A stretch of DNA of 64,000 nucleotides from Blepharisma stoltei ATCC 30299 (lineage: Eukaryota > Protista > Ciliophora), in the NCBI GenBank assembly GCA_965603825.1, contig CBFDEM010000027.1, forward strand, positions 248,001 to 312,000, written 5' to 3'. The notes beneath the pieces are model-generated. The model ran no database searches, was not told the origin of the DNA, and worked only from the letters and a program-made list of their open reading frames with translations. Both the position numbers and the translations under genes were made by a program. This document shows, one piece after another, positions 1 to 64,000 of this stretch. Every line of letters starts with the position of its first letter. Position 1 is the stretch's first letter.

Positions 1-79
1 TTTAGGTGCCAGAGAACTTTTATTTGAATAATTAATTTATTTTAGTTTAATAAAAGTAATATAAATAGTATCCGACGAT

Positions 80-1096
80 TTAATCATCATTATCTAACTT
101 GATGGCTAGATAATAATCATGGAGTATTTCGAAAATTCTTTCTTCAAAATTTCTGCAAGCATAATCCAATTCTTCAATGAGATACTTTAATTTTTTATTT
201 TTTGGATTTATGTAAGCATAGGTGAAGCATCTCGATAAAATTGATGGTATTTTAAAATTATGAGTTGCTTTGCATAACTCATAGGATCTACTATGTGATT
301 CTTCGTTTTGATTTTCAAGCACTCGATTTTCCTGATAAATTTCTAATAAAAACTTTATCACACTTAACGCTGAATCATAATAAAATTTTGCCAACGATTT
401 GGTTTCTTCATCAATGCCTAATTCTTCAGGCAGGTTTTCTGCTTCAATGCTTAATCATATCGACTCTATTGTAAAATAATCATTAGTTAAGCTCTCCATA
501 TCTAGTAACCCTGTGTGGCCATATTTTGGTGAAAACCTATAAAGCAGATTTGTTAGATTTCCAATCTTCCATTTGATTGTTAATTTGGATGCAAACTGCA
601 GAAGTTTTCTTACTAAGTCATATTCGTCACAATAGTCACCAATAATTTTTTCGCCATAGTCTTTTCTTGCTCTTTTGTCTTCAATGTCTTCTATTTGATC
701 CTCATCAATACGATAATATGGATGGCAATATTTAATTGCTGATAAATCTAAGTCTTTTTGCTTGTTGCTCCATAGTTCTGTATATAATATAGCTAGTTCA
801 TTATCTATGTCCTCATATTTTATCTTCCCATAATTTTTCTAAATAATTTTTACCAGTTTTTTCTTTAAAATTCCTTTTAGATTCTTAAGATTGTATTTTG
901 GTTTTCTATTTATTTCAGAAGGCTTATGATTACTCACAAAATTGGGTACTGAGGCATCCGTCATTGGTGATGGAGGCTCTGTATTACTAAAAATATTTTC
1001 CATATCAACATTCTTCCCAATATTATTACTATCAATAGGTAGACTAAAAATCCGAATGTCATGCTTTTCTTCTTCAAGCGGAACTGATTCTTCCAT
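80..1096 (-). CDS. Hypothetical protein (2 exons; intron 839-853; TGA=Trp at 455-457)
   Basis: MEESV start; removing the 15-nt intron and reading TGA as Trp joins ORFs 839-1174 and 80-394 into one frame ending TAA. Confidence 0.75.
839..853 (-). other. 15-nt spliceosomal intron GTAAAAATTATTTAG
   Basis: GT..TAG, A at -6, removes in-frame TAG. Confidence 0.85.
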
Positions 1097-1546
1097 GATG
1101 AGTAGAATTATTATTGTTCTACAAATGCCATTAATTTGTCGTAAAAATGAGAAATTATATGAAAAACTGAGCATAATGGAAATTTATTTTCCTATAGAAA
1201 TATATAATATATCAAAAGGGATTAAAGTCTGCTAAGAAATTAATTTAACCATTAGAAAATATAACTAATACTAAAAAAAATAGAAAGTGCTGACTAAACT
1301 TTATTTTTTCTCTTAATCAAAATACTTTGACACAAGCCTATTAATGCCTTTTTAATTATACTTTATTTAGCATGGACTTTTTGAAGTATATAAAACCAAT
1401 ATTTACGATTTATATATTCATTTAAACATTAAAATTGTTATCTAAGACTCGAATTTCTAAATCTCTTAATAAATTGAGAAATAATGATATTAACACCTAT
1501 CTTAGAAAAATTAAAATAATAATTAAATAAACTTTAGAATAAATAA

Positions 1547-2002
1547 ATGGCAACAGTGACTACACAAGCCTTCTTTGGGTTCATGGGAGTATCAAGCGCA
1601 TTGGTTTTCGCTAATCTCGGCGCTGCTTATGGTACTGCAAAAAGTGGAGTAGGTATTTCTTCAATGGGTGTAATTAAGCCAGAACTGATCATGAAATCAA
1701 TCATCCCAGTAGTCATGGCTGGTGTCTTGGGCATTTATGGTCTTATCGTTGCAGTTATTCTCGTCCAAAAAATTAACGACAATGACTACTCATTCTATGA
1801 TGGCTACAAACACTTGGCTTCAGGATTGTGTTGCGGATTAAGCTCATTAGCAGCTGGAATGGCTATAGGAATAGTAGGCGACGCTGGAGTTCGAGCAAAT
1901 GCACAGCAAGATAAAATCTTTGTCGGGATGATTCTGATCCTTATCTTTGCTGAAGCCTTAGGTCTTTATGGACTCATTATTGCACTAATCTTATCTCAAT
2001 AA
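1547..2002 (+). CDS. ATP6V0C: V-type H+-ATPase 16-kDa proteolipid subunit c
   Basis: [37 protein letters not shown] motifs. Confidence 0.97.
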
Positions 2003-2024
2003 TTTAGACTTAAACTAGATAAAA

Positions 2025-2249
2025 TTATTGCGTTACTTGAGAATTTTTATCTTGTGTGTAATACTTAGAAATCAAATCATTTGTTTCATAATACTTAGCC
2101 GCACAGCGATCTAAACAAAGCTTTTCTCCAGTGTTCAAGTCACTTTCAGTCTTATGAGGGATGCAAATTTTCCAGCAAGCATCTTGCATTTTCTTTAAGA
2201 AAGCTGCGTTTAACTTAGCCATCTTCATAGCAGAGATTTCTTGGCTCAT
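2025..2249 (-). CDS. Small Tim chaperone (Tim10/Tim9 family)
   Basis: Twin CX3C (CWKIC...CLDRC), GEKLCLDRCAAKY, 74 aa. Confidence 0.88.
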   Translation of the reverse strand: MSQEISAMKMAKLNAAFLKKMQDACWKICIPHKTESDLNTGEKLCLDRCAAKYYETNDLISKYYTQDKNSQVTQ

Positions 2250-2354
2250 TTTATAATTATTTAAATTTATAATTAAGCAATCTGCTTATATTTTTCTTAT
2301 TATTTTAGTGATTCTTTATATAAGTTTATTATAATTTAGATACAAAAATTAATT

Positions 2355-3881
2355 ATGGGTAGCTGCTGTGGAACCCAAACAAGCTACAATAAGCTTTCTT
2401 TGAACCTGCAAGGGAAAACTACTGAAATCCCTAAAAAAATCACAAATTTCAATGAGCTTCAAGCAGAAGCAAGGAGAAACTATCGGCAATTAACCAATAA
2501 AGAATTTACTATGAAGATCAATGAGAACCCTCTGACAAATGATAACTTTTTTCAATATACAAAAGGAAAAGGAAAACTTACCATAACTATTGATATAGAA
2601 AATGACCAAGCTATCGATTTATCAGGTGGATACATAAGTATTAAATCAGATGAGCTAGAGCATGCAGGTTTTGTAACAAATTTTAATTTGGTAATGACTA
2701 CTAATAAAGTCCTTCCAAGCCCAGAAAAAGCTTTACAAGCTAAATCTGACCTTCAGCTAGACCCAAAAGTATTTTTCTATCGAAACTCTGCACTTTCATT
2801 TTCATTAGTCGGACTTCAAGCTGGCATAAGAGCAGAGCCTTTACCTATCCTCTGCACCAAATTGCACCCTGGGGATAAAATTTCTATCAATAACACAACA
2901 GTAACTCTAATCTCATTGGACCCTTATAAACTAGTATATAAGTATAACGCAATTCCAGGAACTCCTATTCTATATCAAGGAAAAGTTGTAGGGATGCATA
3001 TATCGAATAATATTGGAGTAAATATTTTAGGGGTTATTGAAGACTTAAAATCAGTCTCCACCGTCCATTTATTTTCTTCACAAATTAACGAGTTTTTGCA
3101 TGAAGTTATATTTGAGGAAGGAATCCCCAGCTCTGAGTCTCGGTTTCATTTTATTTATTGTCCAAAAGAAAATGGGTTATCAAGCTATAACATAATTTCG
3201 CAGGAATTCAAAAATGTTGATATTAAAATACCAAAAAATTCAGTTGTGGCACAAGCTGAGACGGGAGCTTATATATCAGGTGGGAAAAGCGATAACTTAG
3301 TCTGCAAAAAATTTTATTTTTTTGATAGTTATACGTTTACCCTGTTTGAAAAGCATGAAATGATCACTGCTAGAGAAAACCATGCTATGGCTATTATGAG
3401 TACTGGAGTTTATGTAATAAGTGGATTTAATGGTAGCGAGCTAACTAATGAATGTGAATATTTCGATATTAAGAAAAATGTATGGTATCCTATATACCCT
3501 ATAAATTTACCAAGAAATGGAGCCACAGCAACCGTTTTTCTTGAAAATTTGTATGTGGCTGGAGGACTGAGGCCAAATGGAAGCTTTTGTGAAAATATTG
3601 AAAAGTTTGTTAATAATAGATGAGAAAATTTGAAGATAAAAGCCCCAGAGTCTTTAGGAAATATCAAGATTTTTGGAGATGGACAAAAAATGATGATATT
3701 AGGGAAAAGCTTGTGGAGATCTAACAATGAGGAGTGGGAAACAATTTCTGATGAAAAGCAAGAGCTTCCAGGGAAGCATATAGCAATCTTGATGAATAAG
3801 CTATATGTTTTTGTAAATCCAAGAAATCTATTGGTTTGGGGAAATGAGAGTGAGTGGAGAAATGTAGGGAGAGGAAAGTAA
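2355..3881 (+). CDS. Lipid-anchored protein with degenerate trypsin-like domain and C-terminal kelch repeats
   Basis: MGSCCG N-terminus; PGTPILYQGKVVGMH; kelch repeats (YISGG, VYVISG, LYVAGG); TGA 3621-3623 at a kelch Trp position. Confidence 0.8.
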
Positions 3882-4022
3882 AATTAATAGAATTGTAAAC
3901 ATTGTACATTTCTCAAGAATAATGCTCTTGCATAATAAAATATTAAGTTTTCCAGAATTAACTTATCTTAAATTTTTAATAAATTATTGTTACCTTTAAA
4001 TTGAAATTCAATAATGGCTTAA

Positions 4023-5996
4023 ATGCAAAAGCAAAAAATTCTTATCCTGCTTATTCTGGCTGGATGATTTTTTTTAACAGTTTTTTATTCTTATTTTCAC
4101 AATACTCACAACAATCCATTTGAAACGACATCTATTATTTTGAATTCTGAATTATTTTTAGATGAAAAATCTCCTCCTCAAACTTCATATCATGCAAGCT
4201 TAAACTATTTCGATGATGAAAATTCAGTGTTTCCTCTCGATGTTTCATGTAAACCTGATACATTTGGCTACACTTTGCAGGAAGCCAAGAGATGGTTTGA
4301 AGATATTGATTACCCACGATGTGAGACCCTTTACAATTCCACACCAGGTGTAATAAATATTGATATAGAAAAGAATGTTTTTACTATGAACTGTTCTGGG
4401 TATTTTGTATTAGGAAATCGTTATGAAGAAATAGGATCTTATACTCCCACGTCACGGCGGGTTTATCATGAGCCTGTAAAATTAAAATCAGAAGAGTATG
4501 CGTTTGGGACCTGCAGCGATACAAAAACTAAAGATTTCGAACACTTTGTATATAAATTCAGACCAGAACCTCTAGCATTAGAAAGAGCTGAAAAGGCTCT
4601 TAAAGGCAAGCCTTTAAATATTGTTATGCTTGTAATTGATTCATTAAGTAGAAGGAATTTTTTAAGAAAACTTCCAAAATCGGTGGAATTTTTAAAAAAT
4701 TTAGATGAAAATTACTCAATTTTTGATTTTAAGATGAATAATGTTATGGGAAGAGACTCACATCATTTTTATATGCCAGCATTATTTGGTGACATTAAAT
4801 ACAAAATAAATTTAGATTACAGAGGAGACTTGCACACTGAAAAGTCAATTTGAAGATATTTGCATCAAAACGGATTTGTTTCATTATTAGGAACTGATAT
4901 CTGCGGTGATAGTGTGTCTATGTTTCTTGGCAAAAATCCTAAAGTTGATCATATAATGGGCACAATCTTTTGTGCTGCAAAAAAATATTATGGGTATCAT
5001 CAAGATAAAACTTCAGAGAGATGCATAGGGAATAAGAATGTCCATGCAATAATGATGGACCATATTTTAAAATTTTCTGAAGCCTATAGAAATGTATCGA
5101 GATTTACCTATATGCATATAAATACAGGACATGAACCTACAGGCACAGTTATTTCTACACTTGACTTGGATTTGGTTGAATTTTTAAGAAGTATTTTGAG
5201 TAGAAATGAAGATTTAATTCTTTTTATTAAAGGAGATCATGGCTCAAGGCACGGAGGTTGGCTGAAAACAAGTTCTGGTGTAAACGAGCATAGAATCCCA
5301 TTAACATTTCTAATTGCTTCTAATTCATTTTTATCAAAAATCCCAAAAAGCATAGAAACCCTCATCCAAAATTCAAATAAATTGATTAGCAATTATGATT
5401 TTCATAGCACACTGATTGGGCTTGGAAATTTTTCTCAAGAAGATATTTCTTCAATGACATCAATTCGATTCAAATCATATAATTTATTTACTGAAATAAT
5501 ACCTGACAACAGAACATGCATTGATGCTGGTATAAATTTAACCTGATGTAGCTGCTTACCAGTTGAGTACTTGCAAGACTCAGAGTTTAATTCTCCTTTT
5601 GTTCTAAAAATTGTATATCAAGTTATTCTGAAGCTTAATTTGATAAATAATTGCATTGGACAATCTGATACTTGTGTATGCAAATTTCTTACTCTTGAGA
5701 CTATTTTAAAAGCTGGGGTTATCGAATATGACGGTGATGCTTTTTTTAAACTAACTTTTAAAGTTAGAGAAAGTCAAAAGGCAATATTTAGAGCTGATGT
5801 TAGGCTGTCTAAAGAAGAAATGGGGGATGAGGTAACTGCTGATAATGATTTATTTAAAGCAAAGCCAATAAAATTTGACGATTACAAGTTTTTGAAAATT
5901 TTAAATGTAAATCGGCTTGACCAGAGAGAAGATGAGTGCAAATATATAACAGAAAAATATGAAAAAGATCCTGATTATTGTTTATGTGGCTTTTAA
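4023..5996 (+). CDS. DUF229/alkaline-phosphatase-superfamily type II membrane protein
   Basis: N-terminal hydrophobic anchor; NIVMLVIDSLSRRNFLRKLPKS, GDHG, EHRIP; TGA at 4065, 4851, 5544 read through. Confidence 0.8.
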
Positions 5997-6242
5997 ATAA
6001 CCAGTAATAAATGATAACACAAGTTAGTCTAATTTCATTTTTTTTAAATATTTTCAAGTGAATACACAAATAGATCTATATTATAAAATTTGTTCATCAA
6101 TAAAAATAATACCTCAAAATTTTTCCACTTATTGTTCTATTCTCTATCTAAATGATTAACAATCACAAAAATCATACATAATAATAAAATGCAAACTTAA
6201 AAACACAAGCAACTCTCAGGATTAATAAAGTAAGTATTATAA

Positions 6243-8390
6243 ATGTTAATTTTTGGTAAAGCATGCGGTGGCTCTCGGAAAAAAGGTCAACCTCGAAGAG
6301 ACCTTGACCTCAAAATTCTAAGCCAAAGATACAGATTTACTGACCCAGAACTTATCCTTTATAAGCAACGCTTTGAACGCATTGCAAGAGGGCTAGGCTT
6401 CACTATAGAAGATTTTAGAGAAAACATGGGACTCCTAGGTATGAAATCAACCCGTTTAATAGCAGATAGGATTTTTGCAGTCATGAACAAGTCAAAATCA
6501 GGGATTGTAACCCTTGAAGAATATTTAAGCTACACAAATATTTTAATGAACGGAACAAAGCCAGAAAAAGCCCATCAAAGCTTCAAATTAATAAAAAATG
6601 CAGGAGAAGGAAATATTACTTACAGTGAATTTTCAAGCTGAATCATTAATGTTTGAAAAATGTATAATACTTTGACAGGAATTGAGGTTTCTGCAACACA
6701 AGAGGATATTCGGTATTATTTTGATCTCCTGGATTTAAAAAAAGATAACGAAATTGATTTAGAAGAGTATACTGAATCAATGGGAAAAAATGAAAATCTG
6801 TTTGAATGGTTCGATTTTGTAAATAAAAGAATTACTGATAAGATAAACCCACCTAATGTTGACCAAAAAAGACTTGAAAATATGAGCTATAAAGAATCAA
6901 TAGAAAATATCGAAAATGATATAAAAGACTGCCTGGGCATAATCAATGGTTTAGATATTGAAAAACCAGATATCTCAAAAATGAGAGCTTATAGCCAAAG
7001 CGGTATAAATTTCCCGCTCAGAAAAGGAAGCACTTTTTCAAATTATTCCAGCCAAAAATATGAAATCAATGACAATAGTACATCAGAAACTGATATTAAT
7101 ATTGGCAATGCAAAAGTTCCAAAAATTTTATTATCAGAATGCTCTGATGAAGAAAATGATGAAAATGAAAAAAAGCTGGAAAAACTGAAAGAAAAATTGG
7201 TTAACTTATTAGAAAAATTAAAAATATTTAAAGAAAGCGACTTATCAAGCACTCATAGTAGAGTTAAAGAAGAAGAGCTAGCCTTATCAAGTATAGAAAT
7301 GAAAAATGTGCATAGGAAAGACTCAGCAATTCACTGGGGGGATCATGATTGAAATTTAGTTCTGAATATGATGCTTGGAATACAAAAAGCAGTAAAAGCA
7401 TCAGCAGTAAATTTAGATCCAACTGCTGATGTTACTAAAGAAGAATTCAAAGAAAAATCTAAACATAATCTTCTACCAGGAAAGGAAAATCAAAACAGAA
7501 AAGTTTATAAGTTCAGAGATTATGCCCCAATGATTTTTGAGCGAATTAGAAGATTTTATGGAATTTCTGCAAGTGAATATACAAAATCATTAGGTGTTGA
7601 AAAAATAATGCAAAGCCTAATGGTTAATGAATTTTCCTCTTTAGAAGGTCAATGCTCATCAGGAAAAAGTGGAAGCTTTTTCTACTTCAGTGATGATGGG
7701 AAATATATATTAAAAACATTGAAAAGAGAGGAATATTTATTTTTAAGAAAAATTTTGCCTGATTATTACTTTCATGTCATGAAGAATCCCCACACTCTAA
7801 TCACCAGGTTCTTTGGTTTCCACAAATTAATAGTAAGTGTTGGACACATGCTTTATTTTGTAGTAATGGGAAATGTCTTCAAATCAGGACACGAGCTCCA
7901 AGAAGTCTTTGACCTAAAAGGTTCCACATATGGAAGATCTACCAATCCAAATGCAGATAAATCAGTAGCAAGAAAAGACTTAGATTTTCTTCAATTAAAT
8001 AAAAAAATTATCATAGGAAAAGATAGAAAAAGACTATTAATCCAGCAAATAGAAAGAGATTCAGAACTAATGGTCAGTTTAAATATAATTGATTATAGCT
8101 TGCTATTAGGCATTCATGAAATCCAAAATAATAGTGAAATAATAAACAAACTTGCTAATCATTCAGATTTTATCCCATTTGTAGAAAGAGATAATGGTGG
8201 GATTATCAGTAGCGACGGAAAAACACTTTATTTTATGGGAATTATTGACATATTAACACATTATGGAAGCAAGAAAAAAGTTGAGCATATGCTAAAAGCA
8301 GCACTTCATGACAAAAATGCAGTTTCTTGTGCTCCACCAGGGTTTTATGCACAGCGGTTTATTACTTTTCTTGATTCTTTGATTGAGTAA
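6243..8390 (+). CDS. EF-hand-containing phosphatidylinositol phosphate kinase (PIP5K family)
   Basis: EF-hands; FRDYAP, GKSGSFFY, FDLKGS, KDLDF, IIDYSLLLG, GIIDIL; TGA at 6639, 6654, 7350. Confidence 0.93.
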
Positions 8391-8437
8391 TTAATTGTAT
8401 AAAATTGATTAATTATTATTTAATTTATATTGCTAAA

Positions 8438-10468
8438 TTACGCAATACTCACCCATTTTTCAAAGAATTTTCTTTCTGTTTTCCTAAGGTAATTTTCTAT
8501 AATTTTGATAAGTGTATGAAGATTTTTCCTTTTGAGGTTTCTTTCTTGTGATTTTGCCTGCCATGCAAAGAAGGTGACCTTAGAAAGGGAAGATTTTTGC
8601 AATTTGACGTTAAACAGGTAAGATACAATTTGACTTAGGCCTTCTGGGCACTCTTCTTGATTAACATTTTTTAAAAAGCTCGAAGTGTCAAGGGTTGAAT
8701 TATAAAAACTTTCTCCTGAGTACACAAAAGACTTGTCAAGATTTAGTGAAGATTCAATTCTGCACAGAGGCTTATAGGAAAGCTGATAAGACGCGAACTT
8801 TATTATTTTTTGTTGTTTAGGAAATTCAATAAAAGACCCAGAAACTTGCTGATTTCATTTTGTCCATGCCTGAAGAACACAGATCATAAGAATATGATCT
8901 AAGTTTCTTAGAGCTGCTTTAATAATTTTATGTGATTTTTTTAATGGCTCTGCTTTGTGCTCTTCCATATACTCCAATGAAGTAAACGCTTTTTGCTTTG
9001 GTGTGAAAATTTTCACTGCAATAACCTCATCGACTCTTGTTACAACATTCCTTGTGACAGTTTCAATTTCTTCTACCTCTTCAATGTATTCTGGGCTTTT
9101 TCATGTTTCAAAAGCTCTTAAGAGATCTCTGTTTAATATAAAATTTAAATTTCGTAAAATTGTTTTTCTGAATTTAAATCTTTCAGAACTCAACAAAGCA
9201 TCATCTTTGTGCAATGATTTCCATTTAAAAAATGCTGTTTTTATGTTATACCTAACAATATGTGCTAAATTCTGTAAATGTGATTTTCCATTAGTCTCTT
9301 GTGAAACTTTGGGCTTTTTCATTCTTATAAGCCAAGTTCTCAAACTTTTTTTGATTAAATGTAACAAATGCTGAAGCTTGCATCTCAGAATCGTCAGTTT
9401 AAACGATCTCTGCTTTATATCATCAAAATAGCTTTTTTTTTTAAATATCATTATTTTTGATAATCCAAAAAGTGCTACATTTTGTGCAGACGATACATAA
9501 TCTTCGTATTTTCGCTTAGTTTCATTAATTTCGTCCTCAAGTACTAGCTGTTTTCATCTAAAAAAACCTTCACACACGCTTAAATAGGCATTTGTGTTAT
9601 AAAAATGTACGCTTGCTCAACTAAGTTTTTTTAGCCATTTCATTGCACTCTTGTGGTTTTGAATTTCATCAATTTTATCATAAAATATTCGAGTATTTGC
9701 CTTTCATTTGATAAGAAATTCCTTCATAAGCCCATGGTACCTTAAAGTTCCACAGCGAATGATATGATCTAAAACTCCAACCCCTGATGTTAATCGTGAA
9801 TGGGGTAAAACTTTAAATTTTGGGACATAAACATGGGATTTTACACTTTGAAAATATCATCTATATAAAGCATCCTGATCTAAGTGAATTTTAGTTGACA
9901 TCACCATTCGTTTTATTGATTCAGTCAGAATATTCTTTTTTTCTGAAGGTGTTAATTTAATTTTTTTGAATTTTTTGTGAACATGTGTACGATGAGACTT
10001 TATCCTTAGCAGATTAATTTGATTTTTTTCAAACAAAGGATGAACTACAAGCTTAAAAATGTGATTATAACGTCTCCTCATTACTTTAGTAATGGAGTGT
10101 GAGAAAACCATAGCTTTGTATTCAATAGAATCATCAGCATAGCCTATAGACTCGCTATGAAAGGTTGACCCATCAGTTCGACTTGGTGGCCGACTTTCAC
10201 TAAATTTATATGAAGAAGAAGACTCGCTATAGCCTTCCGAGTCTTCTCGGTCTAACTGATTTTCCGGCCCTGCATATGACCGACGTACATATGAAATATA
10301 TTTTCTCACACTTGGAGCTGGCTCTTCTTGATCATTTTCCTGGAATTCTTGAGCCACATTTTGAATACACTGGACAGCAAGGTTTAAATTCTCAGCCTTA
10401 GATAGAGTTGATATAATAGAATAAACTTCATTTGTGGAAGATGATTTTGGATTTCTATATCTCGCCAT
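8438..10468 (-). CDS. 676-aa basic helical protein with Sfi1-like (F/L)xxW repeats
   Basis: Single frame with six TGA=Trp; repeats DALYRW, EFLIKWK, GFFRWK, TAFFKWK, LLRAFETWK, QAWTKW, TFFAWQ, FFEKW. Confidence 0.75.
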
Positions 10469-10896
10469 TCGGTTAAATTGTAAATTTATTTTTAATTAGG
10501 CAAATTTTCAGCCGTGTTTTCTAGAAATACACGAGATTGGATATTTAAAGGGTTAAATGATAAACAGTTCTAAAGGTAATCGAATACTGAACGGATATGG
10601 AAATTATAAATATGGATAACTAACTAATAAATTATTATGAAAATCTATATCTATTATATTTAAATTGATTTTATATCTATTTTTCTTTGAAAAATAATGG
10701 AAATTTGATTTCCTGATTATAAGAACAATTTTATAAAATGAGGCACATATTATTTCTTAAAATTATAAAGAATTTTTTGCATTATGAATTATTTAGAAAT
10801 GGAGATAAAAATAAGTAAAATAGTAGGAAATATTTTAGTACAATTTTAAGACACAATAAAGATAAATTCTAAGATAAATTATAAAAATAATTGAAA

Positions 10897-11115
10897 ATGG
10901 CTTACAATAGATATCTTTTCAATTCTTTTGAACACTATGGCTCAATTCTACGTGCAATTCGACCTTTAGTCTTGCAGCTCTTCTTAATTAGTGGTCTTAT
11001 GGCAGGCGGCTCATTGAATAGCAAAGTAAATTTTGAGAAATACAACAAATCAGCCAAGTCAATTCTTTACAAGCTAGCAGAAATAGAAATCAAAGAAAAT
11101 GAGATTAATAAATAA
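10897..11115 (+). CDS. Small hypothetical protein, one hydrophobic segment (72 aa)
   Basis: AAAATG start, less AT-rich than flanks, TAA stop; no recognised motif. Confidence 0.45.
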   Translation: MAYNRYLFNSFEHYGSILRAIRPLVLQLFLISGLMAGGSLNSKVNFEKYNKSAKSILYKLAEIEIKENEINK

Positions 11116-11259
11116 TAAGCTCAAGAGTTTCAAATCTGCCTAACAATCTTAATCTTCGTAAAATTGGTAACGATTACAATTACTAAATTTTTCCTCACAA
11201 GATTAAATTATCTTTAAAATTAAACCCTTTAAATCGCTCACATATATAATACCTTATGA

Positions 11260-12837
11260 TTATTTAATTAAAGCCAACTGATCCTGCCTTTTCTTGATTT
11301 CTTTATTAATTTCAACTTTTAATTGATTCAATAGCTCCATCCCTCTTGCAGTTTTTTCTTCATTAAATTCTGATATTTCTATTTGCTCATACAATGTCTC
11401 TATGACAGAATGGACAATTTTTACCATTTCATTATCATTTTTCCTTTTCTTTATTTTTTCCATATTCTTGATATTTATTTTTTTATGCTTTTTTTCTTTA
11501 CTTTCTTCATTTCTTTCGAAATTCTCTTCCAAACTATGATGCTTGAATTCTTCAATTTCAGGAGGATGGTTTCTTGGTCTGATTGGCCATACTGGATCAT
11601 TTAGTCTTCCATCAAATAAAATTTCTTTATAGGATAAAGCCATCCTAATTATTATATAAATTTCTCCAACAGGTGGAAATTTTAGCAGTCTTCTCATGAT
11701 CCCAGTACTATCACTTTCCATTAGAAAATCTTTTACAAAGATAATCATTGCGACACAAACTAGGTCTAAAAGTCCTAAATGGTTTACAAAATCTAATTTA
11801 CCTGTAATTGTTTCGCTTTCGTTTGGATAATCCCAGCCTATGCAAGCAAATATAGAATCCCATATTATAATTGTATTGGGAAAACTTAATTCTCGACTTA
11901 GCATACACCTTATATATCTTTGCAGATAAATTTGTGGCTCGATTTTTTCTTCTTCTAAGTGGTTATAAAGGTCTCTGTCAATAGCTCTTAATAGTCTATG
12001 ATGGATTTTGTGGCATCGTTTTAGAATTGGGGATGCATTTTCTTCATTACTTTTATCTTGATTTACTAAATCATTCTTTTCTGCTTCCCATGCAAATAAT
12101 TTATCTTTTTGAGAATTAGGCTTATTGCTAACCACTGGCTGAAACATTTCCATCATTCCTAGCTCCATAATCTGTTTGAAAATCCAATATGTGTCTGCTT
12201 CTATATAATTTGGGTCATTTAAAATATTCAAACATTGTGCAGCGTCTTCAGAAATCTCTGATATCCTTTGTGCCTGCTCTGAGTACACAACAAATAGCAC
12301 AAGTCCTAATAATTCATGCATTCCTTGTTTATATGAAATATTTTGATTTAGCTTGCACCATGTGAACAATGCATTTGTCATGATTTCTTTGATAGGCTCC
12401 ATCTGGAATAGCAATCTGTCTTGATAAGCTCTTTCTACGTCTTGTCTAATAGTTTGCCTTAATTGGAAGTCTTGATGGTAATTATTCCAAGGGTTCTATA
12501 TATTTTTTACATCTGGATCCTGCGATAATGGGTTGAAAATCAATGGATCTAAGTCTTTAACTGGGGCTTTCTAATTAGTAAATACTCCATGGATTTCTTT
12601 TAAATTTGCATATTCTATTCGAAGCTTTTGGGTAATTAAAATCCAGTTTTCAACTGACTCATGCTCTGGAAAAATCCCTAGGAAAATTCTTCAGCTTATA
12701 AATCGGTTGTGCAATAATCCTAAATAGCCGTCTAATGCAATCTGCCTTAGACTTGCATAGTTCTCTTTGATGAAAAATGTTTTTTCGAACTGTTTAGGAT
12801 TTAATAAATAATCTAGTGGCACAAGCTCTTCAGTCAT
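11260..12837 (-). CDS. TBC1D5: Rab GAP, TBC1D5-like (3 exons)
   Basis: W(TGA)RIFLG, DPLIFNPLSQDPD|NPW, IRQDVER, YKQGMHEL; introns 12571-12585 and 12496-12510. Confidence 0.87.
12496..12510 (-). other. 15-nt intron GTAAAAAATATATAG
   Basis: Restores SQDPD-NPW, removes TAG. Confidence 0.9.
12571..12585 (-). other. 15-nt intron GTATTTACTAATTAG
   Basis: Phase 0, removes in-frame TAG. Confidence 0.9.
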
Positions 12838-12916
12838 TTTATTTAAATAACATTTTTTAACTAAATAAAGATATTAATTTTGCTGTCCATTGATATTTGA
12901 AATAACTAATAAATTC

Positions 12917-13916
12917 TTAACTATAATGCAAGTCTTGGGACTTTTTGAAGAAATAGCCACGCACAAAGAAAGCTATAGCTAAAAGTATTGTAATTCCGCC
13001 CACCACAATGTAAGCAATCCCCAAGAAATCGTTTCTTCCTCCGAGTGCATTTGCAGTTGATATCACTACGTACTTTTTCCCATCAAAATCTGACACGTCA
13101 TAAGTGCTATTAATTTGAACTGTATAAGTCCCCACTGTAAGGTCATCTTCTATCCTCCCCCACAATTTTCTGAAATTCGGCAGTCCAGAAACCCTCATCC
13201 ACACTATAAAATGCTCTACATAGGAATTTACCGTCTTCCACGTCTTTCCACTGCTTTTTCTGCCAATTTTTCAGATTTTTGAATTTCCTATCTTTATCTG
13301 AAGGCCAGGCAATGTCATTTTCTAAAATATTAACTCTGTGTCCGTTTTGGTCCCACATTATAAAAGTGTCATTAAAAAAGGTCTTCGCGATTAGCCCACA
13401 TGGGTTGGCTACATCTTTATCAGTCAAATCCCAGCCGCCTTCTCTATACTTCGGTTCAATCCCCAGGTCTTCCATCGTAACAATAGGGTCGCAATCTGTG
13501 CTTACCGAGCCTTTTGATAAATCATTTCCCATCAGCTGATTCTGTGATTTTGATTTTACATATCTTCGATGGTTTTGGTAAAAATTATCAAGTTCATAGT
13601 AAAAATACACTGTAGAGCTCATTTCATCAGTGACATCAAAGGTAATATTGCAGAGGCTCAGCCTGTCATATTTGGTTTTGTCGCATTCTCCCACGTTGTC
13701 ATACCGCTTACGGTGCTCAATGATTTCTAAAGAATAGGACAATAAAACGCTCCCTACAATTATAAAAATCGACCCTAAAGTGGTAAAAATAATTACAGCT
13801 GATTTAACTGTAGGGACTGGCTTGTAAGCTTTCATTGTCTGCTGGCGAAAAGGGGTGTTTCGAGGCTTGCGATTGTGCTGCTCTTCTCCTAAAGGAACTA
13901 CTTGTCCGTCTGCCAT
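12917..13916 (-). CDS. CDC50: CDC50/LEM3 P4-ATPase flippase beta subunit (2 exons)
   Basis: FRQQ, NFYQNHRRYVKS, PCGLIA..FNDTF, EHFIVWMR..LPNFRKLWG, LGGRNDFLG. Confidence 0.95.
13216..13231 (-). other. 16-nt intron GTAAATTCCTATGTAG
   Basis: Removal fixes the frameshift and restores conserved DEHFIVWMR. Confidence 0.92.
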
Positions 13917-13921
13917 TTTAA

Positions 13922-14482
13922 TTATGAATTAATTTGGTTATTTAAAGCTTGCAACGTTTCCAAGGTGGGAAAAAGAGACTTTGACTGTGAGGAAATCTGA
14001 GACATGACGTCTACGTAGTGAAGGATTTTTTTGTCTGTGCTTTCGATTTCGTGCTTGATTTTCTCAATTGCGCTGTCAATTTCTTCACAGGTAGGCAGTT
14101 TGTTGATAGCTCGGGCTTCTTCTTCATATTCAATTAAATTGGATCTTAAGGATTTTTCGTGGGAGTATTCTTCTTTTAAGGCTTGGATTTCTTGTTTGTA
14201 GCTGTCTATTTTGCTTTGTAAAGCATCTGTTTGTGAGATTAGATAGTTTCAGTCAGCATCATAGGAATAGTGGGACAATTCTCTTTTTTCTGCGATATAT
14301 TCGAGCTCTTTGATGCCTTCTTTTAAGTCGTTTAAGAGTTTTTCACTTTGGCTTGGATGAATATTTTTGAAATCAACTATGTGGCCGAGCTCTAAACATT
14401 TTATGGCAAAATTTCGTAATGCAGGACTTTCTTTGTAGAGGAGTCGATTTAGCAGAGCATCTTCTTCGTTTAATTTTTTCAT
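13922..14482 (-). CDS. Coiled-coil protein, THO complex subunit 7-like
   Basis: EEDALLNRLL N-terminus, EYEEEARAINKLP motif, 186 aa; TGA at 14249 read through. Confidence 0.6.
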
Positions 14483-14789
14483 TTTTATAATAATTTATTA
14501 TGTAGTAGGTGGCTTTGAATTTTGAAGGGCAATGAAAATGCAGTTAAAATTAACTTTTGTCTAATATTATAAAGCTAAAAAAGTTAAAAATGATGCTAAA
14601 TAACTTTCTAAAAATATTCAAAAAAATTCTTCTGTAAAATAGAGCATTTCTCTATTTTATCTTTGTAATATTTTAACAATCAGTGCTTTTCCCATATATA
14701 AAAGGAACTATAAAAAGATTCTGATGACTATGAAAATTATGTGGAGAAAATAAATATGAATAATAAGTCCATTCATATAATTTTTATTA

Positions 14790-16247
14790 ATGAATTTAAT
14801 AAGTTTAGGAGGTGAGCACACTGAAGAGGCTTGCATATACTGCAAAAAGGGTCCATCAACTGTTTTTGGTTTTTATTGTAAAGAAATGAGTGTAGAAAAC
14901 TACGAAAAATTAATGTTTAAAGGATATAGAAGATGAGGAGACATCTGCTATGTCCCAGTCCTAGAAAAGTCTTGCTGCAAGCTCATCTCTTTAAGATGCA
15001 ATACAATTTTATATAAGCCTAATAAGAGCCAAAAAAAAGTCCAAAAGAAATTTGCCCGCTATTTAAATGCAGTGAAAAAGCCAACGAAAATCAAACAAAG
15101 AATGCACGAAATATTGACTATTCCAAATGATTTAAAAGAAAAACTAAAAAATGCTGTGGAAGCTACTATCGAAGTATTGGGAATCAGTTTTGAAGATAAA
15201 TTATGCGTTATCAAAAGAAACTCACCCAATAGAAAAAAAAGATTTGGAGATTACTCTATAAGTTCTGCTATAACTGTTCATATAAAAGCAAAACAAAATG
15301 GACTAAATTTAAATCTATCTGATGTAACAGAATTATTGCAAAATTATTTTGAATTAGAAATAAACAATAGCAAATGAAGGATCTTTTCTGTTGAGAATGG
15401 ATTTATCAATTTACTTGAAAACGAAATTGAAGAGATTAAGCTTCTTGATGAGAATAAAAATGAAAATAAAATTTCAGCAATTCCCCATACTTATAAGCAC
15501 GAATTGGTTGATAGCGATTTTTCTCAAGAATCATATGAGCTATATAAAGAATACGTCAAGGCTGTGCATGGCGAGACACCAACTAACCTATCAATTGAGC
15601 ATTACACACAGACTGCATGTAAAACATCTTTAATAAAAGAGGAGCCATCTCATGAGTATCCTTATGGGTTAGGAAGCTTCCATATGCTTCATAAAATTGA
15701 TGGAATCTTAGTGGGTGTTAGCGTAATTGATATTCTCCCAAGCGGGGTTTCTGCAGTATATTTCTTTTATTCTTCAAAAATATCATTTTTGTCACCAGGG
15801 ATCTTTTCTATAATGAAGGAAATAGAATTCGTTCAAAATAATCTCTCTGAAAGATTTAAGTACTATTATTTGGGCTTTTATATTAATAATATCCAAAAAA
15901 TGAAGTATAAAGGGGAGTTTTATCCAAGTGAGCTGCTTTGTCCGAAAAAATTTGTATGAGTTCCTATTGAAAACTGTTTGGAAGACCAAAGCCATAACTT
16001 TTTAGAGCTTTCAAGCTGCTGCCCTTTAACAAGCTGCCTACCTAAGGATCAAGATATGGAATTTTCAAATGCTAATATCCTGTCTTTTATTAATGAAAAT
16101 GCAAAAATTTCGATCAATAGTACAATATATACTATTTCAAGCCTGGATCAAAATTTTAGGCAATCTGCTTTAGAAAAACTGACATTAGCTTTTTATTATA
16201 TAGGAAAGCATTTATTCAAAAAATTTACCTTTTCTTTCATAAATTAA
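14790..16247 (+). CDS. ATE1: Arginyl-tRNA--protein transferase
   Basis: CIYCK, GYRRWG, SCC, GSFHMLHKIDG, VIDILP, YYYLGFYI, KMKYK..F.PSELLCP; TGA at 14934, 15375, 15957. Confidence 0.93.
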
Positions 16248-16489
16248 TTTTTTGCTGAAATCCACTGCTGAGAGGTCTTAATTCTCAAATATTCAAAATT
16301 AGAACGAATAATATAAATAAATACTTAAAGCCCAGCTTTGTAATTTCTTCTTTGTCTAATGCAATTGCACATATTTTTTTAAGTATGGTTCTCAAAATAG
16401 CTCACTATAATTAGTTTCCTTGCTGAAAATTGAACCATACTAATAAAAACCTAAATTTAAGAAAAATTCAATGGTGCATCAAGATAAAT

Positions 16490-18748
16490 ATGGGAAATAT
16501 TAGCCAATGTTGCGAAAACTCCAAGCTTCAAGCCACAATATTTGACCTAAACGAAGAAAATAAAAAACTTAAAAAGCGTGAATCAGATGAGCAACATTCC
16601 AAAGAGCAGCTAAAAATTCTCTATGACAAGCTTTTATCCGAAAAAGAAGCCTCCAACATTCTCATCACAAATCAATTAAATATCCTAAAAAATGACAACA
16701 TAAGCCTGACACAGCGAAACGAGAGACTCAAAGCAAGACTTATTGATGGCTGCCAAGATAAAGCAGCCTTAGATTTTCTAGCCCAAGAATACGAGGAAAA
16801 ACTGAAAAAATTAGATTCCGAATATTCCTCAAAAATCCAAGAATTATCTGCAGAAACCCAAAAGCTTCGTGTAGAGCTGATGCTCCTTACAGATTCCCAC
16901 AAGCGGAGAATCCTTTGGGGTGCTTTAAAATATATGAAAAAATATTCCCTTCAAAATCTATCTGCTTCTATAGATAGATGAAAAGAAATTTTAGAAGACC
17001 CTGAGCATTTGGAAACAGAAGGAAGTGTCATGTTTAAAACCATCGAATTTGATGTAACTTCTATATATGATGACGATGATAATAAAGTGAATCAAGCTGG
17101 CGTCAAAGCTGCACTTGATATGCTTTCAGAAGAGCAGAAAGCGACGATCAGTGAAAACCCTTTAATGATCTATTATGAAGCTCACAGGGGAAGAGGAGAA
17201 AAACCTATGTCAATCCAAAATGTTTTCAGGTTTTTTGAAGAAATGCTTGATAAAAAATATGAAGCTGACTGTGCGGACTTGGAAGCAAAAAGGGCTCCGA
17301 GGACTATGCCAGATTATATGATGGATCATTTAATTAGGGTATATGGACTTAAAAAAATAGCTCATAAAGCATTGTGCCAGATAATCCCAACGCTGGAAGA
17401 ATTGAACAAAAAAAGACACTCGTTAGGGATTTTATTCTCTAGGCTTATTCAAGTTATTCATCATGACCCAATTCCTTATCAATTAGCTTTGTTTTTGACA
17501 AAAGCGAGGATTGAGTTCAATAAATTAGTAACAAATGCACTGAAAGACATGAAAACCAGAAATATTGAAGCTAAAGCAGGGAAAAGCGACAATGATGGGG
17601 CAGCTTTTCTGATTGATGTTATGAATTTAATTTACAATCTTTTTGATACTGATAGAGGAAGCCGTGGGAAAGCAATAAGTCTGCTAAAACCTGAAAGGTT
17701 TACATCAGAGCAGTTTATGGTGTTTAGGATTTGCCACAAAATCATTAGAATGGGGGAGACTGCCGAAAATGTTTTTGCAGGATTTGATGTTGATAGAAAA
17801 GATAACGAAATTTCACGAGATCAGCTAATAGAAGGAATGAGGAAAGAATTAGAGCTTGCAATGCCAGAAGACGAAGCAACTATTCTATTTAACGTCTTAG
17901 ATCCTAAAAACACAGGTAAAATCTCACGAGATACATTTTTACAAAAAATTGATATAAAAAGTCACTATGAAAATTGCAAATCATTGAATTTGACTATAAA
18001 GAAAAGCAAGTTTTGGATGGTTCTTATTGATGTCTATAAGACAGTACAGATAAAAGATGCAGCTTTCTTGATGTCATGGTTTAATTCCCAAGGGAAAACT
18101 CACTTAAACTTTGACGAGTTCAAAAATTACGTTTTATTATTGGACCCTGATCTTTTTCCAGAAGAAATACAAAGCTATTATGATGATGGGCTTAGGTTAA
18201 ATGCAGATGCAAGCTTGGATGGCTTAACTTCGGAAAGCTTCTGCAAAGTGATAATTAGGGAGTCTATAGGAGGGAAAGGTGTTAGAGATTTCAGTAAGAT
18301 TTATATAGAGTTGAAAAGTGGAGGAGGATTTGCGGTAAGGTCTTTGTCGAGGAAAAATTCAGATTTGAATTTAAGTCAAGATGATATACAGCCACCTACA
18401 CCTAAAGGAAAACATTCAAGAAGAATGTCGGGGCTGGGGGCTCAGCCACCGACCAGATCAAGAACACCAACTCTTGAGATGCCGACTCCAAAGCATAGGA
18501 AAAGAGGAAGCTTTACTGGATTGCCGCCACCAGCATCAAGCAAAATACCAATTCCAAGGTCAAGGGAACCGACAAAATCACCAGAGCCTAGAAGCAGCCA
18601 AACTCCTGAACCTAGGTATAGCGGCTTTATTACTGAAATGAGGCAAAGTGAAGGAGTTCCTAGAACCAGCGAAGAACCAAAAAGCCCTGATGAGCCCAAG
18701 TCTCCTCGATTTGGCTGGCAAAGGTCTAGAGAGTTCAATATTTCTTAA
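16490..18748 (+). CDS. N-acylated coiled-coil/EF-hand protein with Pro/Ser-rich tail
   Basis: MGNISQCC; EF-like DVDRKDNEIS and DPKNTGKIS; TGA at 16979. Confidence 0.8.
18294..18308 (+). other. Candidate stop-less 15-nt intron GTAAGATTTATATAG
   Basis: Fits consensus; 14/15 identical to the PP2C intron; frame is open with or without it. Confidence 0.6.
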
Positions 18749-18894
18749 TTTTATTTAAATCCTAGACAATTAAATAAGAAACTGTGATATAAATAAAAGT
18801 ATTTAAGACTTTGATTCTCCATGAGATAGAAAGTATCCAATATTTTATTGGTTTGAACATATTTTGATTAAGGAAATTATTAATTCAGATATTA

Positions 18895-21156
18895 TTAAAA
18901 TGAATTTTTTGGTGGGTCTTTTGTTATCGTTCTCAGATTTATAATAGACCCATCGCTTGATTGAAAATCATATGGAATGGTTGAGTTTGGCCTATGTTTG
19001 ATTGCTTTGTCTTCCCAATTTTTACAGTTTTCATTTAGTTGACTATAGCAACTTGCATTGATGATATCGCATTTTAAAAATCTACATCAGCTTTCAAAAA
19101 GAGGAATACAAATATTCTTTATAAACCCAGCCTGGCTTTTATTAATGTCACATGTGCTTCTATCACAGTACATTGAAACCTGCATGACTCTCTCTTTTTC
19201 AATATCCCCTTGTTTAAAGAATTCTTCTATTAGCAGAAAAGACCATTTTTCATGCAATAACTGCACTTTTGCGCTATGTCCTAAGTCAGCACATTTTAAA
19301 CCCATAGACAAAATTAAAAATTTATCCTCATGGTTTTCCAAGCTCAAGTCTCCAAGAGCTACCCTTGAATTAAATTTGCCTAGAGCTTCGAAATGCATAG
19401 TCATGTCGGTATGCAAAATCATCTCGATTATTAACTTTCTGCTTTTTAACCAATCATCACTTGATAAGTGTTTGAGTACATTATTGTCGCTTTCTTTCAT
19501 TATGTTGAATATTTTGGCGGCATGCATCATTTCTAAGACTCTGAAGTCATTATAATTAATAGCTAATTCATGACCACTATTTATCAAAAATCTTGTGGTT
19601 AAGCCAGGGTGGCCTGCATCATGCCCTAGCGCAGCAATCATTGCTGAAAATGTTTCCAGAGTGCTAAGAGATAGTAGAAGTCCACTTTGAGTCAAAAAAT
19701 ATAAAAGTGAATGCAAAACATCTGCAGCATGGCATGCGTTATGATAAGGGATTTCTTTATTGTAAGACTATATATCAAATACATTTTCTAAATTTTTGAA
19801 AAATGAATCAGAAACTGGTTCTGGAATAGAGAAAAGTTCATTAATCCCTCATTTCTGTAATAAATATTTTGATATAATTGAAACGCTTGACCCAGTCATT
19901 TGATAAACAAATCAAATGTCAAAATTCCAGTTAGTTCCCACCCCAGATAAGATTCTTTCTAAGTCAGGAGAACTATATCCTACAAGAGTTGGCTTCTTTT
20001 CAATGATTTCTGACATAGTTTTTCTTCTTACAGTTACTCTTTGTAGCTCTCCATGCCCTCTATCTACAAAGTTTTCCAAAATAAATGTCAAATCTTCTTC
20101 GTCCATATTTTTATTATTCTGTATATCAGTTTGTATAAAAAGCTTACCATGAACCAATTTCCTTTTAATTTTTTCTATCTCATAAATGGCTCTTTTCAGC
20201 TTATTCTTCACATCTGAAAAAATGATAACTATAGAGGCAGCTTTGATATTGGTTTTAATTTTGTCAAGTGTTTTAAAAATAGCTTCAATTTGTGGCTCAA
20301 AAAATGTTTCTTGACTATTAAGTTTGTTTTCCTTCTCAAAAATTACAGGGCCTGAGCTCATTGCCTGTTCTTCTTTAGATTTCCTCCAAAAAAGTTGCTT
20401 TGCTCTGAATTCTGATTGTCGAGATTCGACTAGCTGAAGAACCAAAAATACAAGCAAAATAAAGAAATCTGATAATAGCGCGATTATTGAAATCGCAGAA
20501 AAAGCAACAAAACATCCTAAAAGCAAAATAAGAGAAAAAAATGCAATTATTGCAATGCTGAAGAAGTTATCAAAAGTGACGATTCGCAATAAAGTGATAA
20601 AGCAAGCCATAGCTAAAACATGAGACTGTGTGCTTTGTGCATATCCACATCCTGTGATCCCTGAAAGAATATTTTCCTCACACAAAATTAAATATAGCAT
20701 AATAAAAAGCCCTAGACCGGCATAAAAACGCTGAGCATAATAAATAAGATTGTGATTCATTAAAATCCCAAACAAAATAGCATATGATAAAAAAAGAATA
20801 ATAGCTAGCATAGTTATACGGACGATAAAATGAATTTGACACATTTTATTATCATAATATAGCAACGATCAGGTGGCTACTGAAATGATGATATATGATG
20901 TAATAAAGATATAAAATGTCAATAGGTTGTTTTTGAATTCCTTTGATAAATACTTTGAGTCTCTTTTATCTAGGTATAGGGATTCAGCATATAACTTATT
21001 CAAGGCCGCATCTTTATATGTGAGGAAATTTGGGTTGATAGGTAAAGAGATATTTTCATGCTCTTCATGGCCTAGAAGGGAATAAATTGAGTGATTTGTT
21101 TGGCTGTAAAATACAGATTCGATTGCTTGTTTATCTGAAGTTGGCTGCAAATCCAT
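18895..21156 (-). CDS. Multi-pass membrane class I cyclic-nucleotide phosphodiesterase (2 exons)
   Basis: About 6 TM segments; PYHNACHAADV, HDAGHPG, LEMMH, TDM, KCADL, EEFFKQGD, SQAGFI; intron 19768-19782. Confidence 0.92.
19768..19782 (-). other. 15-nt intron GTATTTGATATATAG
   Basis: Removes in-frame TAG just before YHN motif. Confidence 0.9.
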
Positions 21157-21418
21157 ATAATAAAAATTAATTTTTTTTCAGTGAAAATTTCTAATATGAA
21201 ATCACATTTGACTATCCTTTTCATATGCCAAAATAATTTCTTTTCTCTTTAAGATTAAATGAATTTGAAAAGTGTGGAGCTAAAGAAAAAAACTCTTCCT
21301 CATATAATAGTTTTAAAAAATTATTCATCTCTTCATTTAAAGCTTATCCAGTACCTTGAAATAAATACGCATTTGAAAAAAATATAATAAAATAAATGAA
21401 ATATTAATAGGCATAAAA

Positions 21419-22228
21419 TTATACTCCAGCTTGTCTCAAGGACCAAGAGTCCAAGCCATTTACTATGATAACTTCATCGCGGTTATCTGTTATTTCTTTT
21501 GGAGCATCTAATATATCTCTAATCCTTTCACTTTCAACTGCTCTTTTCGGCTCAATAGCCCTCAATTTCAATAAAGTTTCTTGCTGTGCCTCTGTAAAAA
21601 TATTTTTCTTTTCATAGGTATCTTCAATAAGTTTTTGAATTGCAGTTTTGCTTCATTCGATTTTTTTAAATTTTTCTAAGCCTAATAGTGCTTTATAATA
21701 AATCTCATTTCAATCTTTACTTTCTTCGCTTAATTCTTCCAACTTTTCCCTCATAAACTTTATGTTCTTATGGAAAACATAAGAATCATCTGTGTGAATT
21801 GTATTTATTGTGTCAGCCAAAAACATTCACCTTTCAAAAGTCAATTTCTTTTCTTCAGGAATGGATTCTTGATAATTTTCGAATACAAATCTAAAAATTT
21901 CTTTAGTTTGGTCTTGGGGTGGATTATTTATAAATCCTGATTCATAAATTGTTTCTAAGCAATCTAATATTTCTTCTATTGAAAATTTGGTATGATGCTT
22001 TCTTATAAGTTTTGATAAAAGATTGATTGATTTTTTATAAGTGTGCTCATTTCTTAAATGCTTCTTGATTTTTTCCAAAGCTTTATCTGGTGTTATCTGA
22101 GCAGGCTTTTCTATTTTCTTTTCCTCACAGACTTGTATTTTTATTGCTGTTGCGTCTTTGCTTATATACTTATCGATTTCCCTCTCAGCTTTAGTTCGCT
22201 TCAAATTTTCCCTTTCTAATTTTTTCAT
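21419..22228 (-). CDS. Hypothetical protein (269 aa)
   Basis: Continuous frame with three TGA=Trp, ends TAA. Confidence 0.75.
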
Positions 22229-22360
22229 TATTTATACAGTTGGAGAACATAATTTTTAATAAACTACTTCAATATCTTCGAGAATTCATAAAAATAATAA
22301 CTATATTTCTGATCTTTTCTGAAGTAAATTAATTTCTGATTCAACATTTTGAATTATAAA

Positions 22361-23023
22361 ATGTGTCGACAAAAAAATTTCGACACAGAACTGATGAGCC
22401 ATAACACAAAATCTCCATTCAAACCAAAGCTTCGTAGATTGAAAACAGAGATAGATCACAGATCTTTAACACCTCCTAAGGTCTATATTAAATCTGATCC
22501 TCTCATACAAAAGTTACCTCAAATACCGAAAAATTTGACCCCTATAATTTTCTCAACCAAACATGAGAATTTTTCTCCAAACGCGTATTATGCATCCTTC
22601 TTCCCTCCAAACTGAAGCCCTAACACAATAGATCACCCTAAAACCCCTAAAACCAACACAAAACACACAAACCACAAATTCAATTTTTTCAAATTCCAGG
22701 TCGACACAGCACCCCAGAAAAGCAGAACACGATCGCTAACTCCTCTTGCACAAAAATCTTTCACAAAAAGCACTGATGATGAGCTGGAATTTTTAATTAA
22801 TGAATATGCTGACGACAAAAAAACGACGTTGGCGTTAAATAACATAATAAAAAACTGGAAGCCGAAATTTAGCAAACACAGAAGGATAGAAACGGCTGTA
22901 AAAACAAACAGAAAACACATAAAAAGACAAATTGAAGAACTTATGGAACAAAAGAAAAAGTCCATTGAGAGGATCAGTGAGTACATTGATGGAGTAATAC
23001 AAAACATTAAATTAGAATGCTAA
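22361..23023 (+). CDS. Hypothetical basic protein
   Basis: Two ORF-track pieces joined through TGA 22613-22615. Confidence 0.7.
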
Positions 23024-23050
23024 TACATATCGAGAATAATTTAGTTTGGA

Positions 23051-24385
23051 TTATTTTTTCTTTGTAAGCTCGATCCCTGCCTTTTCTTCTTCCTCAAAGG
23101 ATAGCTCATCGTCTTCTTGAACTTCTTCGGAAAATGCTAAAAGTTTTGATCGCTCATTTACTCTCCAGATAATCATGACGCTGATTATTACAATGAAAAA
23201 CACAACATCCCAAACTGCTATGAACATCCAATACCAATGCCATACTTCATCTTTGGGCCAAATGAATTTTATAAAGCTTTCGACAATTGTCCATAGTGCA
23301 CTGAGTCCACCTACAATGGCTAAAGCCCATCCAAACTGCTTAAATAGACCTAATTTAAAGTTTTGTTTGTTTTGAGTTAGCTGGAAGAATAATAACACAA
23401 GCCAAGAAAACATCAGATAAAGCACAAAAGTATTGATAATCACTAATGGCAGAGAAACTAGCAAAGTAATCCACAGTTCTGCTGATTCGTGAGTGCGTAA
23501 AACAGCTTCATAAATCATGTCAAAAATCACATAAAGACTTCCAGTAACCAAAATTAGCTTTAAAGAGTCTCCAAGCGTAGAATGCACAATTCCCCAGCCT
23601 TTAGATGCACAAAGTAATAATACTCGTCCTAAGCCGTCTCTTAAGGCTTTCAAAAAAATACTTAAAATTAATATTGATACTTCTCTCTGGCCGTTTTTAT
23701 TATAAATAGCCCAGTCCAAATACCCAACAGCATATTCAAATATACAGATTCCTAATATTCCTGGAATTCACACTTTTTGTACAAAAATCGCACTATCAAA
23801 ATAATAAGCTAGTAAAATTCCCCAAGAGACTAGCAAAAGAATGTACATGAAGCACATAAGCTCATAAAACTAATTAGAAAATACTGGCATTAGCATATAA
23901 AACTCTGCTGGAACATAACCATGCGGGTTTTTTGACTCAACAGTAATTTGTAAGTTTAATTCTGTGCTCCCACAAGCAAATAATAAGACATAATAAACAT
24001 CAGTCTCGTTTATCTGGCGCTGCGCCAGTTTTTGATCTGAGCTGAATGTAATTTTTGGATTTTGCAATTCTTTTGGGAGGTCTGTAGAATTTCCCTTGCA
24101 AGATGTATTTAAACTCATGTAGCTTGTGGCATTTTGATAGTTTATTAAGGAGGCGATATCCTTGCTATTGTAAATTCCTATAGAAAAAACTTCAGTGTAG
24201 GTTGTCACTGATGATCCTATATAAAATTTACATGAAACCTTTATATAAGATTCTGCTTCAGATGTTTGCTTTGAAAACATGGCAATTTTTTGCAGAAGAA
24301 CAAGAGCTGGAGGAGTAATGGTGTGCTCCACAGAAATTATATTGCAAAAGCAGAATATTGGAAAAAAGAGTAGCACCTTCCACAT
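23051..24385 (-). CDS. GOST family (TMEM87/GPR107, lung 7TM) membrane protein (2 exons)
   Basis: Signal peptide, KNPHGYVPAEFY, SKGWGIV, 7 TM segments, IIWR; intron 23870-23884. Confidence 0.88.
23870..23884 (-). other. 15-nt intron GTATTTTCTAATTAG
   Basis: Removes TAG, restores LMP-FY. Confidence 0.9.
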
Positions 24386-24553
24386 TTTTATAAAAATCCA
24401 TATCTTATATAAGGAATAATTAGAATTCTGTCAAAGCTAAAACATATAGTTATTAAAGAATTCTAATTCAGCTGCAAGAAAAAATATACTGTTTAAGAAA
24501 ATTAATAATTATTAAATTATTTAAATATAAATAGCAAGAAAACCGGTCTGAAA

Positions 24554-25444
24554 ATGTCTGGAAAGCGAAGAACTCGAGATTCAGATCGACATCATGAGTC
24601 AGTTTCTAAGAAAGTTCAAAGAGTAATAGAAGATTTACTCAACTCATGCGATCCTTATGAATCAAAGCACGATCGTCCAGGCTCTCCTCTAGAAATAGCT
24701 GAAGATGCCCAAGAAATGCTTTCTGAACTTAACCAGAAGATTGATAAACTTTATAGTTTCTATGAAAATGAAGTAAAACAATCTAGAGAAAAAGAAAGAA
24801 TTGAGAAAGAAGCAAGAAGCTATCTAAATAATGCAAAGCCCGAAGAAATGGATCTAATTGCAATGAAACGGGAAACTCTTCGAAAATTTGTAGAAATGAC
24901 TCCACAGAATGATAGTGAAGATTTATGAATGTATAGTCTTGGGAATACATTTGATAGGAATGAAATAAAAGAATTGGAAACTAATTTACAGTCAAAGTTG
25001 GCTGAAATACGTGATGAGATTTCACAGTGTAAAATGGCCCTTTCGAGTCTGTTAACTCAAGGGATGGCTGGGTTTACAATGGCAAAGCTAATAGCTTATA
25101 GAGATATTCTCAATGAATGCAAACTGTTAACAATTCATGAAGACCCAGAATCTGGCTTGCTTGAGCTATGTGGAGAGCATATAAATGATTTATCGATAAA
25201 AAATACTGTGAATGATTCTATTGAGCTTACTAAATTGCTAAACACTTATAAAGAATATTTATTATGGGTTTTCTTAGCTTTACAAGGAGGCAATAAACAG
25301 AAATTTGCAGAAATTCAAAATGAGATCATCGAAAAGGGTTATTTACTAGAAAAGCAAGACTTGGACCACCCGATCGCAGATTCTATAAAACCTAAACAAG
25401 AAGTGGAAGAAGAAGAACTTTTCGATGTATCTTTAGACGAATAA
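24554..25444 (+). CDS. Hypothetical coiled-coil protein (296 aa)
   Basis: Two abutting in-frame ORFs separated only by TGA 24926-24928. Confidence 0.75.
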
Positions 25445-25620
25445 TAATTATTAATAAGAATACAACTATCTATCAAATCATTCATCGATCATTTCCTAAA
25501 TAAAAATAATTGCAACCAATAATGTAAGCCAAAGCGCATCTTCTCATTGCATATCTAAAAAAATTAGTCCAGCCACCATTTTAAAAGTGATAATCAAGCT
25601 TAAAAATAAAACTAAACAAC

Positions 25621-25854
25621 ATGGGATGCACTTCATCCTTAGGACATGCTAAAGTAATAAGAAGTACGAATCAGCTGAAAAGGGCTGACATATCAAGCAA
25701 GAAAACAAGATGCACTATGAAAGACCTGAGCTTTAAGATGTGCAGATCGACGAAAACAAAAGAGGACTTGTTTGCGATTGGCGAGGTGAATCCAGTAATG
25801 GAGGAATCAATGAGGTATAATGAATTCTGTGTTTCTGAGTGTAGTAAATTATAA
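25621..25854 (+). CDS. Small N-acylated (MGC) protein, paralog A
   Basis: Shares CTxxDLxF...ST..KExLFxIxEV...MEES with 26577-26834. Confidence 0.75.
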   Translation: MGCTSSLGHAKVIRSTNQLKRADISSKKTRCTMKDLSFKMCRSTKTKEDLFAIGEVNPVMEESMRYNEFCVSECSKL

Positions 25855-26576
25855 GCTAATGTAATATGGATAAGTTTATCGAAATTCAAGCTATTGCCAG
25901 AAATTGAGAAAACGCAAAAAATTATTGGAAGAAGAAGCATAAATTATTTATAGGAAAATTAAATAGTGTATTTTTAGTGAATGAGAGTCTGGAGAGCTAA
26001 TGATTAAGCAATAGAGAGCTTAATTCTTTATGATATCATTGAAACAAAGAGGAAAAAAACTGTATAAGTATATGGTAATGATATTTTGAATAATTAAATA
26101 GCGATTATAAGAGAATTTATATTATTTGACAATTTTTTAAGAACTATTTGTATATACTCAATTAGCACAAGATGCATTATTTAGGAAGATTTTATAATAT
26201 ATAAGTGCTGGTTTGAAACTGACTGAAATGTATTTTGATAATAAAAAATATATAATCACAGAATATTGCTTAATATATTTTCTAAAGATCTCACAAATAA
26301 AGCGTAAACTATTACTATGATGAGATCATTCTAATTAATTCCTAAAGCTAATCAATTTCAAGGCAATAGATATTTAAAAGATTAAATTATATAAGCTTCT
26401 CTGGGCTATTAGCTTTTTTAAAATAATTAAAAATGAAAACTATAAAAAATATTGAATTAATATTAGAAAAATTATTGTTTTGCTTTGAAACTAAGTTAAT
26501 TTTTTGTATATTTTGCCAATAAAACCATCTATATGGTTTTTACTTATCTTAATTATTACTAATTGTAAGCTTTTAA

Positions 26577-26834
26577 ATGGGATGCAAAGTATCATTGAAT
26601 CGTGAAATAATTATAAAGAATCGCCCTGATTTCAGAAAATGCAAAAATCTGAAGAAAGCTCTGTGCACAATAAGAGATTTAAAATTTAACTTAAAGCCAT
26701 CAACAAATCTCAAAGAAGAACTTTTTGAAATTAATGAGGTCTGCTCGCTTATGGAAGAATCTGATCCTTCTCGACAAATGTCTGAAGTTGGTAGCAGCCT
26801 TGGAGTGAATATTTCAAAGCTGCTTAAAAAATAG
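26577..26834 (+). CDS. Small N-acylated (MGC) protein, paralog B
   Basis: Same motif as 25621-25854 with diverged DNA. Confidence 0.75.
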   Translation: MGCKVSLNREIIIKNRPDFRKCKNLKKALCTIRDLKFNLKPSTNLKEELFEINEVCSLMEESDPSRQMSEVGSSLGVNISKLLKK

Positions 26835-27278
26835 ATAATAAGATATTATCAAATTTATATTGGCTGGCACAAACTGAAGCTCATAAGACCGATTTGTAAA
26901 TAAAGTCTTTAAATAGGTTAAGCTTAGATATAAACATAGTGCTAGATTAGGAATTGACAATTATGGATATATCTTTTCACATAATTTTAGTTGAACATTT
27001 TTAAAGATCTATTTTTTTGAAATTCTTGATAAAAAGAAGAACAATTTGACAGTAAAAAAATGAAGTAAATGATGTGAAATGCAGCAGATTTATAAATTGC
27101 ATATTACTCTTAATTTTGATGCTTGTATTTGTATAATTTATTTGGAAAAAGATATAGGGAATGAACCATAAATATTTCAATAATATTTATTTAAGGAGAT
27201 TTTTCTTATTTGAGGTTCGAAAGATTTCATCTATTGTCAAGGTAAAGTAGCTGCCGAATCGATTATTTTTGATATAGG

Positions 27279-27322
27279 AATTGCCCGAGGATGGCGCAAG
27301 ATAGCGCCATCCTCGGGCAATT
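27279..27322. repeat. Perfect 19-bp GC-rich inverted repeat, 6-nt loop
   Basis: AATTGCCCGAGGATGGCGC-aagata-GCGCCATCCTCGGGCAATT. Confidence 0.95.
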
Positions 27323-27940
27323 AGTATATAATATTAATCTAAATATTTTTAAATTTTTATGAGTTTGAGTAACGCTTGATATAGCATTTTTAATAGCAAT
27401 ATTATGGAATTAGTTTTTAGCTGATATTTATAATATTCAGTTATAACAAATCTGATATCAAAAATGCATCAATTGCTTTTATAAGTGTATATATTACTGA
27501 TTAAACTTTCATTCTTGAGGCAAACTAAGATTTGCCAACTTCAGTGCTTAATTTTGATAGGATATTACACCATTTCAATTAATAGCATACAATTCTAGAT
27601 CGTCACTAATTTGGTTATATTTCAATTTTATAATTTAAAATATGCATTAAATAGGTTTGAAATACATTTAGTGCTTATAAATAAAATAATAGGTCTAATT
27701 CTGTATTTATTTTATAAGTTTAAATTTCTAAATCATTGCAATATAATTTATAAAAATTTATAAACTATTCCAGAAAATTTGTTTGCGATAAAGAGTTAAA
27801 ATTCTGAAAGATATAAATGAAATAAACGCTCTGAAGAAAACTTCGCTTATTATTTATCTTGCAAAAATAAAATTATATTTAATATAATGATATCTTGCTA
27901 TAACTTCAATATATAAAATTTACTCATTTTCAAGAGCCTG

Positions 27941-28783
27941 TTAATTAAATATTGACGCCAAATTTGGGAGAATAAAATTTGGAGAAAAATCATACCTCGG
28001 CAAATCCTCAACTGACGTCACTCCAGACAGAACCAGTAAAGTATCAACATTGCAATCTTTTCCTACTTTTATATCAGAATCCATTGAATCTCCAATTAAA
28101 ACTGTTGTTTCTTTTTCTAAATTATTTTCTTCAATTATAATATCCAGGATAAAAGTGCTTGGCTTTCCCACAATTTCAGCTTTCGTTCTTGTCGCAATTT
28201 CCAAAAATGCAGTAAGCGGCCCACAGCCAGGTATTGTTTTCCCACTATTAAGAACAAGCCCAGAGTCTCCATTGGCTGAAATTAAACTAGCTCCATTTTG
28301 GATATAGAGTGATGCCATATATCCCATATTATAGTCAAATCTCATATCACGCCCAACCACAACTGAATCGACAGGATTCCCAGTAGCAAAGCGCTCTATG
28401 TCCTCAAATGAAGTAATAATAGATTGCTCAATATTAGAAATATGCAAAATTTCATATCCATGAGCTGCAAGCTGGGCTTTAAGCTGATCTGTGCCAATCA
28501 AATAAAGCCTTTTAGCATTTGGATGTTTTCTTTTTAAGTATTTGCTAATTGCTGCTCCTGAACAATAAATTTCTTCAGGTAAAGCTGGATAACCATGAGA
28601 TGAAATTTGTTGAGAAAGCTCCTCAGGAGTTTTCGTTGAATTATTTGATAGAAAATATAGCTTTTTCCCATTGCTTTTTAAAGCTTGCAATACTTCAAAA
28701 CTTCCTGGAATATCTCGATGTCCTTTTCACAAGACACCATCACAATCAAAGATATAAGAGCTATATTTATTTGGATCCATCAT
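27941..28783 (-). CDS. HAD-IIA phosphatase (PGP/4-nitrophenylphosphatase family)
   Basis: FDCDGVLW(TGA), LSNNS, VGKPS, IGDSMDSDI, LVLSGV. Confidence 0.92.
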
Positions 28784-28873
28784 TGTCTATTTGATCGCTA
28801 TTTGAATTAGACTAAATTTTATTATTAACCTGTTTAAAGAGATTATTTCAAAAAGGATAATAAAGATTTAATT

Positions 28874-29059
28874 ATGGGAAACTATTTAGCAAGCTGCTTT
28901 ACAAATATTAGCCCAGATGAAAAAGAAAAAAAAATTCAAGAAGAAGGAAAAGCTGTATCAATTACTATACTGAAAGAGTCAATTATTAGCAAACCTAACT
29001 ATGCTACCATTCTAAACCCTTTCAATAATATGAACGAAGATTTATTTGGAGCTGCGTAA
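28874..29059 (+). CDS. Small putatively myristoylated protein (61 aa)
   Basis: MGNYLASC N-terminus, TAA stop. Confidence 0.55.
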   Translation: MGNYLASCFTNISPDEKEKKIQEEGKAVSITILKESIISKPNYATILNPFNNMNEDLFGAA

Positions 29060-29322
29060 TATAAAATATTTAATATAATTGATATTCGTTTTAATCTAAA
29101 TCATTCAGAAAAAGACTCACTTTCATTCTTTAGTATCCTCCTTGGCTGTGTAAAATGAAACCAAGCATATTTCTACGCAAATTTATTATAATTATATTGG
29201 TGCAAGGATTTCGTTGCGCAGAAAATTTATTTTTTGAATTGATTTATTCACAGAATTAGAGCAAAACTAATTTTTATTATTTTATACGAATCCATTATAC
29301 TTCCACAGTTGCCTTGCAGTTT

Positions 29323-30432
29323 TTAAATTATTAAAAAGAAAATATAGCTGAAAAGAGTCAGAGTAAATAGCCCAGTAATATATTGAACTGCACTCAGCAA
29401 AGTACACTCTTTTATCCCAACATCATAGAGTTGGCAAATAATCAAGACAGCAATTGCAGTTGGGCAGCTTGCAGCAATAAAATTCACATAAGCCATTACT
29501 TTATTATCTCCAAAAATCCCTAATCACCAAACAAAATAAGTGTATAATAGAATAAGGCCAGGTATTATTACGTTTCTAAATAGTGTAACTCATATTGCAT
29601 ATTTTTTATCAATTTCTTTTATCTGATTCTTGCAGAGCATAATGTTGCTCCCTAATATCATTTGTGAAAGGACTATTCCATTATAAGCAATTGTCATTGC
29701 GGAGTCAGAGATTGATAATAAAGGAGCATTATCATCAAAAAATAATCATTTAATCCCAGGGATAAATCCAAAGATAAGTCCTATAAAGCTCGCAACAGGA
29801 ATAGGCGATAAAAAGCTTTTCACTAAGATTGCTTTTAACGGCATAGGCTCTCTTTTTGCTTCATTTTCTTTGATTTCTTCTTGCTCATTGGCGGCATCTC
29901 CAACTTTTCTTTCATTTTCCTTTGAAATTGCATCAATTCTTATAAGTGTCAATCCGCCAACTCACATAAAAATGTTGAAAGTCAAAGCAATTATAGCTAT
30001 GTATCCATTTATATCTTTGCAATGATCGTCATCTCCTAAGTATCCATATGAAGAGCAAAGACCCTGCACAACTAGTAAAGGAATATTTGCCATGTTAGGT
30101 AGAGCTATCATTGTAACTGTGACGAAAGTCAGATTCTTAGGAGGCTTCATAATCGGTATGAAAACAAATCCAATCAGCCCGGAAATGGAAATTGTTATTG
30201 TAGGGGACACAAAAAGTGGCCAAAGTTCTGACATTTTGTTGATATCTACGTATTTTGCAAGGTTAAAAAGGCAATACAATGGAAAAAAGAATTCTGGGTA
30301 GCTTTTAGATATTATGTCATTTGAAGCCTTATTGAAAATTTTGAGATATGTTAAGGCTGCTCCTGCAAGTGTTATGGCTATTAGCGGAACCATCCCTGTA
30401 ATACAGCCTAGGATGATGGCAGATGCACTCAT
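29323..30432 (-). CDS. AEC/PILS-type membrane transporter
   Basis: About 10 TM segments, FFP, PNMANIPL, CPTA motifs; four TGA=Trp. Confidence 0.85.
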
Positions 30433-30902
30433 TTTTATTTAAAGCAAACCCTTGGACATTTTAGCTGCATTGAAAGTCTGATCATAATTGGTTCATCCAT
30501 TTATAAATTTTTTGCATCAAGTCTTTATAAGAGAAGTATTGAATTGGCATGCAAATAGATTTATTGTGCTGAAAAATAATAATTTTCTTATAGCACATTT
30601 GAGCAATCGATGCAAATTAATGAAGTTTAGTGTTGGACTATTATTGCATTAATTTTCAAGCTTGATGAAATTAGAATAAAAGAATCTATAATAGTTGGAC
30701 AATATAATTTCTTATGAACTGAAAAATTTTTATTATTTATGTAAAATATCATATTACTTGTTATGTCTCTGCTTAAGGGTCCCGATATTTATGACTAAAG
30801 ACTTTTGAAATGCAAGCATATATATTCAAGAAAAAATATTATACACCCATATTTTAAAATGGCATTTTCTGGCCAAATTTATAAATAACTTCAGTGTTTC
30901 AT

Positions 30903-31898
30903 ATGTGGTTCATAACTGCCCTACTCTTCTCATCTGCCTTAGCCAAACCTACATCAGCTCCTTATCTCCTTACTCAAAATAGGCCCTTTATTATAGCTCA
31001 CCGAGGAGCATGTGGATATATTCCTGAGCATACTCTGCAAGCCTATGAAGTTGCATCATATATGTCCGCCGATTTTATTGAGTCTGATTTAGTCCCATCA
31101 AAAGACTTTCAACTCATCGTCAACCACGATAATCTTCTGAATGAAACAACAAATATCGATCTTTTACCTCAATTTTCAAATTTACACACAACTAAAACCA
31201 TTGATACCTATAAAGGAAATATTACAGAAACTGGCTGATTTATTGAAGATTTTTCATTAAATCAAATAAAAGAGCTCAGGGCTAAGCAAAGGCTGAACTT
31301 CAGGCCAAAGCATCTAAATTACTTGTTCCAGAAAATCACAATAGAAGAAACACTAAACTGGGCAATTAATGAAAATTTGGAGAGAATAAAAAAGAATAAA
31401 AAACTGCTGGGAGTGTATATTGAATTGAAATATCCAAAATATTTCAACTCAAAAGGATTTCCGGTACAGGAAATGCTTCTGGGGGTATTGAATAAGTTTG
31501 GGGTTGGGGACTTAAACAGTGCAAGCGAAAAATGTCCAATAGTTTTGGAGTGCTTTGAATTAGAAACTTTGAAATATTTTAGTGAAGTTACTGACCTACC
31601 TCTGGTATACTTAATTGATTCAAGAATAGGGAGCAATCAGATTGAGGAGTACTCAACGATAGTTCATGGAGTTGGACCAGATTTAGGGTATGTTTTTGAT
31701 CTTGGACTAGATGGCACTGGATTTATAGCCAAGGCCCATAGCAATGAGCTGTTTGTTCATCCTTGGGTTATGAGAGATGATATTCTGCCTGAAGGAGCTA
31801 ACGCAGAAGAGATGTACTTAAAATTACTCTATGAGAATGCTGATGGAATTTTCACCGACTTTCCAGACTCTGCAAGCACGTATTTTAGCACTGAATAG
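30903..31898 (+). CDS. Secreted glycerophosphodiester phosphodiesterase (GDPD/GlpQ-like)
   Basis: Signal peptide; IIAHRGACGYIPEHT, IESDL, HD, YIELK, DGIFTDFP; TGA at 31236 (TGWF). Confidence 0.93.
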
Positions 31899-32011
31899 CC
31901 TTTATTAAATTTGAATCTTAAAATAAACTATCCAAATCGTCATTTTTTTCTTATTAATACATAGCCCGATATTCCTCAAACTTAACAAGGGAATTAATTA
32001 TGGAATAGATA

Positions 32012-32851
32012 ATGATAATAGATGAATTAAAAGAATTTCAATCTTTCTTTTTTGACCTTGATGGAGTGATCTGAAACAACCATAGACCTTTGCCAGGTTC
32101 TTCTGAGCTAATCCAAAGACTCCAAACCCTAGGAAAAGAAATCTACTTCATCTCTAACAATTGCGAGCTTTCCAGAAGAAACATTTGTGAAGCTTTAGAA
32201 AGATATAGCATACACTCAAAAATAGAGAATATAATTTGTGGCTCCTCCAGCTGTGCTCTCTGAGCTACAAACAACTGTCAAGCTCATTCAAAGATATTAA
32301 CAATTGGAGCAAAAGGGCTAGATGAAGAGCTTGTTGACGCAGGATTTCACATAGTTCCTGCGGCCTCTCTTATTAGTCCTGATGTAGATTATGCTGATAT
32401 ACAAACTGATGATGATATAAAAATAGTTGTAGTTGCTGATACTTTGACGTTGAGTTATCATAATATTGCATATGCCTCAAGATGCATGCAAAAAGGAGCG
32501 AAATTAATTGCTCCAAACTATTATGATGCCAACTGAAAACTAGGAAGGTTTAAAATTCCATGCTCAGCTTGCACAATTAATGCTTTAGTTGCTTCCGCTC
32601 GTGATAAGACTTTTGTTACCCCTGGGAAGCCGCACCCAATGATGCTGGAAAGTATTATCAAAAGAGACAGTTTAGATAAAGCCAAAATTATTATTTTTGG
32701 AGACACTATGCCAACTGATATTTTATTAGCAAAAAACTGTGAAGTAAAATCTGCACTTGTGCTGACAGGAAATGAAAGCTCGGAGTCATATTTGAGATTT
32801 TCGTTTAGGCCTGATTTTGTATATACAAATTTGGTGGAGGTTCTTAAGTAA
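32012..32851 (+). CDS. HAD-IIA phosphatase, second paralog
   Basis: FDLDGVIW(TGA), ISNN, PGKP, FGDTMPTDI, LVLTG; mostly missed by ORF track. Confidence 0.9.
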
Positions 32852-33966
32852 ATTACTCATAGTTTAATAAGAAATAGAATGATTTTATAAATTTTAAGAT
32901 GTCGTAATTTAACTATAATCACTTTTAAATGATTTCTCTGAAACAAAATGCGCATCAGAGATTTCCTTTGTCGTTTTTACAGCATAAAGAATAGAAAGGC
33001 TTGCTCAACAGCGATTTTTGAGTAGAAGCTTGATCGGATCAGATGATCCGCAAATTTTAAAAAGTAATATTAATTATTTTAGCCCAGCAAATTCTCCTTA
33101 GCATAAGAAAACTGGTGTACTGTTTACATAAAGCAAATTACAAAAAATCCCAACGAATACTTTTTAAGGAATAAGGAATATAAAGTATTTTTTATAATAA
33201 AGACACTTTTTTGAGTAGTTAGGCTATCAAGATCAGCTATCAAGGATTGGCAAGAAATATATAATGGTTTACAAATATTTTTATTTTGTAATGTAATGAT
33301 ATTCTCATTTTAATTTTTCTTATGGCCTATAATATTATCTCTTGTGAAACTTTAAGCCATCAACATCTAAAAGCGAACAAATGCATGGTTTGCATTTTTA
33401 GAGTTTGACATTTTGAAAAATCTGAGAAGCTTTAAGACATAGATTTTAACTATTGATTAGATAATTAAACATATCCTTGAGAAATTAAAGGATTAAATTG
33501 TAAAATTAGCATAAGAAAGCTACTCTTAGCATTTCATTGCTATTTAATATGATTTAAATTGGAAAAGCATTTATTTTTATATAAACACAAGCAGAAATCA
33601 ATCAAAAATTCAGGAAATTTTGCAAAAGACTAATTTTTAAAGTTTTTCTCATTAAATCAGCTTTAGGTTGTACAGTATCTGATATTAGTGATTCATTCTT
33701 AAACATATTTAAGGTGAATTTTATAAGTCTCAATGAGGCATTTTTACTATGAGATGGTGGTCTATAATGCCATAATGGGAATGGATGAAATGAGTAAGGA
33801 CGAGGTATTCATTAATTGATACAAGGCACGCTTAACCAATTGAGCAACTAATAAAGAATTTTGTTGATGGCTTCATTAATCGAGGATATCAAATATTGAT
33901 TATGACAATAATAAAATCTGTTTTATGAATCACAGACTGGGTAACCTCCATAATAAATTGGCTATC

Positions 33967-34446
33967 ATGGCTAAAAGCACTATTAAACAATCTCCACTGA
34001 GAGATTTAAAATGCAATGTTGCTGGATGCGGAAAGGTTCTAAGCTCAAAATACAACTTAAAGCGTCATATAGAGTCTTGCCACTATGGTTACAAGCCTTA
34101 TGAGTGCCCACATTGCTTTAAACGCTTTTCCTCAAAGCAAAATAAACGAGAGCACACCAAATTAGAGCATGCCTCTATTAAGCTCCCAAAAGTACCAAAA
34201 AGGCAAGAAAATTCTCCAAGTGTCAATATTAATATTCCTCTCTTGACCACCTTGATAATTCTTTCCTCTGACCCTGATATAAGGCCTTTATCAAGATATG
34301 CAAGAATTTATTTATTCGGGAACGATGATATATTTCGGCATCCTGAAAAATATATCTTTAACCCAATTGAGGAAAGTCTAAGAGAACCCAATGCTAAATT
34401 AGGCATTCCAAAAGAGCTTGATAGCGAAGGAAAAAAAGTCTATTAA
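33967..34446 (+). CDS. C2H2 zinc-finger protein (2 fingers)
   Basis: CNVAGC..LKRHIESCH, KPYECPHC..EHTKLEH; alternative upstream ATG at 33925. Confidence 0.88.
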   Translation: MAKSTIKQSPLRDLKCNVAGCGKVLSSKYNLKRHIESCHYGYKPYECPHCFKRFSSKQNKREHTKLEHASIKLPKVPKRQENSPSVNINIPLLTTLIILSSDPDIRPLSRYARIYLFGNDDIFRHPEKYIFNPIEESLREPNAKLGIPKELDSEGKKVY

Positions 34447-35638
34447 GTTAATTTTAGATCTTAAAATTTTGCGAAGGCATAAGCGTTGATCACAATTGCA
34501 TCCTGATATAGGCATCATTTATTGAAATCTAAAAAGATATTTAAGCCATAAGACCTTATTGTAAACATTAAATGGCTTTCATCACCTAATTTTTGCTTGA
34601 TGTGATGAAAATCTGAATTAATTCTCCAGAGTGTTATCAAAATGGGGTGCTGACACCTCAATTTTATGCATTCTATAATTTCTATCTATAAATCTGCCAA
34701 AGAGCAAAATATGTTAAATTAAATTCTAGAATAGTCTCTCGATCATGAATCCTATCTAAAATTTTAAGATTAGAGGCTTGGATTTTCTTCAACAAGCTGG
34801 ACTCCATCTCGTGAAATTTCGCACCATTATGAGATAAAAGCTTAGATGTTTATTAGCTAACAAAAAGCAAAAATTTATTGATAAAAAGAAATTAGGCTAA
34901 TATAAGGATTTCATATAAAATTTAATCAAATTAATACTCAGAAAGAAGAATTTTGCTCTGGATTTCTTTATCTTAGCCAAGCTCTAGTAGGCTTATGCTG
35001 CTGTCGATATTTTATACTTTTATATATGGCCAAAAATAATTCTTTGAATAGGGGAAAATGGATTGCTTTCTATAAAGTATTAATTTAGGCTGTATATTGT
35101 ACTTAAAATACGTCAGACTAATTCTTGTCTAACGGTTGAGTAGTGAACATAATAAAGATATGCAAAAATTGATAGTTTCAGCTTCGTACTTTCTTTTCGA
35201 AGTTACTAAATTGTGCAAAAAATTAGCTAACTACTCTAGCCTTATTAGTGAGTAAACATTGCATCGCTGCTTTTGATTAGAAGGCAATATTTTTGCAGGG
35301 TGTTTTATGTTATTTATTTTATATTTTTAATTCATAAATTGTGCTTTAGAAAGCAAGTTACATAAACATAAATTTCTCAAAGAAATAAGAATTTTAATTT
35401 TAAATATAAACAAATTTGGATTTTTGAAACAATAATATATAGAATTTGATACTACCTTCTCCGTTAGTGGCAAAAAATTCTTGTTCGCGAGTCAAAGGCA
35501 TTCATTATTTTCAAATTATTAAATTAGACTATAGGCATGTTCTTTAATATTAATTATGGAACGTAAGAATGTATAAGAATTTAGCAAAGATAAATATTTG
35601 CGATATTATGTAAAATTAAATTTTATTTGACTATCTAA

Positions 35639-38041
35639 TTACAATATTTTTGCATATGTGCTAGGCTTTGAGTCTACATAGTTCTCTAAAATATGAACTT
35701 TATGAGAGGCATCTTCATTTTCTAAAATCACACTCACTTCGCTCTTATCATTGTCTTCGGTTTCTTCTTGCTCCAACATAAACTCTCCATCTAATTTTAT
35801 ATTAAAATAGAGATCGAGATCTGTTCCTGCTTCTTTAACAAGCTCTTTCGGGTCAACGCAAAAATCTTCTTGCTCAGCTTCTTTTTCAGAAAAGCTTTCA
35901 TCATTTTTATTCTCATTCTTTAAAGAGTTTTCAAATACAGCAAGTTCATCTGACTTTAGTTTTAAATATGAAGGCTTTTCAAGCTCTAATGATTTTTCTT
36001 CAATTTTTTCAGTCCCTGAAAACTCATATGTTATTGGATCATAGAAGGGAATTTCAACTATTTTGCAATGTGGGTGAGGCATTTTTTCGTCAAAATAGGA
36101 CATCTTTGAAGATTTTGGAAGGGTGAAAAGACCCTTGGATACTGAATAAGTTCTTGTTCTCTTTTTTACTGGGGCGTTTTTAGGTGAAGAGCCAAAACTC
36201 AAGCTTGTCTCGCTGAAAACCCTGCGGATTGGAAAGCTCCTATTGAATTCTTCTTTTGCAGCTGAGCTCCAAATCCCCAGCCTTTTCAAAAATCTCCCTA
36301 CTTCAATTTTCCATCAATCTTTTTCAGGGTTTTTTTTATTTAGATCAATTGGATTATGAAGCCTCGTATCATCTTCAATTTCCCAAAGCGGGACATTATT
36401 TAAGAGAGGCTTATAAACACCTAAAAATAGGTTCATGGCCTGCTGCTTTTTTGGATCTGTTATGAGATTTGCCCAATGTCTCTTAATCGCTGTGAATTTT
36501 TTCTTTTTCTTTTTATTTTGAATATATTTCCCTTTGTGGGCTTCTGAGCCTGAATACTGAATTCCAATCATATCTCCCATTTCCTCATAAAGCTGGCTTA
36601 TCAGTCTAATTATCATTGAATCTATATTAAGGTATTGTGCCAAGCCCATTTCTTTTAGCTGTCTTTCTAGGGCAACTCTTGCAACTAGCATTTGGGCTAT
36701 ATTAGTTCGATCAATACTATCAATGCAATTGGTTCTTACTGTTCCTATTTGAAAAGCGCACTTCATCAGCCCATTTGTTTTGAATTTACAAGTGAAAATT
36801 GAAGTTTGGTCCAAGCATTCTCCAGCTAGAATGTACATTTTGTTTATCATGTTCGCCCTTGATGTTTTTTCTTCAGTTTTTATGTCAAATGGATAAAATT
36901 TCAACTTATACTTATCTGGGAGATGGCCATTAAGATACTCAACGCATCTGAAATATTCTTGTGCAATTGCATTTTCTTTGTGCTTTTTTTGATATCTCAG
37001 CAAACTAATAAGATTTAATGGTTTTCCATATCTCTGGAATAAATCAGCTATGTGCTTTCTTGTACCTTCTCTTAAAAAATCATTTTTATTCAAAATAATT
37101 GCAGGAGGTGGGATAACTGGGTTTGGCTCTTGGCACCAAAACAGAGGAACACTTCCTCTAACTTGTACAAAAGAGCTCATCGGCCCAAAAGGTCCTTTAT
37201 CAATAAGAATTTGTTCTTCTTCTACATCATTGGCAACTTTTCCTTCTTCATTGAGTCCTCTTTTTAGATACCTTGTGCCAGCAAAATATCTTGATCTTCT
37301 CGCAATGACGACTAAATCAAGGATTCTTCCTACCATAGACAGGCAATGGTACCCTACATACCCATGAATTATAGGAGTTATCCAAGTTTTGTCTTTAAGT
37401 GCTGATAGGACTGATATCATTTGATCATGGTTTCACACATACATGGTTTTCCAAGGATAGTATTCTCATTCGTGCTCACATTCATTATTGACGCATTCTC
37501 CCAAATGATGTTGAGACTGAGTCCTTTTGTTAGACCTCGATAAGGATTTGTCGTCTCCCATCATTGAGGATATGTTTTCTTGAAGCGTATGAGTGAGATC
37601 GTAGGTATAAGAGTAATAAAATCCCATAGCCATGTCGAGACCGCTAAAAATATCCATGTATCTCTTTTCTTCTGATTTCTGTTTTTCTGGGAAAAGCTTT
37701 AAAAGTTTGGTTTCTTGAATTTTGTATATCGACTGGTCTCTAATTTTGGCAACTTTTTGACTTTTCGTGATATAGTATAAGTAATAACCCTGGAGAAATT
37801 TTGTGAGTCCTAGTATAGCTTCAGCTTCTGTGGCTGTGCGTATGTTGTCCTTTGGAAGAATGTTACTGAGATACATAAGCAGATCATTTTGACTTAGAGT
37901 TTGAAAATCTTCTTGGATAGAAATAGGTCCAGAACTTTTAATGATTTTTATCATGCTGTATAGAGGTGATGTCTTTTTTTGGCCTGTGATTAAGAAATAA
38001 GTGCCAGCATCATAAATTTTGATATTCCTATAGCTTTCCAT
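35639..38041 (-). CDS. FIG4: SAC-domain polyphosphoinositide phosphatase, FIG4-like
   Basis: FYYSYTYDLT, ARRSRYFAGTRYLKRG, RGSVPLFW, RTNCIDSIDRTN (CX5RT), QYSGS, KQQAMNLFLG. Confidence 0.9.
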
Positions 38042-38111
38042 TTATTGGGAATTATTTAAGCTCATTGTTAAAATTCAATTATTTTTAATTTGAAATGCTA
38101 TATTGGTAATA

Positions 38112-41100
38112 ATGTTTATTTATAAGAACATTCTGATTCTATTATTTTCCTTGGCTTATGGCTTGACTTCATACAAAATACCCAAAACTGGAACTCCTCC
38201 TGATGCAAGAAAGCATTCTGCAGCCGCTTATGATTCAACTCAAAATAGAATGATAATATTTTCAGGATCTTCATCTGAGCGAGAATATTATAATGATATA
38301 TGAAGCTTCGATTTCGGCAACTATCAATGATCACAGCTCATACCATCTACTTCCTTAACTCCTGACCCTCGTGTAAGTCCAGCAATATTTTATGACAAAA
38401 ATCTCAACCGACTTTTGATTTTCGGAGGAAAAACTTATGTTGGTTTAGCATCTGATATCTGAAGTTTTGATTTAGATTTTCTTATTGTGAGTCATATATA
38501 GTGAGAAAAAATAGATTTTTCTAGCTGCCGATTCCACCCAACATCAGCAATGGCATCAGTTTCATTTACTTGGAATAAAAAAACTCACTACGCAATTTAT
38601 GGAGGTAAATCTCCCGATTTGATGCAAACGAGGCTTTATATATTTGACTTTGAAAATGCAAATTGCACAATTATGCCAAATCAAGGAGATCTGCCAGTAC
38701 CTGGAGGTGAATCTCGAATGATATTTTATAAAGACTCACTTTTTGTATGAGGAGGATTAACCTATGATTTTAACTACGACCAAAGTCTATATGCTTATAA
38801 CTTGACAACTCAATCGTGATCAAAGCCAGCTATATCTGGCGACTTACCCACTGGAAGAATGATGTTTGACATTGCAGAATATTCAGACTGCCTCTATGTC
38901 TTTCCTGGGTTTAATAGCAATTTCAATTCAGGTGTTAATGATATTTGGAGAATAAAGCTATCTGATCTCACATCTTGAGAAAAGGTCCCATTTACAAAGG
39001 ACTCAAATACAGCTGTGAGAAGCGAAGCTACCAGCATTTTTGTAAATTCGACTCTGTACCAATTTAGCGGAGCACTCAATACAAATGATTTGATTTCTAT
39101 TGACTTGTCGCAACTCATGCCAAAATATGAAACAGTTACAGAAGATTGAGTTTCTCCTCCTGCAAGAATGAGATTTTCAATGGCAAGAGTAGAAAAATAT
39201 TTGATTGTGTTTGGAGGGATTGGGAGTAATGACGAATTGTAAGAGATATGCAGATTCAATGATATCTGGACTTTTGATACAGTAGAGGAAGTATGAGAAT
39301 CACTGGATCCTGCTGATAATCTTTCACCAAGATCTGGCCAGGCTACTACAGAGACTGGATTTGGAATGGTTGTTTTTGGAGGAGAAGACAGCTCAGGCTT
39401 GCTAAACGATTTCTATGTGTTTTCTCTAGCATCTGAGTCTTGACATGAAATTCCTAGCATTGGAAGCACTCCTAGTCCCAGAAAAGGAGCTTGCCTAAAG
39501 ACGTTGGAGCCTTTTATTATTTTATTTGGGGGAATAACAAAAAAAGGATTCTCCAATGATATTTGGGTATATAAACTATGGGAACTGTCTTGGGAAAATA
39601 TAACCCCTGCTGGAAGTTCTGTCCTACCTATGGCGTGGCATGAATGCTACATGTACTATGACGACGATTGACGTTTTTATGCTCTCTTTGGCAAACTTAG
39701 TGGTGATCTTCCTAATAAAAACATTTACAAGTTTAGTTTAGGCACAAAATCTTGGGAAACCACTCATACTTTCCAATATAATGACATATACACAAGTTTT
39801 AGTGAGCAATCAATGCAAGTCTTCAACACGTTTTTAATTTCAATTGGAGGAGAATTCGAGGATTATTATTCATGCAATTTCATTACACTGATAAATATCA
39901 CTAATTTTGAAACTGAAACCATAGAATACATGGAAGATTCTTTATTTTCTCACCAGTCATCCTATTTCATAGACAAACTCTATGTATATGGGGGCAGCTT
40001 ATCAATAAACTCAATTATGCCTGGTAGGCTTGTCTCAAGCATATTGTATAAGATTGCTTTTAACGATTCACGAATAAGATACCCCTGCAGCCCTGGATCA
40101 TACAAAGTAGGACCCGAATGCAAAATTTGCCCTGTTGGGACTTATTCAGAAAACTATGATGCTCCTGAGTGCGAAAAATGCCCTGTGGGGACTTATCTTG
40201 ATAGGCCTGGAGCTGCAAGTGCTAATTTATGCATTCCTTGCAAATATGGTAGCTACACTAACGTTACTGGAGCCGGATTATGCAAGCAATGTCCTGCAGG
40301 GATGGAATGTGAGATTGGAAGCACTTCTCCAAGTATAAAAATGTCTACCAATAATGAGTTCAATCATCAGCCAGAGTATTATGAAGGAGGGACAGAGACT
40401 GTCAACAAATGAGTACGCTTTATGGAAGTCCTGTTTTCTATATTAAGTGTGATTCTTGTTTTAATTGCAGTATCTAGTGGTAAGTTATCAAGCTGAGTTG
40501 CGAAAGCAGACATTTACGACGATAAGCATAATGAAGACAACCAACCTATGTATAAAAGAAAAACCTATATTGGGGGCCTTTTTTCCTTATTAACTACACT
40601 ATGAGCTTTCTTTATTGTGATCCAGTATATTTTGCAGCAATCCTATGATAATGTAATTGAAACAAAATCTTTAATTCCCCTTCTTCACCTTTACCAGCAA
40701 GCAGGGAAGTTTTCTGGAGATATTTCTGTATCTCTCAGCTTATACAATTATGGAGGCACTTGTGTGAAAAATGGAAGCTGCGCTGCAGGATTATCTTTGA
40801 CTTGGATGAACACCAATAGTGACCAAACCATAATGGAATGCGAATTTTTTGATAAAAATTGCATTGTTTCCACAACTTGCAAGAACTGCGAGATATCTAC
40901 AGATGCAAGCTTAGTTTTTAATTTCACAGAAAGCAGCAGCTATGGGAGCTTTTTTTTAGTAGAGGTGACCGCAGATTCAGCAATTCCTAACGAGCCGAGC
41001 TCTTATTCAGTATATGCTTATCCTCCAAAAGATAAAGTAATGATAGGGCAGAATCCTAATTATGTTAATTTTATTATGACTCCAAGTGTAATATTTATAT

Positions 41101-41543
41101 AGCTTTTTCTTTCAGATGTAAGCACTTGGAAAAACAATCAAACTGGATATCTGATCTCTCTTCAAAATACCAAGCTTGGGTCGAGTTGGACTGTAGACGA
41201 GATGGCATATTATAAATATGTAAGTATAGTCATTAATTTCCAAACTGATACTACAGGACTTCTAACTGCAAGAACAATCAATATGGATTTTATGTTATTT
41301 ATAAGTACTTTATTTGGGTCTATAAGTGGAATAGTAGATTTAGGCGGCTTTCTAATGGAGTTTTTTGAACAAAAGCTGAATGAGATTAAGGAAAAAAGAT
41401 CAACAAAAATAGAATTAAGCCATTTAGCACATAATGTAAGAAAATTCTTAGGAAATTTTTCTCGCCAGCCAAAATTTAAGAAATTAGCTAGCAAAAACTC
41501 CACTATCGAATTAGATAGTTTTAGCTATTCTAATATTTTCTAA
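38112..41543 (+). CDS. Kelch-repeat + Cys-rich (GCC2/GCC3-like) multi-pass membrane protein, copy 1 (4 exons)
   Basis: Signal peptide, many FGG..NDIW kelch repeats (many W=TGA), CxxCPxGTY repeats, 3 TM segments; introns at 38487, 39239, 41088. Confidence 0.85.
38487..38501 (+). other. 15-nt intron GTGAGTCATATATAG
   Basis: Position shared with paralog intron 42427. Confidence 0.9.
39239..39253 (+). other. 15-nt intron GTAAGAGATATGCAG
   Basis: Position shared with 43188; removes TAA. Confidence 0.9.
41088..41102 (+). other. 15-nt intron GTAATATTTATATAG
   Basis: Position shared with 45043; removes TAG. Confidence 0.9.
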
Positions 41544-42060
41544 ACTTTTTTTTCATGCAAAATTATTGAAAAATTAATTGTTCCAATAATTTTTTTTAAC
41601 TCATAGACTAGATATAAACTTCTTTAATTTCACAAAGCACCTATGTTAGTGATAATATAAGGTTTTCAGAGATTTTATTATTTGGAGAAAATTTTGTTAT
41701 TATTATTTATTATATTAAAATGTCTTCTTTCCGATTGAGTAATTTGATTCTCTCTCCTTTGACTTTAAAGCTAAATTTAAATATTAGCATTATTTATTGC
41801 ATTCTTAAATATTAAAGCTGAAATAATAGATATCTCTCTCAGAATCTACTAATCATAAGATTCAACCCAAGCTGAATCGGACAAATCAATCATTATTTGA
41901 ATAAAACAGAAAAACTTTACACAAAACACTCTTTAAATAAAAAATTATATACTGATTTGAAACAAAACTTTATATTAAAGCATATCTTATGTTCTTTAGC
42001 TCTTAAAATATAAAAAGTTTTAATTATCTCTAATTGTTTGCCATAGACCCAGATTAGAAA

Positions 42061-45000
42061 ATGCTTTTTTATCTCTGCTTATTATTTTACTTAGTCAGCG
42101 GTTTACACTCTGTTAAGATTCCAAAAACAGGATCACCTCCAAAAGCAAGAAAATACTCATCTGCAACTTATGATTCCCATGGAAATCGAATGATAATATT
42201 TGCTGGCTCATCAGACCAAAGGGAGTATTATAATGATATTTGAAGCTTTAATTTCGATACTTTGGAATGGTCAGAACTAAACCCATCAACTCCTACATCT
42301 CCATCTCCTCGCGTGAGCCCTGCTATTTTCTACGACGAAAATGAAAATCGAATTATTGTATTTGGAGGAAAAACTTATTTAGGAATTGCTTCAGAAATTT
42401 GGAGTTTCAATTTAGATTTTTTTATCGTAAAATTAATTTAGTGAGAACAATTATCTTTTAGCGGCTCAAAATTTTATCCAACTACGTTTGCTGCTTCTTG
42501 CTCACTTATATGGAATAATAAAAAATATCATTCAATATTTGGAGGAGAAACGACAGATTCTGTTTATAATCGACTTTATTTGTAAATAACATTCAGGCTT
42601 GATCTTCAAAATACAAGTATTTCATTAATGCCTAATAATGGAAATTCTCCAAATCTAATGCAGTGTGAGATGGCATGCGAAAAGGATTCTATTTATGTGT
42701 GGGGCGGTATAAGCGCAAACTTTGTTTATAATACAAACTTATACGCTTATAATTTAACGTCCCAATGGTGAACTAAGGTTGATATCAGCGGAAATGTGCC
42801 TCTTGGACGAATATTTCACAGTGTAAAAATTTACTCTGGCTTCTTTTATGTCTTGCCTGGATTCAATTATAACACTGATGGAGATCAGGTGAACATTTGA
42901 AGAATAAACTTAACAAGCGTAAACAACTGAGAATCTGTAGCTTTCACTAATTCTTCAACATCTGGACGAAGCTCAGCAGCAAGCATTTTTGTTAATTCAA
43001 GCTTATATCAATTCAGTGGATCAACAGTAACAAATGACTTGATTTTGATGGATCTCTCTTTGCCAGTCCCGTATTTTGAAACCATTTCTAGCCAATGAAC
43101 ATCTCCTCCTCCAAGAATGAGATTCTCAATGGTTTCGATTGAAAGCTATTTAATTGTTTTCGGGGGGATGGGAGGAAACGATGAATTGTAATTTTCAATT
43201 AGATTGAACGACTTATGAATTTTCGATATTGAAAAAGAGCTCTGAAGTTCTCTTGAAACCGCTGTTGTGCCTTCTGCAAGATCAGGACAGGCCACAGCTC
43301 AGAGTGCCTTTGGGATGACTGTCTTTGGAGGAGAAGATAGCACTGGTTTGCTTAATGACATGTATATTTTTTCATTTAAGTCGCAAAGATGAAGCCTTAT
43401 CCCAAGCACTGATAATAATGTTCCAAGTCCCAGAAAAGGTGCTTGCATGTATGTTATCGATCGTTATGCAGTTCTGTTCGGGGGAATTTCCAATAGCGGC
43501 TATGTAAATGATATATGGCGCTTTGATATATACGATTTATCTTGGACTGATCTATCTCCTTATGATAGTTCGGTACCCGCTATGGCATGGCATCAGTGCC
43601 TCATAAAATATGATGGTGCATCATTTAATTACTATGCTTTCTTTGGACAAATTGCAGGAGCATTTCCAAATAAGTCAATTTACGGTTTCAATTTAGACAC
43701 TAAATCTTGAGCACTTTTTAAAGATTTCAAAGCAAATGAATTTGGGTTGGCTCCTAGTGAAGCAACAGTAGCTGTGCTTCCTGACTACATGGTGATAATT
43801 GGTGGTGAATTTAGTGATTTTTATGTGTCTTCCTCAATCTCTACATTATCTATAAAAAATTTCACAATTTTATCAGTAGAGTATATGGATATTCCCTTAT
43901 TTTCTCACCAATCTGCTTATTTTGCTGACAAATTATATATTTTTGGAGGAAGTCTTTCTATTAATACTCTCCTTGCTGGAAAATTGACATCAGGAACACT
44001 ATTTAAAATGTCGTTTGAAAACTCCCTAATTCGCTACCCATGCAGCAAAGGTTCTTATCTTAATAATTCTCAATGCTTAATATGCCAGCCTGGAAGCTAC
44101 TCAGAAGAATTTGATTCCACTGAGTGCACAAAATGCCCAAAGGGAACGTTTTTAGACGATTCTGGAGGTCAAGCCGCTTCCCTTTGCATTCCTTGCAGAT
44201 ATGGAAGCTACTCAGACGAACTTGGCACTGAGTTGTGTAAAAACTGCCCTGCTGGAATGCAGTGCGATGTAGGGAGTACAGAGCCTATGGAGCAAATGTA
44301 TTTGCCTTCAGAGTTTTCGAATCAGCCAAAACAATATGAAGGAGATGTGAGAGTGGTAAATTATTGGTCTTTGATACTTGAGATCATTATATCTGTGCTA
44401 ATTTTTTTGATAGTTTTTCTAGCCTTCTTTAGCAAAAAATTTTGAGATTGAGTTGCTAGGGTTGATATATTTGATACTCAGCATAATAAAGATAACGAAC
44501 CAATGATAAAGAGAAAAACGTCTGTTGGAGGACTATTTTCACTAATGGCTTTGCTATGAGCTGGATTTTTGGTCGTTTTGACAACTTTACAAATATTTTA
44601 TGATAATATTACCGAAACAAAGGCCCTTATTCCTTATCTATTCTTAGCGCAAGAAGCTGGAAAACTTTCTGCAGATATAAAAGTTGTGGTGAGCTTATAT
44701 AATTATGGTGGAAATTGTACTGTAAATGACAGTTGCGCGAATGGAATCAGCTTATCTTGGACGGATACAGCTCATGATGACGTTACTTTGAATTGCTATT
44801 TCACCGATAAAGTTTGCTATGTGTTTTCTGAATGCAAATCATGCGTTTTATCATCAAGTTCAAGTCTAACCCTCAGTTTATATGAAACTAACAGCTATGC
44901 AAGCTATTTTTCAGTGAACGTTACTTCAGATTCTTCAATACCTGGCGAGTCTAGCTCTTATGCAACTTACATACATCCTCCTGAAGGTACTATTTTTATT

Positions 45001-45492
45001 GGACCTCAGGCTACATCTGTGGATTTTATAATGACTCCTTGTGTAATTTTTATATAGTTATTCCTTGCTCAGTCTTCAGATAAAAACAACCAAACAGGAA
45101 ATTTGGTGTCTTTTGATAAATATGTGCTTGGGTCAACTGGAACAGTAGAGTCAATGACATATAATAGGTATTTTGAAATTCTCGTCAATTTCAATGTAGA
45201 TATATCTGGATTGCTAATAGTAAGAACACTCAACATGGATTTTCTTCTATTTTGAAGCAGCGTTTTTGGATCAGTTGGAGGAATAATTGAGGTTGCGGGA
45301 CATTTTATGGAGCACTTTGAAGAGGGATACAATGATAGAAAGGAAAAAAAGCAGCTTAAGGAGGAAAGGGAAAAAAGAATTTATGAAGTTGAAAAATTTA
45401 AATCGATTTTTCATAGTTTTGCCGATATCAAAGGGCAATCCAAGCAATCAACATTTGATCTTGAAAATGCGTCGGAAGCAGACCCGTTTTAA
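42061..45492 (+). CDS. Kelch-repeat + Cys-rich membrane protein, tandem copy 2 (5 exons)
   Basis: Collinear with copy 1 (KIPKTG.PP.ARK, REYYNDIW, LFSHQS.YF.DKLY); introns at 42427, 42582, 43188, 45043. Confidence 0.85.
42427..42441 (+). other. 15-nt intron GTAAAATTAATTTAG
   Basis: Consensus, removes TAG. Confidence 0.9.
42582..42596 (+). other. 15-nt intron GTAAATAACATTCAG (copy-2 specific)
   Basis: Removes TAA; gives RLYLLDL vs RLYIFDF in copy 1. Confidence 0.88.
43188..43202 (+). other. 15-nt intron GTAATTTTCAATTAG
   Basis: Consensus, removes TAA. Confidence 0.9.
45043..45057 (+). other. 15-nt intron GTAATTTTTATATAG
   Basis: Consensus, removes TAG. Confidence 0.9.
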
Positions 45493-45777
45493 ATTCCTTT
45501 GTGGAAAAACACGCATTGCAAACTTCTGTCTATTGCATAATTAGATTAAATATGTATATGAATTATTATGCCAGAATAAAAAGTTTGGTACTTATTTTAA
45601 AATTAACTCAGCAAGTCTTTGCATGGATTGATGAGTTATTTGCATAGAAAATTGTGCTAATTTTTTTTTTAAAATAGCCTATTAGTCTTTTTCAAAGCTT
45701 ATTTATAAAATATAAAATTTAAAATCAAATCTAAAGCAAGCAAACTCCACATTCCAACAGCATTGGAGTGTCCAAAG

Positions 45778-47325
45778 ATGCCTACAAGTATCTTGAAGAA
45801 ATTTGATAATAATTATGAGCTAAGCCTTGGTCCTGGCTCATATAGATCAGCCACACCAACTCCAGGCCCTGCATATCAATTTGACACATCCCCTAGATTG
45901 GCAAGTCCAATCGAGCACCAACTTAGCTCTGTCTTGATTAGATATAGTGGAAGCAAACAAAAATTTGCTAATAGAGATATTTCAGCACGTGATATTTCTT
46001 TGCATACACGTAAGAAAAAGAATGATTTGCTCAAAGAAAAATCTCAACAAAGATTAATTGATGCAGCTCTGACAAAAAAAACAAAAGAGTTTATTCAAAT
46101 AGCTAAGCATGAAAATCTTGTAAAAAGTCTTGAAGAAAAATATGCTAAATATGAATTCAGGAGAAATAGAAAAGAAATCTTACAGATCAAACAAAACTGA
46201 GGAATTCTATTTATAATTATAGCATCTTCATGATCGTGAAGACAGCAATTTAATAAGCACAAAAGGTTCAAAGAGAAAGTCAATTTCTTAGGAAAGTGGT
46301 TTACAATAATGTGTTTGATAATTGGGAAGATTAGGCTTAGATGCAAAATGATTAAAAATAGGGAAGCTTGGAATGCCCTAAGAAGTAAAATGACTCGATA
46401 TATAAGAAACTGAAAGTTGAATCGAAAAAATAAGCAGTCACAGATTATGGTGAACTTTCTTGATTGATCTCTGAGCCATGCACAAGCATATCAGATAATT
46501 AAACGATTTAGGAAAAAAATAATTTTAATCCAAAAAAGTCTCAAATCAATGAAGCTAATTCATAAAGCAAGAATTGATACCCTAATGCTACTGTGATCTA
46601 AAACAGAGCCACAGATAGAGATCGATCCTAAGAAAAAGCAAAATATCAACAATCAATTTGTTCCTGAAAAAATAAAGCTTCACTACTTGAAACCCTATCT
46701 ATTAAAAAAGTTAAAAGAATTTTCAAAAGAAATTAGCCAACATTTTAGAATGATAAAATCAAGAGAAATTGAATTATCCATGCAAAAGCATATGTACGAA
46801 ATTGAAAGGGCTGTGACTGGTAAGAAATTTAACATAAGAAATCTTCTGCCTAAAAGACCTAGGTTTATTTTATACACTTGTAAAATCGAATTAAAAGATG
46901 TTATCAAAAATGCACTGAAAGATAAGGACGATTGAAGTACCATTTTGGGTACGAAAGTTAATGACACTAAAAGTTTATTGGCTAAACAGTTTTCAATTGC
47001 ATCAGCAGAATCTCACAAAGTGAGAAAAAGGAGTAGAAAAAAGAAAAAGATCGTTTTTGAAGATATTGAAATAGCAACGAGAAGTCGAAGCCGAACTATT
47101 CGAAATAATAGGCCAAATCAGATTTTGCCAGCACCATCTAAAGCTTTATTTTCCAGATATGAAGTAAAGAATGCTATTATCGAAGAATCTGACCCTAGCT
47201 TCCAAAATTTGAGAGGGCAGCCAACAGAAGCGAGCTTTAAAGAGAGTAAAATGGATATTGAAGAAGATGAAGATTTTGATTTTAATACTATTAGAGTCAG
47301 ACAGAGATCAAGAACCAGAAGATAA
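45778..47325 (+). CDS. Basic hypothetical protein with N-terminal PGP(G/A)xY (SHIPPO-like) motifs
   Basis: LGPGSY, TPGPAY; continuous frame via seven TGA=Trp. Confidence 0.75.
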
Positions 47326-47957
47326 ATATACTAAATATTATCTGTTTTAGTTTATCTTTCTCTAATTTTTTATAACTAACTTAAACTTAAAATTTCAAAT
47401 AACTCAAAAATTTGTTTTAAGACAGCCTTATGATATTTTATGATGGCTCAATTAAATAGCTTTGTATATAAAACACTTTCATTGACCCTTACGGCCTCAT
47501 CATTTGAGTGTATGCTGTGTAAATGCAGGGTGATTTATGAATTTTAGGAAAAGAAGCTGCATTTAAAGGATTTAAAAATTACATTTGAATGAACTAGATA
47601 GATTGCATTTGGATCAATATGATTATGACATTAATGAACTACAAGTTGGATTAGTATAATTGGAAACTATTTGCAGAGCCAAATGCCACTTTTTATCCTT
47701 ATCAAGTGCATTTTCAGCTAATAAGAGAAAGGTAATGCATATCATTCAAAACATTATAGTTTCTAACAGCTCAGATATTAGATGTTTATATATTCTGAAG
47801 TGTAATTATAAGAATCAAAGCGTTATGAATAAGTTATAAGTTAACTATAAAGTTATTAAATCCCAAAATTTCAGTTCGAAAAAATGAGCAATTAATTCTA
47901 AATTTATAAGCCAATTATATATTTATTAAATTTAGCTATGCCCTCTCAAATTATAAG

Positions 47958-49000
47958 ATGGAGCTCAAAGCTCAGAATTCACTCAAATTGCTTCATTCTA
48001 GTTTATTTCAGATCTAGAAAAGAATAAAGGAGGATTCGTTCAATATCATTTTAATAAAGTTCTTGACAATCGATTATTGGATCCTCAAGACTTAAAAGCA
48101 AAATCATCTGCGATTTTAAGAAGCATTAGCAGTCCTGAAATAGAGCGAGATTACAGAAGAACTTGCTCATTATATGAAAAACAGAGTTCTGCTTTTGCTC
48201 TGAATCTCCAAGAAGCTTTTAAAGAATATTTAAATGCTTATCACCAAGCTGTATCTCTATATTTAATTAGAGAAGTCAACAAGAAAGCTAATTTATTTAT
48301 TTATGACACTGAAAGTAAAAAAGAGATAAGAAAACCTTTGAAGTTTTCTAAGAAAGTCGATAACACCACATGCATAGCTCGACTTCCAAATGGTAAGCTA
48401 TTCTGTTTTGGTAGAAGATAGCCTTCTGGGATTGCTTTTATAATTTCTGACAATTTCAGTGTTAGAGAACTACCACCTGGAACACCATGCTACTTATCAT
48501 CAGCTATATTTCAACAAGTCTGTTTATTGTTTTGGAGGATTAGCTAAAGGAAATGTATTTTTATTTTTGTCAGAAAAGTTTGACTTGGATAAAAATCAAT
48601 GATTTAAATTACCCCCATTGATGCAGCATGATTACTGCTGCCATTGTGTAGTATTTAAGAGGAACATTTTGATAGCTGGGATACAGAAGAATCTTATGCT
48701 ATTTTCAGTTGACCTAGACTCTTTCTCTAAAATTCCATACGAATTTAGCTTAGTCAGAAAGATTTTATAAATGCAGAAAGATTGTATATAATTGAGTGTG
48801 AAATGGGATTTATATATGAAAGCGAGACAGAAGATGTATATGTTTGGAAAAAAATCGCAAAATCAGGATTACGCCATTATTCTCTTCAAGTTTCATGCTC
48901 ATATAATAAAGGAGGAATTTACATAGGGTGCGTTCAAAATCCTAGATACAATTACTGAAAATTTAGCTTAGATGTAAAAAAAGTAGATGAACTATTATAG
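47958..49000 (+). pseudogene. Degraded paralog of the kelch-like gene at 50629-51690
   Basis: Same ATGGAGCTCAAA start, ARLPNG and GTPCYLSSA; in-frame TAG near 48015 and at 48419; frameshifts near 48508 and 48767. Confidence 0.82.
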
Positions 49001-49275
49001 CTTGCAAATTTCTATAAAATAAATTCGATAATAATAAAACTTTTCCCACTAATCACCATTCAAAGCTTAAAATTTAGATTTCTTTAAATAGAGGAAGCTT
49101 TCAATTTTATTTTCCCTAAGTTTTATCTGTGTTCAGATTTTATCATTGGCAATATTTATGCATAAATTTTTATTAATTTATAATTTATATACAGAATTAT
49201 CAATAGCGTTTTCTATAAATTAGCGTGAATGGTATAAATAATGAGATTAAACATTAATATAGGCTATTCAGAGAT

Positions 49276-50283
49276 TTATATAAGTTTCATATAATTTTCA
49301 ATTGAAGTCAGTGTTTCATCTTGATTTCTAATATAGAAATAAATATTTGGTATTATAGGAATAAATCTATTGGATTTTAATCTTGAAGGATAACGAACTA
49401 TATTTGTCATATTTGTCAAATTCAATGAGTCAACTAATTCTTTAAGATCTGCAAAATAGTTTATATCCTTGAATTTTTGGAGTAAATTCTCTTTGTTATT
49501 TTGTCTTCATTTAGTGATCCCTTTTGCCAATTCATAATGATAAGTAAACCTGAGCCCATCATCGCTGACCCAAAAATTAAAATCGATAATTCTCGGATTA
49601 ACAAAGTATTTCTCTTCTATTTCACTTACAAGTATTCTTTTAAAATCCGAATTAAATTTAATGCAATTGAGACACAATGGCTTTTTAATGTACTTGCACC
49701 ATATAAGCTCAGATTTTATGGTTTTAAGGGTCTTGCATCCAAAGCATGTTCTTTTTCAAGTTTCTTGGTATTTTTTAATTCAGCTTGATTTCGTTAGTTT
49801 AGTATTTCCATATTCGACCAAATAAAAATGGTACCATAATTCTTCACTATTTGCAGAATCATAAATGGCTTTAGAAATGATAGCCAATTTTAAAACTTCG
49901 TCAGTTGGATGTAGAAATTTAAAAATTTCTATTCAGGCTCGCTTTAATCTGAAAACTCCTGAAGTAAACTTTTTTTTGATATCGTAGTCAATATCATGAG
50001 GGCGTTTAATTGGCAAATTGCCTAAATTTCTTGGAAATAAATAATTTTCTAAAAGTTGTAAATCTCAATTATTAAGATAAATATCAAAATCACTGATTTG
50101 CAATACATTATTTGATTTATACGAAAAGCAACTGAGGTGAAAGAATTCTCTTGGAGAAATTATGATAATTTCGAGTCTTCTAATAATTCCATTGCAAGCA
50201 TTGCATATACTTTCAAATTCGGGAGCGTATCCAATCCAGGGTTTATTTGTGACACTCTGCGTATTAGTCAGAAAAGAGCCCAT
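49276..50283 (-). CDS. PARP-type zinc finger + F-box-like + Cys-rich protein (335 aa)
   Basis: Continuous frame with five TGA=Trp; YA....CNAC...I...FHLSCF; IEIFKFL..LKLAIISK..ANSEELW; CFGC..C..CLNC. Confidence 0.78.
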
Positions 50284-50628
50284 TAATAAATTTATATGGT
50301 GGGAAATTTTAATAATACTGTAGGTGGTTTATTATCTGAAATAAATATGTTTTTAGAGCAATCTATGCAGAACTGTTCGGATAACCCATAATAGAAACTG
50401 ACTTAAATAAATATTTAATAAATAGGACATCATCTAAATCAAGGCAACTTATCCCTAGAAATTAATCTTTTTATTTATATTGGTTTATTGAATAGAATGA
50501 AATCTTTATTGTAATTAAAATTTTCAAATCTTGATGCAAACTATATATATTTATTCCTCTTATAGCAAAGACTATTTTTCTGCAGTAAATTAGAAATATA
50601 TAAAGAACATCGTTTTTATAATTTATAT

Positions 50629-51690
50629 ATGGAGCTCAAAACTCAAAAACAGCTTAAATTACTTAATTCTCAACTCAATATTTTAGCAGTAGAAGATTTG
50701 ATATATGAAGCAAGTCAAACTCTTCCAGAACTTCAAGACCTTGATTCACAATTATTTAATTGCCAATACCTCAAAGCTAAAACATCTGAGATTTGAAAAA
50801 GAGTCAATAGCCCAGAATTAGAGCTGGATTTTAGACGAACTTGCTCGCTATTTGAAAGCCAAAACTATAATTCTGATCCATTTCTAGCTCAAGCTTATAA
50901 AGAATATATTGAGGCTTATTATCAAGCCACATCCCTTTATCTTTTTAACTATGAGAAATGAGATTTCGAAACCAATGCGTTTATTTATAACACTAAAAGT
51001 GAAAGAGAAATTAGGACAATATTTAAAAAAGAAAGACTAATAAACTGAGGCACAAGCACTGCTCGGCTTCCTAATGGCGGAATATTCTGTTTTGGTAAGC
51101 ATGAGCCAACTAGAGGAATTACGATGATAGTTGATAGTGATTTGAGGTTTCAAGTGTTGCCATCTGGAACACCTTGCTACTTATCTTCAGCTGTATACTT
51201 CGACAGGTCTGTCTACTGCTTTGGTGGAATGTACTACAACAAACCCTTGACTTTATCTTGCAGATTTGATTTAGATGAGAATCGATGAATTAAATTAAAT
51301 CCGATGCCAAAAGCTGATTGGCTTACACACAGTGTAGTATTTAAAGGGAACATTCTAATTTCTGGAAAAGAGAATAAAAATCTATTATTGTATTCCATGA
51401 AAATCAACTCTTTCACAACAATTCCTTATGAATTTCCGATAGATAAAAGAAAGATCTTAATAAATATAGGTAGATTGTATTTGATTGAATGTTTCGGCGG
51501 ACTGATATTTGAAAGTGAAATTGGAGATGAGTATACTTGGAAACAAATAGCCACCTCAATAATCAGCCAATATTCTAATCAATTCTATTTCTCATATAAC
51601 AAAGGAGCAATATATATTGGAATTCTAGAAGACAAAGGTACTAATTATTATAAATTTAACTTAAATGAAAAAATCATGATTAAACTTTAA
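50629..51690 (+). CDS. Kelch-like beta-propeller protein (353 aa)
   Basis: Intact frame via four TGA; VYCFGG, DENRWIKLNPMP, ILISG. Confidence 0.82.
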
Positions 51691-51827
51691 CAATTCTTAG
51701 CTTGCTTGTAAATAAAATTAATAATTTTCATTATTTATAATAAAATTTTTATATTAAGAAAAATAGCTGCCTATTCTATGATCATATAACGTTTTAATAA
51801 TTATTTTTTGGAATTTGTGTAAATTTA

Positions 51828-52736
51828 TTAAAGAAAATACGGAACGACAGATCTAGGAGGGATGCTTTTAGCACTCTCCGGGACTTCTGTGAACATTTTA
51901 AAAGTGCTTGATAAATCCTCTGAAACCTCCAAAATAGCTGCTTGGTTAGCACATCTATAAAAATAGTTCGGAGCACTCCAAACTGTGACTAAATTCTGAA
52001 GAGGAAACCAAAACTTGTACCCTTCTTGCACGAGCTGGTGTGCTCTGCATATTAAATTGAGACCATTAATATGGTTAAATTCTTCAGTCACTTTTGATCC
52101 GAAAATCCATCCAGCGCCTCTTGGACTCATTGACCAAGTTTCAATATCTTCAGGATCACTCCACATAAGATCGCAAAATGCCCCTTCATGAGGAATTTCA
52201 ACTTTTCTTTCTATTACCCTAATTTGGTCAATCGTCTTTATTTCAGGCGACAATCCACCATGCACGCATAAAATTTTGTCTTCTACCACTGCTGATATAT
52301 TTAAGTAGTCAAAGACCTCTGTGCAGTACTTCCAGGGGTTTGCATTGCCGTATTTCCGAACGCATTCGTCATAAAAGCCATAAACTTGTGTAATTTGTCT
52401 GCTTTCGTGGTTGCCTCTGAGTAATGTGATGCTTTGTGGATAGTTGGCTTTTAGGGCCATGAGGAACTCAAATGTTTCTACTGAATTATAGCCACGATCG
52501 ACGTAGTCGCCCATAAAAATATAGTTTTTTTCAGGGATTGGGCCTCCTACTCTAAAAAGTTCGAGAAGGTCGTAAAATTGTCCATGGATATCTCCACAGA
52601 TTATCACAGGAGCTGAAACTGGCTGGACATTATTTTCTTCCATGAGTATTGACTTGACTTTCTCGCAGAGATTAAACAGATCGCTTTCAGCAAGACACTT
52701 ACCTTGCTTTAGTGTATTGAGCCACTCTTCTTCCAT
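51828..52736 (-). CDS. PPP6C: Ser/Thr protein phosphatase 6 (Sit4)-type catalytic subunit
   Basis: GDIHG, GDYVDRG, RGNHE, WSAPNY, C-terminal PYFL; PP4 not fully excluded. Confidence 0.88.
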
Positions 52737-53132
52737 AAATTGAATTAAGAATTGAGAAAATGGCTAATTTAGCTGAAATGTTAAAGATTGTTATTGTTAA
52801 GCTTAGGCTTGGGAGGGCAATATTAGAATAGCTGTGATTTTACTAAAAATTCATTGCTAATCACTTGAATTATCAATTCTACTGCGCTTTACAATATTTT
52901 ATGCATAAAGAATTGCTAGCTGCTAAATATTTGGGCACTTATATCAAATACTTTAAAAGTATTAATATTATAATTATTGAGTATCAATACATTTTTGTGT
53001 TAGAATTATTGAGAGGAACTTATGTCCATTTTTTTAAAGTGTTTTAAAATTGAACTCCTATCAATATTAGCATATAAAATTAGTATATCTGGGAAATAAG
53101 AGCAGTTAGATGGACTATTCAACCATGCCAGC

Positions 53133-53851
53133 TTATAGCTCTTTTTGCACATTTGCTTATAAAGTGATGGGGTATAAATAGAGGGCAAGGCCTATCTCAA
53201 AGACATAATTACTTAACTAAAGCGAGAAGAAAAATATTGAATTCTTAGTTGACTCAGGTTATAAATTTAAATCTATTAAGAGCCGACAATGAATATAAGC
53301 TTTATTGATCATAGCTCCCTGCTGCTTAAGAAGGCTAGACACTTTGCTACTTTTAAGATGAAGTCCATTGCCATCTTGATCTTTATGTTAGAAAAATCTT
53401 GCAAAAATAAATTTCGACCTGAGATTTTATTCAAAACTTTAGTAAGAGGCATTATTAATCCAATAGAAGCTCTATGCAAAATATCAGGTAGAGAATTAAC
53501 TTATAGTTTTAATAAGTCTGAGATAATTAATAGTCTTATCATTTTCATTTTAGTTTTAAACTGGAATTTTAACATATTTAGGTTGCCTAAATGTTAATAA
53601 AATGGAATCAACACAAGCCAAGATGTAAAAGTAGTAAAGTGTCTAGCCTTCTCAAGAAGAAGGGAACTATTATCAAGGAAGTTTATATTCACTTTTCTGC
53701 TCTTAATAGATTTAAATTTAATAATCTGAGTCAACTAAGAAACTTAGTATTTTCCTTTTCGCTTCATTAAATAGTTATATCTTGGAAATAGGCCTTGCCA
53801 TCTATTTCAGCTCCCTTCACTTTATAAGCAAATGCGCCAAAAAAGCTATAA
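53133..53851. repeat. Long imperfect inverted repeat (arms ~53133-53355 and ~53626-53851)
   Basis: Shared blocks GGCAAGGCCTAT, TTCTTAGTTGACTCAG, AAATTTAAATCTATTAAGAGC, AGAAGGCTAGACACTTT in inverted order. Confidence 0.92.
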
Positions 53852-54039
53852 TAGCAATTTTTTTACTCCTTAGAATAAGAAGATAAATACAAATTAACAA
53901 TAAAAACCCTAATATAGAAAGAAAAACTAACTCAAACTCTAATTTTATTTGCTATTGACTTTAAGGCAATATATATTAAAATATTAGAAAATTTTATATC
54001 ATCCATTAATTTTCTATACTCCAAATAGCTTTTGTAAGC

Positions 54040-54639
54040 TTATCTTTTGGAAATCATCATATTTCCATAATCCGCCAAGCTTCTTCTCTTGTCTGGAGAG
54101 TTGCTATACTCTCTTGATATACGAGGAGTGTATCCTAGAATAGGATTATTATAGATTATCAACGGATTTTGTTTTGTAAATTTAGGTTGCTTAAATATTG
54201 ATAAATTCAACTTATCATCATTACTATGCTTTAATCCAGGACTATGAGTAATATAAGAGGATAAAGAAGATGACTCATAATCTGTTGAAATTGACTGGCT
54301 TCTAGGATAAATTGGAGATTGAATATCATTTAGTTTCTTAGGAGAAGAAATTCTATTCGCAAAATTTTGAGTATTTTGTTTTTCGGAAATCAAGTAATCT
54401 AAATTTAAGGAAGTGCCATTCGTTGGAGAGCCTTGGGGAGGGCTATTATTTGAAGACCGTTGATATTTAGTTCTCAGTATGTTTTCTTCAATTGAAAACG
54501 AATTATTGGATTTTGGTATTTCTCCAATTATAGCATAATTGAGAGAATTTGTATTTTTTCTATGTCTAAATCTTTTCTTTCCAATGTTTACTTCTTCTGG
54601 ATTGAGATCTAATTGAGGATGTTTTACTTTGAAAATCAT
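54040..54639 (-). CDS. Hypothetical Ser/Pro-rich protein
   Basis: 199-aa ORF, ATG to TAA, PKFTK..P....NPILG motif. Confidence 0.72.
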   Translation of the reverse strand: MIFKVKHPQLDLNPEEVNIGKKRFRHRKNTNSLNYAIIGEIPKSNNSFSIEENILRTKYQRSSNNSPPQGSPTNGTSLNLDYLISEKQNTQNFANRISSPKKLNDIQSPIYPRSQSISTDYESSSLSSYITHSPGLKHSNDDKLNLSIFKQPKFTKQNPLIIYNNPILGYTPRISREYSNSPDKRRSLADYGNMMISKR

Positions 54640-54982
54640 TTCTTATTATTATCATCTTGCAAAAATATTTCTAGAAAGCAGCATTTGGCTTCACAATACA
54701 GTGCTTATTGCTAAATATAAATCTCCTCATCTGTATAAAATCTAGACTTATAAGGTATGCATTTGAATGCCTTTTTAAATTCAAAGGCTGCTTTAACTTT
54801 TGATTTAACTTTTAATATGAACTCTTTGAAATTTGCTTAAATTATGATAGCAATCATGCCTTAATCGATAGATAAAGAAATTATCTATTAAACAGGCTAA
54901 TTAATTATTCAATTTATTTTCGATGAAGAATTTCTAATAGGATGAAAGCTTTTGTAAGCTTTATAATAAAGAAGAATCTTTA

Positions 54983-55042
54983 TATATCCCGTTTCTGGCA
55001 AAGATCGGGCTAAGCCCGATCTATAGCCGGAAACGGGCTATA
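54983..55042. repeat. GC-rich imperfect hairpin (~28 bp stem, TAA loop)
   Basis: CCCGTTTCTGGCAAAGATCGGGC-taa-GCCCGATCTATAGCCGGAAACGGG. Confidence 0.9.
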
Positions 55043-55173
55043 AGCATTCTAAATAAATTATGATAAAATTTTATTAGATGACGTGAAATTAATAAAAGCA
55101 CTATTCAGATCCCTATTGCCAAAAATAGGGATTAACTGACAGATTAGATACTCTATTTTAAACTTATAAAAAT

Positions 55174-57633
55174 ATGAATACTAACTCTTATCAATCTGCT
55201 AATCCCTACAGCAACATCCCGAATCCTTTTCAATCAAACCCAACCTCTAATTATCAAAATCCTTCACAATTCCAAGCCACACCAAATCCATTTAGTACCT
55301 CAATGCCATCTTCTTACAGTGCTTATCAAGCTCAACCTCCTATAACAAGTTCTTCTCAAAGCAGGAGTTTTCCTTCATTCCAGCCAGCCTCTACACTTCA
55401 AAACAATCCAATGACAACACAATCCTCAATTTATGGACAAACTTCTACTCCTATGGGCTATTCCCAGGCTTTCCAAATGCAGGGGAGTTCCAATACAATG
55501 GGCCAAAACAGAGTTGGATTTAACTTGCCAGCTTCTAGCACCCCTCAAAACATTTATGGGACGGTAAATAATTCTATGAGTTTTGGTAATAATAATCAAT
55601 TTGGAAATTACCCGAAATATAAAGCAACGCAGATAAAGGAAGATCTAGTTGCAATTAACATAACAAATATAATTGGAATGCAAGAATACGGCCATAAGTC
55701 AGTAGAAGAGCTTAGATTTGAAGACAAAAAAAAGTATCCGAATGGTGTGCCGATGGGAGGAAGTAATCTAATGCAAACATCAGCTCTTAGAACGAGCAGT
55801 CCTTTTGGAGTCAATTCGACTCAAACATCGAATACTGCATCAGCTTATAATAAACCATTTGGCGCCTCAACATGACCCCCTCAGAGTTCATCTTTTGTTC
55901 CGTCCCAAATAGGAGCAACAGCTTCATCACAGCCTTTTCAGGTCTCAAATGGGCCTTTTTCAACTGGGCATACTCCTTTTCAGAGCTCACAGCCCTTTTC
56001 TCAAGGAATGACATCACCATTTCAAACATCCCAGCAGCAGAATTTTCAAACATTCCAGCCTGCAAATACCTTAGGTGCAATGCCTTTTCAAATGTCTCAG
56101 GCTCCTTTTCAATCATCCCAGTCCTTTCAGGTAAAACCAAACTTTCCACCTGCTTCGACCACACCAACCCAATCTTTTTCATCAAATCCTCAGCAATTTC
56201 AAACTTCTCCATTTTTTCAATCTCAGCCTCTACAAAATAATTCTTTAATTCAGCCATGGCCAGCAACTGTATCTCAACCATTTCAACCCAATCCTACATA
56301 TTCGGCTCCACAAACTACTACTTCGAACCAATTTGCTGCATTAGCTCAGCCTTTTCAGAATTTCCAGCCTGCTCTTCAAGCTTTTCAAAATACTTTTCAG
56401 CCAAAACCTTTAATTGCTCCTAATAGCCAAAGCCTGCTTTCTGCTAATTCAAGCTCAATGCCGATGAGCTCAGCTTTTCAATTAAATGCAAACACTTCCC
56501 TAATACCTCCACCAGTACTGCCTTCATCAAATTTTTTATTGCCAAACCAAACTTTAAGCTCTACATCTTTTAATCCAGTTACTCCATTATTATCAAGCCC
56601 CACCCAGCCTGGCTCTCTTTTCCAAACCTCAAATCAGCCTACCTTTACACCTGCCCAAATTACTGCGCAATCACTATTTGGAGGATATTCTCCAACAAAT
56701 AGGAAAACTGAGACTATTTCCTCACAAATTGAGCGCATTGCGTCTCCAAAATTTGAAAATAAATCAATAAGAAGATTTGAGAGGAAGATTGGGAACTCAG
56801 GATGGGATGATTGAAGATTAAACCAAACCCCAAAATCTCCTGATATTTCCTGCTTGATAAAAAGACCTAGTTTTGCAAACTTAAAGTTAGAGCCATATAA
56901 AGAAGAAGATGTTTCCAAACTAGACCCGGCTCCTTCACCAGTAAACAGAGGCCGATCATTTGAAATAGAAGCAGTCTTGCATAATCCTAATCCAACTCAC
57001 ATTAAAATTCCGACACATAAGAATATGCTGATTAACGACATCAAGACTTATATTTTAAGACAGATTAAAATCCCACAAAACTCAATAGTGCAGCTTGTCT
57101 TTAAGTCGACCGTTGCACAAGAAGATGATACGATAGGATCTTTAGGAGTTTCCCATGGGGATATTATAAATATTGTAATAGCTGAGGAAGGGCCAAGCAA
57201 GTCTGAAATGGTTTCAAAAGAGATGCTTCCGAAGCTGACTAATGAAGAATACACTATTTCTCCATCTATGATAGAACTCGCAAGAATGACAAAAGATGAA
57301 ATCACTAGAGTAAAAGATTTTACAATAGAAAATTCGTATGGAAAAATTATTTTTGAGGGTGAAACCAATCTGATAGGAGTTGATCTTGACCAAATTATCA
57401 AAATTGGATATCGCGAAGCAATAATTTATCCTGATGACTCTGAAAATCAAAAGCCGAAAGTAGGGGAAGAACTAAATAAATCTGCAACAATCATGCTTTA
57501 CAAATGTGCTCCAGATCGCGAATCTGAAGAGAAATTTGTAGAGAAGCTGAAGAAATCTTGCTTGAGAAACCGAACTCAATATATTGGTTGGGATAAAGAA
57601 ACTCAAATATACACATTCAAAATTAACGGTTAA
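55174..57633 (+). CDS. NUP98: Nup98/Nup145N-like nucleoporin
   Basis: GLEBS-like I.GMQEYGHKSVEELRFED; C-terminal domain PKLTNEEYTISPS..YGKIIF..IYPDD..KPKVGEELN; TGA at 55873 and 56812. Confidence 0.85.
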
Positions 57634-57796
57634 ATAATATGTTTCATTAATTCTTTTCTTTTAATAATACATTTCTTTATATCATTAAATATTAATTGCC
57701 AAATTTGTTGTATAATAAAATTAAATAAATACAAAATTGATTATTTCATTTAAATTGCGCATCTGCAAGCATTCATATTTGAAAATTCAATCACAT

Positions 57797-59152
57797 TTAA
57801 TTTGGAATATCAAGAAAAACAATTACACATGTAATGTCATCAATCACTTCTTCTTCCTACATAAATCTTACTGTTGTCCAGCGATTATTTGCTTCCTTAG
57901 CAAGTGCATCGCAAGCGCCTTGAACATCTCTTGTCTTTCAATAAGGCACAACTATTTTTACTACTTCTTCATTGCTCAAGAACTCAAAAATGCCATCGCT
58001 TCCAATGACTAAAAATTTATCATCAGGAGTTAAAGAAAACTCCAAAATTTCTGGATCGCAAATAACGCCAACTGAGCTGGCAACTCCGTCTCCTATAGAG
58101 CGCGACATTGCAAGACCAGGAATATCTTGATGTTTAAGCCATACTCTGGCTGGCCCCAATGGGTTTCCTTGCTCGTCTTGATAAGCTTCAATTCTACCTC
58201 CACAATGCAAAATTCTGACCGATTCGTCTTGATCATCAGGCTTATGGTCTCTTGAGAGTGCTATAGACATCCAATGCTTTCCAGACTGCTTGACAGGGAT
58301 ATTTTGCTGAGACAGAAATGCATCTGACAGTTGTCTTCCTAAAAGGGCTCGGGAATCCCCTGTATTTGCACATCATAGCTTTTTCCCACGGATTAAAACC
58401 GAAACCATTGTAGAGCCACTAAAGCTAATATCAAATTCTTGGTGGTTTAGCTCAGAATTCACTTTAATCACTGATGAAATCAATGCTCTTCGTGGATTTC
58501 CTAATAGATTTGGATCTTGGCTAAGAATTGTAGGGAACCGTTGCTTAATATACCCTGAAACTTCTCCACCATAAAGTCCATGCCCATCACAGACTGAAAA
58601 GAAATAGCATTCGGCACTCATTCCAAAATTAACACAGGTAATAAAATTATCTTGATTCTGCTTTTGAGGATTCCCTGGGATAAAGCCTTTTTGAGATCTA
58701 TGGGCAAATGAAGAAACAACCATAATTTCTTTTGGCCTTTCCAGTGAAAATTTCCTTTTGTGAGTCATTTCAGGGTCTATATTTCTATTTCCTCCATGAG
58801 TTTCTGGTCTCTCTGCAAGAGAAGTCGTTCTTCTATGCTTGGGAGCTGAATGGGGAGGAGGAGATTTTCTAGGACTGGATCTGCCAGCTACTTTTGCAGG
58901 AAAAGCATCTTTAGAGCTTTTTAAGGAACTTTTAACAAAGTTTTCTTTTACAGCTTTTTCAAACCGATCGGAAAAACCTGGTCCAGCTCCTCCGTATGAG
59001 TTAAAAGGTCTGTGATGAGGCCTTGACGAATTTTTTGAATTTGTTCTACGAGGTGGAGGTTCATCGCTACTCTTGATTAAGCCTTTGGTTCTGGGAGTTG
59101 AGGGTTTAGAATTGGATTTTCTCTTCCCTGCAAGATTTAACTTTTGATCCAT
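57797..59152 (-). CDS. PP2C (PPM) phosphatase (2 exons)
   Basis: NQD, VCDGHG, SGST, ANTGDSRA, LSRDHKP, GLAMSRSIGD, SDG, IDDIT; intron 57857-57871. Confidence 0.94.
57857..57871 (-). other. 15-nt intron GTAAGATTTATGTAG
   Basis: Removes TAG before EEEVIDDIT. Confidence 0.92.
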
Positions 59153-59547
59153 AAAATATACAATTTTAATTCAAATTTTTCATTACGAAATTGAAAATTA
59201 ACGACGTTTATATTATTTAAAAAACTCTAAACTAAGGGATTTTATATTACTTTTTTCCACTATCAAAAAATGATTATAAAGAACTTATTTTTAGGATAAA
59301 AAGCTCCTTTAAATGCAGTTTCTGAATATATGCTAATATTCTTTTGAATTTGATATTATTTAAGATATTAAAAATAATCCCTTTTTGTAACTAGATCTGA
59401 ATTATATAATAAGTTTCATTCTCAATAAAATACTGACATATAGATTTAAATGCTAAATTTGGATTATTTCTATCCCTTATTAATAAAAAAGTTCTTCCCT
59501 ATAATATCAAATTCAAACACATTGGCCATTGATTATCTAGTTTAAAA

Positions 59548-60588
59548 TTAAGAATCATCATCCATAGGAGGCGCGGATGGGAAATAGTTAAACGCCGCAT
59601 CAATTGTGAGACGAGCTTGCGGCATTTCAGTTGGAGTCCAGTCAACTGGAGCTTCCAATATTTGAGGACTCATTTCCATTGGATGTATTAAAGTCCAAAC
59701 TTCAAAGCTTGGGTCGTTTATAGACCCCAGTACAGCTCTAATTTGGAACGAATAAGCACATTCTATTTTATTGCCTTTGGTTGAGCAAATGTCTTCGATA
59801 TTTTCTTTCAAATCTGTAAATGGGACTTCAACTTTTATAGCATTTTGGCTCAGCAACCCAGTTGAAGGTGGTACGCTTCCAGTTTTAAAGGTTTTTAGAG
59901 CGTCTCTGACATAGAATACATTGTCTTTATTACTTCTAAGTCTTAAAGTCCTCCATAAAGTGACCTCAATTGTCTTAATCGGCACATGACACATGGAGTT
60001 GTCTGCTTCGATGATAATATTAGCTCTCTCTGTAGGCAGATATGCATTTTTATCCAAATGCGCTTTAATACTGGTTGTGCCTTTATTTAAGCACTTACAA
60101 GTTACGATCTGAGCAGATTTTTCTAATGAAACTGAATATCTTTCTTCTGTGATGACTTGCTTTACAGTAAATGGCGCTGATTTCTTGTAGCATTTATCAT
60201 TGCTTGGAGCGATTTCAGCTTTTACCTTGTACATAATCTCAGCTGAGTAGCTTTTCCTCTTAACTTTGAAAGACCCTGGAAGATTCTCAGGTAGCATGAA
60301 AGCGAATGGAAAAGTATATTGCCCAGGAACAATGGAAACTGTATCGAAATTAAATAGAGGAATTTTCACCCCCATATTATAGTGTCTCGCTTTAGTTCCT
60401 CGGTTCGCGTCGCTCGGCCTTTTCTTTCAATCGCATTTTTCAACGCCCTTAACTTTGAGTCAGACTGTGTTGGACTCAATAGTTTCTTTTACAGCAAGAT
60501 AGACCTTACCAGACACTTCGCCTCCTGCATTAAAAGATGTCCCATCCAGCTGAATAGCAAGTTCGCATTTATCACTAGATGCGCCCAT
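59548..60588 (-). CDS. Alpha-arrestin-domain protein
   Basis: MGASS; GGEVSGKVYL, KVKGVE, GQYTFPFAFMLPENLPGSF, IMYKVKA; C-terminal PSAP. Confidence 0.88.
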
Positions 60589-60797
60589 ATTATTTTATTT
60601 CAACAATACTTGGCCTCCTCTCAATCAGAAAGAATTTATTGAATACTAATCAAAGGGAAATTTAATTTCACCTATATAAAGCTATTATTTTAAGTTAATA
60701 ATTAATTTAATGTGGCTCTCCTGTTGATCTAATTCAGACAGATAGAATATGACAAACTTAATAATATTTCGGATAACGAATAATATTAAATTGGGTG

Positions 60798-61643
60798 ATG
60801 ACAAGTCTTCAAAAATACCTGATTCAAAAGGACCAAGCTCAAAAAGAGTATGAAGAGCCCAAGGTTGGAAGATATTCATTACCAGCTAAATCGCAAGTTG
60901 ATCGTTCATTAGGCCTTGAACAATTTTTCCCTAACGAATCTGATGAAAATTTAGCGCTATTTGCTTCAATGTTCTTCAGCAAGGAAGAAATGGATCAAGC
61001 AGTTGAAAATATTTTGAAAACAGGCTCATCAATCCAAAATTACATAAAAGACTGAAATTTAGTGCAAGGACGCAAAAGAAAACCAAAGCAAAACCAAAGC
61101 CAGCAGCAAGGCGCACAAGGTAGGCCATCTCAAGAAAAGAAAAAGTACAAAAAGAAAGAAATGCAGCCTGAGAGAGCCCAAAGCCAATCTAAAGTGTCCT
61201 CTAAGCCAAGCTCTAAGCCAAGCTCAAAGCCAATTAGCCAGACAGCATCCTACGCATCATCTCAGGCTTCACACTCAAGAAATGAAAGTACAACTCAGCA
61301 GAGCATTGAAATAGAAGCACCTAAAATCATCCAGGAGACGGAGAAAGCGCCTGAGCAAATAGAGATAAAAGTGGACCTATTGAAAGATGAAAATCCTCAA
61401 TTTTCTGTCATTGATGAAGAGCAGACTGAAAAGTTCATTGGCAGACAATTTTCTCATAAGTCTGAAGAAAGCGAGGCTTCAAAGAAAAAAGATACAGCGG
61501 ATTTTCAAGGACAAGCAGGGATTGAGACAAAAGAAGTAGGTGTTCAGGTGAGTCAGGAGTCTGGGATTCCAGTTATGATTGTTCCTTTGCAAGACAGAGA
61601 CTTCTTCAGGATTGAGAACTTGATCTATCCAAAAGGCTACTAA
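60798..61643 (+). CDS. Hypothetical protein with UBA/CUE-like N-terminal region and low-complexity tail
   Basis: LEQFFPN..MDQAVENIL..DW(TGA)NLVQGRKRK. Confidence 0.7.
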
Positions 61644-61658
61644 TTAATTTTATTTAAA

Positions 61659-62441
61659 ATGGTAACCTTGACTCTCGGAAAGCGATGGGAGGAGAAAATG
61701 AACGAAATCGCGAATTTAAAAGTAGCCAAGCATGAGTTAAAAGAAGAAATCAACGAGCTTAGAACAGAACTAGAAAACTGCAAGAAAAGAGCTGAAGACG
61801 CTGAATTTTCTAATCAAGAAACCCAGATCCTCTACAAGACTGTATGCGAAGAACTCGCATCTTATAAAAAAGACAACTCTGATAAAACCAAAAACATTTT
61901 AAAATACCAGCAGGACACTACGAACCAAAGCATCGCCATTGAGCAGCTCAGATCGAGCCTATCTTCCCTACAGCTCAAATTAGATGAAATTTCAAATTCT
62001 AATACCCTCAAAGACAAATTAATTTCGGACCTTAAAGAAGAAATCCAAATTGGCGATAGAGTTAGAGCTAAATTAGAACAAGAAAGAGACCACTGGCAAG
62101 AAGAGCACGAAAAGAAGTGCCGAGAAGTTGAGCTTATCACAAAATCGCGGGATCATTGTGAAAAACATATTGCTATATTAGTAAAAGACAAAGATAGACT
62201 ATTAAGCAGAAGGGAAGAGCCTTCTACAGTTTTATCACAAAAACATGCATATTATGATTATGTGGAGTCCCAACAGCTCCCTGAGCCTAAGCCAAATAAT
62301 TCTTGGGGCAATGTCGAAAATCTTCGGCTGAAGAACTTGCTTGACGAAGAAAAAAAGCTCAACAAAGAAAAGGAGCAGCAAATAGAAAAACTGCAGAAGG
62401 AAAACTGGAATCTTATAAATCGGTTAAGAAATAAGAAATAA
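61659..62441 (+). CDS. Coiled-coil protein (260 aa)
   Basis: Heptad-rich ORF, ATG to TAA. Confidence 0.78.
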   Translation: MVTLTLGKRWEEKMNEIANLKVAKHELKEEINELRTELENCKKRAEDAEFSNQETQILYKTVCEELASYKKDNSDKTKNILKYQQDTTNQSIAIEQLRSSLSSLQLKLDEISNSNTLKDKLISDLKEEIQIGDRVRAKLEQERDHWQEEHEKKCREVELITKSRDHCEKHIAILVKDKDRLLSRREEPSTVLSQKHAYYDYVESQQLPEPKPNNSWGNVENLRLKNLLDEEKKLNKEKEQQIEKLQKENWNLINRLRNKK

Positions 62442-62447
62442 TTTAAG

Positions 62448-62888
62448 ATGGACAGATCTGAGTCAACAGAAGCACTTTTCCAAGTCTTGGGGTCTCAAAA
62501 GCAAAGAATGAAGTCTTATGAGCAGTCAATCAGAGACTCGAACAAATCAATTGAAAACTATGTAATTGAACAAGTAAAGCACAAGCGAGAAATCCAAGAA
62601 TCAGTTGCAAGAAATCCTTTTAAGTTGCATGGAGAAGCTGGTGAAACAGTCTCCAGAATCTTAAACCTTCTAGACTGATGGAAAACCAATCAGCAAGAAG
62701 AGCAGAAAGAGCTTCTATCTGATGTCGAAATAAATTTGCAAGAAGCTGACGAAATCCTGAACAAACTAAAAGACGAAGTCAACTCCAGGAAAATTTATGG
62801 AGGTTCTAAAGTGCCTTCCAGAATAAAAAATAAGCTGAAAGAGATGAATCAGAAAGCTAGACAAAAAAGCGTCAATAAAATTCCATAA
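62448..62888 (+). CDS. Small coiled-coil protein (146 aa)
   Basis: Extends through TGA 62676 to TAA 62886-62888. Confidence 0.75.
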
Positions 62889-62909
62889 TTGTAAGAGTTT
62901 ATAATAATT

Positions 62910-64000
62910 ATGAAATGCACATTTAAAGGTAAAATTGAGCGATATTCTCAAGCTTTACACTCCAAGACGTGGGAACTGTTTGACAAGGTTTCAGGGAATG
63001 AATATGTCTGGGGAAATATTGTGAGAAGGGCAAAGTATTGAAGAGAATGGGATGTAAAGGTGGGGAACTCAGCTGCACAAAAGTTATTAAAAGTAGGGAA
63101 AAATCCTTTCGATCTTCTGCATTTAGGGATCTATGGCGTTAAAACGGGGCAGGCGAAATACCTGGAGAAAATGCAAAATGAATGAAAGACAGTAGGCCCA
63201 ATGATCGGGATAGATGAAATGGTAGCCTTGGAAAAAGTCTTAATGCAAGAAGAAGGACAAGAAAACAGAAATATTATTAGAGCCCAGTATAAGCCTGAAT
63301 GAAAAGCACTAAACTATATCAAATATCTGAATCATCCAGATGTCTCGAATATTGAGATCTCTGAGAACAGCAGAGAAATCGCAATAGAAATTGAAGGGAG
63401 ATGAATAGTCCTTGTAGGCTGTACAGCAGACGAAATGCCTTTAAATCCTATTCTCAATCTAATCAATAGGTACAGAATCCAGGCTATATCTGTCCCCTTG
63501 CCCCACCCAGAAACTCTGATTTCTTCTGAAGAGGCTAGGCTTTATATTAACAAGTTAGTTGAGGACAGGTCAAGCTACAGAGAAGAGCCAGGAGTTCAAA
63601 TGATAGCAAAAAATCAATTTGGGCTGAAAATGAACGATATTTATTCCACAATGGTTCTTAGATCTTGCTCAATGAAGCAGAAAATATTACTATCTGCTCC
63701 ATCAAACGAAACCTTGATGACTTGGGCGACACAAATCCCTGATATCAAACAGTATTTTGATGAAGTCCGAGTTGCCACGTTTTTGGATTTATGTGAAGTT
63801 CTGGATTCAGTCGCTGAAAAAGGTTGCAATTTATGCACGAAATCTAAGAAAGTCCCAACTGAAAAGTTTGTTCACTCACTGCTATCATCTGATGAATTAA
63901 CTGAGCAGTATATGGACTATATGGCCTTCAAAATCCAAAGCTTCACGAATAAAGAAAACGTTCTTATTCTTCTACCAATTTATTTGCTGCATACATTTGC
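62910..64000 (+). CDS. Hypothetical protein, truncated by window end
   Basis: More than 360 codons without TAA/TAG (four TGA); absent from ORF track. Confidence 0.78.

What the first reader, a model, noticed from the sequence alone, without database searches (positions are those of the whole stretch)
15132..15413. ATE1 carries an inserted arginyl-tRNA-synthetase N-terminal-like (tRNA-recognition) domain
Seen: between the ATE_N and ATE_C regions is a ~95-aa segment LKEKLKNAVEATI...KKRFGDYSISSAITV...DVTELLQNYF...IFSVENGFINL, spanning a TGA=Trp. Known: the ArgRS N-terminal Add1 domain (Pfam Arg_tRNA_synt_N) has an N-helix, an (F/H)GDY motif and a terminal GFIN, and it reads the tRNA-Arg D-loop. 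Inference: this arginyltransferase may have a dedicated tRNA-Arg-selecting module not described in yeast/animal ATE1. Plant ATE1s have an insert at a similar place that may be a diverged homolog.
Basis: partly seen in the sequence, partly recalled or inferred. Interest (0 to 1): 0.82.

Follow-up and report, generated by a model that had tools for sequence, protein, structure and literature searches.

The report
ArgRS tRNA-reading domain inside arginyltransferase ATE1
This ciliate-like arginyltransferase (ATE1) has, spliced into its catalytic fold, a folded domain derived from the part of arginyl-tRNA synthetase that reads the tRNA-Arg D-loop, which suggests how many protist ATE1s could pick out tRNA-Arg, a question the literature still calls open.

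Summary
Window 14790-16247 (+) is an intronless 485-aa ATE1 gene with three in-frame TGA=Trp codons and a TAA stop.

**Position.** Residues 109-212 (nt 15114-15425) lie between ATE_N and ATE_C. They form a confidently folded module flanked by two disordered linkers.

**Homology to the ArgRS N-terminal (Add1) domain:**
- Pfam PF03485 is the only hit: 20.7 bits here, against a cut-off of 21.5. Four orthologous inserts pass the cut-off.
- A profile of 23 ATE1 inserts finds human ArgRS in the PDB at E about 1e-5. All top five hits are ArgRS.
- The AlphaFold model (pLDDT 95.9) ranks six ArgRS chains first of 48,161, at Z 10.2-8.5. The next, unrelated chain is at Z 6.0.
- The best-conserved positions are FGDY and G(F/Y)IN, the ArgRS pocket for D-loop nucleotide 20.

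**Context.** The domain sits where human ATE1 has the loop that touches the tRNA D- and T-arms. A second paralogue in this genome and many protist ATE1s, including Naegleria, carry it. Yeast and animal ATE1s do not.

I found no paper describing it; a 2024 preprint calls this insertion "disordered". tRNA binding is inferred, not shown. Plants could not be tested.

The parts
14790..16247 (+). ATE1 coding sequence, 485 aa plus TAA stop, no intron; identical to database protein P0001
   Evidence: Pfam ATE_N 55 bits and ATE_C 123 bits; whole model matches solved ATE1 structures
14829..15038 (+). ATE_N region (residues 14-83), with Cys15-x-x-Cys18 and Cys62-Cys63
   Evidence: alignment
14934..14936 (+). 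In-frame TGA read as Trp49, in a 'GYRRWG' variant of the usual GWRR(C/S)G motif
15024..15068 (+). Basic helix (residues 79-93). It aligns with the human/yeast helix that binds the tRNA acceptor arm
   Evidence: secondary structure; alignment to human ATE1 23-104; role of the helix from PMC10115844 and PMC11283454
15081..15113 (+). Disordered N-side linker (residues 98-108, pLDDT below 50)
15114..15425 (+). ArgRS Add1-like domain (residues 109-212). Elements in full-length-model numbering: H113-130, E141-143, H146-152, E155-157, H159-169, H176-191, E196-202, E205-210
15243..15257 (+). FGDYS motif (residues 152-156). It aligns with the FGDYQ motif of cytosolic-type ArgRS; F36 and Q40 of that motif in E. 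coli contact nucleotide A20
   Evidence: alignments; conservation; residue roles from PMC8975779
15375..15377 (+). In-frame TGA read as Trp196, inside the Add1-like domain. W is conserved here in most orthologous inserts
15396..15410 (+). NGFIN motif (residues 203-207). It aligns with G-F82-I-N84 of E. coli ArgRS, where F82 stacks on A20 and N84 reads it
   Evidence: residue roles from PMC8975779
15426..15470 (+). Disordered C-side linker (residues 213-227, pLDDT below 50)
15528..15941 (+). ATE_C region (residues 247-384), the second half of the split GNAT fold
15957..15959 (+). In-frame TGA read as Trp390, in the conserved 'F/YVWVP' motif

Best explanation
The gene encodes an arginyl-tRNA--protein transferase. 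Its split GNAT fold carries, at the split point, a complete folded domain homologous to the N-terminal 'additional' (Add1, Pfam Arg_tRNA_synt_N) domain of arginyl-tRNA synthetase. [quoted passage not shown]

Proposed mechanism, inferred and not shown: the GNAT core holds the acceptor arm and the arginylated 3' end. The tethered Add1-like domain docks on the tRNA elbow and uses the same pocket as ArgRS (FGDY plus G-F/Y-I-N) to read the D-loop around position 20. This would add affinity and tRNA-Arg selectivity. The module appears to have been captured from a cytosolic-type (FGDYQ-bearing) ArgRS. It is shared by many protist ATE1s, whereas metazoans have a disordered tRNA-wrapping loop at the same site and yeasts a short loop.
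For: **Sequence.**
- PF03485 is the only Pfam family, other than ATE_N and ATE_C, matching this region of the window protein. It scores E 6.7e-4 and 20.7 bits on the insert alone, covering profile positions 3-83 of 85.
- 14 of 23 orthologous inserts hit PF03485, with best E 3.8e-6.
- Naegleria P0044 (21.6 bits), P0060 (23.1), P0061 (22.0) and P0010 (21.6) reach the 21.5-bit cut-off.
- An HMM of the 23 inserts searched against 177,635 PDB sequences returns ArgRS as all top five hits, with human cytoplasmic ArgRS at E 9e-6. FGDY aligns on FGDYQ and NGyIN on GPGFIN.
- hhalign against this genome's own ArgRS N-terminus gives probability 82% and E 1e-5.

**Structure.**
- The AF2 model of the insert has pLDDT 95.9.
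- Foldseek's top 17 PDB hits are all ArgRS N-domains, with TM by query 0.50-0.68.
- Exhaustive VIA-align ranks six ArgRS chains first of 48,161, at Z 10.2, 10.0, 9.8, 8.6, 8.5 and 8.5. The next chain is unrelated, at Z 6.0.
- The ESM Atlas's own, independent model and my model both have only PF03485-bearing clusters as neighbours, TM 0.63-0.77, apart from one ciliate ATE1 cluster.

**Selection.**
- The most conserved insert columns are G153 (19/23), Y155 (20/23), S/T156 (20/23), the aromatic or His at 205 (21/23), I/V/L206 (23/23) and N207 (16/23).
- These are the equivalents of the E. coli A20 pocket residues F36, Q40, F82 and N84 (PMC8975779).
- A second paralogue in the genome keeps the domain at 56% identity. 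That is as conserved as ATE_N (51%) and far more than the C-side linker (20%).

**Position.**
- P0001 residues 95-218 replace human ATE1 residues 105-262.
- That human loop has residues 203-268 ordering on the D- and T-arms in the ternary complex (PMC11283454).

**Substrate.** The genome's tRNA-Arg(UCU) and tRNA-Arg(CCU) have A at position 20.
Against: - No binding or activity data exist, and the domain's position relative to the tRNA could not be modelled with the tools at hand.
- The window protein itself falls 0.8 bit short of the Pfam cut-off.
- Gln40 of the ArgRS motif is Ser or Thr in the ATE1 inserts, and Asn207 is replaced in 7 of 23. The pocket may therefore not be A20-specific.
- tRNA-Arg(UCG) of this genome has U, not A, at position 20.
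- The insert is not basic overall: pI 6.8, with 14 K+R against 14 D+E.
- In yeast and mouse the acceptor arm alone suffices for arginyl transfer (PMC10115844, PMC11283454), so an elbow reader is not mechanistically required.
- In yeast ArgRS the Add1-D-loop contacts are dispensable (PMC8975779).
Confidence: 0.6

Rival explanations
1. The insert is a true homologue of the ArgRS Add1 domain but no longer reads tRNA-Arg. It would serve another role: docking to a protein partner such as ArgRS or a substrate, non-specific tRNA tethering, or gating of the substrate cleft, as has been proposed for the mammalian disordered region.
For: - Gln40 of the ArgRS pocket is replaced by Ser/Thr, and Asn207 varies in 7 of 23 inserts.
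- One tRNA-Arg isoacceptor here has U20.
- The domain is near neutral, pI 6.8.
- Yeast ArgRS shows that Add1-D-loop contacts can become dispensable (PMC8975779).
- The mouse insertion is modelled as also sampling the substrate cleft (PMC11370617).
Against: - The positions kept best across very divergent inserts are those of the nucleotide-20 pocket. A repurposed surface would not be expected to preserve them.
- The insertion site is the one from which the human enzyme reaches the D- and T-arms.
- No partner or other function is known for Add1 domains.
Confidence: 0.3
2. The resemblance to Add1 is convergent or due to chance: a small alpha/beta module that happens to carry FGDY-like and GFIN-like strings.
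For: - Single-sequence comparison with the PDB finds no ArgRS.
- The Foldseek E-values are modest, 0.008-0.36.
- The Pfam score of this one protein is under the cut-off.
Against: - Profile-level E of about 1e-5 against both the PDB and the genome's own ArgRS, with both motifs in register.
- ArgRS chains fill the top 17 Foldseek ranks and the top 6 exhaustive ranks, with a Z gap of 8.5 to 6.0.
- An independent ESM Atlas model gives the same answer.
Confidence: 0.03
3. The insert is an artefact of assembly or gene modelling, for example an unspliced intron or a chimeric contig.
For: The gene contains three TGA codons, which a standard-code gene caller would read as stops.
Against: - The frame is open throughout with TGA=Trp, and the Trp positions are conserved.
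- More than 30 orthologues from independent assemblies carry the same insert, as does a second paralogue in this genome.
- Contigs from four public runs cover 14817-16179 without any joint. One contig spans 15171-15500 with no difference.
Confidence: 0.02

Closest known systems
N-terminal 'additional' (Add1) domain of arginyl-tRNA synthetase (Pfam PF03485 Arg_tRNA_synt_N), especially the cytosolic FGDYQ type
   Same: - Same fold: Z 10.2 to human ArgRS 4q2t, 97 residues aligned, rmsd 3.0 A.
- Same order of secondary-structure elements.
- The FGDY and G-F/Y-I-N motifs are in register.
- In ArgRS these motifs form the pocket for D-loop nucleotide 20 (PMC8975779).
   Different: - It is an internal insertion in a GNAT-fold aminoacyl-transferase, tethered by two disordered linkers. 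It is not the N-terminus of a class I synthetase.
- Gln40 is Ser/Thr, and the small residue equivalent to Ala78 is Val, Thr or Ser.
- tRNA binding is untested.
Human/mouse ATE1 divergent loop ('alphaC-loop', the intrinsically disordered region) that wraps the tRNA
   Same: - Same insertion point, splitting the GNAT fold just after the acceptor-arm-binding helix: P0001 95-218 against human 105-262.
[quoted passage not shown]
   Different: - The mammalian element is disordered in the apo state and has no sequence or fold similarity to the insert.
- Here the element is a compact domain with pLDDT above 90.
Yeast ATE1 (S. cerevisiae, K. lactis)
   Same: Same ATE_N, GNAT and ATE_C core and the same Cys cluster.
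   Different: About 35 residues (125-159) stand where this protein has about 150. tRNA recognition is reported through the acceptor arm only (PMC10115844).
Other non-synthetase carriers of aaRS-derived tRNA-binding modules, e.g. actinobacterial 'ArgS-related anticodon-binding protein NrtL' (PF03485 + DALR_1)
   Same: An Add1 domain occurs outside a functional ArgRS. This cluster appears among the structural neighbours of the insert.
   Different: Those proteins are truncated synthetase paralogues. Here a single domain has been inserted into an unrelated enzyme that uses the synthetase's product.

Membership tests
Eukaryotic arginyl-tRNA--protein transferase (ATE1) | Pfam ATE_N (PF04376) above its gathering score | tested here: met
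   55.0 bits against a cut-off of 27, residues 14-83
Eukaryotic arginyl-tRNA--protein transferase (ATE1) | Pfam ATE_C (PF04377) above its gathering score | tested here: met
   123.1 bits against a cut-off of 25, residues 247-384
Eukaryotic arginyl-tRNA--protein transferase (ATE1) | N-terminal Cys cluster (CxxC plus CC) that binds the metal or Fe-S cofactor | tested here: met
   Cys15-Ile-Tyr-Cys18 and Cys62-Cys63, aligned with the conserved columns. The role of the cluster comes from PMC10115844.
Eukaryotic arginyl-tRNA--protein transferase (ATE1) | Overall fold of solved ATE1s (GNAT core plus N/C-terminal sheet) | tested here: met
   AF2 model with pLDDT 89.2. Foldseek gives human ATE1 8tzv at E 4e-29, and K. 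lactis and yeast ATE1 at E 1e-15 to 1e-20.
Eukaryotic arginyl-tRNA--protein transferase (ATE1) | Transfer of Arg from Arg-tRNA-Arg to N-terminal Asp/Glu | not testable with these tools
   Needs an enzyme assay
Arg_tRNA_synt_N / ArgRS Add1 domain (PF03485) | Pfam gathering score (21.5 bits) | tested here: inconclusive
   The window protein's insert scores 20.7 bits, E 6.7e-4. Orthologous inserts pass: P0060 23.1, P0061 22.0, P0044 (Naegleria) 21.6 and P0010 21.6 bits.
Arg_tRNA_synt_N / ArgRS Add1 domain (PF03485) | Profile-level sequence homology to ArgRS N-domains | tested here: met
   The HMM of 23 inserts against the PDB returns ArgRS as the top five hits, best E 9e-6. hhalign against the genome's own ArgRS gives E 1e-5, probability 82%.
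Arg_tRNA_synt_N / ArgRS Add1 domain (PF03485) | Add1 alpha/beta fold | tested here: met
   VIA-align Z 10.2-8.5 for six ArgRS chains, next unrelated chain Z 6.0. Foldseek's top 17 hits are all ArgRS. Atlas neighbours are all PF03485 carriers, TM 0.63-0.77.
Arg_tRNA_synt_N / ArgRS Add1 domain (PF03485) | D-loop (nucleotide 20) pocket residues: F and Q of FGDYQ, and the aromatic and Asn of G-F/Y-I-N | tested here: met
   F152, G153, D154, Y155, F205, I206 and N207 are present. Only Gln40 is changed, to Ser156. Residue roles come from PMC8975779.
Arg_tRNA_synt_N / ArgRS Add1 domain (PF03485) | Binds the D-loop/elbow of tRNA-Arg | not testable with these tools
   Needs binding assays or a structure of the complex
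Arginyl-tRNA synthetase (the enzyme) | Class I catalytic domain (tRNA-synt_1d) and DALR anticodon-binding domain following Add1 | tested here: not met
   Neither PF00750 nor PF05746 hits P0001. The flanks are ATE_N and ATE_C. The protein is therefore not an ArgRS; only the one domain is shared.

The most novel reading that the evidence does not exclude
The Add1-like module would be an ancient, possibly ancestral, part of eukaryotic ATE1 that gives the enzyme synthetase-like reading of the tRNA-Arg D-loop. Metazoans would then have replaced it with a disordered tRNA-wrapping loop, and yeasts would have lost it. The published view that this insertion is 'an intrinsically disordered region in most eukaryotes' would be wrong for a large share of eukaryotic diversity. 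ATE1 and ArgRS would select their shared tRNA with one and the same protein module.
Probability: 0.35. Interest if true: 0.85.

Novelty: new variant of a known kind. Interest (0 to 1): 0.77.

Why it matters
How ATE1 picks arginyl-tRNA-Arg out of the tRNA pool is described as unresolved in the structural papers on the yeast, human and mouse enzymes (PMC10115844; PMC11283454; PMC11370617).

A folded, synthetase-derived D-loop reader sits at exactly the site from which the human enzyme reaches the tRNA elbow. This gives a concrete, mutable hypothesis: delete the domain, mutate four pocket residues, or change nucleotide 20.

The finding also contradicts the generalisation that this insertion is disordered in most eukaryotes. 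It is a clear case of an aminoacyl-tRNA synthetase recognition module being reused by the enzyme that consumes the synthetase's product. It also offers a compact, well-folded ATE1 for structural work on tRNA complexes.

Tried and rejected
- **Pieces between TGA codons.** The 81-aa piece already gave PF03485 at E 0.022 but lacked the GFIN end. After one search returned the window's own protein as P0001, I used that id rather than any read-through reference.
- **Single-sequence phmmer of the insert against the PDB.** It gave only noise: Nup116 and RsgI2, at E above 0.07.
- **Six-frame scan of the genome with PF03485.** It found the two ArgRS genes but not the ATE1 inserts, which is a sensitivity limit of that first look.
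- **Two of the three word-index protein searches.** The alignment query and the ATE_C region query added almost nothing.
- **Supplements of the two Nature Communications papers.** They held no usable alignment.
- **Contig look-ups for two orthologues.** They gave metagenome records without an organism.
- **tRNA genes in the window.** There are none, so tRNA-Arg genes were taken from elsewhere in the genome.
- **Sequencing runs.** The runs found are only guessed to be RNA. therefore shows continuity of the insert, not proven transcription.
- **Docking.** Docking the model onto the solved human ATE1-tRNA complex was not possible, because model coordinates are not exposed to scripts.

Full report
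**The gene and the observation**

The window is about 31% G+C. Positions 14790-16247 on the + strand form one continuous reading frame if TGA is read as Trp. It ends at a TAA stop. The large protein library holds this exact 485-aa translation as P0001, with W at the three TGA codons at 14934, 15375 and 15957.

TGA=Trp is supported independently:
- The last TGA aligns with the almost invariant W of the 'VWVP' motif of ATE1s.
- The middle one aligns with W in most orthologues.
- A paralogue elsewhere in the genome has TGA at the W of the canonical GWRRCG motif.

The assembly is 41.46 Mb in 64 contigs. From that, the code and the base composition I take it for a heterotrich-ciliate-like (Blepharisma-like) macronuclear genome. 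This is my inference and is not needed for the argument.

Pfam places ATE_N at residues 14-83 (55 bits) and ATE_C at 247-384 (123 bits).

**Working around the stop codons**

The 81-aa piece before the TGA already gave Arg_tRNA_synt_N (PF03485) as its only Pfam hit, at E 0.022 over profile positions 2-52. From then on I used the database protein P0001 and parts of it by reference. No spliced model was needed.

**Sequence evidence for homology with the ArgRS N-terminal domain**

- Scanned alone, P0001:108-214 matches PF03485 over profile positions 3-83 of 85, at E 6.7e-4 and 20.7 bits. That is 0.8 bit under the curated cut-off.
- A search of 1.84 billion representative proteins with residues 50-195 found ATE1 homologues that align right through the insert. 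The word search added more.
- In a 24-sequence full-length alignment the insert forms a conserved block with a G-x-Y-(S/T) motif and an N-G-(F/Y/H)-I-N motif.
- Of the 23 inserts, 14 hit PF03485 on their own, with best E 3.8e-6. No other family is hit by more than two.
- Four inserts reach the cut-off: P0060 at 23.1 bits, P0061 at 22.0, Naegleria gruberi P0044 at 21.6 and P0010 at 21.6.
- A profile built from the 23 inserts and searched against all 177,635 distinct PDB sequences returns ArgRS as its five best hits. Human cytoplasmic ArgRS comes first at E 9e-6 to 1e-5. The alignments put FGDY on FGDYQ and NGyIN on GPGFIN.
- Profile-sequence hhalign against the N-terminus of this genome's own ArgRS (L001) gives E 1e-5 and probability 82%.
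- The solved human, S. cerevisiae and K. lactis ATE1 sequences are in that PDB set and are not hit, even at E 10.

**Structural evidence**

The full-length AlphaFold2 model, built from the 24-sequence alignment without templates, has mean pLDDT 89.2. Residues 109-212 form a confident module with pLDDT above 90. It is flanked by two segments with pLDDT below 50, at 98-108 and 213-227. As a whole the model matches solved ATE1s, with human 8tzv at E 4e-29.

Modelled alone, the insert reaches pLDDT 95.9 and pTM 0.88. Searches with that model gave:
- **Foldseek against the PDB:** 17 ArgRS chains from bacteria, archaea and eukaryotes come first. TM by query is 0.50-0.68 and rmsd 2.4-4.4 A over about 100 columns.
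- **Exhaustive VIA-align against 48,161 representative chains:** six ArgRS chains come first, at Z 10.2, 10.0, 9.8, 8.6, 8.5 and 8.5. Each aligns through its first 90-100 residues. The next chain, at Z 6.0, is unrelated.
- **ESM Atlas shape search with my model:** only PF03485-bearing clusters are returned.
- **The Atlas's own model of the protein, which is independent of mine:** ArgRS clusters are the nearest neighbours of residues 108-214, at TM 0.63-0.77, together with one ciliate ATE1 cluster.

I consider homology with the Add1 domain established, at about 0.95.

**What is conserved, and why it points to the tRNA D-loop**

In E. coli ArgRS the identity nucleotide A20 is held by F36 and Q40 of the FGDYQ motif, by A78 and N84, and by stacking on F82. 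N79 of T. thermophilus is the equivalent Asn. These roles are summarised in PMC8975779.

In register with these residues, the window protein has F152, G153, D154, Y155, S156, V201, F205, I206 and N207. Across the 23 very divergent inserts (mean column identity 28%), the best-kept columns are:

| Position in P0001 | Residue kept | Inserts (of 23) |
|---|---|---|
| 153 | G | 19 |
| 155 | Y | 20 |
| 156 | S or T | 20 |
| 205 | aromatic or His | 21 |
| 206 | I, V or L | 23 |
| 207 | N | 16 |

Selection has therefore preserved the surface that binds nucleotide 20 in the synthetase.

A second ATE1 paralogue in the same genome lies at G000 C23 (locus L053). It is 487 aa and 53% identical overall, and it has the same insert, with FGNYS and KGFIN. 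Identity between the two copies by region is 56% in the domain, 51% in ATE_N, 66% in the GNAT/ATE_C core and 20% in the C-side linker.

**Position in the enzyme**

P0001 residues 14-94 align with human ATE1-2 residues 23-104, and 219-400 align with 263-446. Residues 95-218 therefore stand exactly in place of human 105-262. In yeast only about 35 residues (125-159) occupy this site.

The helix just before the site binds the acceptor-arm major groove in the yeast and human complexes (PMC10115844; PMC11283454). [quoted passage not shown] Deleting residues 191-220 lowers RNA affinity two- to four-fold.

The Add1-like domain is thus tethered by linkers of 11 and 15 or more disordered residues at the very point from which another ATE1 reaches the tRNA elbow. 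It seems sterically plausible that it can reach the elbow, but I could not model this.

**The substrate in this genome**

Of the tRNA-Arg genes I recovered, tRNA-Arg(UCU) (at least four gene copies) and tRNA-Arg(CCU) have the D-loop AACGGAUA, that is, A20. tRNA-Arg(UCG) has AACGGUA, that is, U20. An A20-specific reader would therefore fit the major AGR-decoding species but not every isoacceptor.

This variation, together with Ser/Thr in place of Gln40 and the variable Asn207, is the main reason I keep the functional claim at about 0.6.

**Distribution**

The insert profile detects the domain in more than 30 distinct ATE1s that were not all used to build it. Carriers include:
- both paralogues in this genome;
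- a ciliate cluster in the ESM Atlas;
- Naegleria gruberi;
- by family profile only, the aphelid Amoeboaphelidium.

Most other carriers are unnamed sequences from metagenomes or transcriptomes.

Animal sequences (Trichinella, a thrips, human) have a long basic, low-complexity region instead. Some unnamed ATE1s have only a short linker.

Carriers in Alveolata, Discoba and perhaps Opisthokonta suggest an old acquisition. Without a named, broad sample this remains a hypothesis.

The profile's preference for human cytosolic ArgRS (29 bits) over Plasmodium (15 bits) and enterobacterial ArgRS (13.5 bits), together with the FGDY motif, hints at a cytosolic-type ArgRS as donor. This is a weak inference.

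**Continuity of the insert in independent data**

Contigs from four public runs of one study lie only within 14817-16179, inside the coding region. They show no joint. One contig spans 15171-15500 without a difference. The runs are only guessed to be RNA, so this shows that the insert is not an assembly artefact. It is merely compatible with an unspliced mRNA.

**Literature**

No paper in the searchable library combines ATE1 or arginyltransferase with Add1, PF03485 or Arg_tRNA_synt_N.
[quoted passage not shown] Within what I could search, the folded synthetase-derived domain is undescribed. I cannot exclude that automatic superfamily annotations (Gene3D, SUPERFAMILY) already flag it on some database entries.

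**Verdict**

The homology claim is strongly supported by sequence profiles and by two independent structure predictions. The tRNA-Arg-selecting role is a well-motivated but untested inference. I rate it as a new variant of a known enzyme family, of high interest to people working on arginylation and on tRNA recognition.

Noticed in passing
L053 (G000 C23:68462-71875), minus strand, about 1201-2664: A second ATE1 paralogue: 487 aa with TGA=Trp and 53% identical to the window copy. It has the canonical GWRRCG motif (W encoded by TGA) and the same Add1-like insert, with FGNYS and KGFIN.
   Followed up: partly
window 14925-14942: The window's ATE1 has 'GYRRWG' where nearly all ATE1s have GWRR(C/S)G. 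The conserved Trp is Tyr, and a TGA-encoded Trp sits at the usual Cys/Ser position. The paralogue is canonical, so the window copy may be the more derived of the two.
   Followed up: no
L001 (G000 C40:474089-477349), ORF 28-1782 minus: The genome's main ArgRS (584 aa, no TGA codon) has 'KFKTDFISP' in place of the FGDYQ motif, although it keeps GNGFLN. In that motif the ATE1 insert is more synthetase-like than the organism's own synthetase.
   Followed up: no
L002 (G000 C4:176995-180249), ORFs 1132-1776 and 445-1080 minus: An ArgRS-like paralogue split by in-frame TGA. Its N-domain matches PF03485 only weakly (24.6 bits). By eye, the stretch where the HIGH signature should be looks degenerate. 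It may be an organellar ArgRS or a pseudo-enzyme.
   Followed up: no
L008 1501-1572 (-), L014 1501-1573 (+), L046 20-92 (+): The tRNA-Arg isoacceptors differ at D-loop position 20. UCU and CCU have A20 (loop AACGGAUA), while UCG has U20 (loop AACGGUA).
   Followed up: partly
window 13143-14482, minus strand: The neighbouring gene on the opposite strand ends, at its start codon, about 300 bp upstream of the ATE1 start. The short AT-rich spacer 14483-14789 presumably holds both promoters. I did not examine it.
   Followed up: no
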